Source: Penicillus capitatus (Eukaryota > Plantae > Chlorophyta). From it: 64,000 nucleotides of DNA. Of the stretch, positions 1-64,000 are shown in pieces (position 1 is the first letter of the stretch; every line of letters starts with the position of its first letter). Made by a program: the position numbers and the translations under genes. The notes under the pieces were generated by a model. It was not told where the DNA came from and searched no databases. It was given only the letters and a program-made list of their open reading frames with translations. The DNA is taken from contig OZ287698.1 of the NCBI GenBank assembly GCA_965649825.1, positions 1,594,668 through 1,658,667 of the forward strand. The letters run 5' to 3'.

Positions 1-3000
1 AATGGAACCATAGATCCGACACTGTCAGGCATAAAGACGCTGAGAAAACTGTAAGCCGGGTTCTCTGTTCCGTAGATGGCAATGAATGCTTTTGTGCACT
101 GCTCAGCCTGCTCTCGGGAAATAATTTCACAGGGGAATTGTCCAGTGCATGGAGCGAATGTCAGCATTTAGAGGAAATCGACCTTTCCAACAACGCACTA
201 AATGGAAGTCTCCCTGATTCATGGTCTTCGCTGACATCACTAAAAAACATGTGAGCAGTTAGCTGTTTGGCTGACTCGACCCTTTGAGTCATAATTTGAG
301 CTCCTAGGGACCTTGGACGCAATGAACTTTCCGGAATGTTGCCGGCTTCTTGGGCTTCAATGTCTTCGATAAGGACAATGTGCGATCCTGATACTTGTTT
401 GCAGACAACATCTTTTTCTCGTGTGACAATAGGAAACTGGGTAACAACGGTCTGACTGGTGAACTACCGAGCGAATGGTCTGCATGGACAAACATAGAGC
501 AATTGATTCTGAACAACAACTCGCTTCATGGGCCATTACCAGACTCATGGTCGGCCTTCCATTCTATCAAAGAGATGGATGTGTCATACAATCAGCTGAA
601 CTCTACCATCCCGACATCGTGGGAATCTATGGCCGAAACGGCAGAGCAACTGTAACCCTATATACAGGTGAGCAGCATTGCTTCCGTGATGTGTTTTTGT
701 GTGTAGCATCTTTGATGGCAATCCTAACCTCGTGTGCGCTGTGCCTTCTTTGTGGTCAACATCTGTCTTTTATTCTTGCATTGGAACCATCGCACCGTTT
801 CTTCTGTTGCCACCAGAAATTCCGTCAGAACCTGCAGCTGAGTCGAGCATTGCGGACACGCAAATGGAAATGCCATTGGAATCCGTGCCCGAATCAAGCA
901 TTGCGGATCTGCTAACAGAAACACCATCGGAACCTGCAGCTGAGTCGAGCATTGTGGACACGCAAATGGAAATGCCATTGGAATCCGTGCCCGAATCAAG
1001 CATTGCGGATCTGCTAACAGAAACACCATCGGAACCTGCAGCTGCGTCGAGCATTGCGGATATGCAAATGGAAACACTGTCTAAACCTGCGTCTGAACCA
1101 AGCAATGAAGAATGGTCATTGGAATTGTCAACTGAAGAAAGTGGCGGCGACTATGTGTTGGACATTCCAACTCCTCCATCATCTCCACCGATAGAAGATT
1201 TCACGGAATCTTCCGAGACCGTTTTCAATCCGCCACCAGGTGAGGTCCTGCTAATTTACAACGCAACCACAAAAGATCACTCTTGATGAATCCAGCAGCG
1301 TCTGAAGATGAATCAAGTTCAATTCCGGAGCCGGATCTCGGGCCAGAGAGCGGCAAAAGTAGCGTCTTGGAGGAATACAGCTTCTCAGGTGAGATGGCGC
1401 CAATCGAAGAACCGGTGCCCTCGCCCACCGACGAACCGGATACTGAAGAGCCACATGTTCCTGAACACAGCCTGCAATTCGCAACTTCACTCACAGATGA
1501 AGACATCCTTCGCACATACTGTTCAACCTCGGCTGCGAAATGTGAGCGAACTCCTACTGGAGTCTACGAAGAGATCATCGTTGGTGACACATATTCCCTC
1601 GGATCCAGTGTGCCGGGAGAGTCCCTTTACGGTCTCAAAAGAATCGACACTTCAGCTCCTACACACCCTGGAAGCCCTTTTGTGATTCGCGTTGTACCTG
1701 AGAGTCAGCAATGCGGCGAATCTTCACAGCTTCTTGTTGAGGTGGCAGTCGTCTGTCCGTCGAGCCGCTTCTACTGCGAAGAGGATGGGAACTTATTCTG
1801 CAGTCCAGCTGAGTTCTGTATCAATCTTCAGCTCGGTACAGAGGATTTGGATACACGCGACGACCTGTCAGTGACTAGCAATGCTCCAGTCCTTCAGCTG
1901 AGGGGACCGGCGTCTGTCGAAGTCACGGTCGGTGACAACTACACTGCTTGTCTCCCATGTCTAGGACAGACAGATGAACGTGTCTGTGACGAAGGTGCTG
2001 ATGCATGGGACAGCATAGAAGGAAATCTGACTGCCTTGGTCGAAGCCTGTTCGGAGGAGAGCAACGTCCATCACATCAATGAAGATGGACTTGAAGGATG
2101 CTTCATCGATACCTCCACCCCTGGAATCTACAACATCACTTTCTCAGTCGCGGACAGCGTCGGCCAATCTGTCAAAGCGATTCGGCGACTGACGGTCCTT
2201 CCAGATTGCTCCGAAGGGGAATTCGTATGCATGGACGTGCTGCAATGCTCTGTACAGGGATCATGTTTTCTGCACACTGGGACAGTCGCCAACACCCCCA
2301 GCGATGTGAATCTGGACGCCGTGGCCATCGAAGTCGAGCAACCAAACAACACAATGGATCTTGTCCTTACAGACTCCATAGGTCCCTTTGTCAACGTCTA
2401 TGTCGGACAACCTTATGACAAGTGCGAGGAAGGAGTAGATCCGACCGATGATGTCAAGTGCGAACTGGGAGTCCGTCTTCGAATCTTTCCAGGTCAGGAG
2501 ACGGACTACAGTGTCTACGCATGTCCCTCGAGTCCATGCATACACACCGGAGGAAGCTTCTGCGAGGGCTCTCTTTTTTCCCAGCACGGTCTCGCCAGCT
2601 GCAACATCGATCAATCTGCCATCCCTGGAACGCAGTACGAGATTCAATTCATGGCCATTCCCATGAATGCCTCCCTGCCAGTACTATTTGTAAGCCGTTA
2701 TCTGGTCCTGGATAGCCCATGCGAAACAGATGCGTACTTCTGCCAAGACACTTGCTCTCCAGTTCCCTGTGATTACTTCGACAAGCTTACGCGTGACACG
2801 TCTCCGCGTATGGTATCTCGTTTTCCAGATGGCCTCTCTTTTGCTTATGGCACTGCCATACCGATCTCGATCTTCTCCTGCACCACAGATGCAGACTGCG
2901 GTGTGCGCGCAGAGGATGATGAGGGGGATGTCACTTCGAGCGTCACAGTCACCGAAACAACGCCTTGCGACAGAGAGCTGGGAACATGTCAGTATTGCCA

Positions 3001-6000
3001 TCCGGATTATCTCGCTTCTGGAAACTGTCCTCCTGGATATTACAGATACCAATACATTGTCAAAGACTCTGCGCAGAACGCCGCCAAACCCGTAGACTTG
3101 GAGGTGAACATTGTCGAGTTCAGTGAATTGGTGATCAGTGTGGCTCATCGTTCTGCGAAAGAAAACATGACAGCATCTTTCTGGAGCGAGCAGCCAGCTC
3201 AGATATTGACCCTGAAGGAGAATCTGCTGGATGCACTGGCATCTGGGTTTGACGAAAGAGGAAGACAGGCCACGCTGAAGCCGGAGGATTTTAAAGTGAC
3301 ATATGCGGATAGCGGCGTCATGTACATTCGGACACATCTCGCTGGAATGGGCAAAACCATCTCTACCGTGAACCCTACTGACGTGAGACTGTTAACGAAT
3401 TTGAGCTTCTCTGCACATGCCCCCTTAATTTTCAATGGATCTGATGAGCACGATTCATTTTCTCGTCGGAAATTACTCCAGACCAATGCGGGAAATGAAA
3501 CGAGTTTCTACGAGACCGTTGCATCTGCAGCAGATATCCTGGATGCCTTGGATACCAGTCATTTGAACATACGTGTTCCTGAAGTACACGCCGAAATGCT
3601 GACGGATGAAGTGGATGATATGCTGAGCGCCATTGTATCAGTGTTGGGAGAGATCGGCATTCTTTACGAAGAATCCATTTCTCAGGTGGAGACTCTCATC
3701 GAATCCGTCGGTGCTTCTTTTCCCGACACATCCAAGGCAGAAAAACAGATCTTGAGCAATATCGAAGCCATGTTCAGCGCTCAGAACAATTACCACCAGT
3801 TTATCGAAGACAGACTCAATGACACAGAGTACTGGAACCTTGCCGGAACTCTTGAAGAAATGCTGAACGCCACACAATCGGCGACTAGACAGACAATGGC
3901 GATGATCAATGCACAGCTTCGGGAGATGAACCACATGAGAGACTATCAGGTGAGACCACAGTTCTTCGCTTTTCCTTCAGCTCCTACGTAAAGGGATTTG
4001 TTGAATTAATCAATTCGCTCTCGGAGGATCACAAATGCATCAATGGAACAGAAGAGCAGCGTTTTGCATTCACCCTACCAGTGAGCAGCCAGGAAGACCA
4101 TGGCAGAAAGCTATTGCAAACTCGGAGCTCATCATACTCGGGTAGCGCTGTTTTGGGTTTGTCAGGGGCATCGGATGATGCGGAGAATATCTGGGGAGCA
4201 TACAAACTGACAGTCCCAGATTTATCAGCCTCAGGTCCGAATGCAGCAACCATATCGATGGAAACGATGCTCAGGGGTGCAACCAATAGTCGGAACTTCA
4301 TTGTCGGCGGCGTCGTCATCCAGACGGAACGCAGTACAAAGAAGCACATCTGCCATGGTCGATTTGCCCATCTAATTGAGTACTGTTACTCCATCCCACT
4401 ACATGAAGTGGATCGATCGAGCATTCCCTATGGCAGAGATCCTGTCTTCCTCACAGACTCTGTCCTCTTCAATGAAGATGCCGCCACGCGCACGGCAAAG
4501 TACTATGACACCGATCAGCCTTCCGAGACAAGTACTTCGGGAATTCCTTATGGTTTTCAACCAAGCAACGAAGGAGTGACGATGGGAACGCATTATGTCT
4601 ATGTGGACACGCAGTTCGACCGAACAACAGCGACAAAGCTCTTGCAATACTTGACAGAGGGCAGATTTCTCGATGCCTCTACCGATTCTGTCGTGGTGCG
4701 GTTTGTTACTTACAATCCTCAGTCTTCCCCCACGATTCTGGCTGTCAACGAAGTGCGGTGTATCTGGGGACAGTCAATCGAGTGCAAACACATGATCGAT
4801 GCTCTGCCAGACATCCAATGGACGCAGTTATCCACCACTGCAACAACTGTCGTCGTTGCTCTCCTCGTCATCATGTACTGGACGACCATCCTTCATGACA
4901 TATCGTCTGGCACAAAAACAGGCGAGACCCTGTGAAGCCGATGGCTTAGCTCGATGCTGGTCTGATGCAGGCGACAGGAGTATCACTGCTGGTCTGGCTC
5001 GCAACTCTGGAGACGTGTTCGTCGCTTCGATCATGACCGTCTCGTTCTGCATCACTCTGGGGATGATTGGATACGAAGTCTCCGATCTGGGACCACGACT
5101 GAGATTCGACGTCTATGACGCCAGCATTTTTCAAGGAGCACACTGGTTGCTGCATAAGAGAGAAGAGAGCCAAGGTATGAACATCACAGCCCATGAACGG
5201 GGTCTTTCCCTGCGCATGGATCGTAGCTGTGTCGGGAGGAGAGAGATGGAAGCTGCCAGCCAACACGACAGACATACAACGCCTCTCCAAGTTCCTTCAG
5301 AGCATGTCCACATACCGGACGCTCACCTCCGTCGACGACGTCTTTCAAACGCTCTCCATCATCGCTGTGATTCTACGTTTGCTAGCGCTGGCCTCTTCTA
5401 TCCCTCGTGTGTCCATCATCACTCAAACCCTCAAGAGATGTATCCAGCCACTCCTCTACTTCTTACTGCCATTTGCTGTCATCCTGATCCAATTTGCAGC
5501 CATGGGGACCATCTGCTTCGGTCGACGCATTCAATCCCTTTCGTCCCTCGCCGCATCCTTGGAGACGGTTCTGGAATTCGTCTTCTTTGGAGGGGGAAGT
5601 GCGTCTTTCTCCCGCTGAAGTACAGAGTTCAGCCGGTGTATTTGTGTAGGTTTGATTAATGAGCTGACGCCAGATGGCATTCTGCTGCATCCAATGGAGA
5701 AGACTGTCGCCGTGCTCTTTAAAGTCTCGTTGACATATCTCTCGATCTTTATCTTCATCAATTTCGTCCTGGCAATTCTCGGCGACAGATTTCTTTATGA
5801 GAAGGAAGAACACCAAAAGAAGCAAGTCGTCAAGAACGCTGATCTCTCTTCCCTCGGAGCAGCGATCTGCAAAGCCTTCCACCACATCCACCACAAACGA
5901 AAGAGCAGCCGTTCAGGTCAAGGGATCCCTAATCATGGTGATCTTAGAGATGTCATTCACAAAAGCCCTTCTTCAAGCAGAAAGCCGCCATTCTGTACAT

Positions 6001-6380
6001 CTCTGCTCCCTCGTGCAATTCTTTCCTCCCCTTCTTCATCTGTCATCCAAGAACTGGAATTGACATTTCCACAGGTCATCGATATCGATCAAAATGCAGA
6101 TGACGCCGATGTATCGGAAGGAGATAGCATCGAGGACGATGATGACATTCAGTGCGCAATTCCAATGAAGAGTTTCAATGCTGCAGCATTTGGCATGAAA
6201 AAGCTCCAGGAAGACGAGATCGATCTCTCTGCCATATTGAGGCGACTGGAAGATCGCATGCGTTCAAGAATTCGAACCAACAGCAAAGTGCGACAGTGGG
6301 CTATTCAAGCTCGGCTGGACCTATTACGCGTGGAATGGCGACAGCCAGAGTCTGTCAACATGTCCACATCATCTCAGTAG
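1..6380 (+). CDS. Large multi-exon receptor-channel (5' part outside window): plant-type LRRs, acidic Pro/Ser repeat stalk, Ig-like/Cys-rich ectodomain, polycystin (TRPP/PKD2-like) channel domain
   Basis: ORFs 395-655, 699-1286, 1283-3991, 4081-4935, 4799-5659, 5193-5618 and 5652-6380 join in frame through 44-62 nt introns (e.g. 51-106, 251-307, 380-432, 652-713, 3950-3993, 4922-4970). LRR consensus LxxLxLxxNxLxGxLP; TOP-domain-like motifs RNFIVGGVVIQTER and GRFLDASTDSVVVRFVTYNP; five hydrophobic helices plus a pore segment, the last ending FINFVLAILGDRF. TAG stop at 6378-6380. Confidence 0.8.
822..1073 (+). repeat. In-frame 102-bp tandem repeat (~2.5 copies) encoding PSEPAAESSIADTQMEMPLESVPESSIADLLTET
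   Basis: Unit starts at 822, 924 and 1026; each unit contains two related 17-aa halves sharing ESSIAD. Confidence 0.95.
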
Positions 6381-6558
6381 ATGAAATCGCGTCTTCGTTG
6401 TTTCCTGGACGGTCTCGTGTAATGACCTCGGAGATGACGATGGATTGGAGTTCTTTGACGGCTGAGACAAGACGTCCGTGCCTGCATCAACGTTTGATTG
6501 TTGTGTGCAGTTTGTATTCATCCACTCGGGATTTGCGCTGACTCGTACAGAAGGTAAC

Positions 6559-7313
6559 ATGCAAAACGAGCACTATCCCGTTGTTCCACGAAACGGATTA
6601 CCAGATGACGGACCGGGTAAGGCTTCTCTAGCTTGTCCCCCGCATCGTTGTCGGGTTACAGCGCGTTGACTTCTGAATAACGCCTCATGTGGTGTCAGAG
6701 TCCATGAGCATGTCAGAGTTCCTACAAGCGCCGTTCGATGAGCTGTGGGAACCGGACGTCTCACGTCTGGGCCTTGACTGGACTGCAGAGACGAGACCAC
6801 TCACCTTCCATGCGGGAGAAGGCGCCGCGTCTAGGTACAGCTTTCGACCGCATGTGGATTTTGGTGCTATACACGCCTTGCAAGGCACATCTGTAAGGAG
6901 ATCCTCGTTGTTCTCTGTCTCTCTTGACAATCGATTTGTCTTGCAGCGTCCTGCTGGTTATGGTTTTGGAATGTTTGATTTGATGCCACCGAACACCACA
7001 AGCCGTGTGACACGTGGTGTCCATCCTCGCGTTCTAAGACACATGAAAACGGTAGAGACAGCTCATTGTGTGCGCCTAAGAAAACTGTGTGGTGGTGGTT
7101 GCCCAGAGGAAGATAGGGAACAAGGACAACGTTAAAGAATGTCACATCTGCATGGAAGCCTTTCAGATCGGGAACCGTGCTACAGAGCTTCCATGCAAGC
7201 ATTTATTCTGTGGGCCATGCATTCGTGAGTGGCTGAAGAATAATGACACTTGTCCTGTCTGTCGGTACAAGTTTCCTGAACGCCAGACATTTCTAACATC
7301 CAATCAAGAATGA
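6559..7313 (+). CDS. RING-finger protein (putative E3 ubiquitin ligase); 5' end uncertain
   Basis: C-terminal CHICMEAFQIGNRATELPCKHLFCGPCIREWLKNNDTCPVCR; joined to ORF 6689 by GT-AG intron 7052-7106. Start codon inferred. Confidence 0.75.
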
Positions 7314-7927
7314 AGTCACTCTCTGTAGTCCTTCCTTGTTCTGCCTTTCAATAATGCAAAGCAAAGTCAACGTCGACAGCATCAAAACTTCTTGGATTTC
7401 ATCTCTAGAGACCGATGGGTTCTGATTCAAGTGTGAGGTGTGCGTCTATCTCACTCATGCGGCCATTGTTTCCCCTCGCTAGAGCGACCCATTCAGTTTT
7501 GCACCTGTTATCTGGCGCTGTTCATTCTTTGATGTTGCATATGGTGTTTAAACAGAATGTGATAGTGACGATGGTCATGTTGGTAGGGTGGCGGCGGTGG
7601 TGGCGGGTACAGCAATCTTAATTAATGCAGAATATCTTAAGTGACCATTCAAAGACAGAGGTATTTGTCCAGTCCCAGGATAAACCCTTGTCCATTCAAT
7701 ATTCTTGTGTCGTTGCAAAATGTCACAAGATACAGATAGACATCTCCCTCCCTTTGACTAAGACAATTATTGTTTCTGCGAGACACCCATCTGTCTTCGT
7801 GAAATGACCCTTAGAGTCTGTCGATGGGACGTTCGCGACCAGTTGCGTGTTTTGCCCAGTCCAAGAGCACCATCACGACGGCGGACGTCAAACTCGATGC
7901 TCACCCGACACGCTTCATCGTCTTGCC

Positions 7928-9258
7928 ATGAACGACAGCACATCACAACCTGTTTCTGCCAATACGTTTCCAGGGGATCGTCCGTTTTCTTTGGACGTCC
8001 ATCGAGCATTGGACATTGCTCGCAACCGACCCACGAACACCGTGGTGAGGTATTGACATGCCACTTGTTCATATGTCATCTATCAATGGTGACCTCTTGC
8101 TGCTTCTCTTGCTGTTGCCGCTTAATAAGCCCGCCGCACTGTTGCGCTCTCAGTAAGTTTGTGTTTCCTATCAGGCCAAACGACAAGGCTGTCAGCGCAC
8201 GTCGCGGTCTGGAACGACGTGGAAGTCGAAGCACTTCGACGTTTCGAGGCGTGACGCACCATTGCCGAACGGGTCGATGGGAAGCGCATATCTGGGAAGA
8301 TGGCAAGCAAGTTTACCTCGGGGGCTTCGACACTGAAGAGCAAGCGTCGGTTGCTTACGACATGGCAGCGCTCAGATGTCGAGGCGTCACTGCCATCACC
8401 AATTTCGATATCTCGAATTACGAACGAGAACTGGAACATCTTCACGAAGTGAGCGACCGACGGGCGGCCTTTCGCCTTACCATTTTCGTTCGAGGTCTCG
8501 AAGATGGATCTGATCCTGTCGCTCAGAGAACAGAGCAAGTCAACGGCAAGGCGCCGAACGGCAAAAGTTCATCCGCGACGCATAAGAGCGCCAAGGAGTT
8601 CTTCGAAGTATGCTTGCCTGTATGTTACGGGTCTGTTTGAGGCGATGGTGTGTCGAAAGAATCTCGGATGCCGAATGGGATGCAGGCAATGACGCATCAG
8701 ATTGGAACGACACCATTCTGGCATTTCGAAAAAGGACAATGACCACAACGGGCAAAAGAAAGGCGCGATCAGCCTCCTTTCTAATAACTGTACGCCATTT
8801 TTTTCTTCGCCGACACGAAAATGTGTAGCGTGCATAACGACGGGCGACAACGTCCTTCTGTAGAACGCCGAGGAAAACGAGATTCGGGGCAAGTGTTCGA
8901 CATGGAAGCTCTCTGCTTTCCTCGGAGAACAGGTCCATTTGAGAAACACCTTCCTGTTCGAACGGGTGTTCGACTGAGTCTGTCTGTATTGCAGGAGAAT
9001 GGAGAGAAGGGCAAAGATGCGCGAACAGCAAAGGCGACTCCTTTCAAATCCCATTCGACACAGAACATTCGCACAAGTCTAAAGCGACCCTCGCTCGAAA
9101 GTCTCCAAGAAGAAGAAGAAGAAGACGGGGAAGACCTTATCTCGATGTTGAATTTTGACTTTTCCTATGGATGTCTGGACCCAATGGGCGACGACAAGAT
9201 AGAAGTCGGCGGTTTTCTGAAGACCGACGACGACGATGACCTCGATTTTATTATCTAG
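7928..9258 (+). CDS. AP2-domain transcription factor (single AP2 domain, WRI/ANT-like linker, acidic C-terminus); start uncertain
   Basis: STFRGVTHHCRTGRWEAHIWEDGKQVYLGGFDTEEQASVAYDMAALRCRG..TNFDISNY, spliced to VSKMDLILSLREQS; acidic tail EEEEEDGED...DDDDDLDFII ending TAG. Confidence 0.85.
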
Positions 9259-9471
9259 GGCTGAGAGTATTTCATCTGTAGTTGTCGGAATTATTATTTT
9301 GCAATGTCCATTTCTTGCGACTATATTTCGTTTTCTTGGAGAGTGCAATGTGAATCTCGTGTTGCTTCTTTTCTAGAGAACGTATCCTGAAACAGTATTT
9401 GTTGTTTTTTGTTCATTGGGGACACCGTCCGCTATCGTGTTTAGCAGTTCTGCCGATTCGTAGCTCTTGAA

Positions 9472-10623
9472 ATGACGAGTATTGTCGGACAGCTCAGACC
9501 AAACGCCCCTGCTTTTACCCCTTCAAGGAATTGGCCCATCTCGTATCCCACTTCCCTCGGCGAGCCATCTGTTTTGTCTCCGCCCTTGTCAGAAATGATT
9601 GCCGATGTATGTCCGAATCGGTCGGTATGTGCTATGGACAAGACATTCTTGGCGATGTTCCTAGTGCGTTCCTATGGCGAGACCTCAGTTGTTAGACCAA
9701 AGAAGCACAGGTCTACACGTTCGAATGGACGTTCCGCGACCTCCTAACGTTGAAATCTATCGCCTCCTCGACGAAGGTACCTTCTCAGGCCTTCTATCGT
9801 CGACTGACCGTTACAGCGACAGTTGTCTTTTCTCCGACAGCCGGTGTCTGCACACCAAGTCCTACTAATATGGCCGTTCTCCGTGCGCGTCGCCCTTTTA
9901 GCTCTCCGTCACTATTATTCGACCAAGTACGCGGGTACTCTCTCCGATTCCTCTGAGACTAAAATGTCGTGAGCAGGAGCGGAGAGAATTTGGTTGTGAA
10001 TCCAGTAGGGAAGAATTGCCAACGCATGCAATGGCATGTTCGGAGACGGGACCCGTCTCCGTTCCGTTTTTTCCGTCGTTCAGTGGCAGTCAGCACGTTA
10101 TGCCTGGCTGCAGTACGAAAGAACGTTGGATGACAGACCTCAAGCGCCATTCTTGTCTTCAGGTTTGTTCTTCAGTTATGCCATGCATGGCTGGAATTGG
10201 GAAGAAGTACATTCGCACTTCTTACCTGCGCCCGAATTTCTTGACAGCTTTACAGACCGGTATGACGACCGGAAACTCGAACAGACGTCGATACCAGCAC
10301 CGTCTATTTCTACTCGCGCCACAGTATCGCGAGAGACATCAGATGACGGTTGCCAGAATAAGAGAAGCGAAGGCCATCGCCGCACGAATGGGTCTAAGAA
10401 GACAGAACAAGAGGGAGAACGTCGACATTCGATTACCAAGAAGGATAGAGTTCCGCAGAGTAGAGGCACCGAGAGTACAGTTGTTGCAGCGATGGATAGG
10501 GTCTCAGTCTGCGGACCCGATATCGGTCCAGATGGCCGGCCAAAACTGAATGCGCGGTGCGAATTCTGCAGGCGGCCGATCTCAAGTAAGAGATCGTCTT
10601 TCATAGGCAGCGCCGAACGCTAA
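9472..10623 (+). CDS. Hypothetical low-complexity protein with N-terminal PAM2-like motif
   Basis: QLRPNAPAFTPS resembles the PAM2 consensus LNPNAxEFxP; downstream ORFs 9674, 9750, 10016 and 10036 can be linked by short GT-AG introns, but the exon chain is not unique. Confidence 0.4.
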
Positions 10624-11137
10624 AGAGAGCGGAAAGCCGAGTGCTTGCCGCATTGTCAAAAGCGACAATGGACCTGAAGCGCGACTAACGCAGAAAGCAG
10701 TTAAGTGGTGTCGCCGCCGTCAGTGTCGTTGTCCATTCAGCGTCCCTCGTCGAAGTCTTCTTCGAAACCACTGTTGTGTGTTTATTATGTGTACAGACAG
10801 ACAACACTGTTGCTGTTTTTAACGTCTTTATTGTAGAAAACGAAATGTGCATGTCGCGTTTTTGACGTTATCGTTCATTTTGGTCGCTGAATACGTCAAA
10901 TAGACCAGCAGCGTCATGCAGAGATCTCTACGAGATGCATTGGTAACGACATTGCTGTCGGAACGGACCGTCATTGCGAGTGCGTGTCCATCCACAGCGT
11001 GCAAGGCAGGCGCGAAGGAAATCGCCTGCTCGCACAGCATCCCATGCATCCGATGAACCTTTCTCGAAGACGACGTCAAGGAAACCACGTCCATATACAG
11101 TAACCGCGCTGGCTTTCTGACAAGAGTCATTCACGAC

Positions 11138-14100
11138 ATGCAGGAAATGGATTCGGAGACTGTCGCATCACCATCGACCATCACTGTTGACCTATCTGCG
11201 GTTCATGAGGTGGTTGATACGGCTGTCGAATGCAGAGTGGCATTAACAGGTCGCCGTCAACAGGTCCTTACCTCAGAGACGGAAACAGGACATAGAGCCC
11301 ATGATCTCCAGGGTTCAGAAAATGCCAACGGATCGGACGGCGTCGTGCGTGACCGAGTGAACGGCAAAGAAGGGATGGGTTGTTCCTCGGCTGATCTCAA
11401 AGACGTCGGAAACGAGCAACAGTCACTGCTCTACATGAAGTCAGTGAACAACTATATCTCTCTCCTCACTCTAGGGATCTGTGTTGTAAAGGAAAGTCGA
11501 GAGGTTTATTCAGTCGCCCGAGACAGAGGAGTTTGTCTACTTGGCAATGCAGCATCCGTCTTCTGACAACTATGACCCTTATGCTCTGAGAGTTGTCCCA
11601 TACAACGATCTACAGACAGACGATTTCTTCACGTTGAGTGCGCGCGGCGTTGCCAGATTTGTCGAGAATGAGACTCAGTTCTGGGATCTGCATCGCTGGA
11701 AACACGAAGTCGCTATATTTTACAAACTAAAAAACATCAGGCTGTTCAGAATCTTTGTCACGTGGAAGACATACAGGTGAGGATGTCTTCCACGCCAGTG
11801 ATGTTGTTATCTGATGGACAATGATCAAACAGGATTTGGGGAAAGGCTGTGCGCGAAAAGAAAATGCTGAGAGCACGGAAGGCGCTTACGGACAACTATT
11901 TTCTTCTGGATACCCTGTTTCAACCATTCATGCTTCAGATCAGCGAACTCTGCCACGCTGTGAGTCATAAGAGGCTCTGTGAGATTCTACCGGAGAAATC
12001 GTATGAACTCACCGATCTCGTGTCGCAAATCCAATCATCAAAGGCTGCTGTCCAAGATGTAAGCACACCTGCCTGGCAATGCGTTTCATCTGGGTCTGTG
12101 AATGATATGCTAGTTCATTGAACAGTTTGCTGCCGATGCAACGAAGTCTGTTATCTGTGCGTGTACTGATGACATGTCGAGACTGGACAAAAAACTCGAA
12201 GACTTCAAAGCTGCGAGGCTCGAGAGCGCATCTGATAGATCGCAGACCAAAGCATCTATGCTCAGAAAAAAACGCACTGTGGCTAGACCGGCGAACTCTA
12301 CCACTGTCAGCGGCTCTGTCGGTCAAGGCAATGCTGAAAGAGAGGAGTTTGCATACACAATGGATGCCGCCAGACGGACAGAACAGAGAAAACTTGAGAG
12401 ATTCATCAACATGGTGGATCTCAGGATGTGTGACGCTGTCTATGCGATTCTGAAATCTTCCATCCAGGTCACCGGCGCATTAAATCCTTCTCTTCTTTAC
12501 GAATGTTTAAGGCAGACGCTCTGTGAAAAATGGCAATGCCGAACTACACCATTTCCCTTCCTGAAGCTTAAGGTCCTCATGGATGGAGCTTCGTTGTCTC
12601 CGCGGTTGGAACCCAATCTAGAAGACGCGCTGGTATAGAAATCATCTCAAGACTTAGGATGATGTTGGACTGATTGCCTCAAGGATGACACTGAGTGCAT
12701 GTCATCGGCATTCGTAGATGCAGTTTCTTCTCTGAATCGATTACTGAGCGTGGACGGCGTCGTCAATTTTGTATCACAGATCGAGAATACACGAGATCCT
12801 GAAGTGCTAACTGATGTTTTGCACTTCGAAGAGCATTCGAGAGAAAGAGAATGTCTTCTGCAATCTGTTAGGAATGCCTACGCAGATGTTGCTTCCTTTG
12901 CAGAGCAACTTCAACCTTTCTGGCAAGTACCCCCCTTACGACATTCCTCAACACTTGCTCTTCTAGCGACGAGATCACTCGAGAGAAGGACGATGATCTG
13001 GATGCTGTTGTCGAATCATACAAAAACAGTCTCTGCTCTCCCGCTGCTGAGTCTGCAGTAAAAAACGGTGTGTCGTCAAGAATGGTTTTTATGTGCCGCT
13101 AAGCTTCTTCTATTAGGCACAGACGAAGGACTACTGCTGCTTCGTAGAGTGCTTGTGGCATTCACGTCTCGACTGGAGTTGATCGATTCTCTTGAAGATA
13201 CTTGTGTCATCGGGCCCTTCCATATCAGTACAATGGCGCTTAAGGAGTCTTTGCGGCCATACCCATCTCGATCCCTAGCGAAGCTGAATCTGTCGATCCC
13301 TGCCACAGCTGGAGGTTAGACGACGACGCACAATTGACCTCAGCCTGCTTGATGTCCTTTCTAGAGCTGTTGATGCAGTTGGGCGATGACTTGCACATGG
13401 CAACCTCAAAATTGGAAGCCCCCGAAGAGAGTGCTGAAGAGTATGTATCGAAACTGAAGCATCTGGAAATCGTTGAAACGAGAACTGAAGAGTTTCACAA
13501 GCGCTATTCAGATATCCAACGCTTGTATGCTTTGATTGACGATTTTGGTCTGGAGGTGACTGAAATCGATCGTGCTGCTCTTCTAAATCTCGCAAACGAG
13601 TCTGCCTGCCTGATATCCGCCGCCAAAATGGTGAACGCGTCGAAAAAGAGCAAAATAGCAGGGTACATGACAGAGCTTGAAACAAGCAAGAGTGGTTTAG
13701 GGAAGACAATTAACTGACAGACACACTTGATTCGTGTAGATTTTGAAGAACTCAATGTTCTCTGTGTCGAACAACAGACAGCAGTTGAAGATAGCATCTT
13801 CTTGAGTAACCAGGCAGATTATGAAGATATTGTGCCCAACCTTAAGGAGGCCGAAGAAAAGATAGATGCTGTACAGAAGAAAGCCAAATGCATCAATGCG
13901 ATTCAGCAGTTTCTCGGAATTCCTCTGTCCTCGACAGAACAAGTGGAATGTGTTTCTTCGGCAGTCGCAATGCGATTGGAACTCTGGATTGGAAAGAAGG
14001 ACTTTGATGAAGAAACGGATGGCATCTACTCTCAGAATTTCCTCGAAGTGGATCTCGCCCACGTGGATGAACTCGTGGCACAGAATTCCAGAACAGTAAA

Positions 14101-17100
14101 CAGGCTGGAGAAAAATCTGCCAGAGAATGATCGCCTGCCGATGTTCCACGCTCGAGTGGAGCAGGTTAAGAAGCTGCTGCCGATCATAACCAGTCTCCAG
14201 AATCCAATGCTCAAACACAGACATTGGGAGAAAATCGATGACATGGTTGGAAGTCCTCTCAGCGAGAAAACCTTCTCCTTGGAAGATCTGATAGAGATGG
14301 GCATCTTGCGCTGGACTGATTGTCTTTCATCCATTGCTGCAGAGGCAAGTCAAGAAGCTTCTTTGGAACAGACCCTGCAGAAGATCATCGAGAAATGGTC
14401 GGAGACTGAGTTCATACTTCTCAATTACAAAGAATCCAAAGACACATACATACTGACTGGCGTCGATGACATCACTGCTCAGTTAGATGATAGTTTGCTG
14501 ACAATGAACACCATATCTTCTTCGAGGTCGTGCTGTTAACCATGATCATGTTGTGGTGGAAGCTTCGCATCTCCAGGTATGTCACTGGTATTCAAGCAGA
14601 GGCGGATGACGTCGATTGTCAGTTGAGTCTATTCTCGGACACCTTGGAGGAATGGCTGACATGTCAGAGAAACTGGATGTATTTGGAAAGCATCTTTTCG
14701 GCACCTGATATTCAACGACAACTACCATCGGAGGCTAAAGCATTCCATACAATCGATACACAGTTCAGAGAGATAATGAAGAAAACAAAAGAGAGACCCA
14801 ATGCTCTGAAAGCAGCCACGACCCCAGGTATCTGCCAATGCTCTTCAAATGACGCAGATGGATTCTGTGGGTGTTTGTCAGGTCGTTTGGAGATTTTTCA
14901 ATCCCACAACGAGATGCTGGAGAAAATCCAGAAGAATCTCGAAGATTACTTGGAAACAAAGAGAATCGCCTTTCCAAGATTCTACTTCTTATCGAACGAC
15001 GAGCTGCTAGAAATCTTGGCAGAAACGAAGAATGTCCAGGCCGTGCAACCTCATATGGGGAAGTGCTTTGACGGGATTCGAAAACTCGAGTTCGGTGCAG
15101 ATCCCGGAAGCATAAGCATTCTGTCGATGATATCAGGTCTCTTCAGATGCAAGGGTCTGTTGCAATGTTTACAGAGAACTGAATACAATAGGAGAGGGAG
15201 AAACCGTGTCACTCGGGAAGAATCTGAAGGCGAGAGGGAGTGTAGAGAAATGGCTAGGAGATGTTGAATCCAGAATGGTGAGTTCCTTGAAGAGATTAGC
15301 AAAGACTGCCTACCAATCCTACGCGGAATTGAAGCGGACGGAATGGCTGCTGCAACAGCCTGCACAGTTGGTTCTGACAATCAGCCAGATACGTTGGTGC
15401 GAAGACGTCGAAAGAGCATTGGAGAGATCATCCCCAGAAGCGCTGGATGAATTTTACAAAGTCTGCAGGGAGTAGGTGATTTCGAAGAATCCATACACGT
15501 GTTGTGCTTATGTCAGGAAAATGTTGCACGGTTGGCAGATCTGACAACTGTTGTGAGAGGAGAACTGTCAGAACTGCATCGCAGAATAGTCTGTGCATTG
15601 ATTACTATCGATGTCCATGCACGTGATATCGTGCATTACCTGCAAATGGAATGCACAAGCGATTGCCATCAGTTCCCTTGGCAGATGCAGCTGCGCTATT
15701 ACTGGAATAGCAATGATGAAATCGTGGCACGACAAGTACATCGAACGCACGTCAATCTTGAGCCTCTTGACCATAAATCTATCTAGGTGACAGCTTCCCA
15801 CAAGTACGGCTATGAATATCTCGGGGCCCAGTCCAGACTGGTTGTTACTCCGATGACCGATCGATGCTATATGACACTCATGGGCGCTCTTCAGCTGAAG
15901 CTTGGTGGATCTCCAGCGGGTCCTGCAGGTAACGCATACACTTACTTGTGCCAGAATCTATTGCCAAGCGATGCACTCTTTCCGCGAAGGAACTGGAAAG
16001 ACAGAGACCGTGAAGGACTTGGCAAAGGGTTTAGGAACGAACTGTGTCGTGTTCAATTGCGGAGAGAATCTCGACTGCAATTTCATGGGCAAGTTCTTCA
16101 GTGGTATTGCACAGTCAGGAGCGTGGGCGTGTCTGGACGAGTTCAATCGAATTGGTCTTGAAGTCTTGAGCGTTGTTGCCCAACAGCTATTGACAATTCA
16201 GAATGCTCTAAAAAGTAACATGCACGAATTCCACTTTGAAGGGAGATTTATCCGACTCATACCGTCCTGTGGCATCTTCATCACCATGAACCCTGGATAT
16301 GCCGGCCGAACGGAGCTGCCAGAGAACCTCAAAGCAAGTGGCACGTGTCCCGTGCTGTATATATATGATCCTTCTAGGCTCTCTTCCGTCCTGTTGCGAT
16401 GATGGTACCAGACTATGCACTCGTGGCAGAAGTCATGCTGTACTCAGAGGGGTTTGCTGATTCAAAGAATCTCTCCAGGAAGATGGTCCAGCTCTATAAA
16501 CTCTCCAGTGAGCAGTTGTCGCAGCAGGTATGATGTGGCAGATCGTCTCTGGTTCTTAATGCGTTTGAGGTGTATATCAGGATCACTACGATTTCGGAAT
16601 GCGGGCTCTGAAATCTGTTCTAGTAATGGCTGGGCGTCTCAAGAGAGCACATCCGGATTTGCAAGAGGACATTGTGCTTATCCGAGCTATGCGAGACAGC
16701 AACATTCCAAAATTCCTCCAATCCGACGTCGAACTCTTCGAGGATATCATTTCCGATCTCTTTCCAAACGTTCATCTACCTGATCAGGCACGTAGGCATT
16801 CCCAAGGTTGCTCTTCCAAATCGTTATTCTTATTTCAGTCCTATGGAGAACTGGAGTCTACCATAAGAGCCGTTCTAAGCGAAAACAAGTTGAAAGCATC
16901 GGATGTTGTGGTCAACAAATCTCTTCAGCTCTTTGAGACACTACATGTCCGCTTCGGCGTTATGCTGGTCGGTCCTGCTGGAAGAGGCAAAACCACATGC
17001 TATAAGACACTGGCATCCGCTCTCACGCAGCTGAAGTCCACGGGAAACACACATTTTCGCGAAACGCATGTTTCAGTGCTGAATCCCAAGAGTGTCACGA

Positions 17101-20100
17101 TGGGGGAACTGTACGGCGAATACAGTCCTTTGACGAATGAATGGACAGATGGACTCGCTTCGACTTTGATTCGAGCAGCCGTGAACGACACGTCTCCGGA
17201 TTTCAAGTGGATCGTATTCGATGGACCAGTAGACGCGATCTGGGTAGAGAACATGAACACAGGTATCCACCTTCTTCAACACACAGCTGTCAATCGCTTG
17301 TTGCAGTACTGGATGATAATATGACACTGTGTTTACCGAATGGCGAAAGAATCAAGTTGAATGGAGAGTCTATGCGGATGCTCTTTGAAGTGGAAGATCT
17401 GTCTGTTGCCTCTCCGGCGACTGTCAGCCGATGCGGTATGGTCTATGTGCCTGAAGAGAATGTAGGGTGGAAAGATAATCTGCACAAGTGGATGCAACAC
17501 CCTTTTTTCGATCACCTCAATGACGAAACGAAGATGACGATCGGGCAGCTCTTCGAAGAATTTGTACCACAGGGACTTCGTTTTTGGAAAGAAGAGGTCG
17601 TCTTTTGCAGACGACTGATGCTGACGGATGCTTCTGTAGGGTGATGCTTACATACCTTCTGTGGAATACAATATGGTCTCGACGCTTTGTGCTATGATGG
17701 AATCGCTGATGTTACAGAAAGACAAGACCGAGGTCTTGTTTCAGTCCACGGTTCAAGACAGCCTTCGAGCAATCAGGATGACGTTTGCTTTTTGCTTCAT
17801 CTGGTCTTTTGGCGGAAATCTCAAAGAACAGGCAAGAACGGCATTTGATGCGTTTGTTCGGGAAGCATTTCGGAAAAGTGTCCCTTTTCCAGGCAAGTTT
17901 TCGCATCTGTTTTTTCTTCTTGTTGATTCTTTTGCATCTTCTAGATCAATCATCCGTCTTCGATTTCTATGTGAAGATTGATCACTCTTCAACTCGATTC
18001 GAGAACTGGGAAGTGGCTGTCCCAAAATTTGCGTATGATAATCGACTGTCGTTTTCTGAGATCTTGGTGCCCACGATAGACACTGTTCGCTTCTCCGCAC
18101 TCCTGAGAATGTGCTTGGAAGTGGAGAAACCGGTTCTCTTCACTGGTAGGATACTTACTGCTTGCTATCTCGCGTTCAGCATCTCATTCATTATGGCTCT
18201 ACAGGAATGGCAGGTGCTGGGAAAACGGCGATTGTGAGAACTGCCCTGACTGGGACGCTGCATCGATGTCTTAATCTCTGGGCACGGACATCATCTGAAG
18301 ATGTTCAACTGTTCATGGAGCAACACCTCGAGAAAAAGCGCAAAACAAAGTAATGAAACACGATGGATGACATGCACAGACACACACTACTCGCATACAG
18401 ATTGGGTGCGCCGCCAAACAAGAGAATGATATTCTTTGTCGATGATGTGAATCTGCCGACCAAAGAGATCTATGGAGCACAGCCGCCAGTTGAGATGCTT
18501 CGTCAGTTTGAAGACTTCAAAGGGTTTTACGATCGAAAGAAGTTCTTTTGGAAAGACGTCGAGGACACAGTGCTCTGTGCTGCCTGCGCTCCACCTGGAG
18601 GAGGCCGCGAGTCTCTCCCTCAAAGATTCACTCGACACTTTGCTCTATTCTCCGTTCCTGTCCCTGGACGGCAATCCATGTTCTCCATCATCAGCAAGTT
18701 GTTGCGTGGGCACCTGAACGGCGCACAACTGCCAGATGAGAACTTGTTGGAAGGAGTGATTTGGTGCTGTATCGATGTTTACCTACGGTAAGCCTTATCC
18801 GTATCTCAGCTGGATCACACATGCGATGGTACAGAATTTCGGAGGAGCTGATGCCAACCCCAGATCGCATGCATTACACGTTCAATTTCCGCGATCTCTC
18901 TCGAGTCGTACAAGGGATGCTGTTGTTGAGTGCGGATCAGTATCTGAATTCCCAGTCCTTCATCCACGTATGGATGCACGAGACATTCCGTGTCTTCCAC
19001 GATCGCCTGATCGACAAAAAGGACAAGGACCATTTTCAACTGATCATCAACGATGTCGCAAATGCTGCTCTCCCAGCAGAACTGCTCCCAGATGTCTCCT
19101 TCGAAACGCTTCTCTTTGGAGACTTCATGAAGGCTGGAAACGAAACACGTGAAGAAAGACAATACAAAGAAATCAGCGAACCAGATGCCATAAATGCTGT
19201 CATGTATCAGCTCTTGGAGGACTACAATACGATTTATAACAAGAATCCCCTCGATCTGGTTTTCTTTGAAGATGCCATCAAGCACATTGCACGTTTGGCA
19301 CGAGTTCTGAAGATTCCGGGAGGACATGCGATGCTTGTCGGAGTTGGTGGATCTGGAAAAATATCTACGGCAAAGTTTGCCACTTTTGTCTCTGGCTGTC
19401 AGCCTTTCTCGATTGAAGTCACAAGGAATTATGGAAAAGCGGAATTCGGAGATGACCTCAGGAAACTCTGTAGACTGGCTGGAATCGAGAAGAAGCCGAC
19501 AGTATTCATTCTTTCAGACACCCAGATCGTCAGCGAATCGTTTCTAGAGGAAACAAGCATGCTGCTCGCGACAGGAGAGGTCCGTCCATCGCTGTGCTCG
19601 TAGTTTGATTCCAATATGCACCACACTAGGTACCTGGCCTCTTCGAGGATGAAGAAAAGGACCAGATCATAAACGACATGCAGAGCTCAAATGATTCACA
19701 GTTTGCGACAATGACCAAAGAAGAATGTTTCTCTGCGTTTATTAAGGGAATCAAAGAGAATCTGCATATCGTGCTGACAATGACACCAGCAGGGAGCGCC
19801 TTCAAGGAAAGGTGAGTATGGAACAACATGGAGCGCCTGCATGGTGCCATCAGGTGCCGGAGACTACCATCCTTGGTGAACTGCTGTACGATTGATTGGT
19901 TTACCCCGTGGCCACGATCGGCACTGCTCTCTGTCAGCAACAAAGTCTTGGCAGACATGGAGAACATCGATGAGCAGCAGAAAATGCACTTGGCAGAGCT
20001 CTGTGTGGAAATCCACGAGTCTGTGGCAAGCGCAGCTGAGAAATTCTATCAGGAACTGCATCGGAGATACTACATATCTCCAAAGAGCTATTTAGATTTG

Positions 20101-23100
20101 ATTCAGCTTTACAGATCTCTTCTTTCGAAGAAGAGGTAATCTGTGTCTGTGGATTGCACTTGAGTATCCATGATGTAGGTGTGAGTACAAAATGGCTCAT
20201 GACAGATTGCTGAATGGACTAAAGAAGCTCCAAGAGTGTAATGTCACCGTTGCAGAAATGCAGAAAGAACTGAAAAAACTGGAACCCGTTCTGAAAGAAC
20301 GCTCAGAATCAACGGCACAACTCGTGTTGAAGATCGCCGCAGATCAAGAAGAGGCTGAAAGAGTGAAGAGCATCATCGGTGCCGAAGAACTTGAAGTCAA
20401 GTCTATGCAAAGGGAGACGCAGGCGATTGCAGATGAAGCCAAGGCAGATCTGGAAGAGGCTCTTCCAGCACTGCAAGCAGCAGTTGACAGTCTTAAAGCC
20501 TTGAACAAGAATGATATCGTGGAGATCAAATCCTTTCCAAAGCCACCACCACTCGTCCAGATGACGATGGAAGCTGTTTGCATTTTGAAGCAGGAGAAAC
20601 CCGATTGGGACACATCAAAGAAGATTCTTGGCGATACGAACTTCATGAAGTCTCTAGAGGACTTTGACAAAGACAGGATTCCTGAATCTGTGATCAGAAG
20701 ACTGAAGAAGTACATAGACGATCCGAGCTACCTCCCTGACATCGTCGGAAAGCAGTCTTTGGCGGCGAAGTCACTTTGTATGTGGACAAGGGCAATGGAT
20801 GTTTATCACAGGTGTGGCACGTGATGTTGCCAAATACCGAATGTCGTGGTTCAGGGTGGGCAAGATGGTCAAACCGAAGCAAGAGAAGCTGAAGGAGACA
20901 GAGGAAGCCTTGGAGAAAGCAAACGCGAAACTGCAAGAAAAACAGGCATCTCTAAAAGAAGTAGAAGATCGAGTGCAAAGTGCAATTCTGTCACTTGCTT
21001 GTCAGTGATTTTTGAATGGCAACCGTTTCAGATCTTCGTGATGAACTTGCCCAAGCAGAAAACGATCAGAAGCAGTTGAAAGAGCAAGCTGCTTTGACAG
21101 AACTGCGTCTTACGAGAGCAGGAAAGTTGACATCTGCGCTCGAGATTGAAGGACAGCGTTGGCAAGAAACGGCAACACAGATCCAACAAGATACTGAGTT
21201 GCTTGTCGGCGACGTTTTTCTGGCAGCTGCTTGTGTGTCCTACGTTGGCGCTTTTACAGGTCCCTACAGGTGCCATCCGTCCCATCAGCATCTCCAAGGA
21301 CACACGTTCTGTTCTGGTGGTCTAGGGAAGAACTCGTCAGACAGTGGATGGGTATGTGTCAAGAACATGGAGTGGCTGTTTCCTCAAAATTCGCTTTACG
21401 AAGCATACTGTCGTCAGCAATTGAAATCCGAGAGTGGAGTATATGTGGACTGCCATCAGACAGTGTTTCATGCGACAATGCAATCCTTGTCTGTCACACA
21501 AAGCGCTGGCCACTCTTGATCGACCCACAGGTGCCTTGCAATCGAACCCGCTTGTCTTCTCAGATGATGTAAACAGGAGCAAGCAAACACATGGATCAAA
21601 GCCCTGTCAGCCAGAGAAGGCCTTCGGGCAATCAAACGCACAGATGCGAACTTCCTAAGGGTGATTGAAAACAGTATTCGTGCCGGAAACCCAGTCCTCT
21701 TGGAAGATGTTGGCGAAGAACTGGATCCTTCTCTCGAACCTGTCCTGCAGAAATCAACATTCCTGAGAGATGGAAGACTGATGATACGCCTGGGAGATAC
21801 AGACGTGGATTATGACGAGGGATTTAGATTCTACATGACAACGAAACTGCCAAATCCTCATTACCTGCCGGAGACATGCATCAAAGTTACGCTCATTAAC
21901 TTCACCGTTACGATGAAGGCACGTCGTCTCTTTTGCCGATCCTACTGCATCTGTCACACTTCTGACAGGGCTTGGAGGATCAACTATTGAGTGAAGTGAT
22001 CAGAAGAGAGCGTCCAGATCTGGAGGAACAAAGGGATCAATTAGTTGTGAGCATCTCGCAAGACAAACAGGAATTGAGTGCACTGGAGGATCGCATCCTC
22101 ATGCTCTTGAAAGAGAGTGAAGGCAACATCCTGGATGACGAACAACTGATTGACGTCCTCAACAACTCAAAGCAGACATCGAATACGATCAAAGTAAATA
22201 TAAAGCAGTTGCCTCTCCCTTCAGCAAGGGTGTCTGTCAGGATCGTGTTCGAGATGCAGAAGTGACTGAGCGTTCCATCAACGATACCCGGGAACTCTAT
22301 CGTCCAGCTGCCGTGAGGGGTGCCGTGCTGTTCTTTGTGGTTGCAGACATGGCAGCCATCTCACCAATGTACCAGTATTCCTTGAGCTACTTCACAAGAC
22401 TCTTCGTCCACTGCATTGATGCCAGTCCTGTCTCAGACAACGTCGCGGATCGACTAAAGAATCTGAACAGCTTTACGACGCAGTATTTATTCGAAAATGT
22501 TCAGCGGGGTTTGTTTGAAGACCACAAGACAATTTTCAGTTTTCTGATATGCACCAGCATTCTGAGACGATCTCATAGCGAAGAGATAACGGAGAAGGAA
22601 TGGAGTCTCTTTACGAGAGGTGATGCTGTTGATGCAAAACGAATGTCACGAAGCTCGCGTTTCACCTTCGGCTGTAGGGATCCCCGATATTCAGGATAGT
22701 CCTAAGCCTCCAAGCATGACATGGCTTTCTCAGCATGCCTGGAATTCCTTATCCCACTTGGACAAGCACCTCCATGCATTTCAAGGAATTCTGCAGAGCT
22801 TCCGGAAAGAACCTGATCAATGGAGAGCTTGGTACAGAACCGACACGTAAACGATGATCATATTCAGTGGCCATGTCTATACTGTAGGATGACCTCGTCT
22901 AACTTGTACTCTGTTCCTTTACCGGCACATTGGTCCTCTTACCTCTCTCCGTTTCAAAGACTCATACTCGCGAAGATCATAAAGGCAGAGGATCTGCTTC
23001 GTTCCGTTATCGCTTTTATCTCAGAGATGCTGGGCAACGGATTCGTGGAGCCCAGTCCATGGAATTTGGATGACGTCTTTCCAGATACAAACCGTGGCAC

Positions 23101-25038
23101 GCCTACCATCTTCGTTCTCAGTCCTGGCGCTGATCCAACATCTGCACTCCAAAGATTTGCAAGGGGGAAGGGATGGTCTCCTGGTGAAAGACTGCATCTG
23201 ATCTCTATGGGACAAGGCCAAGGAAGAATCGCAGAAAGGGTCATAGGTCAGGCTGTCAAGTCTGGAGATTGGATCTGTCTCCAGAACTGCCACGTTGCAA
23301 CATCGTGGTTTGGAAAACTCGAACGGATCGTCGAAGACATCATCTCCAATTCTCAAGTGCATCCAGACTTTCGTCTCTGGCTCACAGCAATGCCGTCTGA
23401 GCATTTTCCTGTCTCAGTACTCCAGAATGGCATCAAACTCACAACAGAGCCGCCAATGGGCATCAAGGCTAATCTTGTGAAAGCGTACGCGGATTTGACG
23501 GCAAAAGAGTTTGATGCCTGTCCCAGTCATCCATGGGAATGGCGGCAGCTGTTTTTTGCCATTTCCCTCTTTCATGCCGTCGTCTTGCAAAGACGCAAAT
23601 TCGGTTCCCTGGGATGGAATGTACCCTATGACTTCAGTGCTGGGGATATGGATTGTTCGCTTTCTACCGTCAAGCTCTATCTGGATAAAGATGTCAAGGA
23701 TCAGATTCCGTGGACGGCATTGAGATACCTTATTGGAGAGATTCACTATGGCGGGAGAGTGACGGATGCATGGGATCGTCGCTGTCTGCTTTCAACATTG
23801 CGACACTATGTTCACCCTGACGTCCTGGATGACAGTAGCAATTCTGATTGGCATGGCATCTACCATCCTCCTGTGGGCGATACCATCGACGATCAGAGAG
23901 CATGCATCACGCAGATTGCTGGATCAGAAACGCCAGATATTTTTGGTCTGCATGCCAATGCAGAAACCACTCTGCGTTTGCAAGAGAGTCGAAAACTCAT
24001 GCATGCTGTCTGCGCATTACAACCGCGCCTTATATTCACCGGTGATGGTCAGAGCGAAGATGAAGATGGCGTGGTGGTCATCATCAATGGTCTCTTACAA
24101 AACCTGGCACCGCGATTGGACAAAGCCAAGTGCTCAGATGGACTGTTTGATAAGAATGAGAGCGGTCAGCGCAGTTCACTCGCAGTGGTCTTGGCCCGAG
24201 AAGTGGACAGAATGAACCGGTTCCTGCCAACTTCCAACATGCATCGCACTGAGGTCTCTCGTGGCTGTCTGCAGGTTGACAGACACGATCCATGCGAGCT
24301 TGGTGGAACTGAAACGGGCGATTCAAGGATTGGTAATGATGACGCCAGAGATGGAAGATACACATGTCTCGCTGTCAGAGAACTGTGTTCCCTTGCAGTG
24401 GAAAAGGGTGGCGTATCCATCCAACAAGAGCTTGGCGTCATGGATGAGAGATTACTGCCAACGTGCAGAATTCATGCGCCAGTGGCTTGAAGAGAGACAG
24501 CCAAAGAGTTTCTGGCTAAGTGGTTTCTTCTTTCCCCAAGTGACACATCGCCACATCTTTGCTGGATGATTCATGTACTGCACATCTGCAGGGCTTCTTG
24601 ACCGGTGTCCTACAACAGCATGCAAGAAAACACAACTTGGCCATTGATACACTGAGTTTCGAAACTCGAGTTACAGAGTGGACAAGCGTGGAGCAGATCA
24701 CAGCAGCACCAGAGGATGGCGTTCTTATCCACGGACTCTACTTGGAGAGCGGTCAATGGAATTCTGAACAATCTTGTCTGTCCGATGCAGAAAGCGGCAT
24801 CATGCACTCAGAGATGCCAATCATTCATCTGAGACCGATCCAGACGGGTGCGAATGATGAAAGGGATCAGGCCTACAGTTGTCCCCTGTATAAGACAACA
24901 CAACGTGCAGGTGCCCTGTCAACGACTGGGCAAAGCACCAATCATGTGGCGACGCTCCGACTGCCAATGGATCCCAACACCAGTGAAGGTTTCTGGATCC
25001 TGAGAGCCACTGCCTTAATTTGTGCATTAGACGATTAA
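11138..25038 (+). CDS. Axonemal inner-arm dynein heavy chain, DNAH6-like, about 30 short introns
   Basis: AAA1 [23 protein letters not shown] and [20 protein letters not shown]; AAA2 GPAGRGKTT; AAA3 GMAGAGKT and FVDDVNLP; AAA4 GVGGSGK; stalk [11 protein letters not shown]; C-terminal [24 protein letters not shown]-tail [19 protein letters not shown] is typical of the DNAH6 class. TAA stop at 25036-25038. Exact start uncertain. Confidence 0.97.
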
Positions 25039-25119
25039 CGCATTTCTAAACGCATTTGTATGTGATTGCCGCAGCAGGGAAAGTGGCACAGCAAGACCTG
25101 TACGAAACGACGCGTCAAA

Positions 25120-27486
25120 ATGTCGAACAGCGATAATGAAGCCCTTCTTCCGGCCTCTGTTTTGCGTAACATCGGGGATAAGATGTACGAAAAGCGCAAA
25201 ATTGCGGCCCTTGAGGTTGAACAGATAATGAAGAAGCTCGCAGCGAGTGGTGCTCGAGACAAGATCCGGGTTCTTCTTGGTAAACTTGTCAACGACTATG
25301 CACTGTCTGGTCAAGCCAACAGAAGAAAGGTCACACTTTCTCATACATTGATATCCATGCAGTCTACTCCAGGGAGGATTATTGTGTTTGGCGGCAGCGA
25401 CTGTTGCGCTTAAGCGTTTCTATGATCGGTTAAAGTTTAATTACCTTGGTCAGATTATCGATCCAGTTTCCCTCTCCCTCAGCGATCAAGATGCTCGTGT
25501 ACGCTATTATGCATGCGAGGCGCTTTACAACATTGCCAAATCGATGCAAGAGGAGTTTATTTCTAATCAGGAGCTTTTCCTCAATGTGTTCAATGCTCTG
25601 TTCAATCTGTATGGAGACATGGACAGTAACGTCCAGAATGCGGCGCAGCATTTAGATGAAGTGCTGAAGAGCATTGTGACTTCGAGCTCCGATTTCGACA
25701 TCAGTGAACTGATGCACTGTCTCAAAGAAAACCTTTTTGCCACAAATGTGAAGAAACGACAGTTCTTGATTGGCTGGGTGAAGGCTGTTTTTGGCGTACC
25801 TTCTATAGACATGCTTCTCTATCTACCAGACATCTTACCAGGGCTCATGAATATGATGGAGGACAACATTCAGGAGATTCGACAGCTTACCTCCAACACA
25901 CTAGAGGTGATGAAGACATGATGTCCCCACAAACCCCTCTGTCTGTCTTCTAAGGGAGAGTATGTGTTGTAGGACTTTTTGGACGAGTTGAAGAAATCCG
26001 GAGCGGAATCTTGTGTCGATTACACAGCTGTCATGTCTGTTCTGTTGGACAGCTGTCAGTCGGATGACACAGCGACAAGTCTTATGGCATTGAAGTGGAT
26101 TGGGACAGTAGTAGAGACTGCTCCATTGGAAGTGCTGAGCGAATATGGAGCCATGGTTGGTGCTGTACTGTCCTGCATCAGCCACCAGAATCTGGATGTG
26201 CAGAGAGCGGCATTGTCCGTCAATGCTGCTCTTTTACAGTCCAACACTTCTGGGACGTGGACGTCTCTCGACATACACGATTTGCTTCACAAAATCAACA
26301 GAGAGCTCTCGAGTAATCAGGAACCAACCAGACTGGAAGCGCTGCACTGGCTTGAGTTTCTGCTGATGCAGTGCCCCGATGCTGTCTTAGATGAGAGTGA
26401 ATCTGTTGTGAATGCCGTCCTGGATGCTCTAACCATGCACTGGGACAGAGTTGTCAAATCAGGAATTCATCTGCTGGGACTTCTGGCACGACAGAAAGAT
26501 CGATTTCGTTTTGTGATGAAGGCGCTGCTCCAAAGGCGAGCATGACATCTCTCTCCCTTGTATAAATGATGATTATGGAGATGGATTGCGTTAGATTTCA
26601 AGGACGTGATGGACTCAAGCTGTTGCATTCCTCTGGTGCATTTGTGATTCAGAGGCTGGCCTTACAGTTGGGTGCCAAGTCCGTATTCGGAGAGCTAGCG
26701 ACAGCCATACAGGCAGAGAACTTCAGTCCTGATTTCTGTTCGACGATCGTTCAGGCACTGAATGTTCTTCTTGTCACATCTCCAGAATTGGCCGATCTGC
26801 CGGTGAGATGGCTCTGCACAGCAATATCTTCTCTCTGTGTGTGACGCTGTTGTTGTTGTTTTGAACAGCAACTCTTGCGAAAAGGCATCAAAGATGACGA
26901 AGCACGAGAGTTCTTCTTGACGCTGTTTCCTGCATGGAGTCGTTCTGTCTGTGCTATCCTGACAATCTGTTTCCTCGTCCAGGCTTACGAATTCGCCTGG
27001 AAACTCATTTTGGATTTTGGCAATTCCCTGTATGGAACTTCGGCGGATGCTATGGTTCAGATTGTTCGTTTGGTTAAGCTCATCGAAGCGCCTGCGTTTG
27101 GATTTCTGCGACTCGAACTGATCCAACACGAACAGTAAGGCCTTTGTGCATTCTCTACTCCATTCTCCCAATTGTTGCTCCACAGAAACCCATACCTGTT
27201 GAAGTGCCTGCATGGATTGTTGATGCTCTTGCCTCAGACAGATGCCTTTCACACTTTGGTGGACAGATTGAAGAGTGTGCCGAATTTTGTTTGCACACCA
27301 ACACACGTGGGTGACCTCCCGGGGAGCGTCTCTGGTTTGGAAGAGGATAAACTGCTGAAGATCTTTGCAGAGAATCGATCGTGTCATACAAAGGCACCTC
27401 CTGAGACGGGAATGTCATTACCATGGGATCAAGGATTTTACCATCGTCATCATCATCATCACTCTTTACATGAGAAATACCCTTAA
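25120..27486 (+). CDS. VAC14: VAC14 scaffold of the PI(3,5)P2 regulatory complex
   Basis: N-terminal LRNIGDKMYEKRKIAALEVE, DQDARVRYYACEALYNIAK, and C-terminal LVKLIEAPAFGFLRLEL..NPYLLKCLHGLLMLLPQTDAFHTL; multiple short introns. Confidence 0.93.
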
Positions 27487-27660
27487 TGGGAGCGACCCTC
27501 CATTTCTGATTGATATCTCGTTTTTTCTGTGGATGGGTGACCAGGTTTCCAATTTCAACCTTGACAGTATTACTTCATGATTACAGAGACCGATTCGAAT
27601 GTGCCGGGTCGTTTGAACGGTGGTGGAGGTTTCGTAGATGCACACAGAGAGAACGGCAAC

Positions 27661-28915
27661 TCATGTTTCGCCATTGTCTTCATGAGTTGAGTTTTTGGTG
27701 TTTGCATCTTTAAAACGGAACAAGCCTCGTCCTTTCTGTGCACTTCTGGGTTCTCCATTTGCCCAAGCACAGTAATCTGTAACAATCAGGTCGAGGAGAT
27801 TTGGCAATGCTCCGTTGACCATGTGTCTCAATATAATCCTTCCAGCCGAACCAATGATGATCTTGGGAACGAATGCCAATACTGGAGGGATGGCAACGTT
27901 CAGTCGCAGTTGTACAGCACAATTCAGACGAACCAGATTCGCATCTGTCTGAATCCTTTTTTCATTCACCCTACTATCCCCCTTCTCTTTTTCTATCTGG
28001 ATCCCCGGTTGTCCTTGTTGCGGCGGATCAACCTCGATTTGAATGGAATCGTAAGACTGAAGTGTTAACGATGATGATTCGCTGTCTGACACGCTGTCAT
28101 CCATGGCTGTGGACGAAATCTCATCCAACTGCTGCAATGGGACACCAGCAGACTTGATCAACTGCAGATCCTTGACATCTTCAAGTAAACTGTCGACCTC
28201 AGGAGAGTTCCTCCTTCGAAAAGGCATCCAGTTGCGTCTCCCTGTTGTCGAGAAGAGAAACAGACGAAGTCGGATGGAGAGCAATCTGTCCAATTCTGGT
28301 TTTCCAAAGGTGACGCCCTCGATGAACATCGTCACGGTATTCCGGCGAAGATCTCGTCGAACCTTCACATCGGCCATCACAGGTCCCGTGTCAATTCCGA
28401 GCAGTTCATTTACTGGAATCGTCACTCTGAATGTGGAACCATCTGACAGACAGACAAACAGACAAACAGACATCACAAGACAGACATTGCTCAACAGGAC
28501 AGATGGCCATGCCTTTGTGAGGTGACATCTGTATCCATTCTGGATCCAGAAGGGAATACTCTGAGACAGGCAGCCGCAGGTATGATTTCAGATCGGATCC
28601 AGGACGGGTGCCTTCCTAAGAGGACGCACGCATGGCGAGAACTGTTCTCTGTGAGCTCACTCGGAGTTTGGTCGAACATCGTGTTCGAACGCGCAAAAGC
28701 ACTTTGGGTCGCGTTGGCTGTATCGTCGTCACGACATCATCTTGTGACGACGGATCGGATTCCACCTCCTCCATCTGTTCGCTTCTTTTGAGCCACAGGT
28801 TGACGCGGCGCACAGCCCCTTCGACGGCGCGCACCGGTCCTCTCTTTTTCTCGAAGCACAGGATTCTTGGATACATCATCATCCGGCGACGCGGATTCCT
28901 TCCTCGCTGCGCCAT
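27661..28915 (-). CDS. DUF1997-family (SRPBCC-like) protein, probably plastid-targeted
   Basis: LKSYLRLPVSEYSLLDPEWI near the N-terminus and LNVAIPPVLAFVPKIIIGSAGRIILRHMVNGALPNLLDLIVTDYCAWA near the C-terminus; Arg-rich transit-peptide-like start. Confidence 0.75.
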
Positions 28916-28993
28916 CCGAAGGACGCCATCTGACTTTGGCCGCGAGTTGAGAGAATTGCCGGTGATTTGCATTTTTCCAAACGCGAAATCGAG

Positions 28994-30159
28994 ATGCAGT
29001 TGACAACACTCCATCGATCCGTGAGGCAGCCCGTTCGGTTCTGTCACCGACCACGGATCCAACGACATGTCTCCCTGCGCATCCAGAGGATTCGATGCTC
29101 CGAAGGAGACGGAAAGAAAACGGATGAGGCCAAAGAGAAAACGACCGAGGCTACCTTCACTGAGATTTTGAGAAAACAGGGAATGGAGCCAGAGAGGGCA
29201 CAACGTATTCTGCAAGCGTGGAAAGAAAGCGGATTGGAGAATCCGCAGCAACTCCGTAGACTGTTCCTGCGTGGCTCTCTGCGACCCCTGTCCGTCATAC
29301 TCGTTCAGCTGTTCCTTGACGCAGGGGCCACTTATGGATGCTTTGTATTCGCTGCATCAATCACAGCTGCACCTGGGCTTCCGGCCCCATACCTGATTTC
29401 GGCACTCGGAACATTTGCCGGATTCTATTTTTTGTCGTCGACTGCTTTTGACATTGTCACGTTGGCGACTGTATTGTGGTCCATCTATCGTTTTGGCACC
29501 AACACCGATGCATTCCTAAAAGCACTGCAAACTGTCGCTGGGCGCTCTGATCTGAGCGTCCTCGATAAGGCCAAGAAGATCGTGGATGCATTCAAGATTA
29601 TTCAAGCCCTGAATGAGATCGCCGACATTCTCAGGGTAGGCCATTGAATCCAATGCATCTCTCCATATCCATTCGCTTTCTGTATGTGCAGGAGAAGGAA
29701 ACAGGAGAGATCTCGAGTCTGGAGAATCTCTCTGCTTTCTTGACGCTGTCGCATGCAGAGAACAATTATGGCTTTCAACCAGAGAAATATGGATTGACAG
29801 TGAAAGAAGCGACGAACATCGCTGTTGTCTTCTCGCGTTACGACGAGAATGAAGACGGTGTTCTGCAGATCTCCGAAATCGGAAAACTCGCGTACAGCAA
29901 TTTCACTTGTTCTTCATCGTAGACCACCACGCATCTCTATGTATGCCATCCAGTGAGGCACTGGGGACTCCATTGGAGGAGGAAGAATTGACTGCGGCAA
30001 TGAAGATTCTGGACACGGATGAAAGCGGGGTCATTGAATTCTACGAGTTTGTAGACTGGTGGGTCAACAAGGTCGTCAACCTGCTACCCCTATCCTTAGA
30101 AGCTGACCGTCTTCTGTTCACAGGTCAAGCCAGAGCGCGCTAAGGCCATCCAATCTTGA
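28994..30159 (+). CDS. Membrane protein with two EF-hands, probably plastid-targeted
   Basis: Transit-peptide-like N-terminus, hydrophobic core, EF-hands DENEDGVLQISE and DTDESGVIEFYEFVDWW; three introns; TGA stop at 30157-30159. Confidence 0.8.
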
Positions 30160-30262
30160 AAAACAATTCTCGGATGTGATGTGACAGACGGGGGGTGGCC
30201 TGTCTTTGGTGAACCTGTTTTTGCAACAATCGTTATGTAGTATCAACGTTGGAAGCAGTCGA

Positions 30263-32194
30263 TTATCTGGTTCTTGAAATATACTTCCGGTACTTCCATG
30301 AGAATTCTGGTTTTCTTAACAGAGGCTCTTCTTGCTCTTCATCTGTCTTCTTCTCCTTCTGAGCCCATTGAACGTCCAAACTCTCCAATGCAGCTTCGAT
30401 TTCCTGTCGACGATCGTCCGCCGTGCGATGTGTTGAACAAGGTGATCGTTGCAGTGTCTTTCTGTGCTTCTGAATGGACTCGGTTGTATCAAGGTGAACG
30501 CCGTAGACTCCGAGATGTGCCCCATTTATCCACAACGGTCGCCTCTCAGCTATTTGAAGTCCAAGACTTTTGTACAGGAATGGATGGTTGCACGGAAAGT
30601 ACACTCTTGATCCTAAGATGGCATTCATTGCCTCTGAGAAACAGTTATGACGTGCTGCCTGCTTACCCTTGCATTCTCTGAACAGAAAGGCACCCAAATC
30701 AGCCCATGACTGCTTGAGAGAGGAAATAATGTCGAAAGGAGGAAACTCTCTTCTCTTTTTAATTCCCCACGGCGGATTGGTGATGACGAGATCTGGCTGC
30801 CGATTCAGAGACCATTGACGGCAATTTGATTCAGCTATGTTGATATGACCTCGCAGTCCAGCGACATCTCTTGCCTGTTCTCCCAGCTGAACAGCGATCT
30901 TGGCAGACAGTGAGTGAGCCAACTTTTTCGCCAAGGTAGATGGATATGTACAGGGTGGATGTCGCATCCAATAATGTGGCCATTCCATGAATGCCGTCGT
31001 CCGGATTCCGCCTCTTTCACCAAGGCAGTCCAATCAGATTCATTAAAATCGGGCCATTTCATAAATGGCCAGTCCTGACGAACAAGACCAGGAGGGTACT
31101 GCAAGGCTATGAGTGCCGCCTCACACAACAGCGTACCGCTGCCACACATTGGATCCACAAACACAGCACCTGCACACCATTCCTTTTAGACATCCAAGAA
31201 GAATCCATGCACTCGGACCTTTTCTCTTGCAGATCTCATGCCACTTTCCCATATAGAGCAATGCAGCAGCCGATGGTTCCGCCAAAGCAGCAGGATGAAA
31301 GACACGTCTGTATCCGCGGCTGTTGAGTCGGTGCACGTCATGCACATAGATCATCAGCACGACATCTTAGGTGTTGAATATACCTGTTTATGGATGGGCC
31401 TGAGAGATCTCTATACAACATGATGGTGTTCCTGTATATAGTGACATAGAATGGAATATCTACGATCACGGATCCCTTGTCCGCAATAGTCAGAGGATAT
31501 CCCAATTTCTCTGCCTCTCTCTTGATGCTCTCTGCAATCTCTCTGTTCACCATTTCTGAATCTCTTATGGTTGTGCAGCCCCACACAGAAGATTTTACTC
31601 CAATTCTGTGTTCATATCCAATATATCTGTCCAAGTTGGGAATCTTCGATATGAAGTCTGACAACTGCAAAACGTAGAGTGGATAGATTCCTTTGGAACA
31701 GGGAAACAGACCGATAGTTTGGGAGGCTGATTGGTGGGCAGCTTGCTTTTGTAAATGCAGTGTAAAATGCGATGGGCTGTTCGATGCCACATACAGGCAG
31801 CATAGCCTACGCGCATGCTCTTTCCTCTACACCCAGTTCTCGAAATACTCGGCGAGATTTGAAACCATGGACCTGAATGTCACTCCAGAAGCTGTCTTCT
31901 CGATCAGGTCTGCCTCAATGATAGGATTCTCCAATTCTTCTGCGGCAATCTACAAAGAGAAAAGCATATCATACGCGGAGACACTTCCATCGAACGCACG
32001 TCTTCCATTCCAGCGACGCAGGAAATGAAAAATTTCTCCAGTCGTTTGCCTTTCTTGCTGCTGAAAGGCACAGGATCCGACGGCGCTATTCGACGTTTGG
32101 CCTGATCTCTGTTGCTGAACGAAAATCTCCGTCGCCATTTTGCAAAAACGCTTCGCAAATTCGCGGCTGTGCCATGACTAGGCAGACGCATCAT
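30263..32194 (-). CDS. THUMP-domain rRNA guanine-N2 methyltransferase, RlmL-like (organellar)
   Basis: FFISCVAGMED..IAAEEL, VTFRGKSMRVGYAACMWHRTAHRIL, LYRDLSG, FVDPMCGSGTLLCEAAL, DLVITNPPWG; exons joined by short GT-AG introns. Confidence 0.88.
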
Positions 32195-32385
32195 GTCATT
32201 CGGTCCATCAGATCAGATGTAAACGCATCAGTAGACAACCTTCCAACTTGCTCGTTTGGCACTTTGACAAGTAGTTGTCGATTTTTGACCGATACAAAGG
32301 CATCCATTGCATTGAAACTAATCAAAGGTATGAAAAAGAGAATGAGAAATCTCTGCATTTTCTTCCCGCCTTCCTTTGAGGGAAC

Positions 32386-34615
32386 TCACGTTTCCTGTAA
32401 CATGATCATGGCTTCTTTGGGCTTCCCAAGCAACTTCAATGCTGTGCCAGCAATGTGTGAAGCTGTCAGTCCAGCGAGGGTCAGTTGATCTGAGTATGCC
32501 CCCTGTTCAATGAACTTGTCTGGCAATGTCATCGTGCGCACTCTCAGATCGCCATCAAGGAGGCCTTCCAATGCCAGGAAGGACAACACAACGGACCCAA
32601 AACCACCAATGGATCCTTCTTCAACGGTGATCAGGATTGGATGCTCCTGGGCAATTTGTTTAATCAAAACAGCATCCAGTGGCTTACAGAACCGAGCATC
32701 CATGACAGTGGCAGAGAATCCAGCTTCTGCCAACTTGTCTGCAGCGACGAGACATTCGTTAACGGATGATCCATATCCAATAAAGCAAATGTCTTTGCCG
32801 CTTCTGCGAATAACGCCTTTGCCAACGGACAATGGTGTTCCCTTGAGATCTGGTCCGATTCCTTCAGTTGCCAGATCCACTCCAATGCCGTTCCCTCTCG
32901 GATATCTCAAGCAGGAAGCACTGTAGTCGATCTGAGCTGCAGTGGCCACCATATTGATCAGTTCAGCCTCGTTAGAAGCGGCCATGACGACCATGTTAGG
33001 CAAGCAAGACATATAGGCAATGTCAAATGCTCCACAATGTGTTGCACCATCTGCTCCGACCAATCCAGCTCTGTCCATCATGAAACGCACTGGAAGCTTC
33101 TGAAGGCAGACATCGTGGATGACCTGATCGTACCCTCTTTGCAAGAAGGTTGAATAGATGGTACAGAAAGGCACCATTCCTTCACAGGCTAGACCAGCAG
33201 AGAATGTCACGGCGTGCTGCTCGGCGATGCCGACATCGAAGACGCGATCAGGGAATACTTTCTCATATCTGTAGAGGCCTGTTCCTCCAGCCATCGCTGC
33301 ATGCACAGCTATGACACGGCTGTCTCGGGTTGCTTCGGCAATCAAGGCATCAGCAAAATAATTTGTATATGACATGGTCTTTCCTTGCGATTTAAACTGC
33401 TTTCCAGTCTGGACGTCATACTTAACAACGCCATGCATCTTATCAGATGCCTTCTCGGCTGGCAAATACCCACGTCCCTTCTCTGTTACAATATGCAACA
33501 GCACTGGGCCGACAGTATCTGTTGCTTTGATTTCCTGAAGAACAGAAATGAGATCGTCAACACTGTGGCCATCCACAGGACCAATATAATACAGACCCAG
33601 CTCTTCGAAGAGCCTAGAACCAGATCCAGAGATCATTCCTCTCGCATAATCATCAAGCTTTGCTGTCGCCTCTTGAATGGACCCTGGCAATTGCTTCGTG
33701 ACGCCCTTTGCGATTTCACGGAGCTCTCTGAGTGGTCTGTTGGCCTGGATGCGTGCCAGAGCACTCGAGAGCCCGCCAACAGGAGGCTGATTCTTGCCAT
33801 TGTATTGCGTGGGTAGTGACACCTGCTGATTGTCATTGAGCACCACAAGCATATTGCTGTCTAAGAACCCTGCATGGTTCATGGCCTCATACGCCATACC
33901 ACCAGTAATGGCGCCATCTCCAATGACGGAGACAACATGATTCTTCCTTCCTCGGGCATCGCGACCGACAGCCATGCCCAGTCCGGCAGAGACAGATGTG
34001 GAACTGTGCCCGGCACCAAATGCATCAAAAGTACTCTCAGATCGATTTGTGAAGCCAGCAATGCCATCTGTCTGACGAATCTTACTCATCTGGGCGCGGC
34101 GTCCTGTCAGGATTTTGTGTGGGTAACACTGATGACCCACATCCCAGATGAATTTGTCTTCCGGACAGTTAAATACATAATGAAGGGCGACTGTTAACTC
34201 CACAACGCCCAGGTTTGCGCCCAAATGGCCACCTGTCTTGGAGACCGTGTGCACAATATCGGCTCGAAGTTCCTTGCACAGTTGTCTCAGCTGACCCAGC
34301 GTGAAGTTCTTCATATGAATTGGGTAGTTGACGGTGTCCAGAAGTGGCGTCGGCGGACCGTCGTCCGTCCAAGATCCAAGCTCGTCCATCGAGAGCTTAT
34401 CCCACTCGCCGTCCGAGTAGGTCGCCATCTTCTCGCTGATGGCGTTGTCGCTGGCATCGTTGTCCGCACGAACGAACACACGCGGATTGCGAGAGCCGAT
34501 GCGAGACGGCGCAGGGAAAGCGACGAGAGGACCCTACAGAGAACAGAGTGCACGAGATCATTCACTGTCGTTGGCACACCCACGCCGATGACTCGGGGTG
34601 AGTGGGTGTTACCAT
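32386..34615 (-). CDS. DXS: 1-deoxy-D-xylulose-5-phosphate synthase (plastid MEP pathway)
   Basis: 697-aa exon with [73 protein letters not shown] transit peptide comes from a short upstream exon (start at 34615 inferred; 34852 possible). Confidence 0.97.
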
Positions 34616-34944
34616 ACCTGTGCCAGTCGTCTTTGGTAAGGAGTTGTCGTCGCTCGGAGACTGAAAGACATGCTCTTCCTCTTTTTGCAAACAGCGGTCT
34701 CTCACAACTCTTCCCCGAAAGCCTGTAACACTCGTTGGTTCGTCTACCGCTGGAAAGACCAAGAATGACAAATGTTGAGAGGATTGCGTTGCATCAACTT
34801 CCTTGGCGATTAACGGTGCGGATTCGTTAGCGAGTTTGTGTGTAGAAGCCATTCAAGATCGAGAGAAGCGAGAGGCATAACAAGATATGTGTGTGTCTTC
34901 TCTTATCACAACTCAAAATGTACAGAAGTCGCGCTTCTGAGTTT

Positions 34945-35461
34945 TTACAGACTGAGACCAGAGTCTTCATTCTCTCCACCTCCAAGATCCTTCGCGGCGG
35001 TGGCATAGAATGCCCAGACGATTCCGAAAGAGATCAAGATTGCCCATCCCAAAATTGGGTCCGTGATGCCAAGGATGAGGCCTGTTCCTTCTGACTCCAT
35101 GGCTTTACCGACCTGTAGCAGACGTTCGTCCAGCCATATGCTGAACATCAGGAAGGATCTGCGGACCTTTGCCGTGGCCGGGGCTGCCACAAGGAGAACA
35201 GGCGCCGCTGCCACAAGAGCCGATGACATTTTGTCAATTGGTTTGGCTTCGCAGACAACGCGCGCTGAGAATATGACAGATAGGTTGCATTGAGACACCA
35301 TCATGCGTTACTTCGAGAAGCAGGTGTGACGACGGGCATCATTCCTGCAGAAAACGGCAAGCCTCAGTGAACATATTCGACGGATTTCCGAGGCCTTTAC
35401 GTGATCGCGTCAGTGGAACTGGAAGTCCTTTCAGAGTCGGCATCTTGGTCGTGCTCGCCAT
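34945..35461 (-). CDS. psbW: Photosystem II subunit W precursor
   Basis: Mature part MESEGTGLILGITDPILGWAILISFGIVWAFY..EDSGLSL; bipartite transit peptide split by three introns. Confidence 0.9.
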
Positions 35462-35595
35462 CTCGACGGAAAGACAGGAGAAAGAGAAGACGACCGAACG
35501 AACAGAGTGGAGGCGCAGAAGGGTCAGTCGCGGAGAACAGAGATCCACAGATCAGTGGATGTGACACATGACTGGACGGACGGACTCTCCTCAAC

Positions 35596-36930
35596 ATGCC
35601 GAGCGGATTGAAGCAGCCAGTTGGTCGTCCCACTCAATCTGTTGTGGGAGGCACTGATGTGAGCTTTAGGACAAAAACGATTAACAAACATTGCTGTCGT
35701 CCGACTGCGCAAGGCTGGTGCTGTTTTTGAGATTGCCTGTTACAAGAACAAAGTCAGCAATTGGAGAGCGGAAATGTAATGCAATCAATACCTGTGGAAA
35801 GCAGTCGGTGTTTATGCATAGCTGTGTGTGTTGGTGCAGTGAGACGGATCTCGATGAAGTCCTTCAAACCACAGCTGTATTCAGCAATGTCTCTAAGGGG
35901 ATAATGGCAAAGGAGAAGCAACTCCAAACAGCATTTAAAACAACAGATGAAGAGAAGATCTGCTTGGAGATTTTGGCAAAAGGAGAATTGCAGGTACCTG
36001 CCTCCGTAGGAATCGCATCCCTCTTTGAAACCTGCGGACTGCCATCAGGTGTCAGAAAAGGAACGAAAGCTGGAGTATGACAATCTCTACAAGGATGTCG
36101 CATCCATTATTGCCGAGAAATGCATCGATCCGAACACCAGTCGTCAGTATACGGCAACAATCATCGAACGCGCCTTGAAGGATGTCCATTTCAATCCAGA
36201 CCTGAAGAAGAGTGCAAAACAACAGGCATTCAGTGAGGCACTTCCACTGCTTCAGAAGAGGTTTAGCATCCAGAGAGCGAATATGCGAGTGCAACTTCAT
36301 TCCCCGATGACCCACGCAGGCTCGATAAAAGAATCCTTGCATGCTCAAGATTTCCTTCTGGAATCGTCGACTGTCGACAACGATTCCGCATCTGTGCAGT
36401 TTGTCTGTCTGATTGAACCCGGAATGTATCGACCTCTGCATCAACTCATCGAAAAAATCACACAAGGCACGGGTCGAATCGAACTGCTCAATCTGGCAGC
36501 CGTGAGCGATGTCTCATCGACGACGAGAACGCCTCAAGCACGAGAGTCATCTCCATCTTCAGAGTAACACACTGCTGTTGATCGACATTCGGATAGAGAT
36601 GCCTCACCTCTTGTTTGTAGCCCATTGGAGAGGGGAGAAGAAGTGATCGTGTCCGGCAGGATCTCTGGAAAGACGAGAGCAGCGAAACAAGAAAAAACAA
36701 ACACTGTCTATCAGAGAGGATCCATTGCAGCATTGCCCGAGGATTTTGCAAGGAAGAACATGTTTTTGGAGATCGATAAGTTGGAAGAGGGATGGCAGGT
36801 AGAACTGACGCAGTGCGATGGTTCTGATGTTATTCAGGCCACATTCTATTCTCCATCTGGCGAAGCAGTGGGAGCATATGCTAAAGCAAGAAGACAGGCT
36901 TTGGCCTCGGCGAGAACACAAGAAGGGTAG
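35596..36930 (+). CDS. SBDS: SBDS/Sdo1 ribosome maturation factor with an extra C-terminal domain
   Basis: Spliced N-terminus [33 protein letters not shown], and KSAKQQA. ORF 36625-36930 joins in frame through a short intron (36564-36596). Confidence 0.9.
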
Positions 36931-37227
36931 GACAGTCGGTAGCGTGAAAATGTCTACAAACCATTCACACACAGCCTTATCTGTAATAGTTCGTATCCAC
37001 GTCCGAAACAGTTACAAGGGACAACAACAATAACAAGGCATGAATGATCATTCATTGAATCTTCTCCCGAAAGAGATCCATACTCGCGAGAGGATTGTTG
37101 TGACGTTGCGAATTGCACTTGACAGCGATAGAATCCAAATCTATCTGCATCATCCCAAAAGCAACATAACAATTGATTTCGTGTCCACAAAGGAATTCGA
37201 AGCCGACAGTGTTTTCATTCCCGTCCG

Positions 37228-39183
37228 TTAGTTACTCTGTTTCTCCGTTTTTCTGTCCAGAATACCACCCATATCAAATTCAGGAGGCGCATAGTCAATA
37301 ATGCGCTGTGGATTGTTCTTGGTGCCGGATCCAGCGCCGGCAATAACGCGGAGCGATTCAACGGCCATCAATGAATTATGGACAGCCCAACAAACAGTAT
37401 CGATGACGGCTTCCAATCCCTTTGGTCGCTGTCGATCTGTCAACTCCGTCACATCCATAAGTCGCTCTGTGGCTGCTTCCCATGTCAACATCCGTTGTTC
37501 TTCAGCAGAGAGTGGTTCCGGTTCGGAAGAGAGTGCCTTTTCAATGCACTCTGTAAATTCCCGATCGGTCTTGTATATCAGGCAGTTACGGAACTTAGAG
37601 AAGAAATGGTTTGATGGGTGATCTGCACACACGACAAACTTCCCCATGGCAATTGCTTCGGCCGTCGTCGTGGCAACAACATCGCTCATGCTTGGATTCA
37701 CAAAGACCTTGTAGTCTTGGATGGAAGAATCTGCGTGATCTCTGGCTCCAAAGAATTTGACATCGAGATGGCGCCTTTGTGCTTCCTCTTTCACTGCAGG
37801 AAGGTCTGCTCCGTTGCCAAAGATGTCCACATGAATATTCTGACCCATACGCTCTCCATGCTTCGATAGTAGATCCACCAGTTCTGTGTAACCCTTGCCC
37901 CAGACAACCTTGCCAATAAAATAGAGGCCTTTGGTGAAGTCCGTGCGCGTTGGGTCTTTACTAGCAGATAGAGCACGTTGTTTTCCCACCTCCAGAAAAG
38001 TGGGAGACACGCCATGTACAAACATCGTGCGTTCGCGAGGGAGAGTCTGAACGGCATCGGACAGTTTCACCACATGATGGCAGTGTGCACGAGTAATGAT
38101 CTGATTGACTCGACGCAAAATCGTTTCCTTCACCTGCCCGTTATCTTCTCGTCGAGCATAGTCCAGATAGTTTGTATGCATGACGCCGACAACGTGATTG
38201 AATTTATCTGTCCAACGACGACCATGGTGGTACCAGGTCAAATGCTCTGGCTCTTCCAGAATGGCAATGTCTGCTTCGTGATCTGGCACATATTCCGTCA
38301 AATCTCCAACGGGCAGTATACTCCCCTTGTCTCTGGCATAGCGACCGGGATAGAAAGATACTCTGAAGAATCCAGTACACCCCGTTCGCCTTTCCGCCCA
38401 ATCCCTGATGTACGCTTCCTGTTCTTCCGGTGTGTCAAACGTGGCATCTCTGGGGAAGACCTTCTCCTGATCGGTCTTCGCCAACCATGGGACCAGGAGA
38501 GTGACCTTACGGCCTGAATCATCGCTGGATAGAAATGCTGCACGTAGAAGTGGATTGACAGATGTTCCAGTCATCCATGGTAGAGCCGCTGTGGTCACAA
38601 TCGTCACACGGCGATTCGGATCTCTGAGACTGCTCTTTCCGCGTATCTGTTGCTTTCCCATGGTCAGAAGTTCTTGCACATCTCGATTGGACTCATCATG
38701 GGCCCTCTGTGTTTTGACCAGGGCATCGCGGACCGACACCACTTCATCTCCATAAGCGTTTTTCTCCAGCAGACTTCCACGCACCTGCTGAATTTCATCC
38801 CATGGCAGACTCTGTTGGAGAATATCACCGAGTTGTGCGAAGTTTTGCTGGCACCTCTCTTGATACTTGCGTCCATTGGAACTCAGTCTCGCACTAAATG
38901 AGGCCAGAGTGCGTCGACAACTCACTGCCGTCTCTTCGAGTGTCTGTGATGTCGGAGGCATTTCTAGCAATTTGAGAGTGGTCAGACTGCGCAGGTTGTT
39001 CTTACAACAGGAAGCAGTTTCCTTCATCGCGGACTGACATCGAACGGCCGCCTGTTTCGATGTGCGCAGCAACATGTTGTTACTATCGTCCTTCGCGTTG
39101 GCATTGTGGTTAGTCGAACCGAATGTGAAACCCCAGAACGACGAGGCGCCATCTTGTTTCTTGTCCGCCTTTTTGACAACCAT
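37228..39183 (-). CDS. DGD1: Digalactosyldiacylglycerol synthase, DGD1-type, intronless
   Basis: RVTIVTTAALPWMTGTSVNPLLRAAFL, DIAILEEPEHLTWYHHG, VMHTNYLDY, YFIGKVVWGKGY, VATTTAEAIAMGK; ~180-aa N-terminal extension. Confidence 0.95.
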   Translation of the reverse strand: MVVKKADKKQDGASSFWGFTFGSTNHNANAKDDSNNMLLRTSKQAAVRCQSAMKETASCCKNNLRSLTTLKLLEMPPTSQTLEETAVSCRRTLASFSARLSSNGRKYQERCQQNFAQLGDILQQSLPWDEIQQVRGSLLEKNAYGDEVVSVRDALVKTQRAHDESNRDVQELLTMGKQQIRGKSSLRDPNRRVTIVTTAALPWMTGTSVNPLLRAAFLSSDDSGRKVTLLVPWLAKTDQEKVFPRDATFDTPEEQEAYIRDWAERRTGCTGFFRVSFYPGRYARDKGSILPVGDLTEYVPDHEADIAILEEPEHLTWYHHGRRWTDKFNHVVGVMHTNYLDYARREDNGQVKETILRRVNQIITRAHCHHVVKLSDAVQTLPRERTMFVHGVSPTFLEVGKQRALSASKDPTRTDFTKGLYFIGKVVWGKGYTELVDLLSKHGERMGQNIHVDIFGNGADLPAVKEEAQRRHLDVKFFGARDHADSSIQDYKVFVNPSMSDVVATTTAEAIAMGKFVVCADHPSNHFFSKFRNCLIYKTDREFTECIEKALSSEPEPLSAEEQRMLTWEAATERLMDVTELTDRQRPKGLEAVIDTVCWAVHNSLMAVESLRVIAGAGSGTKNNPQRIIDYAPPEFDMGGILDRKTEKQSN

Positions 39184-39692
39184 GAGTGCAGCGACGAGAT
39201 CGCCAGAGAGTATGTTCGTTCAATGTTCTGCATTCTCGATAACGACGTTTCAGTTGACGATGCATCCAAATGAAGTAAGTCTGCTTGCTGGTTGGACAAA
39301 TCAAGATACCGACAAACAGACAGACTAACAGGGAGAGAGCGTCATGAGGAGTGAGTTACCCAACCACGTGTGCATTTGACGGCGTCTTCTTTCCCCAGAT
39401 GGTGGTCTGCTCCGTGATGGCCGTTCTCTGTGTCTGCTGTAATCGATCAACATATGAATCTGGGCAGCATTAAATAGATGAGCAGCAGCAGGCCTCATTC
39501 CATTCAGCAATGATGAACTCCGTCCAGAACGAGAGAGATCATAGGGAAACATCATCGAAGTAACAGCACGAAGAGACGGGAAAGAAGCAATTCAACGATG
39601 TGCGTGCAACCCTAAGCGTTCTAATGGCGTACAATGTGCGTTGAGGACGATGGTACACAATAATCAATGAAAAGATAACAGAAAGCGCTGCT

Positions 39693-42600
39693 TCACCAAA
39701 TCTGATTCATCTGAAACGCAGCCAGCAAATCCAAAGCTTCTTTCCTTACCAAGACCCGAGAATCCCCGATGGCATCGCCGGCCGCCGAATTCGCCAAACG
39801 GTCTAATACACTCTCCACTTTGTAACGCTTTATGAACTCCTACAGCACACAGCATCGAATGGTCAAGGCAGACCACTCTCTATGGGAGAAGCGCTTGCTT
39901 TCGGTCTTGGATGCATTCCATAAATACGCCTGAGGGACTTGAGTAATCTGAGACATGTCGCCGCATCTGCCTCGAGTAGCATTTCCAGAATGACTTTGGC
40001 AAGCTCAGATTGTCCAGCTGTCCGACTCAATCTGTCCGACCGGATCAGCATCCGCAGCAGTGGATCCAGGACTGCTGATATTTCATTGCTGCTACGATAG
40101 CTGTACCCACGTAATATCGTAATCAAATGCTCTACGGAGGAGGGAGAGACCAACTTCTCTTCCACTTGGTGGATATCCTCCTCCAACCACGTTGCCAGTG
40201 CATCCAATACGACTTGATGCCAACTTTCTTCAGAAAGCAAGTCAAGGAAGAGATTCAAAACGTCATGTTCCCAGAATGTCTGTCGAGTGGCTGCCGAAGC
40301 ATGCATCAACAGACGACAGAGAAGCGGCACAGAATACTTCCGAGCATCATTTTCTTCATTTCTCGTTTCCTTGAGAGTCGTCCTTGAAGGCGATCGAGAA
40401 AGCATGCATAGGTAGGGAACGATGCCATAGCGAACTGCCTTTTCTCTCCACTGCGGATTGCATTTGCAGATAGTGTCAATCACAATCAGTGCCTCTGTCT
40501 GTATCTGGTTTGTCAGCGATGACCGTTCTCTCTGTCCCAGAAGGGGAACAAGATGCTCAACGGTCCCTGCTTCTTGTAAATGCACGACGACAGATGGCTT
40601 CTGACTGAGATGCTTGAGACAGACCACTGCCCTTCGAACAAGGTCCCTGGGCGGCAAGCGCAGCTGAAATACACACATCTCGATTGAACAGACTGCTCAG
40701 AGGCAGCTCGGCAGAAAGAAACGCACCAAGAGCAGAAACTGTCGGAGTGTTCTTGGACGGAGGAGGTGTCCGTGAACTTCACTTTCGCTCATAGATATTT
40801 TGAGAAGAAGATTCATGATCTTGTCTGAAAGAATCTGTACTCTCTCTAGCTGACTCTTCTGATTCGATCGCAGTGAATCTGATGCTTCTTGAGTATTGCT
40901 GGGAGCTGCCATTGACATCGATGTATCACTTGACTCACGAGGACATTCTGCACAACTCGACATTTCACTTGGTGTTCCAGGAACGCAGGGCTCCGAGATA
41001 CTGTCTGTGGACGAATAGGATTTTCTTGTCATGCTGACAGTCGTGGTTGGCATCGCTTCTGCTGGCGTTGCTGGAATGTCGTCCAATGGTGTGCGACGGC
41101 ACGTATGATGAACAGAAGAAAGACAAACAATGAGATGCCTACACAGATCTGCCATGCACAGCATCCGCATCAGTTTGCTTTCTAAGGATCGCTGGCTCTC
41201 CATGGCCCTTCCCAGACATGAGACAGCAATCTCCTTCAGTTCCAGACTCTTTCGTTCTCCGTCACCCAAAAGCATAACAAGATATTTGAGACCCTGACAT
41301 TGAATCAAGCTGTCTCTCGACTGTACGCTTGCAAAAGCCATCGATTGAAGGAAGCGTGCCGCCTCGAGGCGTACAGTGAGAGGGAAAACTGTAGCTGCGA
41401 ATTTGAAGATTTCTCCTGCTAACCCAACCTGAGCGGCATCTCTCAACAACAACGAATCGTCGCCGCAGACACAATTGGATAAAGAAAGGGTGAGCTCAAC
41501 GACCACCAGATCATCGAACTGAAGCAATAACTCCAGAAGGGTCAGAAGACCATCCGAATGAACAAAGAACGATCTGGCCTCGACATCATGTCGAATCAAG
41601 TTGACAAGATCGCGGAGAGCCGGAAGAATGGATGTTAGAGGGAGATGGGGATGTAGGGATAAGAGCACTTTACGGATATTGCTCGGATCGTATTGTTCAC
41701 AGCAGTTGGTCATCTAAACATTCCACGTCTGTCAGCTGTCAGTGCGATATTATATGTGATCCCACCTGCGTTGTGTGGTAGGCATCCCAGTTCTGGTCCA
41801 TCTGACTTCTGCAGATACCATTTTCAAAGTCTGTAGAACAGATGATGTGTTGCTGCTTTCTTGAGAATGTGGAGAGAGAACGAACCATAGACACGATCTC
41901 TGAAAATGGTGACAAGGATGCTCTTTTCATTCGAGACAGGCTGCGGACTCGGTGTCTGAGCCTCGGGACTCACTGTACCGGAAGCTACTGACAGAGACTG
42001 AACACATGCATGTGCATTAATCATGAGTCGTCGTTGTTATGTCGGTTCGCACCATTGTGTCTTTGTCCGTTGCTTCTTCTCTCCAGGCTTTCTTCCTTCC
42101 AATCACAGTGGATGTATCCGATCGCGCGGATTCATTTCGACTCTGTCCTCGTTCCTTCTCCGGTGATGATTGACTGGACTGAAAAAACAGAGAGCATTGC
42201 TGCTGCATGGGCACATGGCATACAGAACAGTACCGGTGGAAGTGCGACAAATACTTTCCTTTGGCTGTCTGTTGATAACCGCCTGCGAAGTCTCACATAA
42301 TTATCTTCTTCGACATCTGTAGCATCCATTGGATGGCCTTCATTAATGGCTGCGCTAGAAGAGCGACTGAGCGCTAGTGGAGAATCTGTCCTCTCTGGAG
42401 ACGTTGCCTGAGATTCAACAAAACAGAATGCAGTGAGTGAATGAGATCAGCGTGTGATGATGGGCTTACAGGTTCTATTTCTGATGTATGGTCACTAGAC
42501 GGCTTTGAAGTGCGTGTGCTCGCTTTGTGTTGAAAGATACGCGCAACAACAGATCGACCATGGTGAGGAATAGTTGAAGGCGAAGGAGCTGACAGTGATG

Positions 42601-43737
42601 ATGGAATGGGATTCAGTTTATTGGGAGAGACACTACGGTCTTGATTTTCAGATATCCATTCATGCTTCAGAAGATCGGTAGCAGATGGCCTTTTCATGGG
42701 GTCCTGCAGCAGCAGCAGCAGATATGGAACATCTAAGGGTGTTTGGCTAGTACCTTTATAAAACAAGAGAGAAGAAAAGAACGAAGAGAATCTGAGATTC
42801 CTTGAGGTAGCGGTGGGTGTTTATCTTGAACAATTCGAAAAAGAGCAGAAAGAGGCTGACAATCAAAATACGGTGCTGAACCAGTGAGTAATTCCACAAT
42901 GAGGCATCCGATACTCCAAATATCGGCAGCTGTGGTAACACTGGACAACTCAATCACCTGACAGCACCATTCTGACATGGAGAGATGGTAGGGAACCGTG
43001 TGAGCACACCTCTGGAGCCATCCAATAAGGGGATCCAGCAACAGTCTTATCAGTTTCCTCCTCTGTCCCCTTACTCCCCCTATCAGCTAATTTGGCGGCC
43101 ACCCCAAAATCAGCTAGTTTGATGACCATCTGCATGCAGTCACATCAGAAAAAACTAGACAGACGTGTCTTGGACGGAAGGATGGCCATACATCTTTAGT
43201 GGTTAATATGTTCGCTCCTTTTATGTCTCTATGCACGACTCCTTGGTCATGCAAATACTCTAATCCACTCAGCACTTGAGCAACATAAAGTGCGACCCAT
43301 CTCTCAGAGAATGCTCCGTAATTCGTTTGTTTGATGACACCAGCTAAGGAACCACTCTCCATGAACTCCAGAATTATGTACAAATGATTATTTGTCTTTA
43401 TGGAATCGTAGTATTGAACGATATTCTCATGATCTAAATTCTTGAGAAGGTCGATTTCGCCTACGACTCCATTGAGCTGTTCCTTCGAAACGCCAGTGAG
43501 TGGTATCTGCTTCACTGCCACAAAACGACCTTCTTGCTGGTCGAAAGCCTTAAAAACGCGACCATTGGCTCCACGTCCCAGCTCAGCACCAATGGTGTAG
43601 CGACCCGCCAGAATAGACTGCCCTCCACGAGGAACGTCGCTAAACGGCGAAGACGATGTTGGAGTTGGTGGTCCGCGAGGGATCGGCGAGGAACGATGTG
43701 AACTGCTTGCGCCTTCAGGACGTCCTCCATTCGACAT
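39693..43737 (-). CDS. MAP3K epsilon / Cdc15-like Ser/Thr kinase with ARM-repeat C-terminus
   Basis: [60 protein letters not shown]; helical-repeat C-terminus ending [23 protein letters not shown]. Confidence 0.92.
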
Positions 43738-45268
43738 TGTTTCTGTGGTGGGACGATAAACAATACGCGAACGCGAAGAATCGAAACCCACTCACTCGTC
43801 CTGCAACTTATTGTGTGCAGGAACGCTTTCTTGCGACGATGGCGTGCTTCGAAAAGATGCAAAATGAGATGGTGGTGGTGGCGAAGACCGAACGTCTTTC
43901 AACACGCCGTTCGTTTGTTCGTTTCCATTATGCGTGTCGGGATTAACCGCACAAGTGTTGGTCGGCTGTCGCAACTGCGTCTCCGTCCAATCGCTGCTGG
44001 AAACGAAAGACAGTTGCCACCCTCTGGGACTGTCGGAGAGGACCGGTATCCTTTAACAGTCAGAAAGGGAGACATGCGTCGTCGGTGATGCGCCATGCGT
44101 GTTTAGGTTTAAAGATTTGAAAGTTCCAGGGACATATTGGTGGAAAGAGGCCAACACGAAGGGATCCGAACTCGCAGTGACATTCGACACAGGCGAAGGC
44201 GAGATTGTACTCTTAGTTGCCATTCGGCCGAACGCGCATTATTGAAATGGATTCAGGAGGTGCGGGCTCTCTCCGGTGATAATGTACTAAGAACAGCTGA
44301 GGGATGTGGTGCCATGAAGCCGAATGTGTAAGCTGTTTAGGATGGAAACAATGTCCACTTTATGTGTTTTGTGCATGCTTAGCGATTTCTGCTTGGAAGG
44401 CACGTGTGAGCTGTGTCTTGTGGAGGGTAAAGGTTTGCAAGAAACATCCTGGAAGGCAGACCCAACAGGCAAGCGATCATGCATCCAACTACAATGAAAC
44501 CGAAGGCAATCTTCTGAACACAGGAAAAGGCGTTGTCCGATCGTGTCTGACGCCATTTCCTGCAGGATGCGCAAAGATGATGGTCAAAGTGCTCAGTGAT
44601 GAAGAGATATGGAACGAAGGCGTCGTCTAATCAACGACATGACAATCTACGTACTCAGCGATGAGGAATGAGGAATGAGACAGTTGTCTAAACAGTGAGA
44701 TGACCATGACTTCTTCAAGAGCATGCACTGCTTTACACATCCATGTTGATACAGTTTTGTAAATCCTCTTGGCAAAAATCGGTTGTCCCATTTGAATGGA
44801 GAACTTGTTGACGTGGATTCGGTCAGTCTTCGATACGTTTGATAAGATTAAACCCGCATAAATTCCATGCATGTCGTGTCACGTTTGTCACGCGGGAGAC
44901 ACCGCGCTAAGAGAACAAATAGCGGACGACTTCAAACGTTCTCACAGCAAGGTGTCTACAAGTTCGCATCTACGGATTTATATGCCAGCTGTGACTAGAC
45001 AGGTAAGTTCATCAGCCTCTCGGTACCATAAAAAAGGGACTTTGAGTTGACGTGAACACCACATGAGCACCCCTTGGGAAACAGGACACTTGGAAAACTA
45101 GGTAGGCGATGTGACAGCGACACGAGAGCGTAACAACGTTACGAAGAGAAGTCGCCCACAATGACAATAATTAATTTATCTTCGCATCTCGCTGCCGCCA
45201 CCGCGTTTCCGTTGTTGATCGATACAGATTGCGATTAACGTTTCGAGCAGCAGTAACTACACACCGCG

Positions 45269-45496
45269 ATGTTGGCTGACAAATTACTCGACGCGATGGA
45301 CAATCCTAGCGAGGTGCACGCAAACCCCAAGCTGAGGCGTTGCATTTCGACAATCGACACGGAGAAGGTACAAATATATGGCGTACAAAAGATGCGATGT
45401 GTGTTTACAGGAAAGGTGTTCTCTTTCATTTTCTTGGACGTTGAAAAAGGGCAGATGCGATGTGCTGCTTTAAGGCAGCGCGACATCTTCGACTAG
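45269..45496 (+). CDS. Small hypothetical protein (75 aa)
   Basis: ATG-initiated ORF with protein-like composition; no recognised motif. Confidence 0.3.
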   Translation: MLADKLLDAMDNPSEVHANPKLRRCISTIDTEKVQIYGVQKMRCVFTGKVFSFIFLDVEKGQMRCAALRQRDIFD

Positions 45497-45568
45497 ACCA
45501 AAGAACACACTAGACAAACCAGAGACGGTGTGGATGCAGCGCTTTTATAGGACGGGCCGTGCAGGGCA

Positions 45569-45599
45569 CTACGGCGCGTCGACCGACCACGCGCCGTAG
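45569..45599. other. Perfect GC-rich hairpin (11-bp stem, 9-nt loop)
   Basis: ctacggcgcgt-cgaccgacc-acgcgccgtag, about 35 bp from the foldback palindrome. Confidence 0.9.
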
Positions 45600-45633
45600 C
45601 ATAGTCATCGAGTGTTGATCCGGTCGATTAAGG

Positions 45634-46204
45634 GGGTAAAATCACTATAACCCGGCCCTCGACGCCAAAGTAAGGGGGTAAGTTCATTGTAACCCGTCCT
45701 CAGACCTCAAGTCAGTGGGTAAGTTCACTGTAACCCGTCCTCAGACCTCAAGTCAGTGGGTAAGTTCACTGTAACCCGGCCCTCGGCCTCAAGATTTGGG
45801 GGAAGTCATGTGTGAAACAAACATGTTGGGGCACCTGAACTTGAAGGTGTTCTCAACTTCGGGCCGCATCAGTCGGCTTCCACGTCCATACTTCACCCCA
45901 ACGTTAAGCAACTGGTGTACGACTATCAAGTCATCTTCACGCATTTCGACGAGTGAACAAGAATGACGGACCGCGTTCTCATGAACATGCCCACCTTCGA
46001 GTTCAGGCACCGCAACATGTTTGTTTCACACATGACTTCCCCCAAATTTTGAGGCCGAGGGCCGGGTTACAGTGAACTTACCCACTGACTTGAGGTCTGA
46101 GGCCGGGTTACAGTGAACTTACCCACTGACTTGAGGTCTGAGGCCGGGTTACAGTGAACTCACCCCATTATTTTGGCGTCGAGGGCCGGATTACGCGAGC
46201 CTAC
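45634..46204. mobile_element. Foldback-like element: ~202-bp inverted arms (45648-45849 / 45992-46193) made of 41-bp tandem units around a 142-bp spacer
   Basis: Units gggtaagttcactgtaacccg(t/g)cctcagacctcaagtcagt start at 45676, 45717 and 45758, with a degenerate copy at 45634; mirrored on the right arm. The inverted repeat is directly visible; mobility is an inference (no TSD or transposase seen). Confidence 0.7.
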
Positions 46205-46434
46205 ATGCCGATTTCGATGAAGTCACCCGAAAAACAGGACACCGGTTGCTCGTTGCGGCGATGGTCGCATAACCATTGAAATGGATTATATTGATTATAT
46301 TTTTTTGTCAATAATTTTTTTAAACAAATCAGGATTTTAACACCCGCCCTAAACTAAAAAAGGCCGAGTGTTAAAGAAATACCAATAGGTAATGTTGCTC
46401 CAATACCAAGCCAAATCGATATGAGCTAGATGCC

Positions 46435-46910
46435 ATGAAGTTCTACGACAGACTCCACATCGGCAGCAACTACATAACTTTAAACGCGGACATCACTCGA
46501 ATCCGAGACACGGTAGTTAACATCTCATACTTTTCTCGCTCATTCGTGGATTTCTGTTCAACTGTTGAAAGGCTTCGAGACGGACTTTGAGATACGACCG
46601 AACATCTCCTCGACCGTGGATTTTGTGCCCGGCGAGGCAGCTGAAATCAGCGCCCTTCGCGTCTTCCATATGGTATGATAATCTCACTCTTTTGGCTGCC
46701 GAAAGTGGCGTAACGTGTTGTGTAGTTCAAGACGATCGAATCGATTCGTCACATGGACAGTGGAAAGCCGTCGATGCGATTGACATCGTTAAAAATGTCG
46801 AAAGCAATCAACGCATTAGGAAGCGAGACGGCGTTGAAGTGGTGATTAAACGCATCACGATCAAAGACAATTCCGATTGCTCTATCGAAGTGCACTTCGC
46901 TCTTCTGTAA
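46435..46910 (+). CDS. Hypothetical two-exon protein, possibly a degenerate gene
   Basis: ATG at 46435, GT-AG intron 46513-46571 joins in frame to ORF 46587-46910; no recognisable domain; further coding-like fragments to ~47500 are out of frame. Confidence 0.3.
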
Positions 46911-47818
46911 GCATTCACATACAGTCTTCGGTCTAGATCACATTGTGGGACCATATATGGCTGTTAACAAAGGAAACGAGATTGAAACTGTAATGAGCGA
47001 TGGCAACAACAAAGAAGTCTGCCGATTGAGTCTATCGTACATAACATCGACAACAATAGGTGATGATTTCCCTGTCATCTCACGCGAACCAGCGGCATCT
47101 TACCCCTCAAAAGGTCCGCTTACGATGTAGACATTCAACGCTACACGAAGCGCAAGCAACAGCTTCACTCGAACGACAACCCGGACCCTCGAACTGGGCC
47201 GACGACGTTCCGACGCAATTCCACACGAACTCTTTGACATACGCGAACCCTAACGATCCGATCTCCGTCTTTCTGCAAAGACTACAAGGAGCAGTATGCA
47301 CAGACAGCTACAGGCCGTGTCCATGTGCAGCATCAATTTGATCTACCACACTCGTGACGACACCAGATATCTTCTTCATTTAGCGCAAAGGAAAACGATT
47401 GGACCTTTTAGTGAACTTACACGCTGGAGAATTTCAGGCGTCTATCTTGCCAGTCGAAATGGAAGCATGCGATCTGGAGGCATTGGTACCTAAGCTCTGT
47501 AACTTCAATTTGTGATGTTGCCAATGTTTGTTTTGGGATTAACGGATCACGAAGCATATGTATCGAAATGACATCTCGTCGAGCCAGTACTTATGCTCTT
47601 CTCACCTGATTGCATAGAGACTCTTCAAGCTAGGGTACTGTTTCAGTCGATTCATGTAAGAATTGGTTCCGCTAGCAGTGCACCGAATCGACCTGTATGG
47701 AGAACAAGGAATAACGAAGAAAGGAACCTGTGAGTAAGAATCCCTCCTCTGTCTTGGTTGGATGACTGATTTAAATAGAAGGCGGTTTTTTAATCCTTCT
47801 AATCTTTCGTTCTTTCTC

Positions 47819-49431
47819 TCAGTTACGAATGATCTGTTCGTCAAAAACCCAGTTCAATCCACTCATGATCTCAAATGGTACTCCGCCTATATTTCCAAAC
47901 TTCACCTTATGATATCCCAAGAACACTGTCATCGCTTCGAAGAAACCAGAGATGCCTCCAAAGTTTGCCTTAAGTTTCCCATCGAACATCAAAGTCATGA
48001 CAGACTCAAATGTATGCTCCATCCACTTTTTATGCCTCAGAATAAATGCATGACCACCCGAGTAACGATCCGATGGTACGTCCAAGAGAAAAGCAGAGTA
48101 GGCGGAATGCGCTAAACGATCAACTGTCATGAATAGCAAAGGACCATTCCTGGCTCTGGGAATATTCGCATGGAAGAGCTGCAAATTCCACCCTGGTGCT
48201 TTGAGATAGATGCACATGAGAAACATCAAAATGGTGCTGTCAGAAGGAATATGTCGTCCGGTTTCTCGAGTATAGCTCCTTGTCGTCTGATGTCCCTCAA
48301 AGTCCGCCAACACCAGATCTTGCAACAACTGCTCCAGTCGACTGCAAACAAATCCATGAGGACATCCATCAGGAATCAGATTCTGGATCCACGTTCCAGA
48401 GAAGAGCCATATCATGTAAGCCATCGTCGACAATGCCTTCAGACAGTGTCACATCAGACAAACGATGGAAGAAAGAAGAGTCAGTCAGACATTCATGTAC
48501 TCCCTCTTCCTTTCCGGATTATCGGTCGCAGCAGAGGCTAGCTGTTCTTCCAAGATCTGACGTCTTCTCTGAATCCACTGACTCTGTCTTTGCGCCTGTT
48601 CGTTCGTCAGTTGCACTGTCAATGGGAACAGTGGGGCATTCGACTCATGGAATGCATCTGCATACGATTTGGCGGTCTGGAAAGCATTTCTTGCCTGCTC
48701 GAGTGCGCGCGTCACGACATGGACACGGAACCATTGTCGGAAACGGCGCACACATGCCTATGAAATAGTCTATGCTTTGGCTCTAAGACAGGCGACCATG
48801 TTTACTTCGTAAGTAGAGCCATCCAGGTGGATTTCTCGTAGGAGAGGCAACAAGTACGTCAAAGGCGTCACGGTCAGATCATTCGCGTCGAGTTCTCCGA
48901 TAACATCCGTTGTCGTTCGCTGCAGCCATTCAGGGTGACCATCATGGTCTGAGAATTGGCTTCCCTTACCAACGACACTTCACAGACGACTGTTTGACCA
49001 AGAACTTGAAACATCGTCCAAGACGGGATTGTTGGCAACTGGAAAGATGGGACGCGTGCGATTTGACGATGCCATGCAATGCAGATGAATAAATCGACGT
49101 TAACCTTCATAATGCACGGATAAAGAATGCAATTGGACGCGAACGACGACTCCGAGTAAGCTGTTTTCTCGATTCGCAAACCGATCATGAGTCGGTTGAT
49201 GGAAACGTCTATTAACCTTTCTGAAGCTATGACGCTGAGGTGGACACATCTCGAGGAGGATAACTGCGTTATGGCTCTCTCTTTTAAAGAATCTTGGTGA
49301 CAAGGCTCTTTCGATCTTTGCAAGAAGGCGTAAAGGATATCAACAGTTCTCTTCTCTAACGTGCGGAGGCGTGTTGCCTGTAAGCTCTTCCAGTTTTTGT
49401 CTTGACTCCTTCTGCAGTCTGCAATCTGCAA
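47819..49431 (-). CDS. Diverged TMEM209-like (CytochromB561_N family) nuclear-envelope protein; 5' end unresolved
   Basis: VRRFRQWF resembles the RLRQWF motif; IPSDSTILMFLMCIYL resembles LPTDSAIIMHVFCTYL; C-terminal FEAMTVFL..GNIGGVPFEIMSGLNWVFDE resembles [29 protein letters not shown]. In-frame introns 48437-48490 and 48758-48805. Confidence 0.6.
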
Positions 49432-50411
49432 TCGTCACATTCGTATTCTTCCCGTATTCCAGCGCATGGATTCGAGTAAGCAAGAAAAGTCTTGACACGC
49501 GGCGTAGAGCTGTGAATGAAGCTTACGGGCCTTAGAAGATTGAAGAACTCCCTCGTTTGTTCGAGCTGTCGCCTTCCCAACTAAGTCAAGGAAATGTTGT
49601 CACAATGGAGCAAATGCATTTATTACCAACAATCGAAATAAGGATCATCAATAACTCGGGGTTGCACTTGTGTTTGTGCCCGCCTCATCGCCGATGAAAT
49701 ATCGAGGAGACCTTTACTGTCAAAAAAAGGAAAACATGTCGTCTGCACTTAAGATATTAGCTTGAATCAACAAAGGACATTTGTCAAGTGACCATCTAGC
49801 TTCATTTGGACACGGAATTACAGAAAGCTGGTGCTTGTAATCTAGAATTTTAAAGATCATCGGGAGTATCACTACAGAACAAAAAAGACCTGATTGCTCA
49901 TAGTCACAGAGGACGTCCGACGGATTTCGACATAGCGTGCATCGAAGAAGTCTCTTTTTGCATGTGCACTGAACAGCATTTTGATAGTGACCAATGCTAT
50001 CAAGGCGTGCTCGCATATGAAGCATCGCGTCGTTGACTCTAAATCTCCAAAGAGGCCAAAACTGCAATGCATTTGGAGACTCTTTCTATAACGCAACGTT
50101 CATGGTAGTTGTATCAGATCAGGTGATCAATTGCTTCGATGAAGCGTGTGCAAAGTGTTTTGTAACTGTGGACATCATCTATAATCAACACCTTCCAAAG
50201 CTCTCAAGATCGTTGTGTGTATTGTGAATGACAGACAGTCACAATCAAAACAGAATGATGAATTTAGACGTCTGCGATGGATAAGATGTCTGTCAGCATA
50301 GAATTTCGCTACGTCGACATTCGAGCTTTTAGTTCTTCGATCAACAGAGCGTTAAAACGTCTTTTGTGAAAAATACCACAGAGAGAGAGTTTCCTTTTGT
50401 AATCTTCGGCA

Positions 50412-51773
50412 ATGCCACAGTCGACGGAAGTGTCGACGCCGCCGAACGGTTTTCTTGAAATACCGCCGACAGCACCGCAAATCGTTTGCTTTTCGGATGA
50501 GGATAAGGAAAAGCACGTACTGAAGTTTCCGCAATCGCCGGTAAAAGGCCAAGGCGTCGTTATCTTTTCCAACGAACAGCGTGAACGTTTTAAAGTCTCT
50601 CTCAGTGCTACGGAGGATTTCAAAGATGGGATTTTTCTTGACGTTGTGAAGAAATGCGACGCCGACGAGACGCGCCTCGTAATCAAAAACGGAATGGAGC
50701 CTGATAAAACATTCACATTCAAGAACGTTTTCATTGACGATGAAGCAAGGGCTTCGTACTGGATCAGCTTCTCTAGCGAAGAAAAAGAATTTAAGTACGG
50801 TGTTGGAGAAGCACGAGAGGACCTGGTTCTGTTGTGTTGTAAATGCATGTGCGTGAATGATATGCCACCTGACTTGACATTTGTTAAGTTATCGGAAGAT
50901 CTGAAGCTGGAATGCTTTCAGCGCGATCCAGTTGTCATTGATCCTCCACTCGCCGTCATTCCAGTGGACGAATTCACTATGGAAAATGCAGCAAAGAGTT
51001 CGTTTGCAGTTCCAGCAAATCTAACCAGCATTTGTCAAAAACTGTATGGAAACATTTCTGGCGGATCATTCAAGCTCAACACAGATGATTTCCCGTGCTT
51101 CACTGATGCCATTGAAGCGAGCATTAGGAATAAGGATGGCTGGTGTTACAGAACGCTGAAGAGCAAGGCAGGGGAGTTTCCTGGAGGCGAGTTAAAGACT
51201 TACCTAAGAATCACTCTTGGTGTTAATCAAGGAGAATCCCCTGGGATTCCTTACGTCATGGAAATATGGCCACCGGGTCACTCTTCGCCAATCCATAGGC
51301 ATGCTGAAGCAAATGCTATCATTAGAGTGCTGCATGGACAAATTCATGTGTGTCTGTACAAGATGCTGTCAATACACCACGACAAACCATTCCAGGAGGC
51401 CGATTTCAGAGAAGGCGATGTTACGTGGATCTCACCAACGCTCAATCAAACGCATATGCTGGAGAATAGATGCTGTGAAACGTGTATCACGATTCAGTGT
51501 TACATGTATGCAGCGCAGGATAATCAGCATTACGAGTACTTTGATTATTTGGTGGACAAAAAGAAAGGCGAAATCAAGCACTTCTATCCACATAGCGATT
51601 GCGACTTCTTAGTTTTTAAGGAAAAAATGAAGGAGGAGTATTGCTGGAAAACACCAAAGATGATCGATAGTGCAGATAAGAGTCGAAACAGTAATAGTTG
51701 GATATCAAAGACATTGAAGAATTTTTGCGAGAGATTTGGTGCGTGGATCGGTGTCGGTAAAGAGAGAGTTTGA
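50412..51773 (+). CDS. Two-domain cysteine/thiol dioxygenase-like cupin protein (453 aa, intronless)
   Basis: Cupin 3-His motifs WPPGHSSPIHRH and EGDVTWISPTLNQTHMLEN, followed by TIQCY; N-terminal beta-rich domain with SYWISFSSEEKEFKYGVGEARE. Confidence 0.8.
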   Translation: MPQSTEVSTPPNGFLEIPPTAPQIVCFSDEDKEKHVLKFPQSPVKGQGVVIFSNEQRERFKVSLSATEDFKDGIFLDVVKKCDADETRLVIKNGMEPDKTFTFKNVFIDDEARASYWISFSSEEKEFKYGVGEAREDLVLLCCKCMCVNDMPPDLTFVKLSEDLKLECFQRDPVVIDPPLAVIPVDEFTMENAAKSSFAVPANLTSICQKLYGNISGGSFKLNTDDFPCFTDAIEASIRNKDGWCYRTLKSKAGEFPGGELKTYLRITLGVNQGESPGIPYVMEIWPPGHSSPIHRHAEANAIIRVLHGQIHVCLYKMLSIHHDKPFQEADFREGDVTWISPTLNQTHMLENRCCETCITIQCYMYAAQDNQHYEYFDYLVDKKKGEIKHFYPHSDCDFLVFKEKMKEEYCWKTPKMIDSADKSRNSNSWISKTLKNFCERFGAWIGVGKERV

Positions 51774-53049
51774 TTTAAAGGTAGTGTGTGCATTTTTGCT
51801 TTGCAACGTTTTTTCACAGGAGTTTTCAGCATTAAAAAAGCACATGGTTCTCAGTAACAATCCGGGTGTCAAATTAAAACGTAACCAGTTGAAAACACTG
51901 AACTTTTGGCTTCATAGAAAGCAATTCGATGTCTCTTGAAGACAGACATCGTCAAACATATGAGTGTTTTGGCGTGCTCTATTTTTTGGCAGCTTCGATT
52001 CTTGAAGAGATCTTGCAGTCATGACTTGACTTCCTTATCTGTTTTTGTCCAAATTTTGAATCACATCCAAGTGTCGGTGGTCTTTGACAGCGAACGAAGG
52101 CATCGGTCATGGCAAAATAAATGTCTCAACCGAGAGTCCCCTAACGGCGACTCTGCACGTTGTGAAGGACCACCAATGCAAGATGGTTGACTAACCGCGA
52201 ATGAAAAATTCGCCAAAGGCTAGTCAAACAAGAGCACATCTGAATCAGAATCCCACATAAACGGTTTTGTTTCTGTTTCGTACTCATTCGCATGGCTCAT
52301 GGAATCGTAAAAGGGTGATGAGATGCTTTAGCGAGTTTACTCGCCTATCGTAATAGATGTTGCGTTCGCTCTTACAAGAGCAAATACCGTCGCAGCGACG
52401 TCGGCACAAAACATTTTTATACCGTGGACAATTGTGTGGCTATTCGTTTATATGCCCACATGAAGTTCTACTTTCCTTTTGCCTGTTGTTTGTCTGTCTG
52501 TGTTCATGCCTATGGTCTAAAATCAACTGCAATGCCACCAGTGGCGTTAGGTGATTGACCTTAGCGAAACAGCAGTTTAAGAATCACGTTTTGGGTTTAT
52601 GTCATTACACACTTCGCTGTCATCACAACGCTTAGAGTATTCGCACGGAACAGATTTCAACGCCATATAGGATACGACTATCGCGAAATGGAGAATTGAT
52701 GGATGGCAGAAGCTACGAACTTGATCGCTTTCTAGCTGACAGCAATGTCGACTCTTGACTACACCGACGTGACGGCGACGCTGCATGGCGACGTATGATA
52801 TTAGATACGTCGCAGTTAAAACATAGTAAGTATTGTAGCTATTGTTGAAGTGGAGGGCACCCTTTTCGTATATATAGCACGCGCAAAGCAAGCGAGAAAA
52901 GCATAAGACAACCGAGAAAAACCAATCAGGTATCCAGATAATGCAGATATCTCATTTCTCAGGTTGATCCAGCTGTTTTGTTGCGTGGCGTTCGTGTCCT
53001 AAAAAACTGAATTCACTATACCAGAGATATCGAGTACACCGTGAAAGGC

Positions 53050-53320
53050 TCAGTATGGATTTGATGGAGTAGTCAGAATCTGGTAGAGACGATGTGATAC
53101 AGAATCTGGGAGCGATTCTCACTCGTGCGCGAAGTACAGACCACCTTAAACCAAAACTACCTTTTCCTTGGGTAAGAGACTCATTCGAACTCGTTGGCAC
53201 GTTCCAGCTCCGGTGTAGTGCCTCCAATTCGGTCCGCTTCTTGTCGGAATCCGATTTGCAATTCTAGTTGTTGATGAGGTCAATCTTCTCCTTCGAGATA
53301 ATTCTCCCTGTAAGTTCCAT
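53050..53320 (-). pseudogene. Small helix-turn-helix/homeodomain-like gene with an in-frame TAG
   Basis: ATG at 53320; MELTGRIISKEKIDLINN*NCKSDSDKKRTELEALHRSWNVP with TAG at 53264-53266; GT-AG intron 53160-53106; weak similarity to the divergent neighbour. Confidence 0.35.
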
Positions 53321-53403
53321 CAAGTATGTACGTTCGTTGTTGCAGGGAACCAACGTATCGTTCGTTTGTTTTTGTGTCCGATTTCGCGAAACGAACATTC
53401 CTT

Positions 53404-54030
53404 ATGAGGCGTCGTCGTTTAAAAGGAGATCAAATGCGTCTCCTTGATCAATACCTACTAAGCGACAGCGACGAACTGAAAACATTTAGACAACATACTA
53501 ACGAATTGATGTCCGCGCTGGACATTACGCCGTCGCAAGTCGCCATGAGAATTTTTAAGCAACGCAGTTCCTTTTTTAGTGGAAGTGAGTTTTCTTTCTT
53601 GACAAATGGCTGAGTTTGTAATTCAGGTCGACGTAGTTCACAGAGTACACGACGATTGAGTCATCAGACTCGCGGAAGCGGTTCTCGTGCCCCGGCGGAA
53701 CAGTCAACGCACCATCCACCTGTGGCAGTTACATGCGTTGCGCAGCAGTCAGCTTGCAACCCATCTCGTGAAGTGACGTCTGAAAGGGTTCGAGATGTCG
53801 ATCGAATATACTCTCATGTTGAAGACTTAATTGGCAGATTACAACACATGTCGCAAATTCACACACATGGGGGGAGTTTAGGAGTGATTATAAACAGTTT
53901 ATTATTGTTCACGCAAAACATCATGGAACAATTAAATCGATCGATCGATCAGATTGTTGGACTTGAAGAAACCGTTAAAAGTATTACTGAGTCCGTCGAT
54001 AAAATACAAGGCGAGATGCACAATACTTGA
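53404..54030 (+). CDS. Divergent homeodomain-like protein with C-terminal coiled coil
   Basis: Two exons (intron 53585-53626, in frame). RRRRLKGDQMRLLDQYL...NELMSALDITPSQV matches homeodomain helix 1/2/turn spacing but lacks WFxN; heptad-like tail LNRSIDQIVGLEETVKSITESVDKIQ. Confidence 0.5.
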
Positions 54031-54720
54031 TCATTTACCCGACCGATTGTTAAAGCTACGAGCAGACTACAACAGTTGTCTTTGAACGGAGCGCTTTTAT
54101 TGAGTGCGATATTCTGGTTTTGTGAAAATGAACAGGACAGCGGATGGTTCTTTGATAAAGTTAAAGAACAGGAGTACTGACTGACACGGATCACCAAGTG
54201 AATCTTGGGCGACGAGAAGGGAGAAACGTTCGACAGGCATGGGATTAAAAAGACTGACATAGATTTTAAAGGAAACATCGAACAATTATGAGACATGCTT
54301 GTTGTTTCTTATTGTGTCGCCATCGATCTGATACCCGCCGATCCAACATCGCAGTTGTTTGACAGATTCGACGAAAACGAATGTGTATCCAATTCTGTTT
54401 AACATTCCTTTATGAACATTCTGGGATCGTTAGGTTACCAGCGACCGATCTCTGAGAGTCAGAATCGCAGGAGTCAACTGCCGAACCACAATGGCTTCTG
54501 TGTTTTGAAATCGGAGTCACTTTAAACGTGGTCGTTAGAACCGTCTGAGCCAGCCGATGGATGTCACTGTGTAAGGGAGTACTTTCGATTATCGGAATCC
54601 ACCTCGTAGATTCTAAAACATTCATCTTGGTCACAATGGCGTATAAAGACTTTTCCTCCTTATACTCTCCGCCTCACCCGTTCGATTCTAACTGACCTCT
54701 CGGTCACCACGTTCTCCCAG

Positions 54721-55630
54721 ATGCGTTGCCGAAACCTATGCTTATTTCTCGCTCTGTCGCTCGGCGTTCTCTACACAATCTTCAGAATCCTCGAAGTAGT
54801 GTATCGGCACTTCATTTTCTATCCTAGACATTGCGCGTGTCATACAGAAAGATTTCGTGACGACAAAAACACTAACAGAATGCGCAAGAAATAATTCTCC
54901 GAACATCACTGACGTGAATCCGCAAGCCCTGAACAACACTGACGCGAATCTACCGGACTGCGGTGATGACGACGGTCTGTCCACTGCTGCAGGATGCCAT
55001 GGCAATGAATCCGAGACGGATGATACCAAGAAGTTAACTGTGGAATACACAGCACACTACAGGTTGGCATGGAATGACCGTGGAAGTGGTGGAAATCATG
55101 ATGTTTCTGTGTACAAACCCATTCCCGACAGTGACAGCGAAGTGGTGGGTACTGTAGCTGTGAAGGGATATAACTCACCAAACGAACCCGTAATTGTTTT
55201 TGTTTATTCGACAAGCACTGATGTCGCAAGGAAAGCGGAAGATTTCGAACTTATTTATAAGGACAGCGGCACGGGTGCTTATAAGGATGGATCTGTTTGG
55301 AGACCCACGTGCCCAGATGGATACTTCAGTGTTTCCGACTTTGCGCAGTCTGGATACACTTGGCCAGGTGTTTTGTATGAGAGTGTTAAAATAAGGCCTT
55401 GTATTGTAAAAAGTTGTCTTACCCAGTGCGAAGCCGAGTGGATATGGAATGACAAAGGAACTGGAGGGGATCAAGATGTCGTGTTCTATAGAGTTTGGGG
55501 CGGTGTGGATAGGTACGGATCCGATGTTGGACATTCAGGCGGATTTTTTAGAGCAATTTCTCAGTACAATACCGCTCCCAAAAAAGATCTTCTCCAATGT
55601 ATCAAGTCGGAATGTGTGGAGGAGTTTTAG
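54721..55630 (+). CDS. Secreted or signal-anchored Vps62/DUF946-like repeat protein
   Basis: Hydrophobic first exon MRCRNLCLFLALSLGVLYTIFRILE (intron 54796-54847); three repeats WNDRGSGG, YKDSGTGA..DGSVWRP..PDGY and WNDKGTGG. Confidence 0.8.
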
Positions 55631-55764
55631 AGATCTCTTTCTGGCGCTTTGTCGAAACTAAAAAGCCTCCCATTATTGGACAGAAGTGGATAGTTTTGAG
55701 TATCTGCAGGGATGCTCTGTAAGCTGCTTCTTCTTTTTTTATCCCACAAAACTGTCATTATGTA

Positions 55765-55786
55765 TGGGTGGGTAGACACCCACCCA
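55765..55786. other. Perfect hairpin (9-bp stem, 4-nt loop)
   Basis: tgggtgggt-agac-acccaccca, ~135 bp downstream of the Vps62-like stop codon. Confidence 0.8.
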
Positions 55787-56459
55787 AAACGGACATGAAC
55801 GAGAAGAACACCTCTTTATCTTACGGATTGTGAATGGATGGCTGCTGGTTTAATTTATATCTGACAGTTTCTTCACAGGCGTCATCAGATCTATAATCGT
55901 CCAATGCATCATTGTCGTGGTAAAAATGTAGCCATTAAACGCGAGACTGCTCACACTTCTACATGTGACAAGAAGTAACACTGGTGCTCCGCAAGCAAGC
56001 GACCAACCGATACAAATCGTATGACTCCATTCTAGTCTGCTATGATTGACTTTCGACTGCCAGATCAAATACTGTCACGGTTTTGTTCATGAATTCTTTT
56101 CAAATTTTTCAGAGCGAGGTCAAGCAGATGTCGCATCGATGTAAGTTCCACGTTTACCTGCATGTATACATTTCAACGCCGAGCGTAGAGAAGACGATTG
56201 ATCGCCTGCATCTGTGACGTTCGACGTCGGACGGGGTTCCATTTCGTGTAGGGGAATGATTTCCTATTGTCTACTTGTCTTCGCATCAACTGCTTTTTCG
56301 TTCGATGCGGACGCATTCTATGGGACTGACTGTCGCGGCGACGACAGCTGACACAGAATGTATTGACGGAATCTGCCCCAACTCGTCACAGAGACTGTAT
56401 CTGCATGTCAGGGAGCACGACGGCCTCTCTTTTCTTGCATTGATGACTCGTTTCCCGCG

Positions 56460-57459
56460 GTGAGTTATCTATACTCCATCGGCAAGAAAGGGATTAGTAG
56501 ACTTTTCGGCTCTTCTGCTGTAACCGTCGAGAACGCAGCGAACGATCTCTTTTATTTAAAAGTCGGCGACTCGTTCTTCATTCCAGCGTCAAAATGCCTG
56601 AAATGTCAGACGGTGAAGCCCTTAATGTTTTCGGAATGGCGTCCCAGCTGTCGAATCCGCATGGCGAGTAGGAGAAACGCACAACGCGCGCCATTGCCAT
56701 TTCAATGACTGTCTTATTCAGTTATTCGTTTTCTGCACGAGCGTTGCCGTGACCAAGACCGACCGAAAGATGATATGTCTTATCAGTGATGGCTGCTAAG
56801 TCACGTGGTGGTCTTTTCTAATTCATAGATGCCATCCTGACAAAGACAGCTATAAATGTGTTCTCTATCCTGATTGATCGCGATACTCCTGATTTTGTAT
56901 TTAACAGTACAACCAATTACTGGTCAGGTCGTACAAATCTTATGCGCCATGCAGTCTACTGGGTTTGCTTCTTTCTTCTCTTATGGGTGGAAGAAGTGAT
57001 TCGACAAGCTAAGCTAATGCGTTCTTTGGAAGGTTTTCGATACACAAGTGGATATTTCTATGTCCGTGGCCTATTGAGGAAAACATCAAACGTTGGAAAG
57101 TCGACAGAAGATCGCCATTCAAACGAAAGTAAATGTCAAAGCTCCTACTGTCCAGACAGCATCGATGCATCGTATTTGATTAGTGAAGCACACAAGTTTT
57201 TTTGCAGTGGACATGGTTTCTGCGAAGAGTCGTTCCTTCCTGGGATATGATGGACATGGAGGCAGTGGACGGGATTGGAGGTCGAATGGACAGCGGTCGA
57301 TTGCAGCCACACGAAGACGCCCTTCGTTTCGTTCAAGTTTTCTTCATGTCTTTGGCAGAGTATCATAAAAAGGAAAGTGACGCACCGACGACCTTATTAC
57401 TGTTCGTGTCAAGGATCCTTCTGACAGCAATCCTACCTCAATGCTATCCTAATCCATGA
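56460..57459 (+). pseudogene. Degenerate gene with VWA-like motifs
   Basis: Fragments in changing frames: VENAANDLFYLKVGDSFFIPASKCL, RKMICLISDGC* (TAA 56797-56799), LTKTAINVFSILI, resembling the VWA IxLITDG and xxGIxVFxI segments. Confidence 0.3.
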
Positions 57460-57953
57460 AGCTATCTGTGTTCCGATATCAAATCAGATTCGCCAGATAA
57501 TTGCCTCTTCGTTTCGTATCCGTGCTGTCGCGCGACCCTCTCCGACAATAAATTATCACGTTAGAGGGTATATAAATACAACTAAACTCAAACCTCGGCA
57601 GCAGAGTTCAGTGTCGTATTTTGCGTGTTTTGTTTTCCACTGAATGTTTTCGAACTTGCCGACTGGTTTCGAGAACATGTCACGGCGTGCTACAAATCTT
57701 CTCTCCAAGTGTTTCGTGGCACACTCTGTGTTCTCACCGTTTTAGCGGCAGCGGAAGAAACTTCTCAAGATGAACATAAGAACACCACTGCGTTGATTTA
57801 ACGCGACGGTGTTGAACGGGTTGGAATTTAGTCTTAAAGGCGACATCCTCGATTAGTCCTGAAGCGTTTTGCGTAAAAACGATAGCTCTCTTTTATCCAT
57901 TCGGTTTCCAGATAACGGCTCCAGTTTGCTGCAAACAATGACCGACCAAGTAG

Positions 57954-58980
57954 CCGGCGGGCGCAGGGACAACATGGCACGTTGCTGGCGCTTTCCTAGA
58001 CGAATATGGTTTGCAAGACGCCATCGACTGCGCAAGAGACGGAGATGGCATTTTGATAAGCGCTTCAAGCACCGTCCAACCGCCGAAGCCACTTGAAATT
58101 ACAAGGCGACTCGAGATTCGACAGGACCAATCAGATGCCGCAAAGACGAAGGCAGAGGATGACACGAGAACAACATTGACATGTCCTTCGAACGACAGGA
58201 TTTTACTCATCGAGTGCGTTTTCACTGCAAGGCAATGCACAGGAAGCACTTCTGGCGTGTCTAGGAACGCGAACGTCGTCCTGGAGGATATCGTTATCCG
58301 ACACCGCGCGTTCTTTGAGGACGGTTCCGTCGACGTCAAGTGCAACGCATCCTCGGATGAACTCTTCGTCTTCAAGATATCGAACGTGGACTTTGTCGAC
58401 AACAGTAATCCTAGTGAATCAGTTAGATTCTCTGTCCGAAATGAAGCCTGCATCTCAGTTTCGATGGACAACGTCGTATTCAGTCGAAACACTTTTCTTT
58501 CGTGGCTTGTTGTTTGGCCAGAAGAACGAGATCAGAAATGTAGGCCTGTTTATGAACGTTCAGATCGGGTCAAAATCTACAAATGGCGTACGACTCCTTT
58601 GGACAAGGGACGGCTCGAACACGCTCGCCCACCGCGGAGGTCGTGACAGTTCTTGGAGTCCAGATTCCGATTGCTTCACATGGTTTTCCTGTCACGGCTC
58701 TTGTGGAGCCGAAAGACAATTTGTTTCAAACGATCTGGTAGGAGACTTGACAGACGGAAAAGGGAACATCGTGATGGGATCGCCTCTCGTGGAACCTGGA
58801 GACTATTCTGCAGATCTGTCGATACAGAGGAAACAGAGAAAAACATCACATTCACGGTCACCGCTCGCGAATGTCTGATTAACGAATCCCTAAAGGAAGA
58901 CAACAAGGAGTGCCTTAAATGCGATCACAGAAACTACAACTTCAATCCTGTCGATGGAAATTCCACAATCTGTCCTGTCG
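57954..58980 (+). pseudogene. Truncated, frameshifted beta-helix/Cys-rich surface-protein gene
   Basis: LQDAIDCARDGDGILI..TTLTCPSND..; later GKGNIVMGSPLVEPGDY in another frame; then VTARECLINE..CLKCDHRNYNFNP after a stop. At least two frameshifts; the sequence runs into the MFS fragment. Confidence 0.6.
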
Positions 58981-60355
58981 TTGCTATCGGAAGGACAAAC
59001 TTCGGTCGCCGATTCCGACCTCGCTTCGCAGACCGTTCGGAAACTCGACCGTCGATTTCTGGTTCTGCTGGTCGTGGTCGTTCTAATTGCTTACGCAGAT
59101 CGAAGCAACATCGGATTCGCTGCACAAGATCTTTGCACCGAGCTGCATTTAACAAACGAAGAATACGGCAGGGGCGTCAGCTTGTTCTACGTGGGACACC
59201 TGCCGACTCAAATCATCGGAAACACCATGCTTAGACGCTTTGGCGCTCCTGTCTGGTTCGCCTTCATCGTTTTCTCATGGGGATGCGTCGCACTGTCCAT
59301 GGGATTCGTCCAAACGGCGACGCATTTCTATATTCTGTGCACATTGCTGGGTGTCGCAGAGGGAGGAACATTTCCAGCAGTGTGGTACACCATTTGTCTG
59401 TTTTATCCGGTGGATCGCGTGACAAGGGCCTACGGTGCGATTGCGTTCGCCGTGTTTTCTCCATACCCATCTCATCTCCTATCTCAGCAGGACTGTTGAG
59501 TCTGGGTACGTATGTGGGTGTCGAGCGATGGAGGTTACTCTTTATTGTCGGGGGGCTAGTACCCATTCTTTTCTCGCCGGTCCTTTATTCTCTCCTACCG
59601 GATTCTCCTGAAACAGCTTCCTTTCTGGAAGCAGAAGAGAAACGATGGATCATACTGGAACATGATCTACAGCCGGACGCCTCTGGAGTTTCGTTCTGGC
59701 AGGAGGCCAAGGCCGTGTTCGCCAATGGAACATGGAGGATGTGCACATTTTGTTCCTCCATCGACTTTGCAATCTTCAATTCCGTCGTGTTCTGGGCGAC
59801 GCTGCTGGTTATCGATATGATGTACGGGGAGGACGAAGGAGAAGGAGAAGACGAAGAGAGTTGCGGTTCCGATAATGGCAACGAGGTCATTGCAGTGCTC
59901 GTGACCGCCATCCCATACTTGATCGCGGGAATGGCATGTCTTTTGGGCGTCGCTATGACGTCCGAAATCGTTCTCTGTTTTCATCCATCTCCTACGCTAT
60001 CACTCGCATGGCGCTGCTGGCACACAGCAGGCACTCCATCTTCATACTTCCTGCTGAGGTTTCTGTTGCTTATCTGCGCTATTACTGCCGATGGATTGTG
60101 TTTCCCGCACGTCGTTGCATTAGCATTTACAATGTGTTCACCAATCTCAGTGCTGTGGTGGCCCCCATCGTCTTTGGGAAACTAATGGACGTTGCAGGAC
60201 CGGAGGTGGCGATGTCCGCGTCCGGCGGCGGCTATCTGTTCATAGCGCTGCTGGTTTTCTCCGTAAGAGATCCATTTGTCGAAGAAGCGACGGAGAGAAG
60301 GGTTGCCAGAAGCAGTTTAGCTTGGAGAAGGTCGAACCCACATCCTTCCGCTTAG
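58954..60355 (+). pseudogene. Major facilitator (anion:cation symporter / allantoate-tartrate permease-like) transporter, frameshifted
   Basis: RKLDRR..AYADRSNIGFA, LLGVAEGGTFP, WRLLFIVGGL, NLSAVVAPIVFGKLMD. Coding frame switches near 59455 and several times after ~59940, with no intron to explain it. Confidence 0.8.
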
Positions 60356-60820
60356 CAGTTGCCGTTGCTGTTCCAGATCCCTTTCTATGTCACCGAGCCA
60401 TCCAAGCTAACGATGCATCTGAGTCATCTGGTCGATCTCCGACTCCAAGTTCATCATGTGTGGGATAGCAGAGTACACGAATCTTATGCATTTACATAAC
60501 AAGAGTGTTATTCACTTTTTTGTCACTGTAAAACCTCGGTGCTGTCTAACTAAGCGATCGAAAGTCGGTGCTGAAAATCGGTGCTGTAGGTAAGAAACGC
60601 CACCTTTAGTCTTTCGCCGTCCATTATCTGTCTTCCAAAAAGCCCCGACTGGAAGCAGTAAAGAAAGAGGAGCGTTTTCTTTAGTGGATCACCGACCGTG
60701 AGAGAAAACCGAGTCCAATGGATGATTCTGTTTGAGCCAATATTCATGATGCCTCTTCGGTCGACTATTTAATCCCGTCGGCTGTTTGTTTTTTGCACGT
60801 TTTCTTTGATCTTCGACGAT

Positions 60821-62005
60821 ATGCGTTGTCAAATCGTTCTCCTTTTCCTGACGATCTTGCATACGTTGGGTTCCTCACATTGTTACGTACCCGATGGAGA
60901 GGTAGATCACACTGTCATGTGTAAAAGCCCTTTCTTTCTTCTGGGAACGCGGTTCGCAAGAACGTTGCAACGAGCAACGCAATGTGCATCAAAGCGAAGA
61001 AAATCACAAAGGTCCTCAACCAAGCGTATGCGCCGCCATGCTGCACCGAAGAGGCCGAAGGAAAGATCGACTGTTTTGTTGCCGACAACGAACTGAACAT
61101 TATTTTCATCGGCATTGACACAACGGGATGCTAGCACGTATACACTACTCCGAACGATCTCGGAGGAAACGCTTACAGCGGAATAGAATGCGCCAGCAGT
61201 GCTGAAGGATGCGTTGATGTCCTGACGCTGACGTTGGACCATCGATACACGAAGAAGTCGAACACTTTAGGTGGATGGGATTCAGATTGGTCTATTCACC
61301 CGAGATTTTACGTTATCTCGGACCGGTCAGAATGTGTATACTCTACAGCCAGTCGTCTTGACTGTTTCAACAGAGGACTTACTAATGATGGGGGCAATCA
61401 TTTTGCTATCGACGGAGCTTGGAAGCAAGGTAAAGCCACAGAATCCGGCCTCGTTCACTCTCCTTGTCAGTGCATTACGCGCAATGAGGAAGAGATAGAC
61501 TGTTTTGCAATCCGAAAAAGTGATAATAAGGTTGAACCATATCCCATTTCGCATCTCAGAATCGTTAATGATGATCTTAAGCCATGGGAGAACATAGGCC
61601 GTGAAGTACAGAACGAAGGCACGGCTACAGGCACTGAAGATAGAATGGATCTCTTTGGTCTTGGATGGAACAATCAAATCATGTGGGTGACGTGGAATGA
61701 GGGCGAAGGCTGGGCGGGGAAGCTGTACAGATCTCGGAGGCCACTTCCTGTCGGATCCAAAATGCATCAGCTCTATCGATTCGTACACGATCTGGTGCAT
61801 CGCCGTCGGCAACGATGGATACAAACTCTACTCTGCGGACATTTCATGTGACAATATATGTTCGGATTATGGGCCAGATTCATTGCCCTTTGGGACTCAA
61901 GTCCTTCCGTCCTTTAATCACGATGCCGCGGGTATATTTTCGGCGTCGTCAGAGTGGTTATCGGATTCACAGATGAAACGGTTTGAGATGGCGCTGATGC
62001 GATAA
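60821..62005 (+). pseudogene. Secreted beta-propeller lectin-like (PLL / fucose-lectin-type repeats) gene with nonsense and frameshift lesions
   Basis: Signal peptide MRCQIVLLFLTILHTLGSSHC, intron 60914-60960; repeats with LGG / CV / LDCF-RG / W motifs; in-frame TAG at 61132-61134; frameshift near 61715 before TDLGGHFLSDPKC. Confidence 0.6.
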
Positions 62006-62356
62006 CGGAGGAGACATGAGAAACCTCGAGTCCATCAGGCGGGCATTCCATCCTTACGCATCAGACTCGCTGGACAATTTTCCACGCAGAAAGTACTTCT
62101 GCCATAACACCCACAATCAAGTGTGCATCATCCATCGTCTGCGCTTTGTGCTCCTTGGTATCAGTTCTTTTTCGTTATGGATGACTTAAATAACAGATTA
62201 AGAATGTGAATAGTGTTATTCTTCTGATCTTCATAGAAGTAAACGTGGTAGTTTTGTTACTGATGTGTCCCGATCTCCCCCTCCTTTGAAGAAAGGAGGG
62301 TTAAACCCGGTGATGAGAAATCAAATGGACTCAAAACTCTACTGATTTGTAGTATG

Positions 62357-64000
62357 CTAACGTCGTCGTCGGTTAGAAAGGAAGGAAACGAAGAAAATGA
62401 ACATGACAAAGAACACAAAGAGAATGAACAGTGCATTAAGAGTAAGAACAGCAACTTCCAGTGTTGTCTTCAGTGTTTCTGTTGTCTCGGGATCACCAAA
62501 CAGAATAGCTGAATGGAAGACCGAGATCGATGTGAGCAGTGATGCCGTCTCCAACGCTTGCAATCCACGACACGATCTTCCCCATTTGGCCATCGAACGC
62601 AAACGGCTTTGATTGTTCTGTGGATCCTCATGTTCCTGTTGAGGATCTTCGGATTTGCGCATTATGAAAGGTCCAAAAACCCAGTGGATGGCTAGAGCAA
62701 TAATCAGGATTCCTAGACTAAGGGCGGCCTGGAGATTGGTCCCTCTCCTTGCGGCAAAGATAACTGCCGCTGCTACAAGTCCTTTTCTCAGTGCACTGAG
62801 GATTTCCCGGAAGAAGAAAGCGATACCAAGTTCAGAAATTTCACGATGATCAACACCGTCAGCACCGGCTGCATTTCTATTCCCAATCTTCTTCAAGTCT
62901 TTTACAATCCACAATAAAAGAAAAATGATAAGCAAATGCAGAATGACAAGACCGGCAATTCCCACATACTTCACCAGTCTATGATCGCCTTCGAAACAGT
63001 ACAGAGTCGGATCTACTACCCACACAGAGGCCTTTTCCAGAGCATACAGATCATACTCATTTGGCGGCTCGGATTGATCCCTATCTACTCGAATACAGTT
63101 GAGTGCCTTCATCAATTCCAACGAAAGGTCGCCATAGGAAAAAGCGAGAGTGGCAAGTAAGGCGATGGCAAAGAATGTTCTCTTTGGGACAATGTCAGAC
63201 TGATCGTTATTGGAATTCCCACAACATTGACGCAGCCACATAAAAAGACATCCTGCAATGACGATAAAAAAACCGAAGCAGACTGGAAGACCAATCCGGA
63301 GGAAGAGAGCCTTAACTGTACCGAGTCCATTCTCGCCGTGGACATTATCTTCGAAAATACATTCGAACGGAACATAGTATGTTCCGACGGCAGGCGTCAT
63401 CGTGAAATCTAGGGAAACATCTCCATCAGTGTCCTCTGGGACTAACTAGGTTTCTCCGGTGGTACCTTGTAATCTGAGAAGATGCTGAATGATGTCAGGC
63501 CAGTCCACATGGATATTCATTGCCAAACTTGTGACTTGCATGTAGTTAACGAATATCTGGAGAAGAAGGAAATGCTCGTATCCAGCCAGTCAAAAGAGAA
63601 AATGAACCTCGAAAACAATATCCGCTCCTCCATCAGTCTGTCCAGGCAAGGCTATGCCACCCGCTCGTCTTCCACTTTGGACAATGTTTTTGAACGATTT
63701 AAGCATCGAGAATACTGCCCCAAACATCGCGATAAAGCTTATTCCTGTTGAAAATGTAATGAGCCTGAATGCCGCCTTTCTGCTTTGCGGGCACTTAACA
63801 CATTCGCCACCAGCAGAGAGCCCATAACCTGCTTCACAAGAACCACACAAAATACCATTGTATCCAGGAGAGCATTGCATGTAGTCATCGTATGAAGGAC
63901 GCGGCGTCATTCCATGTTTGTCTAATATATAAGCATTCAATGTGGCGATCTCAGCGGATATCCTGTCGCTGTCTTCATAATACGCTCTCAAGACTGCCTC
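62357..64000 (-). CDS. Cys-rich multi-pass (about 7 TM) receptor-like membrane protein, 3' part (5' outside window)
   Basis: CSPGYNGILCGSCEAGYGLSAGGECVKCP, then spliced IFVNYMQVTSLAMNIHVDWP and several hydrophobic helices with WVVDPTLYCFEGDH; two GT-AG introns restore the frame. Confidence 0.8.

Follow-up and report, generated by a model that had tools for sequence, protein, structure and literature searches.

A palindrome of 41-bp units at a synteny breakpoint in a green algal nuclear genome, possibly a relic with foldback-type architecture

Genomic setting

The window, as the whole analysed stretch of 64,000 nucleotides is called here, is nuclear DNA of a chlorophyte green alga; among its spliced genes are those encoding a dynein heavy chain, a plastid-type DXP synthase, Arm-repeat proteins and a MAP3K-type kinase. 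For the DXP synthase, identity is 78-79% with the enzymes of Ostreobium and Bryopsis and about 75% with those of chlorophycean algae, and the introns are very short, about 30-50 nt. At 808-1113 of the window, a tandem array with a 51-bp period (about six units) lies upstream of a 902-aa ORF with a Bact_surface_Ig-like domain.

The window was compared with sequences at increasing distance. An ENA metagenome contig of the same species (ERZ25074695, ctg340422_42x_l; 635 kb, 42x; locus label L004) provides a second haplotype. A sister lineage, about 10% diverged from the window, is represented by contigs L128 and L129 of ENA sample ERZ26696514, to which we were led by members of that sample that share a 90% protein cluster with the neighbouring kinase; these are two haplotype contigs, 99.6% identical to each other. 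A more distant relative, L002, has a kinase 73% identical to that of the window.

The palindrome lies in a block that sits between convergent genes, since the 3' ends of both neighbours face it. The features of the locus are as follows.

44105-44629, plus strand: left neighbour, a small spliced gene with exons conserved in L002 and L128 (tblastx), its TAA at 44627-44629 and its 3' end facing the block
44638-47513, no strand: lineage-specific block of 2,876 bp that contains the palindrome and is absent from L128 and L129 (blastn)
44651-44702, plus strand: diverged tandem copy, with a 64-bp period, of the 3'-terminal ~50 nt of the small gene, lying at the block's left edge
45569-45599, no strand: perfect hairpin (11-bp GC-rich stem, loop of 9 nt; DNA fold z = -3.4), separated from the left end of the palindrome by 35 bp
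45634-45675 (A), 45676-45716 (B), 45717-45757 (C) and 45758-45798 (D), plus strand: tandem units of the left arm, each a 20-nt core GGGT-N12-ACCC with a 21-nt tail
45799-45849, plus strand: left inner arm, without subrepeats, its first ~31 nt identical in 4 of the 4 arms of both alleles
45850-45991, no strand: spacer, 142 bp, non-palindromic, with CTTCA at 45891-45895 as an empty target site
45992-46042, minus strand: right inner arm, mirroring 45799-45849
46043-46207, minus strand: tandem units D', C', B' and A' of the right arm, the outermost core (A') degenerate
46250-46400, no strand: AT-rich stretch of ~150 bp with 30-33% G+C, ~50 bp right of the palindrome, with a 4-bp haplotype indel
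46587-46910, plus strand: 107-aa ORF with a sub-threshold likeness to the RPA1 OB-fold, not called as a gene
47602-50096, minus strand: right neighbour, a multi-exon gene with a weak CytochromB561_N match, its 3' end facing the block
47602-47844, 47819-48433, 48485-48751, 48874-49431 and 49872-50096, minus strand: ORFs of the right neighbour

Structure of the palindrome

A repeat search places the inverted arms at 45648-45849 and 45992-46193, each of 202 nt, 94% complementary and 142 nt apart, in agreement with an earlier note on this DNA that had described arms of about 202 bp around a 142-bp spacer. The palindrome measures about 570-574 bp in all, and each arm consists of four 41/42-bp units followed by about 50 nt of inner arm that is free of subrepeats. 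TRF reports 3.9 tandem copies of a 41-bp unit at 45634-45793 and 2.6 copies at 46060-46165. The core GGGTAAGTTCACTGTAACCC occurs seven times at ≤3 mismatches, always within the palindrome, where 0.01 occurrences are expected; the eighth core, of the outermost right unit, is too degenerate to be found at this threshold, and the earlier description of three good units and one degenerate unit per arm thus holds.

Folded as single-stranded DNA, the palindrome reaches -257.7 kcal/mol, compared with -82 for shuffles (z = -33). It is a real structure, well beyond chance. The same note had called the core GGGT-N12-ACCC quasi-palindromic; the 4-bp GGGT/ACCC stem is there, but it is the whole of the symmetry, and a unit alone folds no better than its shuffles (z = -0.55). 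The spacer is unstructured, with fold z-scores near 0 (-0.3 and +0.9).

The arms differ at 12 positions per 202 nt, four of them transversions, and none of these mismatches is compensated. At the outermost 14 positions (45634-45647 against 46207-46194) complementarity is almost wholly absent. Beyond the arms, the inverted alignment of flank to flank scores 23, compared with 21.9 ± 2.3 for shuffles, so that the borders are discrete. A larger, eroded palindrome was therefore rejected, as the flanks show no inverted similarity above that of shuffles.

Two alleles, arm-specific units and a nested insertion

The window and the ENA contig show no differences over 23-44.8 kb and 50-55 kb, diverge by 0.5-1% in 44.8-49.5 kb and by 1.3-2.4% in 55-61.8 kb. 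This alternation of identical and diverged blocks indicates that the ENA contig is the other haplotype of the same species. The mosaic of window 22386-61774 against L001 and L004 suggests either recombination between haplotypes or phase switching in an assembly.

The ENA allele has three units per arm where the window has four, each arm being shorter by exactly one 41-bp unit. Across the rest of the palindrome the alleles differ by three SNPs, one of them in the left arm and the other two in the right; the spacer has none. This density equals that of the flanks (0.5-1%). The haplotypes are about 0.7% apart, compared with 6% divergence between the arms.

The units carry a record of the arm in which they lie. 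The left arm has T at 45697 and 45738, and the partner positions 46144 and 46103 are C on the plus strand, i.e. G in the mirror, just as had been read from the letters before. In the 3+3 allele each arm has a single middle unit, of T-type in the left arm and of G-type in the right, and in the 4+4 allele of the window there are two middle units of the arm's own type in each arm. These one-of-each and two-of-each states support the earlier proposal that the divergence of the arms came first and the duplication of units within each of them followed, and they indicate that the T/G difference between the arms predates the change in unit number. Since both alleles keep the arm-specific type, each arm has gained or lost a unit by copying or losing a neighbouring unit of its own; conversion from arm to arm is disfavoured, because it would have carried the variant of the other arm across.

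In addition, the spacer of the ENA allele contains an insert of 1,437 bp (L004 4086-5522) flanked on both sides by CTTCA, a 5-bp target duplication, whose empty site is the single CTTCA at 45891-45895 of the window. Its terminal direct repeats (L004 4086-4241 and 5367-5522) are 156 nt long, 99% identical and bounded by TG..CA. Long direct repeats, TG..CA ends, a target duplication in the range of 4-6 bp and an empty site are all features of LTR-type elements. The five longest ORFs of the insert match no Pfam family at E ≤ 1 and contain no reverse transcriptase or integrase domain, and no second copy was found among the loci compared. Judged by these features, the insert is a small LTR-type element, non-autonomous at best and polymorphic within the species. 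It is the insert, not the palindrome, that resembles terminal-repeat retrotransposons in miniature and other small non-autonomous LTR elements, with which it shares direct terminal repeats, TG..CA ends and the 5-bp duplication; it differs from small non-autonomous LTR elements in that no domain of a reverse transcriptase or integrase was detected in it and no further copy among the loci compared.

A block missing from the sister lineage

The sister contigs match the window from 33147 to 44637 at 90.4% identity and then directly from 47514 to 49078 at 85%. The junction is clean and the whole block, 44638-47513, is missing from both contigs, leaving the stop codons of the two convergent genes about 100 bp apart. 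With alternative limits, 44703-47516, the block has GATG on each side where the sister lineage has one GATG, a junction that could have arisen by insertion with a 4-bp duplication as well as by deletion at microhomology. It may be that the sister lineage lost the block, and the palindrome itself need not be the part that moved. The more distant relative has a different gene downstream of the small gene and so gives no usable outgroup with which to polarise the indel; the CCDC113-like exons that follow the small gene in L002 were considered and are not in the window, being simply those of a different neighbouring gene.

Within the block, about 1 kb of unique sequence at the left is followed by the palindrome, the AT-rich stretch and the 107-aa ORF. 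No homologs of the block were found elsewhere in the window or in L002, L003 or L128. In the tandem duplicate at 44651-44702, the first 17 nt are closer to the gene of the sister lineage than the functional copy in the window is. The hairpin at 45569-45599 is one of just three perfect hairpins of at least 11 bp in the 64 kb. The 107-aa ORF matches Pfam REPA_OB_2 (E = 4.5e-4) and TIGR00617 rpa1 (E = 1.2e-3), both below cut-off, and has no relative in PDB and none among viruses, with no match in IMG/VR; two of its three haplotype SNPs fall at first or second codon positions, and it may be a gene fragment. The ORF and the hairpin had suggested a Helitron, which was rejected: TC...CTRR ends are absent on either strand and the hairpin is not at the block border.

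To the right of 49078 the sister contigs share no homology with the window. There they carry ORFs with RVT_1 (reverse transcriptase) and an MnmE gene (L128 1-7600, L129 1-7500). The neighbourhood takes insertions readily, as seen from the 1,437-bp insert in the other haplotype and the RVT_1 ORFs nearby in the sister lineage. The palindrome had been placed at the start of an accessory region; this is roughly right, with synteny to the sister lineage ending at 44637, about 1 kb to the left of the palindrome. At 50412-51773 (plus strand) the window carries an intronless 453-aa ORF of the cysteine dioxygenase/cupin family that has no close ortholog, stands alone in its own 90% cluster and is absent from the corresponding place in the sister contigs. 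Its best relatives are bacterial (Bacteroidia, cyanobacteria and others; 44-52% identity), and it looks like a horizontally acquired accessory gene. Across 49-58 kb the window has a lower G+C (0.43-0.46) and mostly orphan ORFs. A 75-aa ORF adjoining the palindrome was matched solely on the same ENA contig, and a 347-aa ORF on the right side differs between the alleles.

Searches for copies, genes and RNA signals

The search for copies at the DNA level covered about 147 kb, made up of the 64-kb window, the sister lineage (41 kb) and the more distant relative (41 kb). Beyond the palindrome itself, no copy of it or of its core was found in the window, L128, L129, L002 or L003. The 20-mer of the core has no match in IMG/VR or in JGI metagenomes, and its single isolated match in GTDB genomes is at chance level; a scan of a phage collection found nothing. 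A looser pattern, GGGT-N12-ACCCG occurring twice, returned more than 120 matches in JGI and three in IMG/VR, all rejected as unrelated palindromic repeats of bacterial type. The closest of them (L077 group) agrees at 25 of 41 positions, and its repeats are arranged differently, neither in tandem nor inverted as here.

The window as a whole yielded no transposase, and no HUH or Rep ORF was found. Likewise, the ORFs of the block and its surroundings (42-60 kb) contain no Rep, HUH, polymerase, capsid or integrase domain. Rfam gave no match at E ≤ 1 over 44-48 kb, where there is also no tRNA. A 73-aa ORF across the centre (45789-46010, minus strand) was rejected as a gene, having no Pfam match and not being called as a gene; among 1.84 billion proteins it has one marginal match (E = 4e-4). 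Each core carries an inward-facing TGTAA. A role of this pentamer as a poly(A) or terminator signal was also rejected, since a sense TGTAA at the typical distance after the stop was seen in 0 of 10 confident genes and the pentamer is not enriched.

Possible origins of the palindrome

The palindrome may be a dead, decayed and immobile relic built like a non-autonomous DNA transposon of the foldback type, a tentative reading that we hold at somewhat less than an even chance. We infer both a transposon origin and a binding-site role for the units. The arms would be arrays of 41-bp subrepeats, putative protein-binding sites about four helical turns apart, on either side of a short unique centre, and the 2.9-kb non-coding block between convergent 3' ends would be a place where, in a compact genome, insertions cause little damage. 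Unit number shifts by replication slippage inside each arm, and in one haplotype the spacer has received an LTR-type insertion. Whether transposon relic or local duplication (below), the palindrome at present behaves like neutral DNA, its arms having drifted 6% apart and its outer ends having eroded; this is seen in the uncompensated arm mismatches, the flank-like SNP density, the eroded ends, the slippage of units, the tolerated insertion and the sister lineage that lacks the block.

The earlier note had already proposed a foldback element, and the architecture bears this out in part: the 202-nt arms of four 41/42-bp units are long inverted repeats built of tandem subrepeats, with a short unique centre, but there is neither a target duplication nor conservation of the termini, and no transposase and, in the sequence searched, no second copy was found. 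At the arm ends, the flanks ...GGTCGATTAAGG and GCCGATTTCGATG... share just CGATT, at an offset, and show no target-site duplication. The 9-bp pair TCGATTAAG and TCGATGAAG at the borders, mismatched at one position in the window and at two in the other allele, was considered as a target duplication and is treated as chance, not being adjacent to matching termini. Conserved matching terminal nucleotides are absent, the outermost 14 nt of the arms being mismatched. As in MITEs, the size (about 574 bp) is below ~800 bp, there is no coding capacity and the ends are inverted; presence or absence of the element alone is not observed, since both haplotypes carry the palindrome and the sister lineage lacks the whole 2.9-kb block. 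The mobile-element reading is unproven.

Among known systems, the closest in layout are the Foldback, Galileo and Tetris elements of Drosophila, which share with the palindrome long subrepeat arms and, in their non-autonomous copies, a short unique middle (PMC3573991, PMC3688188, PMC4079207). In Galileo the tandem repeats in the TIRs expand and contract and serve as secondary transposase-binding sites (PMC3573991, PMC3688188), and the repeat numbers of the two TIRs vary independently of each other and are often unequal (PMC3573991). In contrast to Galileo, both alleles of the palindrome are symmetrical; there is no sequence similarity to Foldback, Galileo or Tetris, and the host is a green alga. 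In addition, the Drosophila foldback families are multi-copy, with conserved termini, transposase-coding relatives and, in Galileo, 7-bp target duplications, none of which is seen here. Tm1 Mutator/Foldback elements and MULE-derived MITEs (PMC3169594) share arms of about 200 bp and a total below 1 kb, but no MULE transposase was found here.

Alternatively, a 41-bp minisatellite together with its neighbouring 50 nt may have been copied in inverted orientation by template switching or fold-back repair, never having moved and having no function. Taken by itself this is rather unlikely, yet it is nearly as likely as the transposon relic, and the two are indistinguishable from one locus. It agrees with the single copy in all sequence searched, with the missing target duplication and terminal conservation at the arms, and with a region rich in small duplications and indels, including the 64-bp tandem duplicate at 44651-44702; arms 6% diverged in haplotypes about 0.7% apart are also old relative to polymorphism and simply drifting. 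However, the MITE-like size and the subrepeat architecture are typical of foldback elements, and nearby there is no uninverted second copy from which the spacer and inner arms could have been derived.

It is improbable that the symmetry is under selection, either as a very young lineage-specific small-RNA hairpin locus or as a cruciform or protein-binding boundary between the convergent genes. The number of units per arm is equal in both alleles (4+4 and 3+3) in spite of the arm-own T and G types; because each arm kept its own variant, this took two separate 41-bp indels in the same direction on one haplotype, the pattern expected of a compensatory whole-unit change. The fold is also very stable in silico and the 41-bp period is near four helical turns. 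But this is a single such event, and given two events the neutral chance of such a pairing is about 1 in 8 to 1 in 4. Furthermore, the sister lineage does without the entire block, its convergent genes lying about 100 bp apart; the SNP density is as in the flanks; none of the 12 arm mismatches (4 transversions) is compensated; and a 1.44-kb insertion in the loop is tolerated. Rfam has no match, the spacer z is near 0 and TGTAA is not a 3'-end signal here. Precursors of miRNA and siRNA in Chlamydomonas are often long near-perfect hairpins. Like the long-hairpin small-RNA loci of green algae and plants, the palindrome is young, restricted to one lineage and almost perfectly paired over 200 bp, but it has neither conservation nor a recognisable target.

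Less probable still is an origin of replication, or a terminal junction, left over from an integrated plasmid or virus, in which iteron-like repeats would adjoin AT-rich DNA; this had been put forward earlier, and the results do not support it. Its attraction lies in the 20-nt cores repeated at a fixed period, the 150-bp stretch of 30-33% G+C that lies 50 bp to the right of the palindrome (46250-46400), so that repeated sites do lie beside an AT-rich region, and the weak RPA-type OB-fold likeness 400 bp to the right. Yet no cognate initiator and no replicon or viral gene adjoins them among the ORFs of 42-60 kb, with Rep, HUH, polymerase, capsid and integrase domains all missing from the block and its surroundings; IMG/VR has no match for the core or the OB-like ORF, whose score is below both curated cut-offs; the centre is non-palindromic, unlike that of a hairpin-telomere junction; and the whole block is missing from the sister lineage. 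Iterons are usually about 20 bp long, direct and beside their own Rep gene. The palindrome shares with iteron-type origins the repeated cores at a fixed helical phase and the adjoining AT-rich DNA, and differs in its 41-bp mirror arrays, the lack of a Rep gene and its nuclear intergenic site that is missing in the sister lineage.

An assembly artefact, i.e. a chimeric foldback read or a mis-join, has a negligible probability: palindromes are a known artefact of long reads and the window and the ENA contig differ exactly at the palindrome, but a foldback read does not give 6% arm divergence around a unique spacer, and the second allele in an independent 42x contig, with the same structure in the same place and differing by whole-unit indels and an insertion with a target duplication, shows that the palindrome is not the assembly chimera against which the earlier note had advised a check.

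Concluding remarks

The palindrome is a real, lineage-specific structure in fast-turnover intergenic DNA at a synteny breakpoint, shaped like a foldback element but with no sign of function or mobility. Its two alleles, together with the empty site in the sister lineage, illustrate neatly and on a small scale how such a palindrome evolves, by whole-unit slippage in each arm, erosion of the outer ends and nested insertion of a retroelement. The wider region to the right of 44.6 kb, a synteny breakpoint that holds lineage-specific genes, among them the bacterial-type gene of the cysteine dioxygenase family, may be more interesting than the palindrome itself. If the palindrome is a transposon relic, it would mark an undescribed foldback-like family in an uncultured chlorophyte lineage and would show that compact genomes tolerate insertions between convergent 3' ends.
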